DNA of 64,000 nt. Source: an uncultured Pseudomonadota bacterium (GTDB lineage Bacteria > Vulcanimicrobiota > Vulcanimicrobiia > Eremiobacterales > Eremiobacteraceae). Below, piece by piece: positions 1 to 64,000 of the stretch (position 1 is the stretch's first letter; every line of letters starts with the position of its first letter). A program made the position numbers and the translations under genes. A model generated the notes under the pieces. It did no database searches. It had not been told where the DNA came from and worked only from the letters and a program-made list of their open reading frames with translations. The stretch covers positions 192,001 through 256,000 of the forward strand of contig CAVTNB010000003.1 in assembly GCA_963736005.1 (NCBI GenBank), in the 5' to 3' direction.

Positions 1-144
1 GACGAAGGCCCTGCAGCAGCGACCTATAGCGTGTTTGCGCTGCCGACCTCGGTTTTTATCGATGCCCACGGCATCGTGCGTGCGGTAAAGATTGGCCAGA
101 TGTCGCCCGCGGAAATGGACGCTGACCTAAGAAGTATCCTCTAA
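1..144 (+). CDS. TlpA/redoxin-family protein, C-terminal part (truncated by window edge)
   Basis: Own translation of frame 1: DEGPAAATYSVFALPTSVFIDAHGIVRAVKIGQMSPAEMDADLRSIL*. The Y-x-V-x-x-LPTSVFID-x-x-G-x-V pattern is typical of TlpA C-termini. Confidence 0.7.
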   Translation, partial: DEGPAAATYSVFALPTSVFIDAHGIVRAVKIGQMSPAEMDADLRSIL

Positions 145-945
145 TTTCGATTCCCCGTTTTGCGATTTTCCATTTTCCAGACCGCCGAGCGCCTTACCGC
201 GTTGCTCGAGCCAGCTCGCCGCACGCTCTCCCTGTTTCATTTGTGCTTTGATCACCGTTATGTATCTCGGACATTCCGGACCATTTGGCTCGTGACAGAA
301 TCCGCGCACGCACGTTGCACCGGCATCTTTGAAGAGAACGGGATCTTCGCGTTTGAGAATGCGCAATATTGAAAATGCCATCTCTCGAATTTCCCATTGC
401 GCCATATTGCAGGTGCGCAGGGTCAGGAATTCGTACCATGCGCGCGCGTTGCCCGAAACGACGAGCTGGCTCGCGGCCGCGTTGGGCAGGACAAATCGCG
501 CATCCTCACTTGGCAACCCGCCTTTCAACAACTCGTTATATGTTTCGCCGATTTCGCGCATCAGGTTGTCGAAACGCTTGGAAAGCTCCGGCAGCGATGA
601 CAGTTTGCGCGGCTTGACGTACGGAAAAGCGGCGTCTTTGAACGCGAGATAGCGCTGACTTTGCTGATCGAACTGCAGGTGGCGATGGCGCACGAGCTGA
701 TGGGTCGCTGCCCGAGAAAGTCCAGTCACGCCAAAGACGTAAATGTTATGTTCGAGCGTGGAATGGTGCCCGGCCGCTCGCACGCGCTCGACCGTCGCAA
801 GCATGTCATCCGGTTTGCGCTCCCATCGCTCGACGATCGCGGAGGGCTCGCTCGCGGAATAGCAAGTGCGCGCTGCCGTTGCTGTCATAGCGGTTGGGTG
901 AGGTGACTTTTCTAGAAGAACTACTTTGACGGTTGTCTCTGGCAT
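127..945 (-). CDS. thyX: FAD-dependent thymidylate synthase
   Basis: GHHSTLEH and RHRHLQFDQQSQRY (RHRx7S) motifs, also EDARFVLP and AQWEIR. Start placed at ATG 945 (MPETT). Confidence 0.93.
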   Translation of the reverse strand: MPETTVKVVLLEKSPHPTAMTATAARTCYSASEPSAIVERWERKPDDMLATVERVRAAGHHSTLEHNIYVFGVTGLSRAATHQLVRHRHLQFDQQSQRYLAFKDAAFPYVKPRKLSSLPELSKRFDNLMREIGETYNELLKGGLPSEDARFVLPNAAASQLVVSGNARAWYEFLTLRTCNMAQWEIREMAFSILRILKREDPVLFKDAGATCVRGFCHEPNGPECPRYITVIKAQMKQGERAASWLEQRGKALGGLENGKSQNGESKLEDTS

Positions 946-1126
946 GGCACTAAATTGTCTTTTCTGTCTCTCTTTGCGAGGCTCCGCCACTTGATTCTGC
1001 GGCACCAAACAGGGGTATAGTTACGTTATGTCTTGGATGAAGGCAGAGGGTAAGACACACCTGTTTCGAACATATGTGCGTTTGCCCTCTGGGTTCATTC
1101 CCAAGGGGTCTAAGGAGGGAAACCGT

Positions 1127-2425
1127 TTGAAACACATACATCTCGCGGTGGCCGCGGCGGCATTGTTCGCCGTTGCGTGCATCGCGCCCAGCTTCGCTGA
1201 CAGTTCTGTCAACGTCTTGGCCTCGCAGACGAAGGCTTTCTCCGGAACGGTAACTTCGGCAACGTCCGGGTTCCAAGTCTCTGATGCCATGATGGATTTT
1301 GGCAACCCGCCGTCAGGCGAAGTGCCGATCCTGTTTAACGATCACCATGTCTATGCTAACCCCGACACGCTGCGACAAGGACGCGTCCTTGCAGCTCTTG
1401 TGAAAAACGGTACGATTCTTGTGCCGCTGCGCAGCATGTTCGAGCAGATGGGTGCAACCGTTTCTTACGATGCGGGCAGCAAGTCCGTCACGGCTTCCAA
1501 GCCCGGTTCGCAAGTGCAAGTCACGCTCGGCAAGAATGAAGTCGTGATCAACGGCGAGTCGCGTCCCCTCGACGTACCGCCGATGATGTACAAAGGCGTC
1601 ATGCTCGTTCCAGTGCGCGTCATCTCCGAAGCACTCGGAGCCTACGTGCAATGGGTTCCTGAGCAGCACGTCTGCGTCGTGCGCTACATTCCGCCGACCC
1701 CAGTGCCAACGGCGGCGCCAACTGCGCCACCGACACCAGTGCCGACGCCTGCTCCAACGGGAACACCGGCCCCGGTGGGCTTCGTCCAGGGTGCGTACGT
1801 CAGCGGCCTCACCGCCAATGAGTTCTCACCCAACAATCACGATTCGAGCGCCTATACGGGCGAGGGTGCACTCTTCCTCGGACAGTGGGCCATCGTCGGC
1901 AATGTGCGCAGCGACTCATTCCGGACGGCGCACAACGCGCAAGATCCGACCGGCAACCCGCTCACGGGCTTTGCAACAATCGATGGTGGCTTCGCGACGA
2001 CTCCCGTGTTCCAAGCGCGGCAGACAAATGTCGATGGACGGCTAGAGTATCAAATTCTCAAGCCGCACTTCGACATTGCTGGAAGTTACATTGACCTGTG
2101 GAACAACTACGGCTATCCGCGATTGACGGGAGGCGGTTTCGGGCTCGACAAGCTGCCCGATTTCCAAAGCGACCTGGGTTGGTATGGATCTATTATGTAC
2201 TACCCAGCCGTGAAGGGAACGTACGTGGTGCCTGCCGGACCCAACGCCGGCATGAGCTTCACACAGCAATACCAGCTGTACAAGTACGACATCGGCCTGG
2301 ATTACGGAGCGTCGCACGTGTATGTCATCGCAGGCTACAACGGCGATCGCTACACGGCAAAATCCGGCGCTCCAATAAACCAAACGCATGAAGGTCCGTA
2401 CCTCGGACTTGGAGTTCGATTCTAG
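1127..2425 (+). CDS. Secreted copper amine oxidase N-terminal (stalk) domain protein with Pro/Thr linker and predicted C-terminal beta-barrel, copy 1
   Basis: TTG start after AAGGAGG; signal peptide; LVPLRSMFEQMGATVSYD and LVPVRVISEALGAYVQW motifs; PTPVPT linker; C-terminus YLGLGVRF. Confidence 0.8.
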   Translation: MKHIHLAVAAAALFAVACIAPSFADSSVNVLASQTKAFSGTVTSATSGFQVSDAMMDFGNPPSGEVPILFNDHHVYANPDTLRQGRVLAALVKNGTILVPLRSMFEQMGATVSYDAGSKSVTASKPGSQVQVTLGKNEVVINGESRPLDVPPMMYKGVMLVPVRVISEALGAYVQWVPEQHVCVVRYIPPTPVPTAAPTAPPTPVPTPAPTGTPAPVGFVQGAYVSGLTANEFSPNNHDSSAYTGEGALFLGQWAIVGNVRSDSFRTAHNAQDPTGNPLTGFATIDGGFATTPVFQARQTNVDGRLEYQILKPHFDIAGSYIDLWNNYGYPRLTGGGFGLDKLPDFQSDLGWYGSIMYYPAVKGTYVVPAGPNAGMSFTQQYQLYKYDIGLDYGASHVYVIAGYNGDRYTAKSGAPINQTHEGPYLGLGVRF

Positions 2426-2448
2426 CGCAACACCACGCGAAGAGTCAT

Positions 2449-2485
2449 AAGGCGCCCGAGTGTATCTCGGGCGTCTTCTTTTTTT
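2449..2485 (+). terminator. Intrinsic terminator
   Basis: GGCGCCCGAG-tgtat-CTCGGGCGTC stem followed by TTCTTTTTTT. Confidence 0.85.
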
Positions 2486-2510
2486 AAATTTTTATCTTGT
2501 CCCCCAGCGC

Positions 2511-2557
2511 GGTTTATAACGGCGCGGGTGGGAAATTGAATGCAAAGCGCAAACGAT
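2511..2557 (+). promoter_or_regulatory. Putative alternative-sigma promoter plus conserved box
   Basis: GGTTT-N14-GGGAAA followed by CGCAAACGAT; the same arrangement recurs at 3912-3959. Confidence 0.45.
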
Positions 2558-2598
2558 GCTGCCCATTGGGAGCCTACGCTAACGAGGAGGAACACGAC

Positions 2599-3813
2599 TT
2601 GAAGCGATTCCGTCTCGCGACACTCGTCGCAGCGATGTTCGTGCTGTCGAGCATCGCGCCGAGTTTTGCCGATGCCATGATGGATTTTGGCAACCCGCCG
2701 TCAGGCGAAGTGCCGATCCTGTTTAACGATCACCATGTCTACGCTAACCCTGACACGCTGCGACAAGGACGCGTCCTTGCAGCGCTCGTGAAACACGGTA
2801 CGATTCTCGTGCCGCTGCGCAGCATGTTCGAGCAGATGGGTGCAACCGTTTCTTACGATGCGGGCAGCAAGTCCGTCACGGCTTCCAAGCCGGGCTCGCA
2901 AGTACAAGTGACCCTCGGCAAGAGCGAAGTCGTCATCAACGGCGAGTCACGTCCGCTCGACGTCCCACCCATGATGTACAAGGGCGTCTTGCTCGTTCCA
3001 GTGCGCGTCATCTCCGAAGCACTCGGAGCCTACGTGCAATGGGTGCCCGAGCAGCATGTCTGCGTGGTGCGCTACATTCCGCCGACGCCTGTGCCAACGA
3101 TGGCACCAACTGCGCCACCCACAGCCGTGCCGACACCAACAGCGACCCCCACTCCCGCGCCTCTTGGTTTCATTCAAGGCGCCTACGTCTCCGGCAGAAC
3201 GGCCAACGAGTATGCCAATAACGTTCACGATCAAAGTGGATACAACGGAGAAGCGGGTTTGTTCTTCGGTCAATGGGCGGTCGTCGGAGCAGCTCGTGCA
3301 GACCAATACCGCACATCGCACAACGCGCAAGATCCAACCGGCAACCCGCTCACGGGCTTTGCAACGATCGATGGTGGTTTCGCGACGACTCCCGTCTTCT
3401 TAGCGCGGCAGACGAACATCGACGGGCGGGTTGAATATCAGATCGCGAAGCCCCACATTTATATTGCTGGCAGTTTTCTCACGGTGTACACAAACTACGG
3501 TAATCCCCGTCTGACGGGCGGCGGAGCGGGCTTAGAAAAGTTGCCCGATCCAAACAGTGCGTTTGGCTTTTTCGGCTCGTTCTTCTACTACCCCAACATG
3601 CGCGGCACGTATGTGGAAACGGCCGGGCCAAACAACGGCACATCGTACCTACAAGAATACCAAATCATGACATATAACATCGGGCTGAACTACGGACCCT
3701 CGAGAATCTACGTCATTGCCGGATTCAACGGTGACCGCTACACGGCAAAGCAGAACGCGCCAATAAATCAGACGCATGCTGGACCATACCTCGGTCTTGG
3801 AATCCGATTCTAG
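2599..3813 (+). CDS. Stalk-domain/beta-barrel protein, copy 2
   Basis: TTG start after GAGGAGG; N-domain nearly identical to copy 1; C-terminus YLGLGIRF. Confidence 0.8.
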   Translation: MKRFRLATLVAAMFVLSSIAPSFADAMMDFGNPPSGEVPILFNDHHVYANPDTLRQGRVLAALVKHGTILVPLRSMFEQMGATVSYDAGSKSVTASKPGSQVQVTLGKSEVVINGESRPLDVPPMMYKGVLLVPVRVISEALGAYVQWVPEQHVCVVRYIPPTPVPTMAPTAPPTAVPTPTATPTPAPLGFIQGAYVSGRTANEYANNVHDQSGYNGEAGLFFGQWAVVGAARADQYRTSHNAQDPTGNPLTGFATIDGGFATTPVFLARQTNIDGRVEYQIAKPHIYIAGSFLTVYTNYGNPRLTGGGAGLEKLPDPNSAFGFFGSFFYYPNMRGTYVETAGPNNGTSYLQEYQIMTYNIGLNYGPSRIYVIAGFNGDRYTAKQNAPINQTHAGPYLGLGIRF

Positions 3814-3830
3814 ACGACAAATGAAACAAG

Positions 3831-3861
3831 GTAGCGGCCGGCTCCCAAACCCGACCGCTAC
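3831..3861. repeat. GTAG-flanked inverted repeat
   Basis: GTAGCGGCCGG-ctcccaaac-CCGACCGCTAC downstream of copy 2. Confidence 0.55.
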
Positions 3862-3911
3862 GCGCCAGACTAAAGTCGGCCAACACGTCTGCATGTCCCT
3901 CATTGCGGTCT

Positions 3912-3959
3912 GGTTTCCAATGGTCTATGGTGGGAAAAAGGAATAGGAACGCAAACGAT
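3912..3959 (+). promoter_or_regulatory. Putative alternative-sigma promoter plus conserved box
   Basis: GGTTT-N15-GGGAAA followed by CGCAAACGAT at the same 18-nt offset as at 2511-2557. Confidence 0.45.
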
Positions 3960-3997
3960 TACTAGTAAGTTTGACCTATCCTGTAGGAGGATAAAAC

Positions 3998-5293
3998 TTG
4001 AAGCATTTTCACTTAGCAGTTTTCGCCGCGGCGTTGTTTGCCGTTGCGGGTATTGCGCCAAGCTTCGCTGACAGTTCTGTCAACGTCTTGGCCTCGCAGA
4101 CGAAGGTTTTCACCGGAACGGTAACTTCGGCAACGTCCGGATTCCAAGTCTCTGACGCCATGATGGATTTTGGCAACCCGCCGTCAGGCGAAGTTCCAAT
4201 TCTATTTAACGATCACCATGTCTATGCCCGCCCTGACACGCTGCGACAAGGACGCGTCCTTGCAGCACTCGTGAAAAATGGTACGATTCTTGTGCCCCTG
4301 CGCAGCATGTTCGAGCAGATGGGTGCAACCGTTTCTTACGATGCGGGCAGCAAGTCCGTCACGGCTTCCAAGCCGGGTTCACAAGTTCAGGTAACCCTTG
4401 GTAAGAACGAAGTTCTCATCAATGGCGAGTCGCGTCCCCTCGACGTGCCGCCTATGATGTACAAGGGCGTCATGCTCGTTCCAGTGCGCGTCATCTCCGA
4501 AGCACTCGGAGCCTACGTGCAATGGGTTCCTGAGCAGCACGTCTGCGTGGTGCGCTACATTCCGCCGACCCCAGTGCCAACGGCGGCTCCAACCGCGCCT
4601 GCGACGCCAGTACCGACGCCCGCTCCTAGCCCGACACCGAAACCAATTCTTGGCTACATCCAAGGTGGCTACACACAGGGCCGCGTGGCCAACGAGTTTG
4701 CGAACAACGTGACCTCGCACGGACAGGTTGGCTCCGGCGCATACCTGTTCAACCCATTCGCGGTGAAGGTCGACTTCCGCCAAGATCAGTACCAGACGAC
4801 GAACGTCCCCGGGACGAGCACCACGCTCTTCAACACGATCGATGGTGGACAGGCTGCAACCCCACAGTTCTTAGCGCGCCAATCAACGATTGACGGACGA
4901 CTTGAATTCAAGATCGTCAATCCGTGGATCAACTTCGGTCTCAGCTACTTGCAGGCTGCGACGAACTACGGCTATCCAGTCCTCAGTGGTCCGGGTGCAG
5001 GTCTTGAGAAGCTCCCTGATCTTGGGGCCAATAGCCTCGGTTGGTTTGCCTCTGGCTTCTACTACCCGAACGTGAGAGGCGAGTACACGGTTCAAAGCGG
5101 TCCTGCAACCGGTTTGAAGAAAACGCTTGAGTACCAAATCATCAAGTACGATGTTGGTCTCGACTACGTGTTCGGCGACTCACCGTTCTACATCATGGGC
5201 GGATTCAGCGGCGACCGCTTCACGGCAAAACAGAGTTCACCCATCAACGAAACCCACGCAGGTCCATATGTGGGCCTTGGGTTTAAGTTCTAA
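3998..5293 (+). CDS. Stalk-domain/beta-barrel protein, copy 3
   Basis: TTG start after AGGAGG; same architecture; C-terminus YVGLGFKF. Confidence 0.8.
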   Translation: MKHFHLAVFAAALFAVAGIAPSFADSSVNVLASQTKVFTGTVTSATSGFQVSDAMMDFGNPPSGEVPILFNDHHVYARPDTLRQGRVLAALVKNGTILVPLRSMFEQMGATVSYDAGSKSVTASKPGSQVQVTLGKNEVLINGESRPLDVPPMMYKGVMLVPVRVISEALGAYVQWVPEQHVCVVRYIPPTPVPTAAPTAPATPVPTPAPSPTPKPILGYIQGGYTQGRVANEFANNVTSHGQVGSGAYLFNPFAVKVDFRQDQYQTTNVPGTSTTLFNTIDGGQAATPQFLARQSTIDGRLEFKIVNPWINFGLSYLQAATNYGYPVLSGPGAGLEKLPDLGANSLGWFASGFYYPNVRGEYTVQSGPATGLKKTLEYQIIKYDVGLDYVFGDSPFYIMGGFSGDRFTAKQSSPINETHAGPYVGLGFKF

Positions 5294-5885
5294 GAACCGC
5301 ACCCGCAAAGAAAAAGCGCTTCCAACCGGGAGCGCTTTTTTTCTTGTAATCCTTACCTGCGTGATTTTCGCTCCAAACAGCCAAGCCGCAGCTGCGAATG
5401 CGTTTAGCGTCAACGCAACGCCGCCCCCCTCCATCCAAGCACCTGTGGACGTCTACTTTGGTGTGTACCGATTGAGCAATTTGAGCGTGCGCAACGCCAT
5501 TCACGACATGAATATCGAGGGCGATTCTCCGCTCGCGTTACCGGGTCAGATCGAGCGAATCAATGCGGTGCAGTCTGCCCTAACCGACTGGGAACTCCGC
5601 TATCCCCATGACCCCTGGCTGCCTGGCACGATGGCTCGGTTTGCAACCTTTCTCATCGGCAAGCATGTGCCGCAGTACGATCGCGTCGCGCTTGGGTTGC
5701 TTGAAGAGCTTGAAACGCTGTATCCGAACACGTGGTACGCGCGCTTTGCCGATCAAGAACTACGTAGTTTCGATGTGTTGCCGGAATTCGATCTTCGTGA
5801 TGGGCCCGATGTTCGCCGCATGCCGCTGATCTTTGAAAGCATGACGGTCGGCATTGGTGCCAACCTTCGACGCCACTTCCTCTAA
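5268..5885 (+). CDS. Hypothetical secreted protein (APxDxYFG / YPxDPWL family); start uncertain
   Basis: Signal-like FFLVILTCVIFA..AAA; shares motifs with the convergent gene 5882-6343. Possible starts are ATG 5268, TTG 5277 or GTG 5361. Confidence 0.6.
   Translation: MWALGLSSKNRTRKEKALPTGSAFFLVILTCVIFAPNSQAAAANAFSVNATPPPSIQAPVDVYFGVYRLSNLSVRNAIHDMNIEGDSPLALPGQIERINAVQSALTDWELRYPHDPWLPGTMARFATFLIGKHVPQYDRVALGLLEELETLYPNTWYARFADQELRSFDVLPEFDLRDGPDVRRMPLIFESMTVGIGANLRRHFL
5307..5345. terminator. Bidirectional intrinsic terminator-like hairpin
   Basis: AAAGAAAAAGCGCTTCC-aacc-GGGAGCGCTTTTTTTCTT. Confidence 0.8.
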
Positions 5886-6343
5886 GAGGAGCGATTCTTT
5901 GCAACCCGTACTGGGGCTATGGCACTTTGGGTTTCGTGTTCGGCGAGCGCCGACCAGTGTGAACCTTGAAATTGTGTGAAGAGCAGGAGGCGGCAGCGGT
6001 GAGCGGCAGCATCTGCTGGCGCTGTGTGCATGGACCAGAAAACGTGCGACATGTAGTAGGCGCGTCCGGCTAGCCACGGATCTTTCGGATATTTGCGCGC
6101 CCAATCGTGGAGCGCATCTTCGGCTGATTCGAGCCCTTGATAGTATCGCGCTGCGTGGGCCGGATCGTAGCGCACGCGCAGGCTCGTGTCGTGAATCGTA
6201 TTTTCGATGCCTAAGGGACTCATCTTCTGTTTTCCGAAGTATTCGTCCAACGGTGCCAGGGCTCCATGCGTCGCCGCAAAGCTCGCACCTGACCCCACAA
6301 GGGTGAGCGCGACCACCGCGGAAAGCACGATTCCAAACTTCAT
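5882..6343 (-). CDS. Hypothetical secreted protein (APxDxYFG / YPxDPWL family)
   Basis: MKFGIVLSAVVAL signal peptide; APLDEYFG, NTIHD and YPKDPWL motifs. Confidence 0.7.
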   Translation of the reverse strand: MKFGIVLSAVVALTLVGSGASFAATHGALAPLDEYFGKQKMSPLGIENTIHDTSLRVRYDPAHAARYYQGLESAEDALHDWARKYPKDPWLAGRAYYMSHVFWSMHTAPADAAAHRCRLLLFTQFQGSHWSALAEHETQSAIAPVRVAKNRSS

Positions 6344-6359
6344 GTTTTTCGACCCGACG

Positions 6360-6412
6360 AGCGGACCTGAAGGTCTGCTGCTACATGGCGGACCTCTGCG
6401 TCCGCCGCTACG
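6360..6412. repeat. REP-like family A, two copies
   Basis: AGCGGACCTGAAGGTCTGCTGCTACAT and GGCGGACCTCTGCGTCCGCCGCTAC. Confidence 0.75.
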
Positions 6413-6421
6413 CTCAAGTAT

Positions 6422-7837
6422 ATGAGGGCGGTTGTTGCCGCACGAGTGCGCGGCATCACGCTTCGCGTTGCCTGTGCGCAGCTTTGTGCTCGGTCGGTCG
6501 CGCAGGCGCGCGAGGCGCTCGCCGATATCACGGCTGCCATACGCCGTGCCCGGCGCAACGAGGCTTCGCTTCTCGTCCTTCCGGAATGCAGTTATCCAGG
6601 ATATGTTTTGCTCGATGCGCATCCATACAGGCGTGCCATACCATCGGACGCAGAAGCCCTGACCGCAATCTCGCGAGAGGCTCGCCGCGAAAAAGTGTCC
6701 GTGGTGGTGGGCATCGCGCGCACGAAGCCGGATGGCAGTTTGCAAAACGAGGCGGTGCTGATCGACGCCACAGGCAACGAAATTGGTTCATATGCAAAAG
6801 CGCGGCTTTGGAACTTCGACCAGCGCTGGTTTCGAGCGGGTCGCGATGTTCCGGTCTTCGAAACCGCATTCGGCCGCATCGGCATGATGATCTGTGCTGA
6901 TGGCCGCAACCCGGAAATCGCTCGCACGCTCGCGGCCAAAGGCGCGTGGCTGGTGGCTGACCCTACGGCGTGGGTGGGCTTTGGGCCATCGCATGCGCTG
7001 ATTCGCAACGTGCAGGCCGACTACATGTTGCGCGTACGCGCACTGGAAAATGGCATTTGGATTGCAGCTGCCGACAAGTGCGGCTCGGAGCTCGGCGCGG
7101 TTCACTACGCCGGTTACAGTCAAATCGTCGCGCCAGACGGCTCGGTGGCCGCGCACGCTGCTCCCGATCAGCCGCAGTTTATAGCCACCGATGTGAAGAG
7201 GACGAAGCCTGCGCCATACGTTTCTTTCTTGTCGGCCGCCGATCGCGCAGCGCTGTGTAGGCGCCCGCGCAAGAATGGACGCTTGCACCGCCTTCCACCT
7301 CGACTTTGGATGGCGATGTATCAAAGTGCGCCCCGCCGGCGTGACGACCCACGCGCGCTCGAGGCGCTTGTCGCGCAAACGGTGAGCGCGGTGATCCGCA
7401 CCGGCGACTCAGCCGCCGCAATGACCCGAGCACTCGATCGCGCCCGCGGACTCCGCTACGAGATTCTCACCGGTGAAGCCATGGTGGCCCCGGAGCCCGC
7501 GCGCGCTGCAGCGTTGCGCGGCGCCGATCTGCTCCTGTGGCGCTTGCCGCCGAACGGGTTGCCCGTGGTCGACATTGCGCGCACCCGCGCTGTTGAAAAC
7601 CGCGTCTACGTTGCGGTTTGCAGCCACTCGGATGGCACAGCACCAGCCTGTCTGATCCATCCCGATGGTTCGATCGTCGGAAGTGCGCTCGCAGGTTTGC
7701 CCAGCGGATTTGTGGCGGTTGTTGACACGATTGCCGCGCGACGCAAAGAGGTCGTGCCGGGCACGCAGACGTTTGCCGACCGGCTGCCGAATGCGTACCG
7801 CTGGCTCGATCGCGCGACGGGAGCAGTCGTATCGTGA
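6422..7837 (+). CDS. Carbon-nitrogen hydrolase (nitrilase superfamily) with a degenerate second domain
   Basis: Triad motifs VLPE, YAK and ICADG, plus RALENG; a second RAVENRVY motif lies in the C-terminal half. Start uncertain. Confidence 0.8.
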   Translation: MRAVVAARVRGITLRVACAQLCARSVAQAREALADITAAIRRARRNEASLLVLPECSYPGYVLLDAHPYRRAIPSDAEALTAISREARREKVSVVVGIARTKPDGSLQNEAVLIDATGNEIGSYAKARLWNFDQRWFRAGRDVPVFETAFGRIGMMICADGRNPEIARTLAAKGAWLVADPTAWVGFGPSHALIRNVQADYMLRVRALENGIWIAAADKCGSELGAVHYAGYSQIVAPDGSVAAHAAPDQPQFIATDVKRTKPAPYVSFLSAADRAALCRRPRKNGRLHRLPPRLWMAMYQSAPRRRDDPRALEALVAQTVSAVIRTGDSAAAMTRALDRARGLRYEILTGEAMVAPEPARAAALRGADLLLWRLPPNGLPVVDIARTRAVENRVYVAVCSHSDGTAPACLIHPDGSIVGSALAGLPSGFVAVVDTIAARRKEVVPGTQTFADRLPNAYRWLDRATGAVVS

Positions 7838-9147
7838 AGAAGATCCTTGCGGCCTGGGTCATCCTCGCGCTCGCGGCAGGCGGCGGTCTCATGTGCAGCT
7901 CCAGCCGCGGCAATGCCGTGGATTTTTCTCCGCGCATCTCAATCTTGCCGAAAAGCGCAAAGGTGTTCGCCGGCAACAGCCTCCAATTCCACACAACGCT
8001 CATTGGCGAACTTGGACCTTCGAACGTGCGCTGGTCTGTCGTGGGTCCTGGATCCATCGACAACAACGGCCTTTACCGAGCAGTTGACGTGCCGACATCG
8101 GCGGCTATCGTGGCAAATGCCGGAAATGGCATCGCAGATTCGGCCTCCGTAAGCATCGTGAGTCCGCCTCTGCACAACGAGTCGCTCGTGCTCTCCACTT
8201 GCTATTCAGATGGTACGGTGAACGTCAACAGCGCGCGTAACTTCGCGCTTTCGGGCGCTCTCAGCGTCGGTGGGAGAGCAGCCGGCATCGCGGTCGACTC
8301 AAGCTCCAAGCGCGCTGTCTTTGCTGTCGAATCGCAAATTGTGGCGATCGATTTGCGCAGCATGCACTGGCGTGTTTCCGCGCCCTTACCCGGCGTTCGA
8401 TTCTCCGAAATAGCGCGCTTGGGTTGGGGCTACGTCGCCGCAACCGACAATAACGCGGACGCCGGACATCCGGGCGTCCGCATTTACCGCATGAACCCGC
8501 GGGGGGTGCCCGTGCTCGTCTCTTCCGTCATAGCCGGAGAAACCCCGGAAGGCATTGCGGCATCTCCTGACGGCCGCGGCTTTTACGTTTCCAATATCAA
8601 CGGCAATTCTCTCATGCGCTTTGCAATCGATGCGACCGGCCGGACAACGTTGCTGGCCACTGCAAAAACCGCTGCTCGGCCGTTCGGCGTCGCCGTTGAT
8701 CCGCTGCGCCATGTGGTGTTTGTTGCGGACAATGACACAAGCGTCGTCAACGGCGCTCGTGCTCGTCCAGGCCTCGAGCGTTTTGATAGTCGCAGCCTGC
8801 GTCGCATTGGCGGCATGATCAGCACCGGATCGAAGTCCTCGTTGCCGCTGGGCGTCGCCGTCGATCCAACCACCGCAAGACTGTTCGTCACGAACGAAGG
8901 AGCTGGCAACGTCGTGGTGTTTGCTCTTCCTCAGATGCGTCGCGTCGCCACCTTGCCAACGGGGCTGACGCCGTGGCTGCCAACCTTTGACCCGCTAAAC
9001 CACCGGCTGTACGTTCCGAACGCGCGCGCGGATAGCGTCAGCGTTTACAACACCCGTACGCTTCGCTCGGTGGTGCCCGACTTCGCGACGTGTTCGTACC
9101 CTACGTCGGTGGCGATGTTTGATGCCGCATCGCCGGGAGGTAAATGA
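7834..9147 (+). CDS. Secreted YncE/YVTN beta-propeller protein with N-terminal Ig-like segment
   Basis: Signal peptide; repeated P-x-G-[IV]-A-[VA]-x-P blades; WSVVGPGSIDNNGLY. Confidence 0.7.
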   Translation: MKKILAAWVILALAAGGGLMCSSSRGNAVDFSPRISILPKSAKVFAGNSLQFHTTLIGELGPSNVRWSVVGPGSIDNNGLYRAVDVPTSAAIVANAGNGIADSASVSIVSPPLHNESLVLSTCYSDGTVNVNSARNFALSGALSVGGRAAGIAVDSSSKRAVFAVESQIVAIDLRSMHWRVSAPLPGVRFSEIARLGWGYVAATDNNADAGHPGVRIYRMNPRGVPVLVSSVIAGETPEGIAASPDGRGFYVSNINGNSLMRFAIDATGRTTLLATAKTAARPFGVAVDPLRHVVFVADNDTSVVNGARARPGLERFDSRSLRRIGGMISTGSKSSLPLGVAVDPTTARLFVTNEGAGNVVVFALPQMRRVATLPTGLTPWLPTFDPLNHRLYVPNARADSVSVYNTRTLRSVVPDFATCSYPTSVAMFDAASPGGK

Positions 9148-10190
9148 TGCGTGCACTTTTCGCCGCGCGTTTGGGCGGGGACAATCCACTTGCGAACATC
9201 GAAATTGGGGAGCGGCCGACACCTTCGCCCGAAGCCGGAGAGGTACGCGTGCGCATGCGCGTGGCAACCCTCAACCGCCACGATCTTTTTACGTTGCGCG
9301 GGGTGGTTGGCTACCCGATCACGCCGCCGAGAATACTGGGATGCGATGGTTACGGGGTCGTCGACGCCTACGGACCCGATCGTCCGCCTGGAACGCCTGA
9401 TATCGGCGCCGAGGTCATCCTATACCCGCTTCGGTTCTGCGGTCAGTGCGCCGGATGCGCGACGGGCGATCCCATGCTCTGTCGCACGTTCACGCTGCTG
9501 AGTGATGGCGACCTCGAGGGGTCGTTTGCCGAGTATGTCGTGTTGCCGGCCTTGCACGTCATCCCGAAACCAAAGGGGCTGAGCGGTGCGCAAGCAGCGG
9601 CATTATGCGTCACCTTCCTCACCGCATACCGGATGTTATTCGTGAAAGCCAACCTGCGGCCGGGTGACTCTGTGCTCGTCGTAGGCGCAGGCGGCGGTCT
9701 TGGAACGGCCGCGATCCAGCTTGCCGCCGCGGCGGGTCTCGTGGTCTATGCCTCGTCGACCTCCGAGAAAAAACTCGACCAGGCCCTGCAATTGGGAGCC
9801 GCGCAGACCGTGCTCGCTGGGCGAGAGGCAGCCCAAGCGATCGCTGCCCTCACTGGCGGCGATGGCGTGGATGCAGTCATGGAATCGGTTGGCGAGGCGA
9901 CCTGGGGAACGAGTATTCGCGCGGTTCGTTTGGGTGGCATCATTGTTGTTGCGGGCGCAACGACGGGGCCGAATCCGCCAGCGAATCTCTCCCGCGTGTT
10001 CTGGCATCAATTGCGCATCGTTGGCTCGACTATGGGTTCACTGCCTGAGTTCCTCTCGCTCATCCGTTTCGTCGAAAGCAAGAAGATACAGCCATTGATC
10101 GACTCGTCTTATCCGCTTGCGGAAGGACGCGCTGCCTTCGAGCGACTGGAGAGCAACGAGCACCGCGGCAAGATATCGCTCGAGATCTAA
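9144..10190 (+). CDS. Zinc-binding alcohol dehydrogenase/quinone oxidoreductase
   Basis: LNRHD, CGQCAGC..C structural Zn site, GAGGGLG, GSTMGS. Confidence 0.85.
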   Translation: MMRALFAARLGGDNPLANIEIGERPTPSPEAGEVRVRMRVATLNRHDLFTLRGVVGYPITPPRILGCDGYGVVDAYGPDRPPGTPDIGAEVILYPLRFCGQCAGCATGDPMLCRTFTLLSDGDLEGSFAEYVVLPALHVIPKPKGLSGAQAAALCVTFLTAYRMLFVKANLRPGDSVLVVGAGGGLGTAAIQLAAAAGLVVYASSTSEKKLDQALQLGAAQTVLAGREAAQAIAALTGGDGVDAVMESVGEATWGTSIRAVRLGGIIVVAGATTGPNPPANLSRVFWHQLRIVGSTMGSLPEFLSLIRFVESKKIQPLIDSSYPLAEGRAAFERLESNEHRGKISLEI

Positions 10191-10503
10191 GCGCAGGTCT
10201 CGAGTGCCGCTAAGACTTGCTCGCGTGAGGGCACCCCGCTAACTGCAGCACCCCGGCGGTAGTATCGACACGTCAACCCGAAGGTGCAAGAGGCTGCGCC
10301 CGGCTCAACGTCGCGACCGCTTGCGTGCTCTGAACAGCCGCGCCCAGACCTGTCTCTGCTAGGACATTTGTTTGAGCCGCAGGCGATCTGGCAAAGCGAT
10401 AATCCGCCGACACCGTCCTTTTGGATGCACCAACTCGGCGGGGTCGTCGACAACGCACCTCGACTGGATCCGGACGAATTTGCCCGGCGGACCTCAGAAC
10501 TTC

Positions 10504-12153
10504 TCAGATCTGCCACTCCCACGAATTCCAAAAATCGCTGACGGCCGGCACCGGTTTGAAGTTCACAAGATCGGTGTTCACGACGTCAATATTCGAGCGC
10601 CACACGATGGTGTGAAACGGTAGGCTGTCATGAATGCGGCGCTGGATCAGGACATAGTAAGGCCGGCGTGCGCCTCGAGCGTACTGCAGCTGTCCGGCTC
10701 GCTGCCATGCTCCGATTTGCGGGTCGGCATAGAACGTATAGTTTTCACCTTTCGGGGGAATCTCGTCGGGCCCCAAGGTCACCGTGTCGTCTGGATCGGG
10801 ATAGGTCAAAGTCCAGGCATACAGCGATAGATCGAATTTTCCGTGGGCCAGGATCCCACCGCCACCGTAGGTCGCGAAGAGCAAATTGGCCGGGTAGTTG
10901 TGGATGTCGACCGTGATGCCGACGTCGTGAAGATTCTGCTGGATTAACTCTTCGGCTTTTTCCCTCGAGGTGACGCCGGCAACGGTCGCAATGTCTATCC
11001 GCAGCGGTTGGCCGTTGCGGACCAGCATGCCACTCGCATCGGGAGCCCAACCCGCGGAGCGCAGCAGCGCTCGGGCCTTCGCAAGATCGTGCGGATACGG
11101 CATGATGCTTGGGTCGTACGCCCACGAGAAGGGCGGTGTGTCGCCGATCCCGGGTTTGTCCAGACCAAAGTACACGTGACTCGCGAGCGCTTGCCAATCG
11201 ATAGCGTAGGCGGCGGCTTGTCGCATGCGGACGTCATTGAAGGGCGGCCGTGCTGTGTTGAAATCGATGTGCTCGTACGTCATGCTCGGCACGTGCGTGA
11301 TCCGGTACCCCGCAAGCCGGGTCAAAGTCGCGTACTGGACCTCTGGCGCGTCGTAGTAGAGATCAACATCGTGCCCGAGCACATCCGTCAAAAGCGTATT
11401 TTGGCTTGGGATGATGCGGTAGAGAACTTCATGCAACTTCGGCGGCCCGCGCCAATACAGTGGATTGGCTCGCAGCGTGAGGAGCGTTCCCGGCTCCCAA
11501 CTCGCCACAACAAATGGGCCACTCCCGATGGGGTTGGTGTTGAACGGAATCCGGTTGAGGTCCGAATACTGTTCGAGCAAATGCTTCGGGAGAATGGACC
11601 CGACGACGCCGTTACGCATGAAAGCCGCGACGAACACCGCGAGCGGCGCCTTGAGGTGAACGACGACCGTCGCCGCGTCTGGGGTGTCGATTGACGTCAC
11701 CTGGTCGTAGGGATAGCGGTACGCGAGGTTGTTGTTGGGGTTCATGATCTGCTGCCACGTATACTTCACATCAGCTGACGTCAGGGGCGCGCCATCTGAA
11801 AACTTGACGCCGCGCCGGAGGTGATAGGTGATGGTCTTGCCGTCTTTGCTGATCCCACCGTTTGTCTGCGTGGGCACCTCGAGCGCAACGTCTGGCACCG
11901 GGTTGGCATGATCGTCATAGTCGATCAAGCCTGAAAAAATCATTTGCGACACGTCAGAGACGAACAACTGCGTGGAAAGCAACGGATTGAGACTGTCAAG
12001 ATCTTCGTACGAGCCCACGCGCAAAACGCCGTGAATGGTCCAAGGATTCGCCGCGTGACCAGATCCTATACTCGTTTGAACTTTGGTGCAGCCCGCAGCG
12101 AGCAGCGCCACGAGCACAAAAAAATGTAGCTTCGCGAGTGTATTCGCGACCAC
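10504..12153 (-). CDS. Peptide ABC transporter substrate-binding lipoprotein (family 5)
   Basis: LAAGC lipobox; TITYHLRRGVKFSDG; PIGSGPF; DVRMRQA. GTG start at 12153 inferred. Confidence 0.88.
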   Translation of the reverse strand: MVANTLAKLHFFVLVALLAAGCTKVQTSIGSGHAANPWTIHGVLRVGSYEDLDSLNPLLSTQLFVSDVSQMIFSGLIDYDDHANPVPDVALEVPTQTNGGISKDGKTITYHLRRGVKFSDGAPLTSADVKYTWQQIMNPNNNLAYRYPYDQVTSIDTPDAATVVVHLKAPLAVFVAAFMRNGVVGSILPKHLLEQYSDLNRIPFNTNPIGSGPFVVASWEPGTLLTLRANPLYWRGPPKLHEVLYRIIPSQNTLLTDVLGHDVDLYYDAPEVQYATLTRLAGYRITHVPSMTYEHIDFNTARPPFNDVRMRQAAAYAIDWQALASHVYFGLDKPGIGDTPPFSWAYDPSIMPYPHDLAKARALLRSAGWAPDASGMLVRNGQPLRIDIATVAGVTSREKAEELIQQNLHDVGITVDIHNYPANLLFATYGGGGILAHGKFDLSLYAWTLTYPDPDDTVTLGPDEIPPKGENYTFYADPQIGAWQRAGQLQYARGARRPYYVLIQRRIHDSLPFHTIVWRSNIDVVNTDLVNFKPVPAVSDFWNSWEWQI

Positions 12154-12160
12154 GTGCCGA

Positions 12161-14686
12161 TTAGTTCGTGGGGACGAGGCGCGCGAGCGCAAAGCTTTGG
12201 GCTTCAATGTGCAAGGCAATATTGCGGAAGTCTTTACCATGTGCAGTCTCACCCTCTATCCAATGGCTTCGCGTGGCGTTGTAGATGTGCACCTGATAGG
12301 GTCGCTGCTCGTCGAGCAATCTGCCCAACGAGAGGGGAAATGTATACGCCACATCGAGCGTGCTGCCCACGCACAGAAGCAGCTCGTTGCCCCGCCGCAA
12401 GCCCATCGCCACCATGTCCGGATCCAGGCGGTCGATACGCTCGCTGACGTCCTCCTCGAAAACCTCAAGTTCGCCGTCGACATCGAGACGTCCGTCGGAA
12501 AAAACTTGAAAGCGCTCGCCGTTGCGCACGACGAAATAGCTGTAGTAACGTCCCCCAAGCGGCAGGCACCGGACGCCCAGCCAACGCCACCCGGACGGCA
12601 TGAGTGGGGCCACCCGAAGACGCGCAGGCGCCTCGGCCAGAACCAACCCGCACGCCCCTTCAATCGCGGCCCACAGGTAGCGGGGCGGCTCCCACGGGGA
12701 AAGGCGTATGCCGCGGTTGACCAGCGATTCGCCGTCGAACCATTCGGAAAACTGTCCGGGTACCGTGTTGAAGATCTTCGGGTCGCGCAGATACTGCGCA
12801 TAACCCTGGCGGAGATTGCGCGCCATCGTGTCCGGATATATTTTTGAAGCAGCGAACGCGTACCAAAAGGAAAGCCCCGGCCAGACGCCGCCGATCAATC
12901 CGACGTCTCGGTAGGGCGTGTAATCCGGCGAAAGCCGTGAAACCGTGCGCAAGCCCGCTTCGGTCTGAAAATCTGGCGCGTTGAGGCGACTAATGATGCG
13001 GTAACTCACGGGCGCTGGCGCCACGCCAAACATTACGGGAAAGACTTCGTCTCCGGTTACGTCCGCATGCGGCTGGCCGGCAACATCGATGTTCAAGAGA
13101 TACATGCCATTGCGTGGGTTGAGGAGATGCTCGTTGATCGCCTCGCGAAGACCGCGCGCGCTCGCCGCGTAGCGTGCAGCAACTGCTTCGTACTCCTCTC
13201 GCTGCCCTGAGAGGCCGGCCATCGCGTGAGCGAGCTCGCCCATGACCGCGAGCGCCGCATAGCATTCAGAATTGATTTCCGTAACGGCACCATTAATGCT
13301 CAAATGGGGAATGATGTTGCGCCAGCTGGCGATGCCGTAGACCTGTTCGCCCGTCGCCGTGCAAACGATGAGTCCTCGGTCGTCGCGTTGAGAGATGGCG
13401 TAGTCGGCCGCGCGGGTGATGGCCGGCCAAATTGCCTTCAAGAACTCAGCGTCGCCCGTCGTTTGGTAATGATGAGCGCTCGCGATCACGAACAGGGGCG
13501 TGTCGTCGTTGATGTTCAGCCCGTAGTCCTGGACCTCACCGGTAACGGCATTGTAGTATTCAGGTATCTTGCCGGAGGGGTATTGCGTTTGAGCAAAACG
13601 CAAGAGCATTGCTTTGGAGAACTCAGGATCTAAAAAATCGCATCCGTAGGCAAACCATGCAAGATCGCGACCGACGACGTTCGGCGAGGAACCTGGACTG
13701 TTCGTAAACCCCACCCCTTGCGGATAGCGCGCCATGACCCGCAGCATGTTCGCCTTCGCCCAATACGCCCCGTCATTGATGGTTTTCTCCGGCGTAATAA
13801 TGTTCGCGGTCAACAGTGCCCGGTCGTAATACTCGCTTGTACTCGCAAGTGCCGTGTTCACATCCTGCGCTGCATCATAGATGGCTCGTGCTGACGCCTC
13901 ACCGAGCTCAGAGAATACTTCAAAGATGGCAACCCGCTGGGTCTTGCCTGGCGCAACCGAAACGATGGTCCCCAGCGTAGCTATGATGTCGCCGGTTGCG
14001 GTGGTCTCGTTGCTCAGTGGCGGCACGTTGAGGAGATCGTAAGACTCAGCCGCATGGGTCTCCGTCTGATACCCGTGCGGTCGAACGCTCGTGCCAAACA
14101 TTCTCACCCACTGCGGCTTGGATTGGTTGAAAGCGATGAACCCACGCACCTTCGAGTCATACGTGGCAACGATGTCTTTTGGTGTTGTGCCCGCAAGTTT
14201 CGCATACGCGCTCACCGTGAGATCCCAGTTTTCGGATCCCGCATTCCAAAAATCCACGACAAAGTAGGCCACCGCAGGATCGTCAAGTCCTGTTCGCGGA
14301 ACGAAGATTGTTTCGGTGACCATAAGCTTGTTTGGTAACTCGAAACGGTGGCGCTGGTACCCAGGATGGAACTCGAATTTCCCAGGGCTCACCGGCGTGA
14401 GGATCACGTGACCGGTATCTTGGCTCAGGCGCTCCTCGGGCGTTCGATCCTCAAGCTCCAACGCTGTGACGAGGACACGATGGCTCGCGCTCCCATACGT
14501 GACAACGGTTGACCAGAAAACGTCTTGGTCAAGCTTGAGGGAGTACATCTTTTGAATTGCTCCCGTCGCTTTGCCGACGATCCAAGCGCTCGTGTTGCCC
14601 AACGACGCTCCCACAATCACATGGTCGTCACGCACTTCGTAAGAGCAATCTGGCATTCGCTGTACGATGGCATTGGGATCGATCAT
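12161..14686 (-). CDS. (alpha/alpha)6 glycoside hydrolase, amylo-alpha-1,6-glucosidase-like
   Basis: GRDLAW, GKIPE, DDTPLF, EINSECY, GLRTVS and GGVWP motifs resemble GDE_C-type enzymes. Confidence 0.7.
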   Translation of the reverse strand: MIDPNAIVQRMPDCSYEVRDDHVIVGASLGNTSAWIVGKATGAIQKMYSLKLDQDVFWSTVVTYGSASHRVLVTALELEDRTPEERLSQDTGHVILTPVSPGKFEFHPGYQRHRFELPNKLMVTETIFVPRTGLDDPAVAYFVVDFWNAGSENWDLTVSAYAKLAGTTPKDIVATYDSKVRGFIAFNQSKPQWVRMFGTSVRPHGYQTETHAAESYDLLNVPPLSNETTATGDIIATLGTIVSVAPGKTQRVAIFEVFSELGEASARAIYDAAQDVNTALASTSEYYDRALLTANIITPEKTINDGAYWAKANMLRVMARYPQGVGFTNSPGSSPNVVGRDLAWFAYGCDFLDPEFSKAMLLRFAQTQYPSGKIPEYYNAVTGEVQDYGLNINDDTPLFVIASAHHYQTTGDAEFLKAIWPAITRAADYAISQRDDRGLIVCTATGEQVYGIASWRNIIPHLSINGAVTEINSECYAALAVMGELAHAMAGLSGQREEYEAVAARYAASARGLREAINEHLLNPRNGMYLLNIDVAGQPHADVTGDEVFPVMFGVAPAPVSYRIISRLNAPDFQTEAGLRTVSRLSPDYTPYRDVGLIGGVWPGLSFWYAFAASKIYPDTMARNLRQGYAQYLRDPKIFNTVPGQFSEWFDGESLVNRGIRLSPWEPPRYLWAAIEGACGLVLAEAPARLRVAPLMPSGWRWLGVRCLPLGGRYYSYFVVRNGERFQVFSDGRLDVDGELEVFEEDVSERIDRLDPDMVAMGLRRGNELLLCVGSTLDVAYTFPLSLGRLLDEQRPYQVHIYNATRSHWIEGETAHGKDFRNIALHIEAQSFALARLVPTN

Positions 14687-15606
14687 GCGGCGGCTCGCAC
14701 GAAACTGGCTCGTAGCGTAACAACGACAAAGCCTAAGAAGCCGATGCCAACCATGAAGACCCCAAGGACAAATATGAAGTTGTCGGGAGTCGGGGCCATT
14801 GAGACGACCGGATACGTGCCCAACGTGAAGACCAGGTCGACACCCGCATGCTTGAGCTCGCGGCCGCTCACCGAAACTCCTCGGAAGAGCGCTCCGCCGT
14901 TTTCTTCATCGATTTCCAGCTGCACGAACGGAATGTCGATGCCGCGTTGGGGCAAGCCCGGATAGTACTTCACGCTGACATCCCGATGCAGCGCGGGCAC
15001 TTCAAAACTGTCGATGGGCAGACCATCGCTGTCGAGTTGCGGGAACAACAAAACGGGAGAAACGAAAGCGATGCCGTTGCGTTGCGTCACCGTCTGTCCA
15101 ACGTGCGCCGCCGACCACGCGGAAACGTAAGCGGCTGGCCAGCGCTGCGCAGTCAGCACGTACGAGTGAATTCGCACTTCGCGACCAATCGCAAGATTCT
15201 CGCGGCGATCTCCAATGAGGACGACAACTGAGTCCGGCGAGCTTGCGGCAAGCGAACCAGCATTGACTTCCGGAAAGGCGATGCCGAGTTGGGCGCTATG
15301 CGGAGGACGGTACACTTGACCCGGCGCGCCGCCGATCCGCTGCGGCGGCCCGACCAAAAGCTCCGCAGCGACAAATGCGATGGAGATCACAAATCCGCCG
15401 ATTGCGCCGAGCGCTGCAAAGCCCTCTCCGGGGCGAACCGGCCGTATGCTAGAGGCAACATTGGCAAGGAGAAAGAGTCCAATGAGAGCCACGATCAAGG
15501 TCAGCTCCCATTTGTGGAGCCTCATGTCGTAAGGGTTTTGTCTTGCAATCGCGGCCAGCGCACAGAGCGCGATGGCTAAGCAAAGGGACCAAACGGTAGC
15601 GCGCAT
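14683..15606 (-). CDS. Hypothetical membrane protein (weakly ResB/Ccs1-like topology)
   Basis: Three N-terminal TM helices, a soluble domain and a C-terminal TM helix; 4-nt overlap with the downstream gene. Confidence 0.55.
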   Translation of the reverse strand: MRATVWSLCLAIALCALAAIARQNPYDMRLHKWELTLIVALIGLFLLANVASSIRPVRPGEGFAALGAIGGFVISIAFVAAELLVGPPQRIGGAPGQVYRPPHSAQLGIAFPEVNAGSLAASSPDSVVVLIGDRRENLAIGREVRIHSYVLTAQRWPAAYVSAWSAAHVGQTVTQRNGIAFVSPVLLFPQLDSDGLPIDSFEVPALHRDVSVKYYPGLPQRGIDIPFVQLEIDEENGGALFRGVSVSGRELKHAGVDLVFTLGTYPVVSMAPTPDNFIFVLGVFMVGIGFLGFVVVTLRASFVRAAA

Positions 15607-15720
15607 GTCTTCGGGCGTTTCGAACAAACGTGTGCGCACCCTGCGCGGCGTGCGCTGTAACAAGGACTAACCCACGCAGTCCTATGTGCGGCGCATAGCA
15701 TTGCAGAGGGGTTCTTTCCG

Positions 15721-15924
15721 ATGTCAACGTGTGCATTTTGTGGTTCTCAAGCTCGGTTGGGCCGAAACTTTCTTGCCCACCGAGTTTCGACGTTAAGACT
15801 CCGTACGGTCAAGGTTTGCGAACGCTGCCTCGATCAGGCGCGAGATGCCGGGTATCAAGTGGCCGAGCGCGAGCCGGCGGTATCCCCCGCCGTACAAAGC
15901 GCGGTTTTCAGCCGCCCCATATAG
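15721..15924 (+). CDS. Small putative zinc-finger protein
   Basis: CAFC...CERC pair; GAGGG upstream. Confidence 0.5.
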   Translation: MSTCAFCGSQARLGRNFLAHRVSTLRLRTVKVCERCLDQARDAGYQVAEREPAVSPAVQSAVFSRPI

Positions 15925-15942
15925 GGCCCGAGAATTCTCCGC

Positions 15943-15995
15943 GTCGCGAATAAATTCGCGACACTACATACGATCTGCAAATTCGCGACCTACAT
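15943..15995. repeat. REP-like family C, one full and one partial copy
   Basis: GTCGCGAATAAATTCGCGACACTACAT and AAATTCGCGACCTACAT. Confidence 0.75.
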
Positions 15996-16577
15996 CTCCC
16001 AATATCTTTCTTCTTTCCATGGATCTGCGTCGTTATTATACCCACGGGTTTCCCAAAAACCCGGACGGTCTTCGCGCAGGAATTCAACGCCCGTGCACCA
16101 CTTGGTGCTCTTCCAAAAATACCGCGATGGCACAAACATGCGCACCGGTCCGCCGTGGATTGGTTCTAGTGGCTTCCCTTCGTAGGTGTACGCGAGCAAG
16201 ACGTCGTCGGCGTCTGCTACCGACAGCGGCAGATTGGCGCTGTATGCGTTGGCTCCATGCGTCACCACGAATCGGACGCTCGGCCGCACGCCTGCTAACT
16301 GCATCAGATGACGAAATGGTACTCCGCTCCAGGTGGTGTCGAATTTCGACCAGCGTGTGACGCAGTGAATGTCGGCTTTGACTGTTCGCGTAGGCAGTGC
16401 TTTGAATTGTTCCCAATTGAATTCTTGGGGGTGCTCCACTTCGCCGAAGACGCGAAACCGCCACGTCTTTGGATCGAAGGATGGCACGTTGCCGACATGG
16501 AGCACGGGAAAATCCCGCGCCATATACTGGCCCGGTGGTAAGCGCTCCGCAAGCTGCTCGTTTGATTTGATCGCCAC
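15990..16577 (-). CDS. Sulfite-oxidase-like molybdopterin oxidoreductase (YuiH-like)
   Basis: RLPPGQ, DIHCVTRWS, HGGPVR, YFWKSTKW, GFWETRGY. Confidence 0.88.
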   Translation of the reverse strand: MAIKSNEQLAERLPPGQYMARDFPVLHVGNVPSFDPKTWRFRVFGEVEHPQEFNWEQFKALPTRTVKADIHCVTRWSKFDTTWSGVPFRHLMQLAGVRPSVRFVVTHGANAYSANLPLSVADADDVLLAYTYEGKPLEPIHGGPVRMFVPSRYFWKSTKWCTGVEFLREDRPGFWETRGYNNDADPWKEERYWEM

Positions 16578-16590
16578 GCCGAGCGTTTCC

Positions 16591-17259
16591 TTAGTGTGCC
16601 GGTGCGTGCCTTGCTCGTTCGAACTCGTCGATTAACTCACGAGCCGACGCGCAAGGATCAGAAGAGTTGGAAATCCAGCGCAAAACCGAAACACCGGTTG
16701 CACCAGCGGCGACAACGCTCCCGATGTTGCTCGGATCCAACCCTCCGATGGCAAAAAATGGTTGGCACGCATGCGTTGCAGCGAAATGCACGAGCGCGAG
16801 TCCAACGGCTGGGCGACCTTCCTTCGTAGGTGTCTCGTGCACGGGGCCAACACCGATGTAGTCAACATCCAAGCGTGCGGCTCGCTTGATCTGCTCCTCA
16901 GAGTGGGTTGATAACCCAATGACGAGCTCGTCACCCACGAGCTGGCGCACCGTCTGCACGGGGAGATCATCCTGTCCGACGTGGACGCCGTCTGCACCGC
17001 AGCCGAGTGCGATGTCGACGCGGTCATTGACGATAAAGGGAACCTGCAAAGCGTGGCACGCAGCCGAGCAGCGCCGAGCAACCTCCAAGAGACTCGCGTC
17101 GTCGAGTGTTTTTTCGCGTAGCTGAACCATGCCCACGCCGCCTGCAACCGCTGCCCTAATAAAGTCCTCGATCGGCTGCACCCGAGGCGATGCATCGGTA
17201 ACGAGATACAGCCGAGCTGACTCGAGCACAGCGCGCTTGGAAAGCCCCGGTTCCTTCAA
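16591..17259 (-). CDS. thiE: Thiamine-phosphate synthase
   Basis: VQLREK, VNDRVD, GVHVGQDD, TPTK, AIGG. Confidence 0.95.
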   Translation of the reverse strand: MKEPGLSKRAVLESARLYLVTDASPRVQPIEDFIRAAVAGGVGMVQLREKTLDDASLLEVARRCSAACHALQVPFIVNDRVDIALGCGADGVHVGQDDLPVQTVRQLVGDELVIGLSTHSEEQIKRAARLDVDYIGVGPVHETPTKEGRPAVGLALVHFAATHACQPFFAIGGLDPSNIGSVVAAGATGVSVLRWISNSSDPCASARELIDEFERARHAPAH

Positions 17260-17456
17260 CCGCCGCCCACCATCTGTGCGATTTCAAGAGTGTCGCCGGC
17301 TTGCAAGACAGTTTTAGCAAAGCGATCGCGTCGCAGCGGCGCACCATTGTGTTCGAGCACGATGCGCTCGGGGACCAAATCGCTTTGGGTGAGGAATTCC
17401 AGGACCGTCATTCCCACGGCCACGCGGCGCGTCTTGCCGTTTGCAGTCACCGTCAT
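17256..17456 (-). CDS. thiS: Sulfur carrier protein ThiS
   Basis: 66 aa ending VGGG, within the thi operon. Confidence 0.92.
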   Translation of the reverse strand: MTVTANGKTRRVAVGMTVLEFLTQSDLVPERIVLEHNGAPLRRDRFAKTVLQAGDTLEIAQMVGGG

Positions 17457-18610
17457 GACCCTGCAGATTCCTGTAGGGAGCGACTGTCAAGTCGCCCTTC
17501 ACGACCCAGGTCCTGTTCCCAATCTTTGAACACAGGATCGTAACCCAGCTCTGCAATCCGGCGCGCAACCTGCTCCGGCGTTCGGTTGTCTTCCAGGTGA
17601 AATTGCTCGCCGGCAGCACCCGGCGTCGAGTAGCCGCCTGGCTCGGTGCTTGACCCGGCACTCATCTGGGTAATCCCTAGCGCAATAAGGCGATCGCGCA
17701 GCGCGGCTGGCTCTCGGGTCGAAAGCACGATACCCGCCGCGGGCAAGGCAATGCGGATCGCGCAAATGAGCTGGACTAATTCTGCATTGCTCACTGGTTG
17801 GGGAGGTGCGAACCCTCCAGCCGCAGAGTTGATACGGGGGAACGAGACGTTGATCTGAGCTCGCCAGCAATGCCGGTAGAGGTATCGTGCGTGCTGCACG
17901 AGTGACAATGCTTCGAACCGCCAATCCGCCAAACCCAGCAGCGCGCCGATTCCAAGGTGCCGCATGCCGGCTGCCGCAGCGCGCTCGGGCGCTGCGAGAC
18001 GCAATGCATACTGTTTCTTCGGACCGCCGACATGGTATTTGGGGTACATGATGGGGTCATACGTTTCTTGATAGAGGACGATGCCGTCGCATCCCGCATC
18101 AACCCACGTATCGTATTCTGGCGTCTGCGCTGCAGCCACTTCCAGCGCGACGTACTGCACCTCGCGCTTCACCTCTGCTACGCATTGGGCAAGGTAGCCG
18201 GCATTGACGTATTTTGGATGCTCTGACGACACCAGCAGGATGTTGCGGAAACCGTGTGATGCGAGCGCGCGCGCCTCGCGCATGACCTCATCGATGCGCA
18301 AGGTCTTGCGTTTGATGTCAAGCCCCATCGAAAAACCGCAATACGTGCACGTGCACACACATTCGTTGCTCAAGTACAGCGGTGCGTAGAGCGCAATGGT
18401 TTTCCCAAAACGCTCAACCGATAGCGCGTGAGCCCGCTGTGCTAGTTCTTCGAGCAGCGTGCCGGCTGCAGGTGAGAGCAGCGCCGCCACCTGATCGAGC
18501 GTCTTGGCACCGGACGCCGCGCTTGAGCGAACCTCGGCTTCGTCAGCGTGACGTGCGCGAGTAGTGGCGTTCCACATTGCCGCAGGGTTAAATGTTTGCG
18601 CAAAGGTCAT
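17453..18610 (-). CDS. thiH: 2-iminoacetate synthase (radical SAM)
   Basis: [19 protein letters not shown] (CxxxCxxC), [23 protein letters not shown]. Confidence 0.93.
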
Positions 18611-19407
18611 TGTGGCTCTTTTGTGTGGAGGAAACCGGTAAGAGGACTTGAGGCAGATGCGGTGCGCAACTCCGGGGCGCGCCCTGCCAAACGAGCACCT
18701 CGCCCAGCTTCGACCGCAAGTTTGAAGGCGTGTGCCATTCGTGCCGGATGTGCGGCGGTCGCTATTGCCGTGTTGACGAGCACCGCGTCGGCGCCCATTT
18801 CCATAGCTGCCGCCGCGTGCGAGGGGACGCCGAGGCCAGCATCCACCACGACCGGCACGGTCGCCTGCTCAATGATGATCGCGATTGCAGCCTCCATCTT
18901 GAGGCCTCGACCCGAACCGATCGGCGCTGCAAGTGGCATAACTGCTGCCACGCCAACTTCCTCGAGGCGTTTGGCGAGCACGGGGTCAGCATGGATGTAG
19001 GGTAGGACGATAAAGCCCTCACGCACGAGCGTCTCACAGGCCGTGAGGGTGTCGACGGGATCGGGCATGAGATAGTGCGGATCGGGGATCACCTCGACTT
19101 TGATCCAAGGGGGCAATCCAGCGGACCGGGCGAGGCGTGCAAGGCGCACGGCCTCCTCGGCGGTGGCCGCGCCCGAGGTGTTCGGCAAGATCAAGTATTT
19201 CGACTGGTCGATGAAATCCGTAATAGGGTTTGTTTTGGCATCCAGGTCGACTCGACGCAGCGCGACCGTGACCATCTCGGCGCCCGAGGCGGCGAGCGCA
19301 TCCGACATGACTTCCGGGCTCGAAAACTTGCCGGTACCCATGATCAAGCGCGAACGGAAACTGCGGCCGCCGAGCGCGAGCACATCGGTCAAAGGTTGGC
19401 TCCTCAT
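18607..19407 (-). CDS. thiG: Thiazole synthase
   Basis: [36 protein letters not shown]. Start is ATG 19407 or TTG 19392. Confidence 0.96.
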
Positions 19408-19576
19408 TGTGCGTGCGAATGTTCTATTTTCGGTGCTACGAGTTCTCTTTCCCGGCAAACGGCGATGGCAAGCGCAGGAGAACCTCTTTTAACCATAGCA
19501 TCCGCAAGGTGCGCTGCCTGCACTCTGAAGGTGGCTCGCTTGACATACTGCCGCCAAATGTGGAAGGAGGGTTCCA

Positions 19577-19969
19577 GTGGTCAATCCGCCCCCGACCAAT
19601 CCCGCTCCAGCTCCCGCCGACCCAAAGCTGTGGGGAATGCTTTGTCACCTGTCCGCGTTGGCCGGTGTGATCATACCCTTCGGCAACATCATCGGCCCGC
19701 TGGTCATTTGGTTGATAAAGAAAGACGAGATGCCAATCGTCAACGAGTATGGCAAGGAGTCTCTCAATTTCCAAATCTCGATGACCATCTACGCGATCGG
19801 TGTCGGCGTCGTTGCGGGCATCCTCTCGCTCATCGCGATTGGCGTGCTCTTGTTCCCGCTGGTTGCGCTCGTTGGGCTGGCCGATCTCGTCCTCGTGATT
19901 ATCGCCTCCGTGCAGGCGAACAAAGGAATCGCTTATCACTACCCATTTACTATCCGCTTCCTAACCTAA
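19577..19969 (+). CDS. DUF4870 family membrane protein
   Basis: MLCHLS, GPLVIWLIKKD, GKESLNFQIS, YHYPFTIRF; AAGGAGG RBS. Confidence 0.88.
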   Translation: MVNPPPTNPAPAPADPKLWGMLCHLSALAGVIIPFGNIIGPLVIWLIKKDEMPIVNEYGKESLNFQISMTIYAIGVGVVAGILSLIAIGVLLFPLVALVGLADLVLVIIASVQANKGIAYHYPFTIRFLT

Positions 19970-20062
19970 CATCGGATCGTGCTCGCAGGGAAACCGGCGT
20001 TGCTCGACGCAAGTTCGACGCGGCTAGCGTAGTAGCGGATCTAGGCCATATGGAGGCTCACT

Positions 20063-20854
20063 ATGGTCAATCGTCAGTTCGACGCGGTTGCCGAGCTGCA
20101 AAGCGCCTTTAACGTCCTTACCAAGAATCTCGTTCTCGCCGTCCCCACAGCACTCGTCTCGCTCGCTGGTGGACTTTTCGCGATATTTATGGCCGCCACC
20201 ATAGCCGCCTCAATTCTGGGGGCCGGCGCGCTCTCCGGCATGGGTGGCACAGGCGAACCCCGGCCCGGCATTTGGGCGGCTCTTGCGGGTGGGACCGGGT
20301 TGCTGCTTATCGTCTTTTTTGTCGCCCTCGTGCTATTGGGAATCCTAGCGCAGGCCATTGTCATGGCAGGCGCCGAGCGAGTTTGGCACGGCCAGCCTGC
20401 CGACCTGATGGGTGGCGTGTCAAAGGCGATGAGCAAGATCGGGCCGTTGTTCTTGCTCTTCCTGATCGGACTGATCGTCGGAATCGTTTGCTTTGTCATC
20501 ATCATCATCGGGTGGATCGCCGGCATCGTTTTGGCGTTCTTCTTCATGTATACAATTCCGGCCATCGTCGTCGGCAACCAGGGCGTCATGGACGCCTTGC
20601 GTACCTCGTGGCGAATGGTTCGCGAAAACATTGGCCCCAGCCTGACCGCCTTCTTGGGCATCATCGTGGTGTCGGCGATCGGTGCTGTCATCAATAGAGT
20701 CTTCTTGCACATCCCCGTCATCGGACTGATTGTCAGCCTCGTTGTCGGCGGTCTGACGGCCGCGTATTCTGCCCTCGTGCTCGTTCGATTCTACGACCTG
20801 CTGCGAGGCCAAGCGGCGGCCATTCCGACCACGCCATCCGGACCAACCACCTGA
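20063..20854 (+). CDS. Hypothetical multi-pass membrane protein
   Basis: Several TM helices; ALRTSWRMVR motif; GGAGG RBS. Confidence 0.7.
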   Translation: MVNRQFDAVAELQSAFNVLTKNLVLAVPTALVSLAGGLFAIFMAATIAASILGAGALSGMGGTGEPRPGIWAALAGGTGLLLIVFFVALVLLGILAQAIVMAGAERVWHGQPADLMGGVSKAMSKIGPLFLLFLIGLIVGIVCFVIIIIGWIAGIVLAFFFMYTIPAIVVGNQGVMDALRTSWRMVRENIGPSLTAFLGIIVVSAIGAVINRVFLHIPVIGLIVSLVVGGLTAAYSALVLVRFYDLLRGQAAAIPTTPSGPTT

Positions 20855-20892
20855 CAAGCCCATCCACGTGTGGTGAAGCAAAGCCGGCAATA

Positions 20893-22545
20893 ATGCCGGC
20901 TTTCTTCGCCCTGCGCCGTCCTGCTCGAGCCGGTGCGGCGTTGTTTGGCTGTGCTCTCGTCATGCTCGGCGCGGCCTGCAGCAAGGTTGGTACATCCACC
21001 CAGCAACTCCGCGGCAACCGCTCGACTATCCATGGCGTCGTGCGACTCGCGATCATCGCCGAACCGAACACGCTCAATCCGGTGCTGAGCGGCCTTATTC
21101 AAGAAGGCTATATGGAAGCGGCGATTTTCGACGGCCTCATCATGTTGGACAATCACGCCAACATCATTCCCGACCTTGCAACCGTGGTACCGAGTCTCGC
21201 CAACGGCGGCATCAGTCCCGATGGCAAGACGATCACCTATCATTTGCGCCACGGCGTGACATGGCAAGACGGCGTACCGTTCACGTCCGCAGACGTTGTC
21301 TTTACCTATCAGACCTACATCAATCCAAAGGTGAACACTTTTTATACGGCCATTTATCAGCATATTACGTCGGTCTCAACGCCGGATCCGTACACGGTCG
21401 TACTGCATTTAAAAGCTCCCTACGCGCCCGCGCTCATCCAGTTCTTTGAACGAGGGACCGGCGGGTTCGTCATTCCGAAACACATTCTGGAAAAGTCGCC
21501 TGACATCAACACGGATCCATTTGGAAAACATCCGATCGGGACCGGACCATTTCGCCTCGAGCGCTGGGACCATGGATCGCTGCTTCTGCTCAAAGCGAAT
21601 CCGCGATATTTTAAAGGTGCGCCGAAGGTCGGCGAAGTTGACGTTCGCATCGTCGTCAATCCGAACACGCAACTCGAAATGGTTGGTAGCCACGAGCTCG
21701 ACGTGGCAGCGCAACTCGTGCCCGCGCAGTACTCGCAGATCCAGCAAACCGCGGGCATACGCGCCGTTCTCGTGCCATCGCTCTTAGAGAGATTCCTCAC
21801 ATTCAACATGCAACACCAGCCGTTCGGCGACATCCGGGTTCGACGGGCTCTCTCTCTTGCGCTGGATCGCAACCGGATTGTACAAACCGCCTACGCGGGG
21901 ACGTCCACACTCGCGCAGACTCTCATTCCCCCGTCAAGTTGGGCATACGATCCGACTGGGGCGGCCGCTTACGACCCGGCAGCCGCGAGAGCACTGCTCG
22001 ATAGCGCTGGGTGGATTGTTGGGCCTGATGGGGTCCGCACGAAGAATGGGCGCGCGCTGTCGTTTGTTTTGCTGAACCAGACAGAATCGAATCCCTTGAG
22101 CACCATGGCGCAGGAAATTCAACGTGCGTGGCGCGACATCGGGGTGGCCGCCGATCTTCGATTTGTGCCACGGAACGTGATTTACGGTAACCCCGGGCTC
22201 GCCACCGATGGAAAGTTTGACGCTTTGGTGGACGACTGGGGCGCGGATCCCGACCCTGATCGATCGTTCATGATCGAGACGAAGAGCTTTGCGCCACAGG
22301 CCTACAACGACGCATTTTATTCCGACCCAGAGGTGGACCTTTGGTCGGAAGAGGCTACCGCAACCTACGACCTCACACAGCGCAAGGCGTCATATTCTAA
22401 GATTCAGCGCCGCCTGAATCGCGACTTGCCATACTTGCCCCTCGTGTGGGAGGGGAGAATCTACGCGGTCAACACGGATTTGCTGAATTTCTTGCCCGAG
22501 CCGGTTTTCTCCGATTTTTGGAATGCCCAACAATGGCAAATCTAA
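20893..22545 (+). CDS. Peptide ABC transporter substrate-binding lipoprotein (family 5)
   Basis: GAAC lipobox-like; TITYHLRHGVTWQDG; PIGTGPF; paralog of 10504-12153. Confidence 0.88.
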   Translation: MPAFFALRRPARAGAALFGCALVMLGAACSKVGTSTQQLRGNRSTIHGVVRLAIIAEPNTLNPVLSGLIQEGYMEAAIFDGLIMLDNHANIIPDLATVVPSLANGGISPDGKTITYHLRHGVTWQDGVPFTSADVVFTYQTYINPKVNTFYTAIYQHITSVSTPDPYTVVLHLKAPYAPALIQFFERGTGGFVIPKHILEKSPDINTDPFGKHPIGTGPFRLERWDHGSLLLLKANPRYFKGAPKVGEVDVRIVVNPNTQLEMVGSHELDVAAQLVPAQYSQIQQTAGIRAVLVPSLLERFLTFNMQHQPFGDIRVRRALSLALDRNRIVQTAYAGTSTLAQTLIPPSSWAYDPTGAAAYDPAAARALLDSAGWIVGPDGVRTKNGRALSFVLLNQTESNPLSTMAQEIQRAWRDIGVAADLRFVPRNVIYGNPGLATDGKFDALVDDWGADPDPDRSFMIETKSFAPQAYNDAFYSDPEVDLWSEEATATYDLTQRKASYSKIQRRLNRDLPYLPLVWEGRIYAVNTDLLNFLPEPVFSDFWNAQQWQI

Positions 22546-22557
22546 AGGCGCTTGCTC

Positions 22558-22686
22558 GTCGCGAATAAATTCGCGACACTACATTTATCTCAATAAATTC
22601 GCGACACGACATTCAATCTTCGATGTAGTCGCGCGAATTTATTCGCGCGTGTTTGCGTTCATGTAGTCGCGCGAATTTATTCGCGT
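22558..22686. repeat. REP-like family C cluster (four copies, two per orientation)
   Basis: GTCGCGAATAAATTCGCGACACTACAT, AATAAATTCGCGACACGACAT, and two copies of ATGTAGTCGCGCGAATTTATTCGCG. Confidence 0.85.
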
Positions 22687-23225
22687 GCCTTTCCCTTCGC
22701 GAGGGCCGCCAATTTCAGCGCGGTCTTCCAGTTTCGCGCTGTGCCGCGAGTCCCAATCTTCTTTTCGATGAGCGCATTCGTCAGACGCGAGCGGCCTTGC
22801 CCATCCGGATAGGTTATGTATAACTGCCGGCCGTCTCCTCGAATGCGCTCTGGCCCCGCAATGGCCTCCTGCAGCGTCTGCAACTCTTTCGCGCCGGGAG
22901 CGTCCTTCAACACCACGAGAACAAGATGGCCCGGGTCAGCGCGCGCCTCCTTTGGAAATGGATTGCGCCTGACGATACGGTCCCACTCCCGCACCGTGCG
23001 GATAAAGAAGTCCGTCTCAACGTGCAGCCGTTTTCTACTTTCAACTTCGAGCAACCGTTCGAGCTCGCCACCGTCGCGCCCATCACTTTGAAAAACAAGA
23101 TTGCCACTTTGGAGGAGCGTCTGAACGTTCGCAAACCCAATCTTCGTGAGCATCGCGCGCAGAGCGGCCATCGACACTAAACCACGCCCACCGACGTTGA
23201 CCGCCCGCAGCAGTGTAATCCGGAT
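22677..23225 (-). CDS. DUF1697 family protein (start non-canonical or uncertain)
   Basis: LLRAVNVGG (upstream of the first GTG), TLLQSGNLVF, NPF, TARNW. Confidence 0.8.
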   Translation of the reverse strand: MRITLLRAVNVGGRGLVSMAALRAMLTKIGFANVQTLLQSGNLVFQSDGRDGGELERLLEVESRKRLHVETDFFIRTVREWDRIVRRNPFPKEARADPGHLVLVVLKDAPGAKELQTLQEAIAGPERIRGDGRQLYITYPDGQGRSRLTNALIEKKIGTRGTARNWKTALKLAALAKGKARE

Positions 23226-23245
23226 GGCTTTCCCCGCGTGCTTTT

Positions 23246-24259
23246 CTATGGTTGGGCGCCGAACTTCGCCGAGATCGGCAGCGTGAGGTTGCTTGAATGG
23301 ATGGGTTGCACCTTATTCGTTGGATTGATGTACACCATCGCCTGATTCACCGCGATGGCAGCCTCGGAGGTGCCGCAGGCGATCAGCTTGAGTTTGCCGG
23401 CGTGGGCTATGACATCGCCCGCGGCATAGATTCCTTTGATGCTGGTTTCCATCGTGATGGGATCGATCGTGACTCCACTTCCCTCGGTCTTGATGCCCCA
23501 CCGCGCGAGCTCCCCAAGATCCGAGACGAATCCAAGCGCACAGAGGACCGCGTCTGCCTCTACCTTCGCTTCTTCTTTGGTTTTGCTGTGAACGATGGTG
23601 ACCGCCTCGACCTTGCCGTCACCGTGCACTTCCTTGATTTCGAAATCCGGTTGCCGAATTTGCACCGTGGATTTGCGCAGCAGTTCGATGCTGTGCGCAT
23701 GCGCTCGGAATTGGGAACGGTGAACAATCGTCACCGACTTGGCGCGCGGCTCGAGGGCAAGCGCGTAATCAACCGCTGAATCGCCGCCGCCGACAATAAT
23801 GACGCGCAAATCGTTGAACGCATCGAAGTTGCGCGCATAGTAATGGACGCCACGTTCTTCAAACTGCGCGGCGCTTGGTGCCGGCAGCTTGCGCGGTTTG
23901 ATGGCGCCGATGCCGGAGCACACGATAATCGTTTTGGTCGCGTGCTCGGCTTTGTCGGTCGTCAGCTTAAACGTGCCGTCTTCCATGCGCTCGATGTTCG
24001 TCACGCGCTCTTCGAGGCACACGGCGTGTGGCCACTGCATCGCCTGCTCGACGCAGCCCTTGACGAGATCCGCGGCGATGATCGCCGGGAAACCGGGCAT
24101 ATCGTAGACGTATTTCTCAGGATACAGTGCGTACAGCTGACCGCCGAATTCAGGGAGTGCATCGATGACCTTCGCTCTGGCGCCGCGCATGCCGGCGTAG
24201 AACAAAGCAAAAAGTCCGGTCGGTCCGCCTCCAATGACCGTGATGTCGAATGTATCCAC
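23246..24259 (-). CDS. Ferredoxin--NADP reductase, TrxR-like (YumC type)
   Basis: GGGPTG, GGQLYALYPEKYVYD, GGGDSAVD, GKLKLI, C-terminal HSS; no CxxC. Confidence 0.88.
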   Translation of the reverse strand: MDTFDITVIGGGPTGLFALFYAGMRGARAKVIDALPEFGGQLYALYPEKYVYDMPGFPAIIAADLVKGCVEQAMQWPHAVCLEERVTNIERMEDGTFKLTTDKAEHATKTIIVCSGIGAIKPRKLPAPSAAQFEERGVHYYARNFDAFNDLRVIIVGGGDSAVDYALALEPRAKSVTIVHRSQFRAHAHSIELLRKSTVQIRQPDFEIKEVHGDGKVEAVTIVHSKTKEEAKVEADAVLCALGFVSDLGELARWGIKTEGSGVTIDPITMETSIKGIYAAGDVIAHAGKLKLIACGTSEAAIAVNQAMVYINPTNKVQPIHSSNLTLPISAKFGAQP

Positions 24260-24366
24260 GAGCGTTCCGTTTCGCGCGCTTGTCCGCGCGCGCCTTTGAC
24301 AGGTGACGTCCAAAGTCTAAGGCAACTATTTGGAGCAACAAGTATCTGCAGAAAGGCGCAAGCAGC

Positions 24367-24858
24367 ATGCTTCCACCTCCGCAAAAATACGCCATGTGGC
24401 TTGGTATTCTTCGCATCGCCACCGGCGCATCTTGGCTAGCGCACGGCATTCCAAAACTCTTGAACCCGGCGTTTTATGGTCCCGATGGGATGATGGCCAA
24501 TATGGTGACAAAAAATGCGGCGGGCCTCACAGGTGCATACCATGATTTCCTCCTCAACGTTGTGTTGCCGAATGCAGGCCTGTTCAGCCACCTCGTGGCC
24601 TGGGGCGAAACGCTCACCGGGGTCAGCCTCTTGCTTGGTCTGTTCACAAGGGTGGGCGGTATTGTTGGAACGTTTCTCGCGCTCAACTACTTCATGATGC
24701 ACGGTTCCTATGCGCACATCAGCGACCTGGGCGGCCTTGATTTCGCCACGCTTGCTCTCAGTTTCATCAACGTCGTCTTGCCGACCGGGCTCGTCTTCGG
24801 CCTCGACGCCATGCTACCGAGGTCGCGAGCCCGCACCCAATCTGCGGGTGAAACCTAG
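24367..24858 (+). CDS. DoxX family membrane protein
   Basis: LRIATG..W..HG..K; GETLTGVSLLLGLFTR; FGLD. Confidence 0.8.
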   Translation: MLPPPQKYAMWLGILRIATGASWLAHGIPKLLNPAFYGPDGMMANMVTKNAAGLTGAYHDFLLNVVLPNAGLFSHLVAWGETLTGVSLLLGLFTRVGGIVGTFLALNYFMMHGSYAHISDLGGLDFATLALSFINVVLPTGLVFGLDAMLPRSRARTQSAGET

Positions 24859-24902
24859 CCCAAACGCGTATTTCTATCTCCGCGCCCAACTGGAGGTCTC
24901 CC

Positions 24903-25805
24903 ATGCTGACCAAAGTCCCGCGACCGACGCTCGATGATCTGAACCTTGCTCCAGGTAAGCGAGCACGGCTCCATCGGCTGCTGTATGAATACGGGCCGGC
25001 AAACGGCACGCTGCTGCTCCTGCCGATCGATCAAGGACTCGAGCATGGCCCCGTTGACTTTTTTGATAATCCCGACAGCATCGATCCTGAATTCGAATAT
25101 AAACTTGCACTCGAAGGAAACTATTCGGGTATCGCGCAGCACTATGGTCTCGCGAGCAAATATTTTTACAAATATGCTGGTAAGGTGCCACTCGTCCTCA
25201 AGATCAATGGCAAGACGAACATTCCGAACGACGATGACGCGTTTTCACCGATGACCGCGTCGGTTGAAGATGCGGTTCGGATCGGAGCCGACGCCGTCGG
25301 CTACACGCTCTACGTCGGCAGTCCGGCGCAATCCGAAGACATGGCGCAACTGACCCGCGTTCGCGAGGACTGCGATCGATTCGGCATGCCGCTCGTTGTC
25401 TGGGCGTATCCACGAGGGAAAGCGGTCAAAGAAAAAGGCGGGCAGGACTCGCTGTACGCGGTTGATTACGCTGCTCGCGTTGCGTGCGAGATGGGCGCCG
25501 ACATAGTGAAGCTCAACGTTCCGAAGGTGACCGACAGCGATAAGCAACCCAAGCCGTATCCCACCGAGCGGCTGTCCGAAGAAGCCGCCATTCGAAAGGT
25601 CGTCATCTCGGCAGGCCGCACGCTGGTGCTCATTTCAGGCGGCAGCAAGATCAGCGACGAAGATCTCATTCATAAAGCGCGCATCGCGATGGAAGCGGGT
25701 GTCACAGGACTTATCTTCGGACGCAACGTTTGGCAACGCCGCTTTGACGACGCGATGTCGATCACGCAGCGTATTCAGGAGATGCTTAAAGCCTACGGAA
25801 CGTAG
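24903..25805 (+). CDS. fbaB: Class I fructose-bisphosphate aldolase (DhnA type)
   Basis: LPIDQGLEHGP, AVGYTLYVGS, WAYPRG, GADIVK, IFGRN. Confidence 0.85.
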   Translation: MLTKVPRPTLDDLNLAPGKRARLHRLLYEYGPANGTLLLLPIDQGLEHGPVDFFDNPDSIDPEFEYKLALEGNYSGIAQHYGLASKYFYKYAGKVPLVLKINGKTNIPNDDDAFSPMTASVEDAVRIGADAVGYTLYVGSPAQSEDMAQLTRVREDCDRFGMPLVVWAYPRGKAVKEKGGQDSLYAVDYAARVACEMGADIVKLNVPKVTDSDKQPKPYPTERLSEEAAIRKVVISAGRTLVLISGGSKISDEDLIHKARIAMEAGVTGLIFGRNVWQRRFDDAMSITQRIQEMLKAYGT

Positions 25806-25847
25806 GGCGACTTGACGGTGGGGCGATTTTCCAATCGCCCCCTACAT
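25802..25847. repeat. REP-like family B, partial plus full copy
   Basis: GTAGGGCGACTTGAC and GGGCGATTTTCCAATCGCCCCCTACAT. Confidence 0.75.
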
Positions 25848-26410
25848 TAATCGCGTAAGAGTTCGAGGAGCGAGTGCACGATGCGAGCAGTCGCTCCCCA
25901 AATTTTATTGCCGTCCAACATATAAGAGTATCGCGTCTTCACCACCCCGCCATATTCCGTCTGCGCGATCACCTCGACCCCTGGCTCGAGCAACCTCATG
26001 ATCGGCACCGTGAGAATACGCGACACTTCGAGCGGGTCGGGGACAAGGGTCGGATTTCCTTCGACGTACCCAACAACAGGAGTGATCGTGTAATTCGAAA
26101 CCGTTGTTTCGACATCGTCGAGCAAGCCGACAACGCTGACGAGTTCTCTTGACAGCGCGAGCTCTTCTTGCGCTTCTCGCAGCGCAGCGTCCACCGCGCC
26201 GCGGTCGTGGCGCTCGATAGAACCACCCGGGAAGCAGATCTCACCCTTGTGTTCGAGGACGTCTGTGCTCCGTTCGCACAGCAGCAGAGTTGGATTGTCC
26301 GGCGAGCCTAACAGCGGAACCAGCACAGCGGCTGAGCGGGTTTGCACATTGGAGAGCGCGTGTCGGACGCGGCTGCGCAACCGCTCCCCTAAGGACTCAA
26401 GCGCGTTCAC
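25847..26410 (-). CDS. Nudix CoA pyrophosphatase (NudL/PCD1-like)
   Basis: AAVLVPL, HKGEICFPGG, AALREAQEE, IWGATA. Confidence 0.88.
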   Translation of the reverse strand: MNALESLGERLRSRVRHALSNVQTRSAAVLVPLLGSPDNPTLLLCERSTDVLEHKGEICFPGGSIERHDRGAVDAALREAQEELALSRELVSVVGLLDDVETTVSNYTITPVVGYVEGNPTLVPDPLEVSRILTVPIMRLLEPGVEVIAQTEYGGVVKTRYSYMLDGNKIWGATARIVHSLLELLRD

Positions 26411-26418
26411 GAGCGTTG

Positions 26419-27102
26419 TTAGTTCCGAGAAAATCGTGCGCTTTGGGGTACTAGCTGCACGCCGCGGTCGTTGCTCAGTCCGCGAGAACGCCGCGTGCGC
26501 AATCTTTTTGTTTCTTCTTCGAGCAACGCGAGTTCGATGCGCAAACGCTGCGACGGATTCTCCGCCTCGAGCAGCATTTGCTTGACACGGACATCAATTT
26601 GAAGGGCATCGGCAATAACATACGATGTCGCAGCCAGATCGGTAGGTAATTCGATAGCCTCGAGTTCACTGCCGCATCCTGGGAGAAGCACTTCGAGGTA
26701 GTCGCGGAAGCGTTCGAGCGCAAGGTCGCGCAACACGCTTTCGTCTCTGCGATGAGAGGACTCTTGGAGATACGCAACGTCGGCGCGCCAGAACGGCGCT
26801 GTGTCGGTGATGCGCTCAACCTTGAAGCGGCGCACGCCCAACGCGATAACGTACAAACGCCCTGCGTTGAGTTTAGAAACCTGTCGAATGACCGCGGTCG
26901 TGCCGATATCCACCGGATCGAGATTCTCGCCTACCTCATGTCCGTTGCGACACAAGAGCACCCCGAAAGGCAGCTTCCCTTCGATGCACTGGTCCATCAG
27001 TGCCTTATATCGATCTTCAAACACATGGAGACGCAACGCCGCGCCCGGCATGAGGACGGTGTTGAGTACAAACAGCCCGAGAGATTTATTCATGACCGCC
27101 AA
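26419..27102 (-). CDS. LON peptidase substrate-binding domain protein
   Basis: LF..NTVLMPG..L.LHVFEDRY; G.RRF; KQMLLE. Confidence 0.85.
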   Translation of the reverse strand: MAVMNKSLGLFVLNTVLMPGAALRLHVFEDRYKALMDQCIEGKLPFGVLLCRNGHEVGENLDPVDIGTTAVIRQVSKLNAGRLYVIALGVRRFKVERITDTAPFWRADVAYLQESSHRRDESVLRDLALERFRDYLEVLLPGCGSELEAIELPTDLAATSYVIADALQIDVRVKQMLLEAENPSQRLRIELALLEEETKRLRTRRSRGLSNDRGVQLVPQSARFSRN

Positions 27103-27113
27103 GGAGATGGGCC

Positions 27114-27323
27114 TTAGGGTTGGTGCGCGAGCTCCTCGCTCCAGGCCTGGGCGATGCGCTCGAGCGTTTCCTCGTCGACTTTTTCTGGATCGTCTTCAAA
27201 ATCATCCAGCTCGGTCACGAGTCGGAGGAGTTCGGGCATGGGCATTTGCTTCGGATCTTCATCCGGATAGCTGTCAGCCAGCTCGAACGCAATGTCCTCG
27301 ACATCCTGCCAGGTTAGTCCCAC
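27114..27323 (-). CDS. iscX: Fe-S cluster assembly protein IscX
   Basis: MGLTWQDVEDIAFELADSYPDEDP...FEDDP...LERIAQAW; AAGGAGG RBS. Confidence 0.88.
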   Translation of the reverse strand: MGLTWQDVEDIAFELADSYPDEDPKQMPMPELLRLVTELDDFEDDPEKVDEETLERIAQAWSEELAHQP

Positions 27324-27400
27324 AGCCCTCACCTCCTTACATCTTAAATCAGCGGCCCCAAAGTTTCGCGATTGACTCAGGGGGCCCTTCCCCTAAGGCC

Positions 27401-27466
27401 GAGCGGACTCGGGAGGTCCGCTGCTACAATCAACGCGGGAGCGGACCTAAAGGTCCGCTGCTACAT
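27401..27466. repeat. REP-like family A, two copies
   Basis: GAGCGGACTCGGGAGGTCCGCTGCTACA and GAGCGGACCTAAAGGTCCGCTGCTACAT. Confidence 0.8.
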
Positions 27467-27500
27467 ACCAGTTGTACATACCAGTTGCGGAGCGGTTATT

Positions 27501-28274
27501 TCAAACGATGCCCAAAATATTGTAGCCGGCGTCAACATACAACACTTGACCCGTGATTGCCGATGACAGATCGCTTGCCAAGAAGACTGCCACGTTGCCT
27601 ATGTCCTCGGCAATCGCATTGCGTCGCAGGGGCGACTTGACTGCTAGGTCGGTCAGAATCTTGGTAAAGTCTCCGACCGCGCGCGCCGATGCCGTTTTGA
27701 TCGGCCCGGCCGATATCGCGTTGACGCGCACGCCACCCATCTCTCCCAGGTCCGCCGCCAAATAGCGCACCGAAGATTCCAAGGCCGCCTTCGCGACGCC
27801 CATGACGTTGTAGTTGCGGACGGCACGGACCGAACCCAAATACGTCATCGCCATGACCGAGGCGTGCTCCGCGAATAATGGAGCAAGTCGTTGACATAAC
27901 GCGACGAGCGAGTACGCGCTGATATCAAGCGCCAACGAGAATCCGGATCGCGTGGTGGCAAAGAACTTGCCCGACAGCTCCTCCTTGCGTGCGAACGCCA
28001 GGCTGTGAACGAGCACATCGATCTTTCCGAACTTGTCAGCTATGAAGCCACCGAGCGCGTCGAGGCTCTCGTCGGAGGCGACGTCGGCCGCCATCGTGGG
28101 CGCACCTCCAAGCTCAGCGGCAAGCTTCTCCACGTCGTCGCGGGTTCGCTCACCCTCGTAGGTGAGAGCGAGCGACGCGCCATGCGCGTGCAGTGCGCGG
28201 GCGATCGCCGTTGCAATGCTCCAGCGGTTTGCGACGCCAAGCACGCACGCTTTCTTACCAGTCAGCAATCCCAT
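27501..28274 (-). CDS. fabI: Enoyl-ACP reductase
   Basis: GVANRWSIA, HSLAFA, YNVMGVAKAALE, NAISAGPIKT. Confidence 0.95.
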   Translation of the reverse strand: MGLLTGKKACVLGVANRWSIATAIARALHAHGASLALTYEGERTRDDVEKLAAELGGAPTMAADVASDESLDALGGFIADKFGKIDVLVHSLAFARKEELSGKFFATTRSGFSLALDISAYSLVALCQRLAPLFAEHASVMAMTYLGSVRAVRNYNVMGVAKAALESSVRYLAADLGEMGGVRVNAISAGPIKTASARAVGDFTKILTDLAVKSPLRRNAIAEDIGNVAVFLASDLSSAITGQVLYVDAGYNILGIV

Positions 28275-28280
28275 CGAGCG

Positions 28281-28892
28281 CTAACGAGCCGCCGCGAAGC
28301 GCTGCGCAACGGCATCCCAGTTGACGACGTTCCACCACGCGTTGAGATAATCGGCACGGCGGTTTTGGTACTTCAGATAATAAGCGTGCTCCCAAACGTC
28401 GTTGCCCATGATGGGCAAAAGGCCGCTCGACATGGGATTATCTTGGTTGGCCGTGCTTGTAACAGAAAGCTTTCCATCGCGCGAGCGCGCAAGCCATACC
28501 CACCCGCTCCCGAATTGCTTCAGACCGGTATCGACAAACAGCTTCTTGAACGCGTCGAAGTCGCCGAATGCGGATTTCAGCGCATCGGCCAGCGGGCCTT
28601 TTGGCTCGCCGCCACGGCCCGGACCCATGATCGTCCAGAACATCGAGTGATTGACGTGCCCGCCTCCGTTGTTACGCACTGCAGTACGAATATCTTCAGG
28701 CACAGAGGCAAGGTCTGCAATGAGGTCTTCTGCGCTCTTGCTTGCAAGCTCAGGGTGCTTTTCGATCGCCGCGTTGAGATTGGTCACATAGGTCGCGTGG
28801 TGCTTGTCGTGGTGAAGCGTCATCGTTTCTTTGTCGATGGATGGTTCGAGTGCATCGTATGCGTAGGGAAGCGCCGGTACTTCAAAAGCCAT
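28281..28892 (-). CDS. sodA: Mn/Fe superoxide dismutase
   Basis: [22 protein letters not shown] (Mn-type), [13 protein letters not shown]. Confidence 0.93.
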
Positions 28893-29028
28893 GATCTCTT
28901 CCTCCGAGATTTTCAAGAGCTCGATCAGTGTTGGGAAGTAGCGATTTGTGCGCACGTAGCGCATCTCCTAGGAAATGTCGAGCCGCCCTGAAGGTTCGCC
29001 GCTGCACCTTCGGGTAGAGAGCAGGCCC

Positions 29029-29274
29029 ATGCGTGTAATGGTGCGGTTTTTTGCGGCGCATCGCGAAGCAACAGGACAACCGACATACGGCGCAGACGTG
29101 CCCGAGGGCACCCGCGCCTCGGAGGTGCTCGGCATGCTGCGCGAACGATTCCCGCGCCTCTTGGCAGTCTCGGACCACGTCGCCTTTGCCGTCAATCAAA
29201 CGGTCGTGCAGGCAGACACCGTGCTGCGCGACGGCGACGAACTCGCTCTGCTCCCGCCCATGGCCGGCGGGTGA
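29029..29274 (+). CDS. moaD: Molybdopterin synthase sulfur carrier subunit
   Basis: VRFFAAHRE, AVNQ, C-terminal LPPMAGG. Confidence 0.9.
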   Translation: MRVMVRFFAAHREATGQPTYGADVPEGTRASEVLGMLRERFPRLLAVSDHVAFAVNQTVVQADTVLRDGDELALLPPMAGG

Positions 29275-29690
29275 TGAAGCTCTTCGTCATCTCCGGCGAT
29301 TCGCTGGATGAACCCGCTGTCACCCACGCGGTTGCAAGCACCGGCGCCGGCGGAGTGGTGACCTTTGTGGGAAGGGTGCGCGACAACGCGCGCGGCCATA
29401 AAGTGATTGCGCTCGAGTACGAAGCCTATCCGGAAATGGCAGAAGCGATCTTCGCGCAGATCGCCGCGGAAGCCAAGTCCCGCTTTGCGATTTCGGAGGT
29501 AGCCATCCATCATCGCTATGGCAGGCTCGAAGTTGGTGAACCAAGTGTGGTCGTCGCGGTCGCTGCCCCGCATCGGAGCGCCGCGTTTGAGGCTTGCCGT
29601 TACGCCATCGATCAACTAAAAACTCGCGCGCCTATTTGGAAAAAGGAATTTGGACCCGATGGTGCGGTTTGGGTGGACGATCGGCCATAG
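29274..29690 (+). CDS. moaE: Molybdopterin synthase catalytic subunit
   Basis: GGVVTFVGRVRD, LEYEAYPEMA, HRYGRL, PIWKKE. Confidence 0.95.
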   Translation: MKLFVISGDSLDEPAVTHAVASTGAGGVVTFVGRVRDNARGHKVIALEYEAYPEMAEAIFAQIAAEAKSRFAISEVAIHHRYGRLEVGEPSVVVAVAAPHRSAAFEACRYAIDQLKTRAPIWKKEFGPDGAVWVDDRP

Positions 29691-29719
29691 CCGTCGCGAA
29701 GACATTCGCGATCCTAGAG

Positions 29720-30934
29720 TTAACCTGTAAACGTGATGCCGAAGTATCTGGGAATGAGCGTGCCTAGGACGTAGCCCAAAAGACCGGCGACGGTTCCGAT
29801 AACAAACGTTTCCAAACCGGACTTCCACTGGTTTGTATCCGCCACGCGCGCTTTCACGACGCCGACGCCGAAGAGCACGGCCGCTGCCAAGAGAACGGAC
29901 GACCAGAATGCGGTCGGACCATGCAGCAGTGTGTACGGAAGAATCGGAAAGACCGCGCCGCTCAGAAACGATAAGGCCATCACACCGGCGTTCTTGAGCG
30001 GGTTTTCCTTTGGCTCGATATCGAGTCCCAGCTCTTCTCGGGCCATGACACGCAACAACCTCTGCGGATCCTTTGAAACTTCGAGCGCTGCGGCCCGCGC
30101 CTGTGCAAGAGGCATTCCATGTTGGCGGTAAATCTCGATCAACTCCGCGAGCTCTTCCGCCGGTCTCTCGGCAATTTCGCGCGCTTCGCTTGCGACTTCG
30201 GCCCGGCCAACTTCCGCTTCAGCCTTCGATGACAGGTAGCTGCCGGCACTCATCGCGATCATCCCCGCAAAGCCCGACGCAAGCCCGGCCAGCAAGATGT
30301 CGCTGTTGCTGTGCGTGGCACCATAGAATGCCGACACTACAGACACGGTCGTGAGCGCACCATCCTGAGCCCCGAAGACAACTTCTCGGATGCGAGAGCG
30401 GGAGGCAATTCGCTCGCGTTCGCTCCGCATCTCGGGCGGTCCGTGAACTTTTTTTGGCTGCGCAGGTGCGCGAGGCTGCGGAGGATGTGGCGCTTGCGCA
30501 CTCGCCGCGCGAGCTTGCCCGTCTGTGGCCGGCCCTGTTTTGGGCTTTGCGAGACCCTCGAGGATGTCTTGAAAAAGGGTAATGTGGTAGCGCTCGCGAT
30601 CCAGCGCCAATTCAAAGACGGCGACCGCATCTACGCGCCCTTCGGCCCGCGCCTCTTCAATGTAGCGTGGATAATTTGTTTCGCTCTCTTTAGCTTCTTC
30701 TAAGATGACGTGGCGCAGGTTGTCGGCGGTTGTCTTGACAGCCCCCAACGGGGCGAGCAGCGCTTGGGCATGGATGGCCTCGGAACCGGCGGCCTCCATG
30801 AAAGCCTGCGCGGCTTTCGGGTGGCCCTCGTTGAGCGCGGCCTGAGCGTATGCCGAGTAGAGCCGGTTTGCTTTGGCCTCGTCCGCGAAGGCAATCCATA
30901 GGTTGACGTCGGTCTTTGTGACTCTTGCTTCCAT
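29720..30934 (-). CDS. Rubrerythrin-like di-iron domain fused to VIT1/CCC1 iron transporter
   Basis: N-terminal AFADEAKANRLY/EAIHA/ERYH; Pro-rich linker; REVVFGAQDG, SMSAGSYLS, REELG. Confidence 0.85.
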   Translation of the reverse strand: MEARVTKTDVNLWIAFADEAKANRLYSAYAQAALNEGHPKAAQAFMEAAGSEAIHAQALLAPLGAVKTTADNLRHVILEEAKESETNYPRYIEEARAEGRVDAVAVFELALDRERYHITLFQDILEGLAKPKTGPATDGQARAASAQAPHPPQPRAPAQPKKVHGPPEMRSERERIASRSRIREVVFGAQDGALTTVSVVSAFYGATHSNSDILLAGLASGFAGMIAMSAGSYLSSKAEAEVGRAEVASEAREIAERPAEELAELIEIYRQHGMPLAQARAAALEVSKDPQRLLRVMAREELGLDIEPKENPLKNAGVMALSFLSGAVFPILPYTLLHGPTAFWSSVLLAAAVLFGVGVVKARVADTNQWKSGLETFVIGTVAGLLGYVLGTLIPRYFGITFTG

Positions 30935-30943
30935 CGAGCAAGG

Positions 30944-31891
30944 TTGTTCTCGATCAATGCGCAAGATTCCGCCGCTTTGCAACGATCAGACTTTTTCGTC
31001 AAGGATGACCGAGTGCGTCCGCTATGGCGCATCATCACCTTCATCATCGCCGTTCCAATCGTCAGCCTGGTGCTGTGGAGTCTGTACTTCATAGCCATGG
31101 GAGGATTGGTACGCGAACCGTCGTTTCTCTCCGAAGAAATTTCGGGAGAAATCGTCACGGCGATCTCGGCGCTGCTGGTTGCTCTGTGGCTGCGGCGCTT
31201 TGTCGACCGCCGCTCGATTGCTTCGCTCGGTTTTGCGCCGCGAGGACCTTGGTTGAGGCTGTTATTCTTAGGACTAGCTTTTGGCGCGGGCATGCAAGGC
31301 GTTGCGTTCGCCGTCGAAGCACTCACCAAGAGCACAAGGATCGTTGGGTTTGGCAACGTCTCCTCAGATGCGAAGATCCTCGCGGCTGCTTTGGGCGTCT
31401 TCTTGGCAGGGGCGTTGCTCGAAGAACTCTCGTTTCGCGGGTACTTGTTTCAGAATTTCTGGGAAGCATTCGGCGTGGTGCCGGCCATCGTGATCACGTC
31501 GCTGCTGTTTGCCGGCATTCATCTCTACAATCCGAACGCGCAATCGAACGTCGTGCAAACGCTCCTGGGGCTGCTCGCCTATGCCGTGTGGGCGTGTTGC
31601 AGTCTGCTGTGGACCAGATCTCTCTGGCTGGCACTTGGCGCGCACCTTGCCTGGAATCTTTTCGAAGGGCCAGTGTTTGGCTTTCCGGTTAGCGGTCTTG
31701 TGATGCCCGCCCCCACGGTGCTGGCGCAAAGCGTGAGCGGACCCGCCTGGCTCACCGGTGGCAGCTTCGGACCTGAAGCAGGGGTCAGCTCGCTCGTCGC
31801 GTTGACCGTCGGATTCGTGCTCCTGCGCCTGCTGTACGTGAGAGGAACGTTCGCAAGCGCACCCGACGTGCGCGAAAAATACGCGCGCTAA
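30944..31891 (+). CDS. CPBP family intramembrane metalloprotease (CAAX/Abi)
   Basis: EELSFRGY, FAGIH..NP, HLAWN, GPEAG. Start uncertain. Confidence 0.88.
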   Translation: MFSINAQDSAALQRSDFFVKDDRVRPLWRIITFIIAVPIVSLVLWSLYFIAMGGLVREPSFLSEEISGEIVTAISALLVALWLRRFVDRRSIASLGFAPRGPWLRLLFLGLAFGAGMQGVAFAVEALTKSTRIVGFGNVSSDAKILAAALGVFLAGALLEELSFRGYLFQNFWEAFGVVPAIVITSLLFAGIHLYNPNAQSNVVQTLLGLLAYAVWACCSLLWTRSLWLALGAHLAWNLFEGPVFGFPVSGLVMPAPTVLAQSVSGPAWLTGGSFGPEAGVSSLVALTVGFVLLRLLYVRGTFASAPDVREKYAR

Positions 31892-33054
31892 GTAATTCTT
31901 CGGTCCTTCCAAACTTGACCGCGGCCGCTGAGAATTCTCCAGGCGGACGCCGCCATCACTGCAGCTGCGAAAACCCCCGATGCGGGGGTCAGGAGAACGG
32001 ACGTCGCGGTGGTTTTTATGCCAACGGCCGGATCGCGGATGAGGCGGACGAGGACGGTCGCTGCAACACTCACGGCGCTTGCAGCTGCCAGCATGCGCAT
32101 CTGTCGGGAGAGCGGCCCGCGCGCTCGTGCGACCGCCGCGCCCACAAGCGTCGGGATCGGCAGCACGAGCATCGCAAGATAACCTAAGACAGCGATGCCA
32201 GCACCAAAGCGATTGCGCCGCACGCCCTCGTAAAAATTCTTGCGCCAGCCTCTCCACATTTCGCCAAAGCCCCGATACATGCGCACTCGTATGAGCTCGC
32301 TGCCGTCGAGCATGCGTATCCGGTAACCGAAGCCTTTGAATCGCTCGGCAAGGTCGCGATCTTCGGCGATGGACGCTCGAACCGCGGCATGGCCTCCAAC
32401 AAGCCAATACGCCGGCGCACGGACCAGCATGAAGCCTCCGGCTAAGAGCGCCGTTGGCAAGCGCTCGTCGTGGATGGCAAAGACCGGCATGGCCGAGAAG
32501 ATGACTGACGCAATCACCGGCATAATCTGGCGCTCCCAAAAGGTTCCACACACAAGCGTCGAGGTGGCGGAGAGAGCATCCGCGTCAAGCACACGGGCGG
32601 CCTGCAGCGCGCTCGGCAACGCCTCCGGCTGCATGCGCATGTCAGCGTCGCTAAAGAGCAGCCACGTGCCCCGGGCTCGTCGAGCTCCGAGGTATGCCGC
32701 CCATGGCTTGCCGACCCAACCCGCTGGCGGCGGCGAGCCTTGCACTACCTCGACGCGCCGATCTTCCCCCGCGGCGCTAACAGCTGCCGCGAAGGTCTCG
32801 TCCTGCGAATCGTCGTCGACCACAATGATCTGCAGATCGCGCACCCGCTGGCGTCTTGCATCAAAGACCCAGTCGGCAATATTGTTTGCCTCGTTTCTCG
32901 CCGGCACAATGATTGACACCGCGTCGAGCTCTTCGAAGCTGCGCCTGCGGCGTATCGGGCGCAAGGCTCGCCGGTCTGCAATCGTCACGCCCGCAACGAC
33001 AAGCCAGGCGGCAGCGGCAACCAGGTGCACAGCAAGAAACGAGGCTGGGCCAAT
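31888..33054 (-). CDS. Glycosyltransferase family 2 (CrtQ/HpnB-like); start uncertain (ATT 33054 or GTG 33030)
   Basis: SIIVPARNE, VDDDSQD, PPAGWVGKPWA, DAD, AED, RMY. Confidence 0.82.
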   Translation of the reverse strand: MGPASFLAVHLVAAAAWLVVAGVTIADRRALRPIRRRRSFEELDAVSIIVPARNEANNIADWVFDARRQRVRDLQIIVVDDDSQDETFAAAVSAAGEDRRVEVVQGSPPPAGWVGKPWAAYLGARRARGTWLLFSDADMRMQPEALPSALQAARVLDADALSATSTLVCGTFWERQIMPVIASVIFSAMPVFAIHDERLPTALLAGGFMLVRAPAYWLVGGHAAVRASIAEDRDLAERFKGFGYRIRMLDGSELIRVRMYRGFGEMWRGWRKNFYEGVRRNRFGAGIAVLGYLAMLVLPIPTLVGAAVARARGPLSRQMRMLAAASAVSVAATVLVRLIRDPAVGIKTTATSVLLTPASGVFAAAVMAASAWRILSGRGQVWKDRRIT

Positions 33055-33100
33055 CGCCCCGCCTCGTTTGCGCGCTCTGGGTCGCTCGCTTGACTGCGAG

Positions 33101-33487
33101 CTAGAATCCCTCGTCCGAATCGTCCGAGTACTCGTCTTCTTCTTCAGTAAACGGCTCTTCGAAATCTTCGCTCTCGTCGTAGCCGCCAATCGTGACCGAT
33201 TCTTCCTCTTCGATGTGCGTTTGCTCGAGCAACGGTTCTTCTTCGCTGCGGTGGGTACCATGCTTCGGTGCGGCACCATTGGCGCGCGCGGCCGAGTGCG
33301 GACCGCGCTTACCCAGCGTCCGCTTGGGCTTGGCGCTCTTGCTTGGCGCTTTCGCGCGAGTGCGGCTTTTCGGTTTGGGGCGTGGTGCGGGCTTGCGCGC
33401 GGCCGACTTGCGAGCCGCGCGTCGAACTGCCTTCTTTACCTTCTTGCTCGGCTTCGACGCCGAACGCTTCTTGCGGGTGGGGCTCAT
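33101..33487 (-). CDS. Low-complexity protein with basic histone-H1-like N half and acidic C half
   Basis: AAGGAGG RBS; K/R/A/P-rich first ~80 aa followed by an E/D-rich tail. Confidence 0.7.
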   Translation of the reverse strand: MSPTRKKRSASKPSKKVKKAVRRAARKSAARKPAPRPKPKSRTRAKAPSKSAKPKRTLGKRGPHSAARANGAAPKHGTHRSEEEPLLEQTHIEEEESVTIGGYDESEDFEEPFTEEEDEYSDDSDEGF

Positions 33488-33553
33488 GTGCGCCTCCTTG
33501 AGCTCGTTCGGCCGGCCGGATTGTTTGGCCGGCCTGTAGTCTCCTGCAAAGCG

Positions 33554-34003
33554 CTAGGAATTCATCTCGCGCACGACCTCGAGCACGTGCGCCGCATGCC
33601 CCGGCACTTTGACGGCCTCGAAAACATACCTGACGTTGCCGTCCTTATCTATGACGAAGGTTGTGCGCCTCGCGTTGCTCGTGGGTTCGGTCAGCACGCC
33701 GAGCACAGTGCAGATGGAACCAGTTGGATCCGCCAACAGCGGTGGCTCGATCCCTTGAGCCTTTGCGAACGCGATATGCGACTCAACGGCGTCGCGGGAA
33801 ACCCCGACGAGTGCGGTGTTCAATGCGGCGAAGTCAGCGGACCGCTGACTGAAGTCTTGCGCCTCGACCGTTCAGCCGGACGTGGCGTCCTTGGGATACG
33901 CCCACAACACGACCGATTTCGACCCGCGGAAGTCGGCCAGGTCAAGGGTTCCGTATTGGGTTTGCCCCTTGATGGGAGGCAGTAGTTTACCAATTGTAAC
34001 CAT
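33554..34003 (-). CDS. bcp: Peroxiredoxin Bcp/PrxQ with in-frame UGA at the peroxidatic position (probable selenoprotein)
   Basis: YPKDATSG-TGA-TVEAQDF continues in frame into GVSRD...LLAD...RRTTFVIDKDG; GGAGA RBS; 149 codons. Confidence 0.85.
33832..33850 (-). promoter_or_regulatory. Candidate bacterial SECIS hairpin
   Basis: AGTCAGCG-GTC-CGCTGACT; the loop begins with G, 29 nt after the UGA. Confidence 0.65.
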
Positions 34004-34014
34004 GGCATTCTCCA

Positions 34015-34347
34015 TTAGTGTTTGATCGGAACCAAGGGGCGCACTTCGAGGATTTGGTCGCCGACCCAGATGAGGGTGGGCGTACCTTTCACGGGCACGA
34101 ACCGGGCGCGGAGCCGGCACGCGCCGATGTCAACTTCCCAGATGTAGACCTGGCCCTCATAGAGCGTGTTCGAGCTTTTCGCAAAGGTCGTCGCACGGAA
34201 GGCAGCTTCTTCGGGATGCTCGCGCGGCACGAGTCCGACTTCGAGCTGCCCAACAAACGGCGCATGAAGATACACGGAGATGTTGATCACATCACCTGGG
34301 TTGTACACCTCTTTGTTCGCCGTGAGAACCACGCGTTCGATCTGCAT
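34015..34347 (-). CDS. Hypothetical beta-rich protein
   Basis: ORF directly upstream of bcp on the same strand; VLTANKEVYNPGDVINISV resembles an Ig/MG2-like strand pattern. Confidence 0.55.
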   Translation of the reverse strand: MQIERVVLTANKEVYNPGDVINISVYLHAPFVGQLEVGLVPREHPEEAAFRATTFAKSSNTLYEGQVYIWEVDIGACRLRARFVPVKGTPTLIWVGDQILEVRPLVPIKH

Positions 34348-34405
34348 CCGGCGCTCGTCGTTCGAGCCGGGGGCGCTTCGACCTTGCGACGAATGAGTGT
34401 TTTCC

Positions 34406-35863
34406 ATGAATGACGCCATCTTCGAACGGCTGGCTGCCATCGTTGGTCGCGACCACGCGACGATCCAGCCCGGCGATCTCTCGAACTATCAATACGATGG
34501 TTCTGCGGATCACGCCCTGCCGGAGGCCGTGGTCTCGCCGGGCAGCGCCCAGGAAGTTGCGGCGCTCGTCGCCCTGTGCAATGAATATGACTGCCCATAT
34601 CTCGCTCGCGGTGCGGGCACGGGACTCTCCGGCGGAGCCATCCCCGAGAGCGGTGGTGTCGTTCTCTCCATGGCGCGCCTGTGCCGGATCTTGGAGATCG
34701 ATCCTGTCAATCGGCTGGCAGTTGTCGAACCTGGCGTCGTCAATGCAAACATCAGCAGCGCGGTGAAACACCTCGGCTTGCAGTTCGTTCCCGATCCGTC
34801 CAGCCAAGGCGTATGCACGATCGGCGGCAACGTTGCCGAGAATTCGGGCGGCCTGCACTGCTTGGCGTATGGGGTGACCTCGCATCACGTGCTTGGCTGC
34901 GAAGTCGTGACGCCGCAGGGTGATATCGTGTGGTTCGGCGGAAAAACGGCTGACGCGCCAGGCTACGATCTGTTAGGAGTCTTTATCGGTTCCGAGGGCA
35001 CGCTCGGGATCGCGACCAAGATCGTCGTAAAGCTGACGCCCGTACGTCAAAGCTCCCGCACGTTGCTTGCGGTGTACGATGCAATTGACGATGCATCGCG
35101 GACCGTTTCGGACATCATCGCGGGTGGCATCATTCCGGCCGCACTGGAAATGATGGATCAGCTTTCGACTGCAACCATCGAAGCGTTCGTGCACGCTGGG
35201 TTTCCGACAGATGCGGGAGCCGTCCTTATCGTTGAGGTTGAGGGACTACCCGACAGTGCCGCCGAGTCAGCCGAGGCGGTTCGCGGCATTTGCACTCGCA
35301 ATGGCGCCCGTGAGGTGCGCGAAGCTCGCGATGCGGCAGAACGCGAGCGCATTTGGCTCGGGCGCAAGAGCGCCTTCGGGGCCATGGGAAGGCTCAGCAA
35401 GAGCTACTATGTTGCCGACGGGGTGATTCCGCGAACTAAGCTGCCGCAGGTGCTAGCTCAGGTCGCCGAGATCGGCGCGCGCTATGGCCTGCGGATCGCC
35501 AATGTCTTTCACGCCGGCGATGGCAATTTGCATCCGCTGATTGCCTTCGACGATCGAAAGCCGGGGGACTACGAGCGGACGGTCGCCGCGGCGGCTGACA
35601 TTCTTCGCGCCTGCGTGGAGGCGGGCGGCAGCATCTCGGGCGAGCATGGCATTGGTATCGAAAAACGTGACTGTATGACGCTGCAGTACGGCGCTGCGGA
35701 CCTTGCGCTGATGGCAAAACTCAAGTCGGCTTTTAATCCGCGCGGTCTCTGCAATCCAGCCAAAATGTTCCCCACTTCGCGCCGCTGTGGCGAGAGCTCG
35801 CGAATTCACGCAAGCGGCAAGCTGTCCGCCGACGTCGAGCGCTCCATCGGGCCGGCATTCTGA
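34406..35863 (+). CDS. glcD: Glycolate oxidase FAD-linked subunit
   Basis: RGAGTGLSGG, PDPSS, GSEGTLG, HAGDGNLHP, GEHGIG. Confidence 0.9.
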   Translation: MNDAIFERLAAIVGRDHATIQPGDLSNYQYDGSADHALPEAVVSPGSAQEVAALVALCNEYDCPYLARGAGTGLSGGAIPESGGVVLSMARLCRILEIDPVNRLAVVEPGVVNANISSAVKHLGLQFVPDPSSQGVCTIGGNVAENSGGLHCLAYGVTSHHVLGCEVVTPQGDIVWFGGKTADAPGYDLLGVFIGSEGTLGIATKIVVKLTPVRQSSRTLLAVYDAIDDASRTVSDIIAGGIIPAALEMMDQLSTATIEAFVHAGFPTDAGAVLIVEVEGLPDSAAESAEAVRGICTRNGAREVREARDAAERERIWLGRKSAFGAMGRLSKSYYVADGVIPRTKLPQVLAQVAEIGARYGLRIANVFHAGDGNLHPLIAFDDRKPGDYERTVAAAADILRACVEAGGSISGEHGIGIEKRDCMTLQYGAADLALMAKLKSAFNPRGLCNPAKMFPTSRRCGESSRIHASGKLSADVERSIGPAF

Positions 35864-37212
35864 TGCCTCGCAACGAGCTGCGAACGCTGAACCTTCCGAT
35901 CGCCGAGGAACTCGGACGGCGCGCCGGCATCCGGCCTCGCGTCCGTCCGGAGGAGTGTGCATCCTATGCGATCGCAGGTAAAGTCCCTAAGCTCGTCTTT
36001 TCGCCGCGCACGCTCTCAGAGGCATCCAAGACGATCCAGACGCTGACAGCCGAGGGTGCAAGCGTCATCGTACGTGGCGCCGGCACGAAGCAATTCCAGC
36101 CACCCTCGCCTGTGGACGTCGACGTCGTCTTGGATGCAACCCGGTGCAGTGGCGTGATCGACTACGTCCCAGCCGATCTCACGGTGACGGTTTTCGCCGG
36201 CACGACCTTTGTCGAGCTTGCGGAGGTTTTGCGAGCGCAACAACAATTTTTTGCGGCTGATCCTCCGTTTGCAAGCGATGCGACCATCGGCGGAATTTTG
36301 TCAGCCCGCAGCTCGGGAGCGCTGCGCCAGCAGTATGGGACTCCTCGCGACAACGTGCTCGGCATGCGCGTGTGCCTATCGGACGGAAGCATCGCGTTCA
36401 CCGGATCGAAAGTGGTCAAGAGCGTGGCCGGCTACGACATCGCCAAGCTCTTTGTGGGAGCGCGAGGTACGCTGGGCTTTATCGGCGAGGTGACGCTCAA
36501 GGTTGCGCCGCTTCCCGCGGAGCAACGTGGCGTCGTCGCGACGTTTTCCAGTGCGAGCCAAGCCTGTGCGGCGGTGGCGCAGATGAGTTCCCATGCGCTT
36601 TTCCCCATGGCGACAACGATGCACGACGCCGCTTCGACCCGGCACATTCGAGCGCTCGGACACGTGGGTGATGGCGACTGGACGCTTGTGGTGCGCTGCG
36701 GCGGATCGCGAGCGGGCGCAGGTACGCTTGCCGACGCCCTGAGCAAAGTCTGCATGCAAAGCGGGGCGCGTTCGACCTTGTTGCTCGATCACGATAGAAT
36801 CTTGTTTGGGTGGTCGGACATAGCCGAACTTGCGGGGGGCGCCATGTATGCCGCCGATCGATTCTTGAATTGCGAAATTACGTGCTTACCTTCAGAAGTG
36901 CCGGCTGTGTGCGCCATGGGCCAAACGCATGGCGGGAACGCGGAGGTCAGTGCACATCCGCACGCTGGCATCGTCTTCATGCATATTGATGCCACGCGGC
37001 ATGACGACCTCACAGGCGCATTGCATCTCATACAGGCCGAGGCGGAAGCAAACGGTTGGAGCATCGCGTATTTGCGGGCGCCACTCCCGTTGGGCGCAAA
37101 GCTGCGACAACCCGTGCCGCCGAGTTCACCAATCTTTCTCATGCGGCGCGTCAAGGCCGCCCTCGATCCAACTGGTACCTTCGATCCCGGCCGTTTTCTG
37201 GGTGGAATCTAA
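35863..37212 (+). CDS. glcE: Glycolate oxidase FAD-binding subunit
   Basis: RGAGTK, ATIGG, VVKSVAGYDIAKL, DPTGTFDPGR; lies between glcD and glcF. Confidence 0.82.
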   Translation: MPRNELRTLNLPIAEELGRRAGIRPRVRPEECASYAIAGKVPKLVFSPRTLSEASKTIQTLTAEGASVIVRGAGTKQFQPPSPVDVDVVLDATRCSGVIDYVPADLTVTVFAGTTFVELAEVLRAQQQFFAADPPFASDATIGGILSARSSGALRQQYGTPRDNVLGMRVCLSDGSIAFTGSKVVKSVAGYDIAKLFVGARGTLGFIGEVTLKVAPLPAEQRGVVATFSSASQACAAVAQMSSHALFPMATTMHDAASTRHIRALGHVGDGDWTLVVRCGGSRAGAGTLADALSKVCMQSGARSTLLLDHDRILFGWSDIAELAGGAMYAADRFLNCEITCLPSEVPAVCAMGQTHGGNAEVSAHPHAGIVFMHIDATRHDDLTGALHLIQAEAEANGWSIAYLRAPLPLGAKLRQPVPPSSPIFLMRRVKAALDPTGTFDPGRFLGGI

Positions 37213-37219
37213 ATCGCTC

Positions 37220-38515
37220 ATGGACAGCGCAACCGGTTACTCGGGCGAACCTCGGCCTGAGCTTGCGGATCTCGACCTGTGCACCCGCTGCGGCTTGTGC
37301 GAGCAAGCATGCCCGACGTATCGCGTCTTGCATTTCGAACCCGACTCGCCGCGAGGCCGAGTCTTCCTTATGAAGCAGGTCGCGGAAGGCTCGGCTGCTA
37401 TCGATGCGAACCTCGCCGACCATCTCTATCAGTGTCTGGGATGTCGAGCCTGCGAGACCGTTTGCCCGGCGGGCGTTCCCTTCGGCAAACTGCTCGAGCG
37501 CGGACGTTATCAAATTGAGCAGCAAGGCGAACTCTCGCCGCACAGGAGAGGATGGAGACGTTTCCGCGCGCTCGCATTCGAGCATGTGTTGCCATCCCCG
37601 TGGCTCTTTCAGACGGCGATGCTTCCGGTGAGCGCCTTGCAGCAAGTTCCACCGTTCTTGCGCTTTGTTCAATCCCTGCCGTTGCCGAGACGACTTGCTC
37701 AGCTCGTGCGGATGATTCCCCGAAACCAAACCACAACCGGCTCTGTACGGGGCGATTGGAAAATCGCCCCCGCTATTGGCAAACACCGCGCTCGCGTTGG
37801 GTTGTTCCTTGGTTGCGTCATGCGCTCGCTCTTTGGCAACGTTCACCAAGCGACTGTGCGCGTCTTGACGCATAACGGCTGCGAAGTCGTCATTCCGAAG
37901 GGCCAATGGTGCTGTGGGGCGCTCAACGTCCACGCGGGCGAGCGCGACTTTGCCGCTAAGATGGCAGCGCGAAACGTTCGAGCATTTTCAAACTTGGGGC
38001 TAGACGCCATCATCGTGAACTCAGCTGGTTGCGGGGCGACCATGAAAGAGTACGCAGAATTGTTGCCTGGCGATGGTTCGGCAGAGGACTTTGCCGCAAA
38101 GGTGCGCGATGTCAACGAATTTGTCGGTGAGGTTGCCTTGCGACCGACACTTCATACGCTTCGTGGCCGGGTGACGTATCAGGACGCTTGTCACCTCGCG
38201 CACGGACAGCGAGTGCGCGGGCAACCGCGTGATCTACTTCGGCAGATCCCCGGCCTCAAGTACGTCGAGCTACGCGGTGCCGACGAGTGTTGTGGTGCTG
38301 CCGGCGTCTACAGTGTGACCCACCCCGACCTTGCGTCGTCAATCCTGGAGAGAAAACTTGACGATATCAAAGCTAGCGGGGCAGACATCGTCGCCACGGC
38401 GAATCCGGGGTGCGCTATGCAGCTGCAGGCAGGTCTGCTAAGCTGGAAAGTGGACGCAAGGGTCTGCCACGTGATCGAGCTCGTGGCTGAGTCTTACGCG
38501 GCGGGACATATGTAG
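37220..38515 (+). CDS. glcF: Glycolate oxidase iron-sulfur subunit
   Basis: CTRCGLCEQACP, CLGCRACETVCP, CCG motifs, DACHLAH, NPGC. Confidence 0.9.
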   Translation: MDSATGYSGEPRPELADLDLCTRCGLCEQACPTYRVLHFEPDSPRGRVFLMKQVAEGSAAIDANLADHLYQCLGCRACETVCPAGVPFGKLLERGRYQIEQQGELSPHRRGWRRFRALAFEHVLPSPWLFQTAMLPVSALQQVPPFLRFVQSLPLPRRLAQLVRMIPRNQTTTGSVRGDWKIAPAIGKHRARVGLFLGCVMRSLFGNVHQATVRVLTHNGCEVVIPKGQWCCGALNVHAGERDFAAKMAARNVRAFSNLGLDAIIVNSAGCGATMKEYAELLPGDGSAEDFAAKVRDVNEFVGEVALRPTLHTLRGRVTYQDACHLAHGQRVRGQPRDLLRQIPGLKYVELRGADECCGAAGVYSVTHPDLASSILERKLDDIKASGADIVATANPGCAMQLQAGLLSWKVDARVCHVIELVAESYAAGHM

Positions 38516-38663
38516 CGGGCGATTGGAAAATCGCCTGATTGGCCCTGGGCAGTCCGCCCAAGAATGTAGCGGCGGACCTTTAGGTCCGCCCAAGAATGTA
38601 GCGGCGGACCTTTAGGTCCGCCAAAAGCGTGACTGGGACCGGACCTGAAGGTCCGCTGCTACA
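38510..38663. repeat. Mixed REP cluster (family B plus family A, including a 32-bp tandem duplication)
   Basis: ATGTAGCGGGCGATTGGAAAATCGCC; two copies of GTCCGCCCAAGAATGTAGCGGCGGACCTTTAG; CGGACCTGAAGGTCCGCTGCTACA. Confidence 0.85.
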
Positions 38664-38752
38664 CGGGCGGTGGGCTCGGGCGCACAGCGGAGGTGGAGCT
38701 GTCACAATGCCCGTAGGACGCCAGTCACATATACAGGGACACTAATATATAC

Positions 38753-41437
38753 ATGGCCTCTTCGCCGTCTTTTCCCGGAGGCTCGCAACCGCTGCACGAC
38801 GGGCGTGATTCAAGCTCGCCGCCGAGTGCGGCTACTCCCGCTTTAGGCCCGTCGTCGGACCAGCAACCGTTCTATGGACGCCTCCTCGGACTTTCGTCCG
38901 GCTCTGAGGATCACTTCTTTGCGAACCTTCATGGCGTGCTTCGCGATTTCGTCGACGCGCCGATCCTCGTCGCTGCAACTGCTGACGCGACAACCCCTGA
39001 CGGCTATCGTTTGCAGTACCAACGTAATGTCGACGAACGCGACGCCCTCCCAATCATCGACAGAAAGTTTATCAGCCAAGCGCTGCGCAGCGGCCGTACG
39101 ATGCTCTTTGGCCGCTTGCCGAAACTTCCAACCGGTGGCTACCTGCAATCCACGGGAGACGGCGCAGGCTCGATCTTAGTGGCGCCCATGCGGCACGATG
39201 GGAAAATGCTCGGCTACATCGGTGTGCGCACGCGGCGCGAAGGCATGTACGGCGATCGCGAACTCGAGTTCGTCAGCGCGGCGGCCGACCTCGCCGCAGT
39301 AACCGTTCGCAGTAAACTCGTTGGCGAGGAAGCTCGCGCCCGCAGCACCGAGCTGCGGCTCATGCTCGAAGCCGCACGCGCGCTCTCGGCGGAACGAGAT
39401 TTGCGCCGTCTGTTCTCGCGTCTGCATCGACTCGTTGGGAACGTGATGGATGCAGGAACGTTCTATGTGGCGCTTGGCTCGTGGGAGCAACGCGTCATGA
39501 CGCTCCCCTACTGCGTCGATCATTACAAGCTCGTCGATCCCGGCGGACCAATTCCCCTTGAGGGGTCCCTTTCAGGGCACGTCTTCCGTGAGGGTACACC
39601 CATCATCGTGCGAACTGCAGAAGATTGGCGCCGCTATCCTTGGATCGAGCGCGGCGACGACAATGACTCCCCGATCTCCGCTCTGGCCGTCCCCATGCGC
39701 ATCGGGGCGCGAACGATCGGCGTCATTTGCGCTCAAAGCTCTCGGTCGCACGCGTATACCGAGCGCGATCGTGACGTCATGGTCGCCATCGCCGAGCAGG
39801 CGGCGATCGCTGTCGAAAATTCTCAACACCTCAGCCGCGCCGACCAGCGCGCGAGAGAACTCCAACTGCTCGCCGAAGTCTCGCGCGCGCTCTCGTCGCA
39901 ACTCTCTATTCGCGCCCTCTGCCAGACGGTGTGCAACGAAGTGCGTCGCGTCATGGACGCGAAGGTCTTCTTTGTTGCGCTCGCCGCCGAGCGAGGCAAC
40001 GCCATGCAACTCGAATTTGCGATCGAGGGTGAGGAAGTACTCGAAAACGAACCCGTGCCGCTCGAAAATTCATTTGCCAAGCGCGTAATGGAAACGCGCC
40101 AACCCATCGTGCTCCAGACTGGCGAAGAGATCAACCAGCAACCGCATCGCACGATTCATCGCAACGAGCACGGATCGGTCCGATCACTGGCCATGGCGCC
40201 GTTGCGCTTGGGCGACCGCTGCATCGGCGTGATGTCTGCTCAGTCATATAACGAACGCGCCTTCGATGACACGAGCGTCCGCTTGCTCACCGCCATTGGC
40301 GAACAGCTCGCGCTTGCGGTGCAAAATGCTCAACTCTTCGGCGATGCGAAGAGCCGTGCGGATCGAGATCCGCTGACAAATCTCTTCCACCATCGCTATC
40401 TCAAGACACGCCTCGAGGAAGAGATCTCTCGCTCGCGCTTCACCAATCTGCCGCTCGTCGTTTTGATGATGGATATCGACAACTTCAAGCTGGTCAACGA
40501 CACGTACGGCCATCCAGCTGGCGACGATGCGCTACGCATGCTGACAGCCGTTTTGCTTGCCACCTGCCGGGGATCGGACGTCATCGGACGCTATGGTGGC
40601 GACGAGTTCATGATCATCTTGCCCGATACGGATGTGGAAGCAGGCTTGCGCATCGCCGAGCGCATCGAAGCTGAAGTTGCGGGCCGCGAGCTGCATCTCA
40701 ATCAGAGCACCTCGATTCCGCTTCGCTGCTCGATCGGTCTCGCGTCCGTACCCGCAGACGGCCGCACGCCGTCGGATATCATCGCAAAGGCGGATGCTGC
40801 GCTCTACCAGAGCAAGCGTCAAGGCCGCCCCATGGCGCGCCTGCAGAGAGTCGGCACGACGCAACTTCGTCTCGAGGGCAACTTCGAACCCGTCTCCGAG
40901 CTCTTGGCCGCGCTTTTGGCGCGTGATCCCGCGACGCGAAGCCACCTAGAACACGTCAACCGCTTAGGAAAAGAGTTTGCCGAGTTGCTGCGCTTGTCCA
41001 AAGCCGACACGCAATCGCTGCTGCTCGCGAGCGTCCTGCACGACATCGGCAAGATTGCAATTCCGGACCAAGTGCTTCGAAAGCCAGGTCGGCTGACCCG
41101 CGATGAGTACGATCTCATTCGGCGCCACCCCCAGATTGGGGCCATGCTCATCGAACACATACCGGGATTTAAAGACGCCGCGAATGCCGTACTGCACCAT
41201 CACGAACGATTCGACGGCCGCGGCTACCCATTCAAACTCGCTGGCGAGGATATTCCCATCTTGGCGCGCATCGTGACGCTCATCGATGCCTTCTCCGCGA
41301 TGGTCATGGATCGTCCGTACCATAAAGGCATGGACGAGAGCGAGTCGCTCGCCGAATTGGAAAAAGGCGCAGGTACGCAGTTTGACCCGAAGTTGGTCTC
41401 GACATTCGCCAAGATGATCGAACCGAAGCCTCACTAG
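38753..41437 (+). CDS. Multi-GAF diguanylate cyclase / HD-GYP phosphodiesterase
   Basis: Three GAF-like segments; DPLTNL, RGSD I-site, RYGGDEF; LHDIGK, HHERFDGRGYP. Confidence 0.9.
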   Translation: MASSPSFPGGSQPLHDGRDSSSPPSAATPALGPSSDQQPFYGRLLGLSSGSEDHFFANLHGVLRDFVDAPILVAATADATTPDGYRLQYQRNVDERDALPIIDRKFISQALRSGRTMLFGRLPKLPTGGYLQSTGDGAGSILVAPMRHDGKMLGYIGVRTRREGMYGDRELEFVSAAADLAAVTVRSKLVGEEARARSTELRLMLEAARALSAERDLRRLFSRLHRLVGNVMDAGTFYVALGSWEQRVMTLPYCVDHYKLVDPGGPIPLEGSLSGHVFREGTPIIVRTAEDWRRYPWIERGDDNDSPISALAVPMRIGARTIGVICAQSSRSHAYTERDRDVMVAIAEQAAIAVENSQHLSRADQRARELQLLAEVSRALSSQLSIRALCQTVCNEVRRVMDAKVFFVALAAERGNAMQLEFAIEGEEVLENEPVPLENSFAKRVMETRQPIVLQTGEEINQQPHRTIHRNEHGSVRSLAMAPLRLGDRCIGVMSAQSYNERAFDDTSVRLLTAIGEQLALAVQNAQLFGDAKSRADRDPLTNLFHHRYLKTRLEEEISRSRFTNLPLVVLMMDIDNFKLVNDTYGHPAGDDALRMLTAVLLATCRGSDVIGRYGGDEFMIILPDTDVEAGLRIAERIEAEVAGRELHLNQSTSIPLRCSIGLASVPADGRTPSDIIAKADAALYQSKRQGRPMARLQRVGTTQLRLEGNFEPVSELLAALLARDPATRSHLEHVNRLGKEFAELLRLSKADTQSLLLASVLHDIGKIAIPDQVLRKPGRLTRDEYDLIRRHPQIGAMLIEHIPGFKDAANAVLHHHERFDGRGYPFKLAGEDIPILARIVTLIDAFSAMVMDRPYHKGMDESESLAELEKGAGTQFDPKLVSTFAKMIEPKPH

Positions 41438-41470
41438 GTACAGCGCCACTTTGTCCTGAAGCGTTCGCCC

Positions 41471-42103
41471 GTGAACGCGCATTTCGCAGTGACTGCTTTC
41501 GCAACGGCCTTTACCATTTTGGATCCGGTCGGTATGGTGCCGGCGACGCTTGCCATGACCGCCCACGCAACGTCCGATCAGCGGCGGCGCATTACCAACC
41601 GCGCAGTCCTTGTCGCCGCAGCCATTATCGTCTTTATGGCTGTGGTCGGCCGCTACTTACTTTTGTATCTGGGCATTACGCTTCCCGCGTTTGCCATCGC
41701 GGGTGGCATCTTGTTGCTGTTGATCGCCGTCGACATGCTTTTCGGCCGCCCCTCTCGGGCCAAAGGCGATCCCGAAGATCAGCGCGAGAGCATCGACGTG
41801 GACAGCGTGGCGGTCTTTCCCCTTGCGATTCCGTTTATCGCTGGGCCAGGGACGATCGCAACGGTGCTGCTGTTAGTCAACTTGAGTGGTGCGAACCGCG
41901 GGCGGCTCATCATTGTGTACGCTGCCTATGCGGTGGGACTGCTCGCGACCTGGCTTTGCATGCGCGCTGCCGACATCATGATGCGGGTGCTAGGGAAGAC
42001 TGGTGTCGGGGTGCTGACGCGACTGCTCGGCATTATCATGGCGGCCCTTGCGGTGCAGTTCATTCTCAATGGCCTGCACCAGGCCGGCTTCGGCCGCGCC
42101 TAA
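41471..42103 (+). CDS. MarC family membrane protein
   Basis: LDPVG, IAGGILL, VFPLAIPFIAGPG, TRLLG. Confidence 0.9.
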   Translation: MNAHFAVTAFATAFTILDPVGMVPATLAMTAHATSDQRRRITNRAVLVAAAIIVFMAVVGRYLLLYLGITLPAFAIAGGILLLLIAVDMLFGRPSRAKGDPEDQRESIDVDSVAVFPLAIPFIAGPGTIATVLLLVNLSGANRGRLIIVYAAYAVGLLATWLCMRAADIMMRVLGKTGVGVLTRLLGIIMAALAVQFILNGLHQAGFGRA

Positions 42104-42112
42104 TCACGACAC

Positions 42113-42436
42113 ATGGACCTCGCAGAAAAATCTTGCGTTGCTTGCCACGGTGGCGTTCCCCCACTCCCCTCGGACGAGGCGGCCACACTGCTGGCCCAAG
42201 TCAACGGGTGGGAGATTGTGAACAATCACCACTTGGTCAAATCGCTTCGCTTCAAGAATTTTGCAGAAGCGCTCGCCTTCGTTAATCAAGTCGGGGCCAT
42301 TGCCGAAGAACAAAACCATCACCCCGACATCTCCTTGGCCTGGGGTAAGGTCGTCATAGAAATCTGGACGCACAAGATCAATGGATTGACCGAAAGCGAT
42401 TTTATTTTTGCCGCAAAGGTCGACCGGCTTGCTTAA
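42113..42436 (+). CDS. phhB: Pterin-4-alpha-carbinolamine dehydratase
   Basis: FKNF, AEEQNHHPDI, WTHKINGLTESDFIFAAK. Confidence 0.92.
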   Translation: MDLAEKSCVACHGGVPPLPSDEAATLLAQVNGWEIVNNHHLVKSLRFKNFAEALAFVNQVGAIAEEQNHHPDISLAWGKVVIEIWTHKINGLTESDFIFAAKVDRLA

Positions 42437-43071
42437 CCGCCACCGGGAATGACGGGCATATAGGGATGGTAGATCGTTCCTGTTGGACCGGGCGTCGGTT
42501 GCTCGATCGTCGGTTCACTGCCTTGTCCTGAACCAGCTGCGGGTGCGTTGTTTTGCGGTCCCACCGGCACGCCACCAACTGGCTGCACCGATTGGCCAAC
42601 ACCGCAGATGGAGAGCAGTGAGGCTCGGGCCACAGTGCTCGGCTTGTGGTTCTCGGGTCGCGTGTAGGTCACGGCGTAGCCGTCTTGCCCCCACAACGCA
42701 AGCATTTGCTCCCAAATAGTCGTGTGACCGCCGCCTGACGCAGTCCAAATGACATAGCGTCCAGTGTGACGGCCACACACAAGATAATTCTTATTTGTCC
42801 ACACATGCTCCGTGGGATATTGAGTCTTCTCTTTCTTCAACATCGCGTTGACAAAAGAGTTCAGGTCACCGTAAAAGCTGGTTGGATGGAGGACGACGTA
42901 CTCCTTACCCGATGAGTCGACCCATTTCATGTTCGTTCCGCTCGCGAGTTTCGTCCAACCAATCGGCGGCGAGAACGCGTAATCCCCAGCACCAAAAGCC
43001 GCAAGGCCCATGAGGAATAGGCCCGCTGTCATAGCGATCGCGGGCAGCAATCGAAACAATCGTGCAGTCAT
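42433..43071 (-). CDS. Hypothetical secreted protein
   Basis: Signal peptide; FSPPIGW; Pro/Gly-rich tail. Confidence 0.65.
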   Translation of the reverse strand: MTARLFRLLPAIAMTAGLFLMGLAAFGAGDYAFSPPIGWTKLASGTNMKWVDSSGKEYVVLHPTSFYGDLNSFVNAMLKKEKTQYPTEHVWTNKNYLVCGRHTGRYVIWTASGGGHTTIWEQMLALWGQDGYAVTYTRPENHKPSTVARASLLSICGVGQSVQPVGGVPVGPQNNAPAAGSGQGSEPTIEQPTPGPTGTIYHPYMPVIPGGG

Positions 43072-43090
43072 GGACGTATGATTTCGCAGC

Positions 43091-44443
43091 TTAAGGAGCT
43101 AGTCCCTCGATTTGTCTTCGATTGGTCAACGGCCCAAACACCGCAACAATAGTGGCGGCGATCACCATCGCGAGCGCGATCGTTTCGAACGCCGCCGCAG
43201 TGCCTGACTCGCGCAGTATGAACGCATACAAGAAGCCGACAAAGATCGAACTCAGACGGCTCCAACTATACACAAAGCCCACGGCGCGGGCGCGAATCGG
43301 CGTTGGATAGAGCTCGCTTTGGTAGGCGTGGAATGCGCACGAGAACCAGGTGTTCGCAAGCGTGACGAACGTGCCGCAGATGATGATGGCCCAGGGCACG
43401 CGAGCCGCGGCAAGCAGCAACCCAAAAAGGCTGCTGGTTGCAGCCAGCACGACGATCTGCCACTTGCGCTCGAAGGCATCGGCAAAGCGCACGGCAAGCA
43501 GCGGACCAAGCGGCGTCACAAGCGCAATGATGAACGTGTACTCGAGCGAACGGACGAAGGTGATGCCGCCCTTGAAGAGCAGCAGCGGTATCCACGATGC
43601 AAAGCCGTAAAATCCGATTGTCTGGACAATATTGAAGGCGACGAGCGTGAGGGTTCGCGAGCGGTAGACGCCGCTCCAGATGCTCGGTGAGACCGCGGCG
43701 GAGGGAGCGGCCCCGCCATCGGGCGCTGACGCTGCTACCTTGGACACGCCGACCTGCCGCTCGATCTGCTCGAGGGCTTCGTCTGCCTCACGCTGACGCC
43801 CACGACTGGCAAGCCAGCGCGGTGATTCCACGAGGCGAGTGGCGAGCGGCCAGACAAATACCGCGCCGAGAGCACCCAAGAGCGCGACCCAACGCCAACC
43901 ATCAAGGCCGCCGATTGTCTTCGGAACGAGAAGATACGAGATGCATGCGACGATCGGTACGGCAGTGTAGGTGATTGCTTGGCTGAAGGCTATGAGCCGA
44001 CCGCGAGACCCCTTCGGTGCGATTTCAGAGATGTAGGCGTCGATGGTAACGATCTGCACGCCAATGCCAATGCCTGCGGCCAGGCGCAATACGTCGATCG
44101 CAAGAGCGCTTGGACTCAGGGCCATTGCCGCGGTCAAGAGCGAGTAGCCTAAGAGCGACCATACAAACGTTGCCTTGCGTCCGAAGCGATCGGAAACCCA
44201 GCCGAACAGCAACGTTCCGACGAACATGCCTGCAAAACCGGCAGCGGTGAAGCCCGCGACGCTCGCCAGGTCGCTCCCCGTTGCGCTAAATAGGCCATGC
44301 CGGATGAGTCCAAGCGCGATGTACGCGCTCATGAAGAGATCGTAAAATTCAAACCAGCCCGCCGCCGAAATTCGGGCGACGAGTTTACGCATGCCCGCAT
44401 TCACGGGGAGCGCTTCGAGTCGCTCTGCGACCGCAGACGCCAT
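43091..44443 (-). CDS. MFS transporter (sugar/aromatic acid family)
   Basis: FEFYD, SDRFGRK, YISE, ESPRWL, SELYPT..RA. Confidence 0.9.
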   Translation of the reverse strand: MASAVAERLEALPVNAGMRKLVARISAAGWFEFYDLFMSAYIALGLIRHGLFSATGSDLASVAGFTAAGFAGMFVGTLLFGWVSDRFGRKATFVWSLLGYSLLTAAMALSPSALAIDVLRLAAGIGIGVQIVTIDAYISEIAPKGSRGRLIAFSQAITYTAVPIVACISYLLVPKTIGGLDGWRWVALLGALGAVFVWPLATRLVESPRWLASRGRQREADEALEQIERQVGVSKVAASAPDGGAAPSAAVSPSIWSGVYRSRTLTLVAFNIVQTIGFYGFASWIPLLLFKGGITFVRSLEYTFIIALVTPLGPLLAVRFADAFERKWQIVVLAATSSLFGLLLAAARVPWAIIICGTFVTLANTWFSCAFHAYQSELYPTPIRARAVGFVYSWSRLSSIFVGFLYAFILRESGTAAAFETIALAMVIAATIVAVFGPLTNRRQIEGLAP

Positions 44444-44450
44444 GCTCGCG

Positions 44451-45683
44451 CTAACGCTTATCACGCCGCACCGCTGGAACGGCGATCGCCCCGAGCGCAA
44501 GCACGAGATATCCGAAGGTCGCGACAATGACCGGCAGCCGTGCTCCGTGCGCCTCCGCGAGGTAACCGCCGAAGATGGAGCCGGGAACGATGCCGATGAG
44601 CACGACAAGCCGCACCGCGCCAAAGACCCGGCCCACGCTTTCTTGAGGGATGATCCGCATGCGCCATGAGACGATCTGGGCAGTTTCGAATCCGGCGCCC
44701 GCGTTGGCTATTGCCCAAAAGAGAGTCACGAGCCACAAGTTGTGCAAGAAGATAACCGGCACGAATACCAAGGCATCGATCGCGTACGCGATGCACAGCG
44801 CTTTTCCAAAAGGCCATCTCCCCGCAAACGCTCCCGCGAGCAGAGAGCCGAGCATGCTGCCAACCGCCCCGATGCCAAGGGTGAGGCCAACTTGGGCATC
44901 GCTCGCGCCAAGAGTGGTCTTGTAAAATGGGATGTAGATCGCGCCCGCCATCATGCCGAACAGGTTGAGTCCGAGCGACAAGAGCGTAATGGCGCGCATC
45001 GCGCTGTCGGCCCAAAGAAAGCCAAAGCCGATGCGAATATCGGCCCAAAGCTCGTGCAGGGTGGGTAGCTTCCCCGGTGCTTGCGGCCCGAGCGTTCGAA
45101 TCCTTGAAATCGCCCCGAACGAAACCAAGTAGGTTAAGGCGTTGACCGCGAGCGCCGGCAGGGCGCCCCCCAGCGAGAAAAGTGCACCCCCAATTGGCGG
45201 CGCGATCAGGTTTGCTCCCTGCTCGGCTGCGATCAGCGTCGACACCGCCTGCGTGGCACGATCTTTGCCCAGGACAAAAGGGATGGAGGATGCCTCGCCA
45301 CCCAAGAAAATTGCCGCGCAGATCGAGATGATGACGATGGAGGAGTAAATCAGCAACAACGAGAGAGACCCGCGGACAAGTCCCACGATCAGCACGATCA
45401 GGATCGCGAACCTGACCACGTCACAGACGAGCATCAGCCGGCGGCGGTCGAGCCTGTCCGCAAGCGAGCCACCCACAAGCCCAGCCAGGGCGAAGGGTAG
45501 GAACTGCAACGCGTAGGTGATGCCGAGCGTCAGCGCCGAGCCGGTCAGGTGGAAAACAAGTAGCGGCAAGGCGAGCGTGCGCAGGCCGTCGCCAATAAAA
45601 CTCGCTGCTTGCCCAGCGAAGAACAGTCGGAACGACCGATTGGCAAAAATGCTCGCCGGACGCTCGACCCTCAAAGTGTCCAA
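44451..45683 (-). CDS. MFS transporter (H+ antiporter/macrolide efflux-like)
   Basis: FRLFFAGQ, GSLADRLDRRRLM, GRVFG. Confidence 0.88.
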   Translation of the reverse strand: MDTLRVERPASIFANRSFRLFFAGQAASFIGDGLRTLALPLLVFHLTGSALTLGITYALQFLPFALAGLVGGSLADRLDRRRLMLVCDVVRFAILIVLIVGLVRGSLSLLLIYSSIVIISICAAIFLGGEASSIPFVLGKDRATQAVSTLIAAEQGANLIAPPIGGALFSLGGALPALAVNALTYLVSFGAISRIRTLGPQAPGKLPTLHELWADIRIGFGFLWADSAMRAITLLSLGLNLFGMMAGAIYIPFYKTTLGASDAQVGLTLGIGAVGSMLGSLLAGAFAGRWPFGKALCIAYAIDALVFVPVIFLHNLWLVTLFWAIANAGAGFETAQIVSWRMRIIPQESVGRVFGAVRLVVLIGIVPGSIFGGYLAEAHGARLPVIVATFGYLVLALGAIAVPAVRRDKR

Positions 45684-45829
45684 AACGTGAGACCTTTTTT
45701 AGAGCGCCGTCGCGCGAACCTCTTCGAGCTCCATTGAACCGTGCCGCCAAACCGCACGTATACACAAACAAGATCAAGCCGATGAACGCGCAGCGAACGC
45801 CGACCAGCTGCGCGACAGGAGGTACGTCA

Positions 45830-46726
45830 ATGCTCGCCCGATTGCGCGACAAGCGCCTTGTGCTCGTCACGATCCTCGTCATCATCTTTGGGATCGCACT
45901 CAACCTTATGCATCATCGCACCGTCAGCGGTCCGCCACAATTCTCGCCTGTCATGTCCTTCTTGGCAAGATCGCGGGCGGCTAGCGAAGCAAGCGTCGTA
46001 GATTCATCGCAACCCGCACCCGCTTTGAAACCACTCGAGACGAGACGGTCACCATCCCAACTCATTCGAACCGCGACCATTAGCATTCAGGTCAAAGACG
46101 TGTCCAAAGCGCTGCAGACCGCAACCCAGATCGCCGTCGACCAAGTCGGCGATGTTGTCAACCTGAACGACGATACGCCGGAATCCCCATCCGACGCGCA
46201 CTCTGCAACCATGGAGATTCGCGTTCCTGTGGACAACTTCGATCGAACCCTAGGGGCGCTCGGCAAGCTCGGGAAGGTGAAGGCGCGGTCGGTGAGCGCA
46301 CAAGACGCCTCCGATCAGATCGTCGACATGTCGGCCCGCCTGCGGAATCTGCGACGCACGGAGCGCGACATGCTCAACATTATGGATCGCTCCGGCTCGA
46401 TCGACCAGGTGCTCGAAGTGACGCAGCAGTTGAGTTCAGTGCGCGAACAGATCGAGCAGCTCGACGCACAGCTGCAGAGCACAAAATACCAGGTCGCCTA
46501 TTCGACGATCGACATCACGTTGAGTAGCCCGGCGGTGATCGTCGGCCCGACCTCGCAGAAGCTGCTTGGCGACGCGTGGCTGGCTGCCGTCGCTTCGCTC
46601 CGCAGCTTTACGATTAGTCTGTTGAGCCTTGGGTTGTGGTTGGTTGCCTTCAGCCCGTACCTCGCGGTCGTTGCCCTGGTTGCCGTCTTGGCGCTTCGCC
46701 GACGGCGTCGCGGGTTGGCAACCTAA
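45830..46726 (+). CDS. DUF4349 domain protein
   Basis: AGGAGG RBS; LIRTATISI, IRVPV, coiled coil, VAYSTIDI, C-terminal TM helix. Confidence 0.85.
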   Translation: MLARLRDKRLVLVTILVIIFGIALNLMHHRTVSGPPQFSPVMSFLARSRAASEASVVDSSQPAPALKPLETRRSPSQLIRTATISIQVKDVSKALQTATQIAVDQVGDVVNLNDDTPESPSDAHSATMEIRVPVDNFDRTLGALGKLGKVKARSVSAQDASDQIVDMSARLRNLRRTERDMLNIMDRSGSIDQVLEVTQQLSSVREQIEQLDAQLQSTKYQVAYSTIDITLSSPAVIVGPTSQKLLGDAWLAAVASLRSFTISLLSLGLWLVAFSPYLAVVALVAVLALRRRRRGLAT

Positions 46727-47205
46727 TGGTGGAACGCTGGTAAGTCGGGCTTCAGCACCATGAGGGCGAGCGCAATTAGCGGCGCCAGAAGGGCGATGCC
46801 GCCAAAGCGATCCCAGACGTGCGAGCAGCGAACATACCGCGCTCTCTCCTCGGCGCTACGCAGTCCGGCTTGCGCAAGCTCGTGCAGCGCGACTTGCGCT
46901 CGCGCGACCGGGATGAATGCAAGCCCCGAAACGACAAGCAACGCGATCGCCCAAAGTATCCACCCGGTACCGAGCAGTGGAATCCCAGCGATCATGGTTA
47001 AAGCAATGCCGGCGAGCACGATCACAATGATGCTCGGGATTGTGATGAGCCGGTCTGCGGCGATGATGCCGGCCATGGTGTAGGCTACGATCGCTGCATC
47101 ACCAGTACGATCAGCGAAGCGCTTCCAGAAAAGGCCGACGGAAATGTTGCCGAGGAAGGCCACGACCGCGAGAATATGAACGGCTTTCAACCCAAGATAT
47201 GCCAT
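46723..47205 (-). CDS. DUF2269 family membrane protein
   Basis: LKAVHIL..FLGNI, D..IT.P, LMVLKP. Confidence 0.8.
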   Translation of the reverse strand: MAYLGLKAVHILAVVAFLGNISVGLFWKRFADRTGDAAIVAYTMAGIIAADRLITIPSIIVIVLAGIALTMIAGIPLLGTGWILWAIALLVVSGLAFIPVARAQVALHELAQAGLRSAEERARYVRCSHVWDRFGGIALLAPLIALALMVLKPDLPAFHH

Positions 47206-47263
47206 GAGCCCGCATTCGGCAAGCGCCGCGAGTTTCTCTTCGCGGTGTCACCCAGCTTAAATG

Positions 47264-47680
47264 TTAGGTTTTGAGTTGGGACTGAAGGGCGCTGAATTTC
47301 GGAGCGAGTGCGTTGTACAGATCTTCGTACCCGCCCTCCTTGTGAAGCATGTCGAGCACGGTCATGCCCATCTGCGCCGCTTGGCTTGCTTTCGCGTCTT
47401 CACCCAGTCCATGGAGCGCCATGGCGCCGATGTACGCGCTATGCACGACCGAGGGAAAGCCCACCTTTGGGTCGTTGCAGTTCTTCGCATACAGCGCGAG
47501 CTGGCCGGCGGACTGTCTCGCGTCTGTCCAGCGTTGTTGATCGAGAAACGCGTAGCCCTGACGAGCCAAGACCTGGGCGTCCGACGAATTGCATTCGTCG
47601 GCGCGCACGGCCAGCGGCACCGTCAACACTGCGGTGACAAAAAGAACGCACAAAGCTCGCTGCAGAAGAAATGTCCTCAT
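47264..47680 (-). CDS. Hypothetical secreted helical (TPR-like) protein
   Basis: Signal peptide ending AVRA; helical pattern. Confidence 0.6.
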   Translation of the reverse strand: MRTFLLQRALCVLFVTAVLTVPLAVRADECNSSDAQVLARQGYAFLDQQRWTDARQSAGQLALYAKNCNDPKVGFPSVVHSAYIGAMALHGLGEDAKASQAAQMGMTVLDMLHKEGGYEDLYNALAPKFSALQSQLKT

Positions 47681-47761
47681 GCTTTGGATATCGTGCCGAG
47701 TGAATCGAAAAGTAAGGGACGGCACTACGCCGCCCCTTTGGATGTGTCCGCGGCCACGATT

Positions 47762-48595
47762 TTATTCCGCGGTGAATTTGGCCATTCGCTTGTTGACGTA
47801 GGCGTCGAGCCCTTCCTTGGCATCCTTGCTTTGGAAGAGCAGCTGTTGGAGTTCGCGCTCGATTGCAAGCGACTCGGAGAAGGGCACCTCGCCGCCCGAA
47901 ACAACCGCACGCTTGATATTTCCAACCGCTTTTGCCGCCTTGTTCGGTGTGGTGAATTGTTTGGCATACGAGAGCACTTCATCGAGGAACGCCTCGCCGT
48001 GGCCATCATAAATGTCATTCACCAAACCAAGTTCTTGCGCTTCCTCAAACGAGAAGGTGCGGCCCGTAACCATGAGTTCGATCGCCTTCGCGCGACCGAT
48101 GAGCCTGGTGATGCGCTGGGTGCCGCCCGTGCCCGGCAAAACGCCTAACGCAACCTCGGGTAGCCCGATTTTCCCAGCGTTTCGACGCGCTAAGCGAATG
48201 TCGGCCGCCATGGCAATTTCCAGACCGCCGCCGACCGTGTGACCGTTGAGCGCGGCAATGACGAGTTTGGGCGTTTGTTCGAGGCGGGTCAGCGTCTCGT
48301 TGGCATGAAGGCAAAAGAAATACTTGAACGTGGGATCGACTCGCTGCAACATCCCAATGTTCGCGCCGGCGCAGAAAAACTTCTCGCCCTCGCCCGTGAG
48401 AACGATCACTTGCACGTCCTTGTCGAAGCGCGCCTTCAGAATCGCGTCATCGAGCTCGCGCATCATTTCATGCGTGTAGGTATTTGCCGGCGGGTCGTCG
48501 AGCGTGATGATCGCGACATGCTCGCCTTCCTTGCGGTATTTCACGAGCGCCTTGGCGCTCGCGGGTTTGTTCTCACTGTCAACTTTAATGGCCAT
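47762..48595 (-). CDS. Enoyl-CoA hydratase/isomerase family protein
   Basis: FFCAGANI, GGGLE, GLPEVALGVLPGTGGTQR. Confidence 0.9.
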   Translation of the reverse strand: MAIKVDSENKPASAKALVKYRKEGEHVAIITLDDPPANTYTHEMMRELDDAILKARFDKDVQVIVLTGEGEKFFCAGANIGMLQRVDPTFKYFFCLHANETLTRLEQTPKLVIAALNGHTVGGGLEIAMAADIRLARRNAGKIGLPEVALGVLPGTGGTQRITRLIGRAKAIELMVTGRTFSFEEAQELGLVNDIYDGHGEAFLDEVLSYAKQFTTPNKAAKAVGNIKRAVVSGGEVPFSESLAIERELQQLLFQSKDAKEGLDAYVNKRMAKFTAE

Positions 48596-48620
48596 TTGTT
48601 TCCTCTCCGGTTGGGCGAAT

Positions 48621-48676
48621 GGGGCGATTTTCAATCGCCCCCTACATTTGGGGCGACTTGACAGTCGCCCGCTACG
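48621..48676. repeat. REP-like family B, two copies
   Basis: GGGGCGATTTTCAATCGCCCCCTACAT and GGGCGACTTGACAGTCGCCCGCTACG. Confidence 0.8.
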
Positions 48677-48688
48677 TTTGGGCGGCGA

Positions 48689-49801
48689 TTAGGCGGCGCG
48701 GGCTTCTACCCAGTCCTCGCGCTTGAAGAGCTCGGCCAGGAGCTTCTCGTCTTCTTCGCTGGGCAAGACTTCGCGCAAATGCTCCTCGTACTGGTCGCTA
48801 TCCAAGATTCGGCCATCGACCGAGTATCGCTTGCCTGCGAACTCGCCAATCTGCCGGTTAAAGCGGATATCGGCCACATAGAGCTTTTCGTCGCCGGAAA
48901 TCGAGGAGTTGACTTGGGCGACGAGCTTCGAACATTCGTCATAGTACTGCCGGCGGGCGTAATCGTTGAGCAGCTCCTTATCCGCTGCTCCCTCTTCTTT
49001 GTCTTCTTCGGGGCGGCCCTTGATGCCCCAAATGTATGCCCACACGGCACTCGAGGAATGATCGTTGCCAAACAGATCCAGCGAACCTGATAGCCACTTG
49101 TTGTGATATTTCTGCTGCACGCTGACTGGCACCACGTTTGCTTTCGCCACCCGTTTCAAGCCCGTCAGACCGGTTCCCAGGTGGAACGATTCTTCTTTAA
49201 GCATCGGCCCCATGCTGCGCGAGAGCGGTGCGAACCCGCAGTGCGAGAGCATCTGCAACTGGAACTTGCCATCGCGGTCCATGTAATTTTGGTAGGCGAA
49301 GAGATCGAGCCAATGCTTGACTGGGTTGTTGAACGCGTTGAGTAAGCGCGTGCCCTGATCTGCGCGCCGCGTGAGCATCTTCTCCGCCTCGATCCGCCCA
49401 TCGTTGCCAAAGTGATTGACGAGCAGGTGGCACATCTGGTAGCCGTGTCGCGTCTCCTCAATAAACACGCGCGCAATGGAGTATAGGTCGTACTCGGAAG
49501 GCGCGATGCGCAACAGGAGACGTTGCTGTTCGTTGGAGGCAAACTCGGTGTCGCCCTGATAGATGATCATGTTGAGGACCGCGTCACGCATGCGCTGGTC
49601 CGGAATCTGCATGACCTTATCCCACTTGCGTTGACCAGCGAATTCGCCGAACTCTATTTCATCGCTGCGGAGATCGCCGTATTTTGCTTCGAGGTTGTAC
49701 ACCCCAAGGACGCGGGTGAAAATTTCCGGGTCAACGTCCAGGTCTTTTTGCCACATCCGCATGATTTCGACCCAGTCGTCAAAGGTCTTGATGCGTGCCA
49801 T
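48689..49801 (-). CDS. BoxB/PaaA-like di-iron aromatic-CoA epoxidase subunit (short form)
   Basis: QGDTEFASNEQQ, EETRH, DRDGKFQL, EESFH; GGAGG RBS. Confidence 0.8.
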   Translation of the reverse strand: MARIKTFDDWVEIMRMWQKDLDVDPEIFTRVLGVYNLEAKYGDLRSDEIEFGEFAGQRKWDKVMQIPDQRMRDAVLNMIIYQGDTEFASNEQQRLLLRIAPSEYDLYSIARVFIEETRHGYQMCHLLVNHFGNDGRIEAEKMLTRRADQGTRLLNAFNNPVKHWLDLFAYQNYMDRDGKFQLQMLSHCGFAPLSRSMGPMLKEESFHLGTGLTGLKRVAKANVVPVSVQQKYHNKWLSGSLDLFGNDHSSSAVWAYIWGIKGRPEEDKEEGAADKELLNDYARRQYYDECSKLVAQVNSSISGDEKLYVADIRFNRQIGEFAGKRYSVDGRILDSDQYEEHLREVLPSEEDEKLLAELFKREDWVEARAA

Positions 49802-49883
49802 CCAGGAGCCTCCGAAATAATGTGGTATTTTTACCACGGTCGCGATAAATTCGCCACATAATTTTAACAGGTTCTGGAGGACC

Positions 49884-50756
49884 ATGCAACTGCCCAAATC
49901 CGCACGCCTGACGCCACCGGGTCTTGCTCGCCTCCGGCCACGCTCGATGCTCTTCACTTTGTTCGGAGATTACGTCTATCCAGAAGGTGGGGAGATTCGC
50001 CTGGGCGCCCTCGTGACACTCGGGAAGGTCTTAGGGATGTCCGAAACGGCGGTGCGATCGGCCGTCGCGCGGCTGGCACGTGAGCGGTGGATTCGCGCGC
50101 GACGGCGCGGCCGCAGATCGTTCTATCGTTTGTCGCCCGCAGGTCGCGCGCTCATAGAGGAAGGAACACGGCGCATCTACCGAGCGAATGGGCGCACCTG
50201 GAATCAGCGCTGGTGCCTGCTCACCTATTCCATTCCGGAAAGCAAGCGAGCGCTGCGCGACCGGATGCGCAAGCAGCTCGCCTGGCTCGGCTTTGGGGCG
50301 CTTGGCTCCGGCATTTACCTGGCCGCGCGCGACCGAAGCGATGACGTCCGCCGACTCGCACGCAGAGTCGGCACCGTCAATTTCGCCCGCACCTTTTTAG
50401 CCAAAGGCGTCGGAGACACGCGCGACGCGCAGCTCGTGAACCAGTGTTGGGATCTTCAAGCGATCGGGCGCGCCTACGAAGCCTTCATCCGTACCTACGA
50501 TCCGCGCTTCGCCAAAGACAAAATGCTCCGTCATCGCGGAAAACTTGACGATGCCGATGCATTCGTCGCGCGCTTCATGCTCACGCACGACTTCCGAAGA
50601 TTCCCGTTTATCGATCCGGATCTACCCGACCAGCTCTTGCCTGCGAACTGGGGTGGCAAGCGTGCACGGAAACTCTTTGCGCGATATCACACCTTGTTGA
50701 CCGAGGGGGCGTTGCGCTTCTTTGAATCTTGTACTTGGGCAAGTTCATCAGGATAA
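49884..50756 (+). CDS. paaX: PaaX family transcriptional repressor
   Basis: SMLFTLFGDY, AVRSAVARL, LAWLGFG, WDL, DPDLP..LLP.NW.G. Confidence 0.9.
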   Translation: MQLPKSARLTPPGLARLRPRSMLFTLFGDYVYPEGGEIRLGALVTLGKVLGMSETAVRSAVARLARERWIRARRRGRRSFYRLSPAGRALIEEGTRRIYRANGRTWNQRWCLLTYSIPESKRALRDRMRKQLAWLGFGALGSGIYLAARDRSDDVRRLARRVGTVNFARTFLAKGVGDTRDAQLVNQCWDLQAIGRAYEAFIRTYDPRFAKDKMLRHRGKLDDADAFVARFMLTHDFRRFPFIDPDLPDQLLPANWGGKRARKLFARYHTLLTEGALRFFESCTWASSSG

Positions 50757-51595
50757 TCGTACACGCCCCGGCCCACTTTTCTCCCAAGACGGCCGGCCTT
50801 GACATACTTGACAAGCAAAGGGCAGGGCCGAAACTTTTCGCCGAGCGTCGCGTGCAGGTACTCGAGCACCCGCAGCCTCGTGTCGAGGCCGACGAGGTCG
50901 ATCATCTCAAATGGACCCATGGGATGGTTGAGCCCAAGCTTCATCGCTTTATCGATATCCCGGGCCGTTGCGACGCCTTCCATGAGCATGTAGAAAGCCT
51001 CGTTGCCGATCATCGCATTGATCCGACTCGTCGCAAAGCCCGGCGCCTCGTTGACGAGCACCGTTTCCTTCCCGCTTTGCGCGGCAACGGCTTGTGCGAC
51101 CTCGACTGCCCGAACGCCAGTTTCGAGGCCTCGCACAATTTCAATTAATTTCATGATGTGCGCAGGGTTGAAGTAATGCATGCCGATCACGCGGGAGGGA
51201 TCCTTCACCGCGGCGGCAATTTCGGTGATCGAGAGCGCGGAGGTATTGGTGGCGAAAATTGTTTGTGGCGGACAGAGTGCATCCAGTTGCGCGAACACGC
51301 TATGCTTGAGCGACATTTCTTCTGGTACGGCTTCGATCGCGAGATCCGCCTTTGATGCGGCGGCAAGCGCGGTTGAGGATGACAGTCTTGCCCGAGTTGC
51401 CTGCGCTTGCTCCGGCGTTACCTTGCCTCGCTCGACGCCGGCTAGAAGATTCTTCTCGATGGTTGCCATGCCGCGCTCGAGGGCTTGGCGCACCGTGTCC
51501 ACAAGCACGACCTCAAAGCCGCCTGCCGCTAGGCTATGAGCGATGCCGTTGCCCATGACGCCCGCGCCGACGACCACGACCGACCCTGTGGTCAA
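50687..51595 (-). CDS. 3-hydroxyacyl-CoA dehydrogenase (PaaH/Hbd-like)
   Basis: GAGVMG, EAVPE, TNTS, GMHYFNP, HPMGP, GRLGRK. Confidence 0.9.
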   Translation of the reverse strand: MTTGSVVVVGAGVMGNGIAHSLAAGGFEVVLVDTVRQALERGMATIEKNLLAGVERGKVTPEQAQATRARLSSSTALAAASKADLAIEAVPEEMSLKHSVFAQLDALCPPQTIFATNTSALSITEIAAAVKDPSRVIGMHYFNPAHIMKLIEIVRGLETGVRAVEVAQAVAAQSGKETVLVNEAPGFATSRINAMIGNEAFYMLMEGVATARDIDKAMKLGLNHPMGPFEMIDLVGLDTRLRVLEYLHATLGEKFRPCPLLVKYVKAGRLGRKVGRGVYDYPDELAQVQDSKKRNAPSVNKV

Positions 51596-51600
51596 ACGTG

Positions 51601-52005
51601 CTATCCGATGCCGCCCGCTCGACGATGCATGGTTTCCATGTTCCAGGCGAGCATGCCGACGTGCCGGATCGCTTTGACCAATCGGTCGAAGACAGGCTCT
51701 CGATCGAGCGCAGCGTTTGCCGTGCGCATGTCATCGATGTATCTGCTCAGCGTGGCGACCCGCTTCATCGTGCCCGCCCACGCCCCGATGGGCTGCGAGG
51801 CGGTGACACCGCCGATCCTTTGCAGCACGGGAGGCTGTGGGGCATCGGGATACGCAATCGTGAATTCAAGCCGGGCGAGCGAATAGTCAGCGATGGCTCG
51901 ATTGAGTCGGGAAATGCCGATGTGCAAATGTCGTGCCACTCGTCCCCCTCGTCGCGTTGCGGTAGCGCGATGAGCGCCCCTTCGCGCGAGGGGCAGCCGC
52001 CTCAT
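51601..52005 (-). CDS. Hypothetical protein (start uncertain)
   Basis: ORF ends 5 nt before the dehydrogenase start; no recognised motifs. Confidence 0.4.
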   Translation of the reverse strand: MRRLPLARRGAHRATATRRGGRVARHLHIGISRLNRAIADYSLARLEFTIAYPDAPQPPVLQRIGGVTASQPIGAWAGTMKRVATLSRYIDDMRTANAALDREPVFDRLVKAIRHVGMLAWNMETMHRRAGGIG

Positions 52006-52017
52006 CCTCGCGCTTCA

Positions 52018-52446
52018 GTGAAAATTAAGCGCTTGCGGCCTGGCGCTGCATCGCAACTTTTTCAGTACCTGCACGATAAGGACATTTGGCCCGTGCCGCG
52101 CGAGGCCGATCTTGCTTCGTTCTTAGGGCAAAAAGACGCGGTAGTATTCTGCGCCCTCGCAGACGGCCAGATTGCCAGCGTGCTGAGCGGGGTCATCGAC
52201 CAGACGACGGTTCGATTGGTTCACGTTCTTATCGAAGCAGGCAGCAGGGAGCGAGCGCGGCTTCTGCTGTCTTGTTTTGAAACGTTTGCCAGAGAAGCCA
52301 ACGCACGCGTCGTTTTTGCTCAAGTGGTGCGCGATTCGCACGCTCATCGAGCGCTTTTGGAGAACAACTACACGCAAGATTTTACGGAGACAGACGTCGT
52401 CGCCGGCCGAATCGTTTCCATGGTCGATTTGACCAAAATTCTCTAG
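52018..52446 (+). CDS. GNAT-fold-like hypothetical protein
   Basis: VVFCALADGQIA, R.RARLLL..FE..AR pattern; weak similarity. Confidence 0.5.
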   Translation: MKIKRLRPGAASQLFQYLHDKDIWPVPREADLASFLGQKDAVVFCALADGQIASVLSGVIDQTTVRLVHVLIEAGSRERARLLLSCFETFAREANARVVFAQVVRDSHAHRALLENNYTQDFTETDVVAGRIVSMVDLTKIL

Positions 52447-52507
52447 CTTCGTTCCCGGATAGACTCGTCTTTCTCTCGCGTGATATACTAAGCGTGAGGA
52501 GCGTTGT

Positions 52508-53041
52508 ATGCCCGAAATCATCCTGCCGGACGCTAAGCCCGCGTTCGAATGGGTCAACGGTCGTTTTCTACAAAAAGTGAGCCCGCAGCGCAAACATGCG
52601 CTTGCGCAGACACGTTTCGCCGTGGCCCTGGATGCCTGGTCAGCTGCGCTCGACAACGGCATGGTGGGCACCGAATGGCGCTTTGCGCTCCAGCCACCCG
52701 GCGAGGAACGACGCACCCTCGTGCCGGATATCGCATTCCTTTCCTACGAGCGGATGCCGAGCGAGGAGCAAGAGATGACTGACGTGCCGTGCATCGCTCC
52801 AGATGCGGTCGTCGAAATACTGTCTCCCGACGATCGAAGGGAGGACGTCAAAGAAAAATCGCGCGTCTATCTTGCCGCTGGGACGAGAGTCATCTTTATC
52901 GTTGACCCTGACCAGAGAACCGTCATTGCGCGCGATGCGAGCGGGTCGCGTATCGCGCGCGATTCAGAAATGCTCGAACACTCCGCCCTGCCTGGCTTTT
53001 GCATGCCAGTGCGCACGCTGTTTCAACTCCGCCGCAAATAA
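52508..53041 (+). CDS. Uma2 family endonuclease
   Basis: EWVNG, SP..KH, VPDIAF, PDAVVEILSP, YLAAG, VDP. Confidence 0.9.
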   Translation: MPEIILPDAKPAFEWVNGRFLQKVSPQRKHALAQTRFAVALDAWSAALDNGMVGTEWRFALQPPGEERRTLVPDIAFLSYERMPSEEQEMTDVPCIAPDAVVEILSPDDRREDVKEKSRVYLAAGTRVIFIVDPDQRTVIARDASGSRIARDSEMLEHSALPGFCMPVRTLFQLRRK

Positions 53042-53049
53042 TTCGAGAT

Positions 53050-53544
53050 TCAGGCCTTGGGATGGAAGGTGAGCGCTACACCGTTCATGCAGTAGCGCAA
53101 CCCCGTGGGCTTTGGCCCATCGTCAAACACATGACCCAAATGGCTGCCGCAGCGGCTGCAATGCACTTCAGTGCGAGTCTCGATCCACGAATTGTCGACC
53201 GAAGTTTCGACCGCATTTGGCAACGGAGCCCAAAAACTCGGCCAACCGGTACCGCTGTCGAACTTGGTTGCGGATGAGAATAGCGCGAGATCGCAGCCGG
53301 CGCACGAGAACGTACCTTCCCGATGCTCCTTCTCGAGCGGGCTACTAAAAGCAGGCTCGGTTCCCGCCTGTCTTAGGACCGCGTACTGTTCGGGGGTGAG
53401 CCGGGCGCGCCACTGCGCGTCGGTCAATTCGAATTCATAATGTTTCGTCTGAGCCAAAGCGATGGATCTCCTTCCCATGACTCGTTCGGCGATAAAAGCG
53501 ACCCCGATCGCGAGGCCCGCTCGTAGCAATGTCTGTCGGGTCAT
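53050..53544 (-). CDS. msrB: Peptide-methionine (R)-S-oxide reductase with N-terminal export signal
   Basis: GTEPAF, KFDSGTGWPSF, HLGHVFDDGP, RYCMN. Confidence 0.95.
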   Translation of the reverse strand: MTRQTLLRAGLAIGVAFIAERVMGRRSIALAQTKHYEFELTDAQWRARLTPEQYAVLRQAGTEPAFSSPLEKEHREGTFSCAGCDLALFSSATKFDSGTGWPSFWAPLPNAVETSVDNSWIETRTEVHCSRCGSHLGHVFDDGPKPTGLRYCMNGVALTFHPKA

Positions 53545-53627
53545 AGGTTCTTTATTGCCTCCTGGGGCGATTTCGACACATTGATCCCTTCACTCATTAT
53601 ACGCGCCAGCGGGCCAAATGGTTTACT

Positions 53628-54191
53628 TTACGTGTCGTGATCCACATAATATGCCCCCCGAATCTTCTGGATGAGTCCGATGGCCACTTGGGCGCCATGC
53701 CCGGCTGAAATGATCGCCTGACTCGGCAAGCCTGTGATCCGACCGACCGCCAAGCAGCCCGCCACGCGAGTTTGGCCGACCGCATCAACGCTGACGAATT
53801 TGTTGCCGAAACCCCCAAGCGTCAACCCAAGTTGCAGGGCCAGGTCCGTCCGCTTGTTCGAGGCGATGATAAAATGAGTGCAGGTGCATGAGCGCCCGCT
53901 TGCATCGATCTCAAATCCATCGCTTGTCTTTCGTACCGCGGTGATTTGGTCATCGAAGCAACGCACGCCGAAGCGCTCCACTTGCCGGCGGCCCAGATCC
54001 AACAGCTCCGCGCCGCCGACGCCTTCCGGAAACCCAAGATAGTTATATACCTTTGCGACGCGTCGCAAGCTCGACTGCGCGCCATCGAAAACGGCAACGT
54101 TGACGCCCGCTCGCGCCAAGAACAAAGCGCATGACAAGCCGGCTGCTCCGCCGCCGGCAATGATGACATCAAAACGCTCCCGAGCGATCAT
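53628..54191 (-). CDS. Short FAD-dependent oxidoreductase (TrxR-like)
   Basis: GGGAAG, NYLGFPEG, SQAIISAG.G, C-terminal YVDHD. Confidence 0.8.
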   Translation of the reverse strand: MIARERFDVIIAGGGAAGLSCALFLARAGVNVAVFDGAQSSLRRVAKVYNYLGFPEGVGGAELLDLGRRQVERFGVRCFDDQITAVRKTSDGFEIDASGRSCTCTHFIIASNKRTDLALQLGLTLGGFGNKFVSVDAVGQTRVAGCLAVGRITGLPSQAIISAGHGAQVAIGLIQKIRGAYYVDHDT

Positions 54192-55006
54192 AGCAAGCGC
54201 AGCTCGCCCGTCTCTTTTGGCGCGGGTTCGCCCAAGCGGACAATCATGCTGCGCACCGTGGCCGGAGCGTACCCCTCGTAGTCGTTGCTCGCGTAGGCGT
54301 AAATATCGGTGCACGTGGCTCGCAGCGAGCGGATCAAACGCTCCCAGACATCCAGCGACCCGCTGCGGTCAAGCTGTACGCAATCGTATTTTGGAAAACT
54401 CTGGTCGCCTAACCAGCGAATGTAGGCGTACGGAACGGCCGGTTGACGCACCAGCTCTTCGACGATTCTCGACGCCAGTGTGGTATCGCCGTGCGATCCG
54501 TCCGTCACCGCGAGCGTGAACTTCACGGCGCGGGCAAAATCAAAGAGCGTGCTATCGTACCAGCGCGGATCGCGAAGCTCGAGCGCGACCGGGAGATCTC
54601 CGGGCAGTTCCGTTTCCAAAAATGAAAAGAGCGCGGCGCGGGCATCTCGTGTCGGCGCAAAGTCAGGTGGGCACTGAATGAGGATGGCGCCCGCTTTGTC
54701 GCCCATCGCTCTGACGCGGGTGAGAAAGGCGGCAAAGTACGTGTCCGCGTTGACGAAGCGGCGCTCGTGCGTCACGGTCGAGGGCGTCTTGAAGGAAAAA
54801 GTAAAACCATCGCAACTGCGCTGGCGCCATAATTGGACCGTGGTCGCGCGCGGAATGCCATAGTACGACGAGTCGACCTCGACCGACGAAAAGATGCCAG
54901 AGTAAAACGCAAGCATGTCGGGCGCCTTGGTGCCAGGCGGGTAAAACGGTCCGACCCAGTCCTTATAATTCCAACTCGAGGTGCCGAAGTGGAGCCGAGC
55001 GCTCAC
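54188..55006 (-). CDS. DUF72 family protein
   Basis: GTSSW, FYP, VEVDSSYY, THE, QCPP, YIR, NDYEGYAP. Confidence 0.9.
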   Translation of the reverse strand: MSARLHFGTSSWNYKDWVGPFYPPGTKAPDMLAFYSGIFSSVEVDSSYYGIPRATTVQLWRQRSCDGFTFSFKTPSTVTHERRFVNADTYFAAFLTRVRAMGDKAGAILIQCPPDFAPTRDARAALFSFLETELPGDLPVALELRDPRWYDSTLFDFARAVKFTLAVTDGSHGDTTLASRIVEELVRQPAVPYAYIRWLGDQSFPKYDCVQLDRSGSLDVWERLIRSLRATCTDIYAYASNDYEGYAPATVRSMIVRLGEPAPKETGELRLL

Positions 55007-55698
55007 GCAAGGCTAAGCACGCCATCGATGGCAAGGCGCAGGTCGTCCGCAACCTCATCGGCTGGCCGATCGGCATCGATCACCTGAAAGCCATATTCGC
55101 TCGTCATGCTCTCGAATTGGTGCAGCACGCGAGCCTGGTATTCTTTAAACGAATCGAACATGTCGTTGCCCAAGCGCAAATCCATGCCCGATTCCCAATA
55201 ATTAAATCCCTTGCTTGAATTGATCGTTCGTTCGATCAGTTCGTTGACGCCCAACTTGAGGTACAGCACTTTGTCCGGTATCGGCGCGAAACCGTAGACT
55301 TCTCGAATCCACTGCGGATCCGCGCCTCGCACCACAGCTCGGGCGATGGCCGAGTAAATGTAGCGGTCGGCCAAGATGATGTAGCCGGAGCGCAAGCCAG
55401 GGATGATTTGGCCTTCGACGATATCGGCAAAGTCGGTCGCATAGTAAAGGAAGAGCGTGATGGAGCCCAGCGTGTGTCCTTGCTTGGCCTGCTTGATACC
55501 CTTGCCTGCGAGCTCGGAGCGCGTGAAGCCCGTTTCAATGACCGCGCTGCCGCGACCCTCGAGCCAGCGGCGCAGCTCGGCAATTTGCGTGGAGCGCCCG
55601 ACGCCATCGGGTCCTTCGACGACGATCAGCTTGCCGCGAATTTCTCCGACGCTCTCGAGATTGGTGGGAGCGTCGCCATAAAAACGAAGCTTCCTCAC
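55003..55698 (-). CDS. Thymidylate kinase-like protein 2 (P-loop K to R)
   Basis: EGPDGVGRST, ATDFAD, DRY. Confidence 0.82.
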   Translation of the reverse strand: MRKLRFYGDAPTNLESVGEIRGKLIVVEGPDGVGRSTQIAELRRWLEGRGSAVIETGFTRSELAGKGIKQAKQGHTLGSITLFLYYATDFADIVEGQIIPGLRSGYIILADRYIYSAIARAVVRGADPQWIREVYGFAPIPDKVLYLKLGVNELIERTINSSKGFNYWESGMDLRLGNDMFDSFKEYQARVLHQFESMTSEYGFQVIDADRPADEVADDLRLAIDGVLSLA

Positions 55699-56405
55699 GC
55701 TGATTTCGATTCCGGTTTGCCCTGCGCGCCAAGCCGGCTCTTCCGCGGCATATGCTTCTTGACGATATTTCGCATCTGCCGCTGTTGATCTTCGATGGTC
55801 TTCGTTGCATCCATGACGGTGAAGTTGAATTCATCCGTCATCTTTTCATACTCGCTGACGATGCGCGCCTGAAAGAGCCGAAACGATTCCATGGGATCCT
55901 GGGAGAGCCCGATATCGAGGCCGGCTTCGTAGTACTTGAGGTCAGGCCGGCCCATGACGATGCGGTCAAGCGCGACGTCCAAGGGCACGCGGAAGTAGAA
56001 CGCAACCGTTGGCGCTGCCGCGAAGCGATAGAGGTGACGCACCCAGCGTGGTGAGACTCCGCGCGCGACATCGCGGGCGAACGCCGTGAAGCAATAGCGG
56101 TCGCACAGCACGACTGCGCCCGCTTTGAGATACGGAATGATCTCGTGTTCAGTGCGGTCGGCGAAGTCGGTGGCGTGAATGAGGCTAAAGGTTGTGGGCG
56201 TGAGCAGTTGCTTCTTTTTTCCGCGCGAGGTCGTGTTCTTCACGAGCGGTGACGAATTCCACTCGGAGAACTTTACCGCATAGCCTTCGCTCTTGAGCCA
56301 CTCGTGCAGGAGGACGATCTGCGTGCTCTTGCCCGACCCGTCGATCCCTTCGACACAAAAAAGTCGGCCGGGATAGCGTTGGTCTGAAAGGCCGTTCAAA
56401 GACAT
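55695..56405 (-). CDS. Thymidylate kinase-like protein 1
   Basis: EGIDGSGKST, ATDFAD, DRY. Confidence 0.85.
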   Translation of the reverse strand: MSLNGLSDQRYPGRLFCVEGIDGSGKSTQIVLLHEWLKSEGYAVKFSEWNSSPLVKNTTSRGKKKQLLTPTTFSLIHATDFADRTEHEIIPYLKAGAVVLCDRYCFTAFARDVARGVSPRWVRHLYRFAAAPTVAFYFRVPLDVALDRIVMGRPDLKYYEAGLDIGLSQDPMESFRLFQARIVSEYEKMTDEFNFTVMDATKTIEDQQRQMRNIVKKHMPRKSRLGAQGKPESKSA

Positions 56406-56456
56406 AACTATGGGTAATTCGCAAGACGGCGTGGGGTCTCCTTAGCGGCACGTGAA

Positions 56457-56521
56457 GGGGCGATTGGAAAATCGCCCCGCGTAGTCCCGGTACATCTAGC
56501 GGGCGACGGTAAAGTCGCCCG
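56457..56521. repeat. REP-like family B, two copies
   Basis: GGGGCGATTGGAAAATCGCCCC and TAGCGGGCGACGGTAAAGTCGCCCG. Confidence 0.75.
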
Positions 56522-56564
56522 TCACCCGAGCAGGAGGCAGCCCTCCGCCGTTGCACAGGCGTTC

Positions 56565-57461
56565 ATGGCTCGAACACCTGCCCGTCCCGATCCTATCAGG
56601 CTTAAGAAACTGCAGCGCAGTGTTCTCGAGTTCTACGCAACGCGACGGCGCGACCTTCCCTGGCGCCACACACGCGATCCGTACCGAATCCTCGTGTCGG
56701 AAATCATGCTGCAACAGACGCAGGTCGATCGCGTCATACCGAAATATCGCAAGTTTCTTGCGATATTTCCGACCATGCGTTCCTTGGCGAAGGCGCGGTT
56801 CGGACGAGTGCTTCGCATCTGGCTCGGTCTTGGTTACAACAGCCGCGCACTGCGGTTATGGAAATGCGCTCGTGCCGTTGTTCGTGATGGCGGCGGGCGT
56901 CTTCCCCGCGACCAGCACGAACTGCAACAACTACCGGGCCTAGGCCCCTACACCGCATCCGCGCTTTTGAGTTTTGCATTTGGCGCTCAAGTGCCGGTCG
57001 TGGACACGAACGTCCGTCGTGTTCTCGTACGGACGCTCACCGGCCGCGATCACGCAGCGCCGGCGCGAGTCGCCGCGCTTGCCCGCGCAGCGCTTCCTCG
57101 GGGTCAAAGCTCGCAATGGGCGCAGGCGCTGATGGATGTGGGCGCGCTCTTTTGCAAATCCACTCCGAAGTGCACGCTGTGCCCCGCACGTTTGGGCTGC
57201 GCCTACGCGAAGCGGGTTTCGATCAAACGCGCTTCGCCGCATTCGCGCACGCCTTTCGTCGGATCGAATCGCTTTTATCGCGGGCGCATCATGCGCGAGC
57301 TGTGCACCCGCCGGAGCGCCGACCTTGCCGCGATCGGACGGCAGGTGAAGGAAAATTTTGAGGCAAGAGACGCCGCGTGGCTCGACGACATTCTCCAGGG
57401 CTTGCAGCGCGACGGTCTCGTCGTGGTCGATCGCTCTCGACAGCGGGTTCGTCTCGCCTAA
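56565..57461 (+). CDS. mutY: A/G-specific adenine glycosylase (short, lacking the Nudix-like C-domain)
   Basis: RDLPWR, VSEIMLQQT, GLGY, LPGLGPYTA, VDTNV, C-x6-C-x2-C-x5-C. Confidence 0.88.
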   Translation: MARTPARPDPIRLKKLQRSVLEFYATRRRDLPWRHTRDPYRILVSEIMLQQTQVDRVIPKYRKFLAIFPTMRSLAKARFGRVLRIWLGLGYNSRALRLWKCARAVVRDGGGRLPRDQHELQQLPGLGPYTASALLSFAFGAQVPVVDTNVRRVLVRTLTGRDHAAPARVAALARAALPRGQSSQWAQALMDVGALFCKSTPKCTLCPARLGCAYAKRVSIKRASPHSRTPFVGSNRFYRGRIMRELCTRRSADLAAIGRQVKENFEARDAAWLDDILQGLQRDGLVVVDRSRQRVRLA

Positions 57462-58129
57462 CTCCTGCTCGGCGCAGAGCCGAGATCCTTGCGCGACTTG
57501 CTCGGACGTACCCGCACGCCACGACCGCCCTGCATCACGTCAATACTTTCCAGCTGCTCATCGCAGTGATCTTGTCAGCGCAATGCACCGATGCGCGCGT
57601 CAACATGGTGACGCCCGCGCTTTTCAAAGCGTTTGCGACGCCGCAAGCCATGGCGAAGGCGCCGCTGCGAACGCTCGAACGGTATATTCGAAGTTGCGGA
57701 TTCTTCCGCGTCAAAGCAAAAAACATCAGAGGCGCTGCCCGCACGCTTGTCGAGCGCTTTCATGGGCGCGTGCCTCACACGATGGAGGAGCTGCTCGCAC
57801 TTCCCGGCGTCGGCCGCAAAACCGCAAATGTGATTCTGGCAACCGCCTATCACCAAGGCGCCATTGCCGTTGACACCCACGTTTTTCGCGTTGCGAACCG
57901 ACTCGGGCTCGTGCACGCGACCACACCGGCAAAAACGGAAACGCAGCTCTTGAAAGTCGTTCCAAAGACAGATTGGCCTCATGTCTCCCACTGGCTCATT
58001 TTCCATGGCCGGCAAATCTGTCACGCGCGCAATCCTGAGTGTGCGCGCTGCCCGGTGGTCGACCTGTGCCCCAGCGCCAAGCGATTCTTGAAACAAGAAG
58101 AGCGCGTCAGCGAAAAAACGATGGGTTGA
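57377..58129 (+). CDS. nth: Endonuclease III (start uncertain)
   Basis: LSAQCTD, LPGVGRKTANV, VDTHV, HGR.IC.AR.P.C..C.....C. Confidence 0.93.
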   Translation: MARRHSPGLAARRSRRGRSLSTAGSSRLTPARRRAEILARLARTYPHATTALHHVNTFQLLIAVILSAQCTDARVNMVTPALFKAFATPQAMAKAPLRTLERYIRSCGFFRVKAKNIRGAARTLVERFHGRVPHTMEELLALPGVGRKTANVILATAYHQGAIAVDTHVFRVANRLGLVHATTPAKTETQLLKVVPKTDWPHVSHWLIFHGRQICHARNPECARCPVVDLCPSAKRFLKQEERVSEKTMG

Positions 58130-59339
58130 CGATGGCTTTGAGCACGATCGAACGCAGAGCGCGCCGGCGGTCAAGCGTTCCTAAACCGTACCCGATTGCT
58201 CGACTCGCGTAGTACGAACTCTCCCGCGCGCGCCGCACGATGAGATTCATGAGAGTCGCGCTCTTTGCGAGGTTTTTGAGCAGCCGGCCCGAGGAGAGAT
58301 ACCCTCCGGCTTCTGCTATCCATTCACGTTGGTGCCTCGCCAGAACGTGACGCGAAGCATCGTTTGTCGCGAGCGCAGCCAGTGCCGCTCGCGCAGCCGA
58401 TCTGCCCGATACCAATGCCGTCCAAATGCCCTCGCCCGTCAGCGGGTCGACGAGCGAAGCGGCATCGCCGCACAGCAAGGCGCCGTCGAAGACCGTCCGA
58501 CGATGCGCGCTTGAAACCGGGAGCGGCCAGCCGATCGCGCGGCCGATCGGCTTTGCGTTGTCGAAGCGGCCGCGCAGGTTAGGCTCGGTGGCGATGAAGT
58601 CGTCCAGGATGTTGCGCAGCTTGCGCGCCGATCGATCGAGCTCGCCCGAATAGATTCCAATCCCAACGTTGGCCGTTGTCGGCCCTGTTGGGAAGACCCA
58701 GCCGTAGCCGGGCAAGAGCTGCTTGTCGAAATAATAGATTTCAAGATCTTGATTCAGTCCCGTGACTCCGGAATAGTAGCCGCGCAGTGCGTACCCGAGG
58801 TCGCGGGGAGATGCTGCGCGCACCCCTAGCAATTTGGCAACAGTTGAATGCGCACCGTCGGCGCCGATAACGACTTTCGCTGCGAGCTTTCGCACGCCGC
58901 CACCATCATCATACTCCACGCCGGTGGTCGCCCCGTTGCTGCGCATCAAGGTCGTCACGTTCGCGCTCTGTACAAGCGTAGCGCCCGCCCGAACTGCAGA
59001 GTTTGCTACGCATTCGTCGAGCACCATCCGAGGCACGACCCAGCACTCCACAGGCCGACCATCTTTCGCCGGCGGAGCGGCCGCAAAAGTGTTCCCGTCG
59101 GGTCCGCCGATACGTCCCCCCAACGTGCGAACGGCGCGATCGCCGAAGGATGCGAACGTTACGCCCATCTCTTCGAGAATGTCCACCGCATGCGCGGTCA
59201 CGCCATCTCCGCAGCTCTTGTCTCGCGGAAAACGGGCGCGCTCGAGCATGATAACTTCCGCGCCGGCGGATGCAAGCACAGATGCTGCCGCCGCGCCTCC
59301 CGGACCGGCTCCAACGATGACGACGTCAGCGGCCTTCAA
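58107..59339 (-). CDS. Geranylgeranyl reductase family flavoprotein
   Basis: GAGPGG, FPRDKSCGDG, GADGA, GYGWVFP, GDAA..VDPLTGEGI. Confidence 0.88.
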   Translation of the reverse strand: MKAADVVIVGAGPGGAAAASVLASAGAEVIMLERARFPRDKSCGDGVTAHAVDILEEMGVTFASFGDRAVRTLGGRIGGPDGNTFAAAPPAKDGRPVECWVVPRMVLDECVANSAVRAGATLVQSANVTTLMRSNGATTGVEYDDGGGVRKLAAKVVIGADGAHSTVAKLLGVRAASPRDLGYALRGYYSGVTGLNQDLEIYYFDKQLLPGYGWVFPTGPTTANVGIGIYSGELDRSARKLRNILDDFIATEPNLRGRFDNAKPIGRAIGWPLPVSSAHRRTVFDGALLCGDAASLVDPLTGEGIWTALVSGRSAARAALAALATNDASRHVLARHQREWIAEAGGYLSSGRLLKNLAKSATLMNLIVRRARESSYYASRAIGYGLGTLDRRRALRSIVLKAIVNPSFFR

Positions 59340-60483
59340 TGATCGAGCGGACCTCGGCAAAAGCGGCGTCGACTTCATCGACGGTGTTGTAAAAATGCGG
59401 AGCGATGCGGATACCGGCGTTGGGCCGATAGTCAATGAAGACACGTCGCCGTATCAGCTCGTCGCTCGCCTCACGGGCGCTCGGGAAGTCGATGGTCACG
59501 TGACCGCCCCGATGCGACGTTTCCAAAGGTGAGTTGATGTGCACGCCCAGATCGCGAGCGCAGCGTATCGCGCGCTCAGTCAGCTCGACGCTGCGGCGGC
59601 GAACCCGATCGACGCCGATTTCGTTCACGATGTCCAGGCCCGCGACTGCGGCGTGCAAGCTCGTGGGATTCGCCGTGCCGCCTGCATAGCGCCATACGCT
59701 GGCGGCCGGTTCGAAGTGATCCATCGAAAAATCAAAGGGTCGCTGATGGGAAAACCAGCCGACGCTTGTGGGCACAAGGGTATCGTACAGATCCGGCCGC
59801 ACGTAGAGGAACGAGGCGCCGGGGCCGCCGCACAGCCACTTGAGAGAGCCCCCAACGAGCGCGTCGACTTCGAGCGCCTGGACGTCGATCGGAACGGTGC
59901 CAATCGATTGATAAACGTCAAGGAACACCATCGCGCCCATGCGGTGCGCCTTTTCGACGATTGGTTTGACGTCGGTGATGTAGCTTGACCGGAAGATGAC
60001 GTGCGAGATTGGAACGGCGAGCGTCGTTTCATCGATAGCATCGATCATGGCCTGCGTGTCGACGGTAACTCGGTCGCGGCTGGACACCATGTGAATCCGC
60101 GCGCCGCGGCGCTCTTGAGCCTGCCACGCGTAGTGCACGGTAGGAAACTCTAGATCTGAGTAGACGACCTTATTGCGCTTCCCGGAAAAATCCAGGCAGG
60201 ATATAAGAATCCACTCTGCCGTCGAAACGTTGGGCTGCATGATAACTTCGCCTGGCTTCGCGTTGATGAGCGAGGCAACGAGGTCTCCGGCACGATCGAC
60301 AAGCGGCAGCCACTTCTCCCAAGCGACCACGCCCAGTTCGGCCCAATCGTTGGCGTACTGCGCGAGACCGTCGCGTGCCCGCGCGGGCATGGCGCCAAGC
60401 GAATTGCTGATTAAGTAGTTGCAGGTGGACAAGATAGGGAACTCGCTGCGCCACTGAAGCAGCGAATCGGTCTGGGTCAGCAT
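59326..60483 (-). CDS. Kynureninase-like class V PLP enzyme
   Basis: NSLG, EFPT, DVYQSIG, GGSLKWLCGGPG, GWFSH. Confidence 0.8.
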   Translation of the reverse strand: MLTQTDSLLQWRSEFPILSTCNYLISNSLGAMPARARDGLAQYANDWAELGVVAWEKWLPLVDRAGDLVASLINAKPGEVIMQPNVSTAEWILISCLDFSGKRNKVVYSDLEFPTVHYAWQAQERRGARIHMVSSRDRVTVDTQAMIDAIDETTLAVPISHVIFRSSYITDVKPIVEKAHRMGAMVFLDVYQSIGTVPIDVQALEVDALVGGSLKWLCGGPGASFLYVRPDLYDTLVPTSVGWFSHQRPFDFSMDHFEPAASVWRYAGGTANPTSLHAAVAGLDIVNEIGVDRVRRRSVELTERAIRCARDLGVHINSPLETSHRGGHVTIDFPSAREASDELIRRRVFIDYRPNAGIRIAPHFYNTVDEVDAAFAEVRSIIEGR

Positions 60484-60534
60484 GAACTCGACTTCGGCTC
60501 CGCGTTAGCGCTTCCCCCGCCAGCTTACCCGGAC

Positions 60535-60560
60535 TGTCGTGTCGCGAATTTATTCGCGAC
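60535..60560. repeat. REP-like family C copy
   Basis: TGTCGTGTCGCGAATTTATTCGCGAC. Confidence 0.75.
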
Positions 60561-60581
60561 TTTTCATGGTCGCCGCGACGA

Positions 60582-63500
60582 CTATCCAGCGAAGCGCGGC
60601 AGCGTGTCGAGACGCGGATAGACCGTGTTTCTGCCGGCTTGTTTCGCGCGATACAGCGCCGCATCGGCCGCCTTGAGAAGCATTTGCATCTGGGTTCCCG
60701 CTTCTGGATATGCTGCGACACCCAGACTCGCCGTGATCGTGAGTTCGTCGTCTTTGGCTGGCCAATCAGCCTCCGCGATTTTTGCGGCCATGCGCTCGGC
60801 CAGCATCACTGCGTCACTGAGTTGCGTTTCGGGAAGCAAGACAATAAATTCGTCGCCGCCGTAGCGCGCGACGATGTCCGAGATGCGGACCGATGAAAGC
60901 AGCACGCTGCCAAAATGGCGGAGCACGAGGTCCCCAAACTCTCGACCGAAACGTTCGTTGACATTTTGCAAGCTGTCGACGTCCACCATCACGATCGACA
61001 GAGGCCGCTTGCGGCGACGCGCTTCCGATAAGCGCTTGCGAAGAACGTCTTGAGTAAAACGATAGTTGTACAAGCCGGTCAACGGATCGGTAATAGCCAT
61101 GCGCGAACTCTCTTCAAGCATGCGCGCATGGCGGAGCGCCACGGCAAGTTCGTCTCCAACTGCGTGGAAGATGCTTTGATCGTCCGCCGAGAAACGGCGC
61201 CCGTCAAACCCAAAGACTTGCACGGCTCCGATGATTTGGTCACCGAGCGTTAGCGGTTTGGTCAAAACCAACGAGAGGTCAGCAATGGAATGGTTCGCAA
61301 AGTGTGCGTGCTCGAGGTGCACGTCTGCGCCGTCCCCGGTCAACATTGTCTGCCGGTAGGCGACAGCCGCGGCAAGCGGCCCTTCCTCGCCGGATCCGTT
61401 GGGGCGCACGCTCACCGCGTCTGTGCCCTCCGGTAGGAACCCCCGTTGCGCGACGTTCTGCAAGACGCCCTCAGTCGGGTCGTACACGTACAATCGCCCG
61501 ACGTCCACGTTGAGCACTTCGAGCAGCTTTTCCAATCCTTTGCTGGCAATAGCGCCGAAGCCGACCTCGCGGCTGAGCGACCGAATAACGTCGCGCATCA
61601 CCACGAGATTGCGGTTTTGCCGTTGGAGTTGCTCCGCTTGCTTCTTCTGTTCGGAAATATCTTTGCTAAATGCTACCAGCCCGACGATCTTTCCGTGCTG
61701 ATCTCGCGCTGGCGATGCGGAGAGCAGCACTTCCATATTGCCCCCTTCGCGATTGCGGCATTCGACCTCAAAGACATGCACGTGCTCGCCGCGGCTCACG
61801 CGTGAGAGCAGCTCCCGAATGTCCTCGCGGCGGTCCGGTGGAATGATCGGCAGTTCGAAGAAGAGTTTGCCCAGCGCCTCGTTTCGCGTCATGCGGAAGA
61901 TGCGCTCGGCACCTTTGTTCCACGAAACAACGGTACCATGCAGGTCGAATTGAACGATTGCATCGTTCGATTCTTCCAAAATGCGGTCGAGGAAATTGCG
62001 AGCGGATTTTGCCTGGTCGTACTTCCGGGCTGCTTCGATAGCCTCGCCTCCTTGGATCCCAAGCTGCCGAACGATCTCTTCTTCTGATTCGAGCGACGGA
62101 GCGCGCTCGGAAAAAAAGAGTGCAACGGCGCCAAGCGGTTTGCCAGAGGCCAAGAGCGGGAAGGCACTGACGGCATTGAATCCGTGCTCGCGAGCAAGTT
62201 GTTCCCAACCAAGGCGGATCCAGGCGCTGTCATTTGTCACGTTACTGCGCACCGCATATCGTCCCTCGCGGACCGCCTGCACGGGCGGATACGCTGCGTA
62301 CGCTGGATCAGCTGCGCTCACGCTCAACTTCGCTGAAAGTTCCGCAGGTGCGTTCCACCCGCCAGCCACGCTCAGCGAGCTGCCGGTCCCCGTATAGGCG
62401 ATGGCGAACGCTGCACCCATCGCCTCGACCGCAGCGCGCGCGATGCTGCGCACCACTTCTGCCTCCTCCAGCGATCGAGAAATGCCAGATGCCGCAGAAA
62501 CCGCGAGTGCGCGATCTCGCGCAAGCAAACGCAAGGCATCCGCAGCGAGCGCATTACGCAACGCGTTCTGCGCGTGAGGAAGAAACGCAAGTGAAGCGGC
62601 GATGCCACCCTCGGAGAACGCGTCGACCTCGCGCGCATACAATTCGAGTATGATGGTGGCTCGCGGCTCAACGAGAAGCGGCAACGCCAACACAGATCGA
62701 ATATCGTGCGTTTGTGCAACGTGCACCCAGGGAGCGAAGGTCCGATCTGCAAGCGCGTCTTTGACGTGCGACATTTCCCCACTGCGGGCGGCTCGACCCA
62801 AGGGTCCTTGGCCGACAGGCATGTTGGCATCTGCGTTTGCCACAAACGTCTTCGCGAAACCCGCGGCAGACTCGTCGCCGAAGATGGAGCGCGCAACAAA
62901 GCGGTTTCCTTCGAGTCGCCACACGATTGCGACGGCCGCGGAGGTAATCAACAAGAAGTAGTCGGCTGTTTTCGCAATGACGGCCCGCTCGCTGAGATCC
63001 GCGTTGAGATCCGCGACGCGAGCGAACAGCTTGCCTTCTTGTTCTTGTCGAGCGGAAATCTCGGCCTGCTGTTTGCGCTCTTCTAAATCCGACGCGATGA
63101 TCGACGCAACATGCAAGACTGCATCCATGTGCCGTGCAGTAAACGCCGTTTCGCGTAACGCGTACATGACGAACGCGCCCAGCGTGCCTTGGGAAGCCAC
63201 CAGTGGAACCGCGGCGGTGGCTGAAAAGGACTCGTGTTCTGGATGAGCTGCGAGGAGCTCCGAACGAAGCTCGTCGCTGCCATCTCGCTGCACGACCCAC
63301 GTGGCGCCCATGATGGCAGCCAACAACAGCTGATCCGACGAGAGAGGAATTCTCCGCGCGTCGACAACCTCGGCAAAGCCCTCGTCGCCCTCGGACCATC
63401 CTGCCACGGACAAAGTCCCATCGACTGGGGAAATGGCAACCGCCAAGCAGCCCACATCGAGAATGCTTGCAATGCCGCGCGTCGCTTCCCGCAAAACGTC

Positions 63501-63602
63501 GCGCTCCGCGCGCGCGTTGACGCATTCGGCCGCAAGCTTGAGCAGGCGTGCCTCGACCTCAGAGCGATCGTCACCCGGCCCATTGCCGGGAATCACACGC
63601 AT
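60582..63602 (-). CDS. Multi-GAF/PAS diguanylate cyclase
   Basis: Several GAF segments; PAS (SWNKGAERIF); DPLTGLYN, RISD I-site, RYGGDEF. Confidence 0.9.
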   Translation of the reverse strand: MRVIPGNGPGDDRSEVEARLLKLAAECVNARAERDVLREATRGIASILDVGCLAVAISPVDGTLSVAGWSEGDEGFAEVVDARRIPLSSDQLLLAAIMGATWVVQRDGSDELRSELLAAHPEHESFSATAAVPLVASQGTLGAFVMYALRETAFTARHMDAVLHVASIIASDLEERKQQAEISARQEQEGKLFARVADLNADLSERAVIAKTADYFLLITSAAVAIVWRLEGNRFVARSIFGDESAAGFAKTFVANADANMPVGQGPLGRAARSGEMSHVKDALADRTFAPWVHVAQTHDIRSVLALPLLVEPRATIILELYAREVDAFSEGGIAASLAFLPHAQNALRNALAADALRLLARDRALAVSAASGISRSLEEAEVVRSIARAAVEAMGAAFAIAYTGTGSSLSVAGGWNAPAELSAKLSVSAADPAYAAYPPVQAVREGRYAVRSNVTNDSAWIRLGWEQLAREHGFNAVSAFPLLASGKPLGAVALFFSERAPSLESEEEIVRQLGIQGGEAIEAARKYDQAKSARNFLDRILEESNDAIVQFDLHGTVVSWNKGAERIFRMTRNEALGKLFFELPIIPPDRREDIRELLSRVSRGEHVHVFEVECRNREGGNMEVLLSASPARDQHGKIVGLVAFSKDISEQKKQAEQLQRQNRNLVVMRDVIRSLSREVGFGAIASKGLEKLLEVLNVDVGRLYVYDPTEGVLQNVAQRGFLPEGTDAVSVRPNGSGEEGPLAAAVAYRQTMLTGDGADVHLEHAHFANHSIADLSLVLTKPLTLGDQIIGAVQVFGFDGRRFSADDQSIFHAVGDELAVALRHARMLEESSRMAITDPLTGLYNYRFTQDVLRKRLSEARRRKRPLSIVMVDVDSLQNVNERFGREFGDLVLRHFGSVLLSSVRISDIVARYGGDEFIVLLPETQLSDAVMLAERMAAKIAEADWPAKDDELTITASLGVAAYPEAGTQMQMLLKAADAALYRAKQAGRNTVYPRLDTLPRFAG

Positions 63603-63670
63603 ACCGTCAGTCCTCTACGCCACAGCGCGGGTCGAGGTGTCGCGAGATGTGAGCAAGAACCCCGGCATCC

Positions 63671-64000
63671 ATGGAAAGCCACGCCGCGATCGCGTCCTTG
63701 CGCGAGCTTGTCGCTGAATGCGACAAGCGCACGTGTGAGCTTCCATTAGACAAAGCCTGTCTGCTCATTTCTGCGGTTTACGATTCTTCCGTCGACGTCG
63801 ACAAATATCTGGTGCAGCTGGATACTTTCGCCGGCCGAGCCGCCGCCACCGCTGGCGGAGCTGGTTCATATGCAATGATCGCCGCGGTCTTGCGAACTCT
63901 TTTCGCAATTGGCAAATTTCGCGGCAACGAGCGCGCATACAACGAGCCGGCCAATAGCTTGTTGTCATCGGTCATTGACCGGCGCGTTGGCATCCCGATA
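63671..64000 (+). CDS. SirB1/transglutaminase-like family protein, N-terminal part (runs off window)
   Basis: Own translation from ATG 63671: ...KFRGNERAYNEPANSLLSSVIDRRVGIPI, matching the F.GN...Y..P.NS.L..V..RR.GIPI family pattern. Not in the ORF track. Confidence 0.8.
   Translation, partial: MESHAAIASLRELVAECDKRTCELPLDKACLLISAVYDSSVDVDKYLVQLDTFAGRAAATAGGAGSYAMIAAVLRTLFAIGKFRGNERAYNEPANSLLSSVIDRRVGIPI

Follow-up and report, generated by a model that had tools for sequence, protein, structure and literature searches.

PrxU of Eubacterium acidaminophilum, reportedly described by Sohling et al. in 2001, is said to be a thioredoxin-dependent peroxiredoxin with selenocysteine (Sec) at its peroxidatic site. 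The available sections of a 2026 review (PMC13188914) list a prokaryotic Sec-peroxiredoxin family (PF00578, TxxU / PxxxTxxU) as experimentally verified, and those of a survey from 2006 (PMC1794560) count 12 bacterial members and five Cys-to-Sec events. The kind is therefore already known from an established family, as the first-pass annotation of the present locus had stated; membership in the PrxQ/BCP subfamily is not stated in these sections of either paper. Two active-site signatures of PrxQ, P(K/A/R)(D/A)xTxGC and G(V/I)SxD, are given in the available part of the peroxiredoxin atlas (PMC5302317). The consensus bacterial SECIS element (bSECIS), as set out in the sections of PMC13188914 at hand, has an apical loop of 3-9 nt on a stem of 4-16 bp, a G within the first two nucleotides of the loop, a UGA-to-loop distance of 16-37 nt and an MFE of -7.5 kcal/mol or lower.

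The locus compared here with these systems lies in a window of 64 kb, i.e. the whole stretch of DNA that was analysed. Judged from comparative sequence data, the gene at 33554..34003 on the reverse strand very probably encodes a peroxiredoxin of the PrxQ/BCP subfamily with a peroxidatic Sec. It has in common with the known family the Pfam domain PF00578 and the position of Sec in PxxxTxxU, and with PrxU the Sec proposed at the peroxidatic site. Against the NCBIfam model of PrxU (NF040737 peroxi_PrxU, 233 positions) the protein reached 49.4 bits, with a cut-off of 270 bits, and by this measure it is a member of a different, shorter subfamily. A full-text literature search, with subscription journals and supplements outside its scope, yielded no publication linking Eremiobacterota with selenocysteine; a like search on selenocysteine and PrxQ gave, among the papers listed, none that deals with a Sec-PrxQ by title or abstract, and one on Eremiobacterota and selenium gave nothing of relevance among those listed, the first of which treats selenite reduction in Cyanobacteria. 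Sec use in this lineage seems to have gone unreported so far, and Sec in the PrxQ subfamily possibly as well. The locus would place Sec use in a candidate phylum that is Eremiobacterota-like, and it offers a case, backed by conservation, of a selenoprotein gene shortened by routine gene calling. The known mechanism of Sec decoding is left unchanged by it.

A peroxiredoxin reading frame interrupted by a single UGA

Two ORFs on the reverse strand, 33872..34120 and 33554..33823, share one frame that is broken solely by a TGA at 33874-33872. Translation through this TGA from the ATG at 34003 to the TAG at 33556-33554 gives a complete protein of 149 aa, ...WAYPKDATSG-U-TVEAQDFSQRSADF..., in which the proposed Sec is residue 44 and the peptide following U44 starts with TVEAQDF. 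The ATG at 34003 is the start kept in orthologues, while an alternative ATG at 34015 is TGG in one of them (L001); a GGAGA 5 nt 5' of the former (34009..34013, reverse strand) is its likely ribosome-binding site. The Pfam profile AhpC-TSA (PF00578) matched the read-through protein with 106.9 bits (gathering threshold 26; E 8.5e-31) over profile positions 1-124 of 124. As the profile is covered end to end, the domain spans the TGA.

The UGA aligned with an invariant Cys in 63/63 homologues. Pro37, Thr41, position 44 (the UGA here) and Arg113 are invariant columns in the 63 sequences, and both PrxQ signatures are present in the window protein, as PKDATSGU and GVSRD. All sequence statements of the first-pass annotation were found correct on re-examination, including the union of the two ORFs in one frame with a single TGA, its placement on the peroxidatic residue of the PxxxTxxC motif (PKDATSG-U-T) and the intact catalytic Arg (RRTTF), which is Arg113.

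The AlphaFold model of the protein (pLDDT 96.2, pTM 0.91) had its best structural matches in the PDB among BCP/PrxQ proteins, with TM scores of 0.90-0.92, and a sequence search of the PDB agreed. The fold is shared with the Cys-containing PrxQ/BCP protein of Burkholderia ambifaria (5enu), the PrxQ proteins of Xanthomonas campestris (5iiz/3gkk) and Xylella (3ixr) and Bcp1/Bcp4 of Sulfolobus (TM 0.88-0.92; sequence E-values 3.6e-21 to 1e-17), and the PrxQ active-site signatures are common to all. The window protein differs from them in the Sec proposed instead of the peroxidatic Cys and, by 6 residues, in having a shorter loop between beta strands than most homologues. The NCBIfam equivalog cut-offs were missed for both PrxQ (NF053650, 90.5 vs 260 bits) and Bcp (NF006960, 69.1 vs 140 bits). 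On these scores the protein is a divergent PrxQ/BCP branch and no equivalog of the curated PrxQ/Bcp models.

UGA as a stop codon and the search for Sec machinery

The 51 Pfam-supported ORFs of the window end with TAA in 21, TAG in 15 and TGA in 15 cases. TGA is thus an ordinary stop in 15/51 genes, and recoding would be local and site-specific. The proposal in the first-pass annotation that the organism recodes UGA has comparative support at the peroxiredoxin site; it does not extend to the other genes, in which TGA serves as a normal stop. Reassignment of UGA throughout the genome (code 4 or 25), or an error of sequencing or assembly, would account for the in-frame TGA itself and for nothing more. 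Reassignment is contradicted by the 15 genes that end in TGA, and an error by the identical TGA in 11 independent assemblies (see below), so that the chance of either is close to nil. Other selenoprotein genes were searched for in the window among 177 ORF candidates with TGA read-through, 19 of which remained after a loose bSECIS filter; in 0/18 of those other than the peroxiredoxin did a Pfam domain span the TGA, which again speaks against reassignment.

None of the 138 window ORFs had a SelA, SelB or SelD domain by Pfam. A match to Pfam 'SelR' at 53053-53544 was rejected, as this ORF is methionine sulfoxide reductase B (MsrB) and not part of the Sec machinery. ARAGORN detected no tRNA, including tRNA-Sec, in the 64-kb window or in the flanks of the loci L001-L012 described below; one odd tRNA-??? 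was reported for the more distant locus L013.

Conservation of the UGA and selection on both halves of the gene

A scan of species-representative genomes with the peroxiredoxin gave 62 loci, of which the 13 closest were 55-93% identical to the window protein. TGA was found at the same codon in 11/13 of these (L001, L002 and L004-L012; 64-93% protein identity), and a Cys codon in the other two (TGT in L003, TGC in L013), i.e. the alignment of orthologues proposed in the first-pass annotation did reveal Cys/UGA pairing. All 11 TGA-bearing loci have the gene order of the window. In L001-L012 and the window this is GGDEF-GlcF-GlcE-GlcD, followed by the divergent group unk141-Prx-Krich-GT2, with MoaE, SOD and FabI farther away. 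The common gene order indicates that L001-L012 are true orthologues from independent assemblies. Their submitter labels are Eremiobacterota or Vulcanimicrobiota in 8/12, 'proteobacterium' in two and 'Acidiferrales' in one.

Selection was calculated for the 12 Sec forms (window and 11 loci; 66 pairs). The N-terminal half, 5' of the TGA, had a dN/dS of 0.16 with a dS of 1.56, and the C-terminal half, 3' of the TGA, a dN/dS of 0.18 with a dS of 1.51. Codons +1..+6 after the UGA, ahead of any possible restart, gave a dN/dS of 0.26. Further stops or frameshifts were not present in any of the 12 copies. Both halves and codons +1..+6 therefore look like coding sequence. A pseudogene in decay is thereby excluded, and a split gene is made less likely. 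Decay of the downstream half, which the first-pass annotation had named as evidence of a nonsense pseudogene, was not seen.

A gene that is decaying after mutation of its Cys codon to TGA would agree with the translation by Table 11, which ends at residue 44, and with the Sec machinery not being seen within the window. It is at odds with the recurrence of this TGA in 11 other genomes (64-93% protein identity) and with a downstream half under the same constraint as the upstream half. A single contaminating sequence shared by the 12 assemblies, through which a pseudogene could recur, is excluded by the divergence of the copies (dS about 1.5). A nonsense pseudogene is accordingly a most improbable reading, and by these comparisons the peroxiredoxin gene is real.

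One orthologue deviates within the active-site motif. In L012:10001-10438, whose bin carries the label Candidatus Eremiobacter antarcticus, Ser stands in for the Pro of PxxxTxxU (AYSKDGTSG-U), with UGA and hairpin kept.

Fragments of the gene in protein collections

A search of a protein collection gave 4055 proteins at E <= 1e-10; the relatives described here are the best 120 of the 4055. The closest full-length relatives among the matches listed carry Cys (P0002, 61% identity; P0004, 57%). The entry of the window itself (P0003) is only a C-terminal piece, from a called ORF of 89 aa, and five clusters with 63-77% identity (P0005, P0006, P0007, P0020 and P0021) likewise hold only C-terminal pieces. 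The pieces are 82-89 aa long and their start residues differ between relatives. An internal stop leads gene callers to yield such fragments, and the expectation that standard annotation would miss the gene was borne out for the window gene and its five relatives.

The same predictions could be taken at face value, i.e. as a split gene with an N-terminal peptide of 43 residues and a C-terminal protein that is started separately, e.g. at TTG 33823; an 89-aa C-terminal ORF is called here and similar fragments are found in five other clusters. However, the called starts vary among relatives, the catalytic site would be lost, and codons +1..+16, which reach from the TGA to any start, are conserved at the protein level with synonymous change. 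We therefore regard two separate products as very unlikely, and one continuous product, read through the UGA, as the preferred reading.

The hairpin downstream of the UGA

The first-pass annotation had described a perfect 8-bp hairpin with a G-starting loop 29 nt past the UGA. This hairpin, AGTCAGCG-GTC-CGCTGACT, was confirmed at 33832..33850 on the reverse strand, where it encodes S-Q-R-S-A-D; the gap from the UGA is 21 nt to the stem and 28-29 nt to the loop. Its core consists of 7 invariant base pairs (AGUCAGC/GCUGACU) and the loop GGUCN; in the window, a G-C closes an eighth pair and leaves the loop GUC. The eighth pair is G-U in 7/13, G-C in 4/13 and unpaired in 2/13 sequences, and since it varies, the common structure is a 7-bp stem with the loop GGUCN. 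The motif was present in one copy in each of L001-L012 and absent elsewhere among the 63 loci.

The features of the bSECIS consensus were found in 12/12 Sec forms: loops of 3-5 nt (GUC or GGUCN) on stems of 7-8 bp, a loop opening with GG or GU, a UGA-to-loop distance of 28-29 nt and an MFE of -9.6 to -10.8 kcal/mol. The SECIS-like character ascribed to the hairpin in the first-pass annotation is supported by these four properties, together with the frozen synonymous sites described below.

The proven SECIS element of E. coli fdhF resembles the window element in being a hairpin within the coding region shortly after the UGA, and its apical loop region in the K-12 record, GCA-GGUC-UGC, contains the same GGUC followed by UGC. 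It differs in its loop spacing (18 nt vs 28 nt here) and in a bulged U in the stem, which is absent from the perfect stem of 7-8 bp in the window. The bulged U of the fdhF stem has a role in that element.

A perfect 8-bp hairpin beginning 8-30 nt downstream was found for 8 of the 1654 TGA trinucleotides of the window (0.5%), and the core hairpin motif occurred once, with 0.03 occurrences expected. The folding energy of the hairpin region was indistinguishable from that of shuffled sequences (z -0.70 and -0.81), and the fdhF element reached only z -1.33 in the same shuffle test. In a window with 59% G+C the loose bSECIS filter is unspecific, with its 19 TGA-ORF candidates passing. From the z-scores and these filter passes it follows that the hairpin by itself is weak evidence, and that the weight rests on its conservation in other genomes. 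A search of the whole window with Rfam at the gathering threshold gave 0 matches, and a more lenient search limited to 33760-33920 yielded 5 matches at chance level (E 2.9-6.7), none of them to a SECIS family. The covariation test detected no covarying pairs, as 7/8 pairs never vary, and the structure is thus backed by invariance only.

This invariance extends to synonymous sites. The seven or eight hairpin codons showed a dN of 0 and a dS of 0.26, compared with about 1.5 elsewhere. Codons +7..+10, +12 and +13 (TTC AGT CAG CGG ... GCT GAC) were identical in 66/66 pairs, including those for Ser and Arg, which are six-fold degenerate; the sole variable hairpin codon, +11, which supplies either the final base of the loop or its closing pair, was TCC, TCT, TCG or TCA. 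Outside the hairpin, full identity was limited to four codons, one of them the Gly codon just ahead of the UGA. That the hairpin codons are frozen in a gene that otherwise varies synonymously points to a constraint at the RNA level. The locus thereby offers a compact natural SECIS candidate, with a 7-bp stem and a GGUC loop frozen over about 1.5 synonymous substitutions per site.

A conserved hairpin, together with translation of both halves, would also fit a signal that stimulates UGA read-through, in which a suppressor or near-cognate tRNA inserts Trp, Cys or Gly and no Sec is involved; none of the Sec machinery was found in the window. Against insertion of a standard amino acid stand the location of the UGA on the redox residue, which is Cys in 63/63 homologues and where only Sec or Cys would preserve activity, the match of the loop GGUC and its spacing to the SelB-binding SECIS model, and the reversions described below, which yield Cys codons. 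Read-through of this type is therefore considered unlikely. Decoding of the UGA as Sec, and with it the hidden PrxQ/BCP selenoprotein proposed in the first-pass annotation, is supported by the conserved TGA, purifying selection, the frozen hairpin, the agreement with the bSECIS constraints and the C-terminal fragments in the protein collection.

Proposed decoding and catalysis

By analogy with the bacterial SECIS paradigm, the hairpin 21 nt past the UGA would recruit SelB with Sec-tRNA(Sec), and the UGA at 33874-33872 would be decoded as Sec rather than as a stop. The selenolate of U44, activated by Thr41 and Arg113, would then reduce peroxides and be converted to selenenic acid.

Only in atypical 2-Cys PrxQ proteins does a Cys at +5 or in helix alpha3 act as the resolving residue, and 1-Cys PrxQ proteins also exist. 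Cys at +5 was found in 0/63 close homologues, and the window protein has Gln49 there; Cys at the helix-alpha3 position was found in 5/63, and the window protein has Ala80. Because Cys is lacking at both of these usual PrxQ resolving positions, recycling would most likely be 1-Cys-like, with direct reduction by thioredoxin or another thiol. An alternative would be a selenenylsulfide between U44 and Cys98. The first-pass annotation had suggested that the sole Cys (GSIC) may be resolving. Cys98 is indeed the only Cys of the protein and is kept in 12/12 Sec forms, but a resolving role is doubtful: the column holds Cys in 33/63 close homologues and otherwise Leu, Val, Thr, Ser or Ile, and Cys98 looks like a buried structural position. 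Given this variability, a 1-Sec mechanism that draws on an external thiol as reductant is more likely than one resolved by Cys98.

Evolution of the Sec and Cys forms

A maximum-likelihood tree was calculated from 24 sequences and rooted at the midpoint. The Sec forms fell into a clade of 14 rows (fork support only 84/52; next fork outward 97/94), with the Cys forms P0004, L013 and P0008 as outgroups. Two Cys forms, L003 (sister of L002) and P0002, are nested within the Sec clade. By parsimony, and with the midpoint root, this corresponds to a single gain of Sec, with a return to Cys on two occasions. The Sec form appears to be ancestral to the Eremiobacterota-like clade, with at least two reversions to Cys.

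The Cys form at L003:3762-4208 (TGT) has the same synteny and retains the whole SECIS hairpin (motif 3917-3931). It has the appearance of a recent reversion from Sec to Cys that has left a fossil, now useless SECIS behind. In P0002 the hairpin motif is lost at the protein level. L002 and L003 form a natural Sec/Cys pair in the same genomic context, in which it can be asked what Sec gives a peroxiredoxin.

The Eremiobacterota are a candidate phylum known almost solely from metagenome bins, and the Eremiobacterota/Vulcanimicrobiota-like soil lineage is largely aerobic. A wider reading, to which we give an even chance, is that Sec-PrxQ is ancestral and near-universal in this soil lineage, that the full Sec machinery is kept there, that the protein is a 1-Sec enzyme and that L003 is a reversion. 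If this holds, the lineage would keep the Sec machinery for what may be a very small number of proteins, the enzyme would be a 1-Sec peroxiredoxin without a resolving Cys, and L003 would be a Sec-to-Cys reversion caught in progress. A near-universal Sec-PrxQ in an aerobic soil lineage would also run contrary to the statement, in the available sections of PMC13188914, that selenoproteins are rarely retained by aerobic bacteria.

Over all 62 loci of the genome scan, the peroxidatic codon was TGA in 22 and Cys in 39, and the region was absent in 1. A second Sec-peroxiredoxin group, unrelated to the first, was observed among them, comprising 11 loci with TGA at the peroxidatic position (L040, L042-L046, L051-L054 and L058). 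Its hosts are Acidobacteriota (Terriglobia, Bryobacterales) and one Myxococcales bin, its motif is the AhpE-like AFT(P/S/G)(G/L)-U, and most members have a hairpin type of their own, GGCUAUCAG-GCU-GAUAGCC, about 17 nt past the UGA.

Neighbouring genes and other features of the window

The ORF unk141 (34015..34440, reverse strand; 141 aa in full, about 110 aa if started at an internal Met) ends 11 nt before the start of the peroxiredoxin gene and lies directly 5' of it in 12/12 syntenic loci. Neither Pfam nor NCBIfam gave a family for it, and a search of the Atlas gave only Ig-like beta-sandwich leads below 0.9. On the 3' side of the peroxiredoxin gene lies the ORF Krich (33104-33487, reverse strand), which encodes 128 aa, the N-terminal half being rich in Lys/Arg/Ala/Pro and the C-terminus acidic. 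The position of this ORF is kept in most syntenic loci and its sequence poorly (33-91% identity), and no family was assigned to it by Pfam or NCBIfam.

An ORF of 228 aa at 53631-54314 on the reverse strand matched the thioredoxin reductase model TIGR01292 over positions 2-108 of 300 only, and may represent either a remnant left by truncation or a small protein that binds FAD; 86 nt separate it from MsrB (53053-53544), which is downstream. The most frequent stop codon of the window is TAA (21 of the 51 Pfam-supported ORFs) despite a G+C content of 59%. Perfect 8-bp hairpins were counted at 29 per strand, compared with 6.3 +/- 2.9 in first-order Markov simulations. On the forward strand, three tandem paralogous ORFs of 465, 438 and 431 aa are located at 1028-5290, each with one domain resembling the N-terminal domain of copper amine oxidase.
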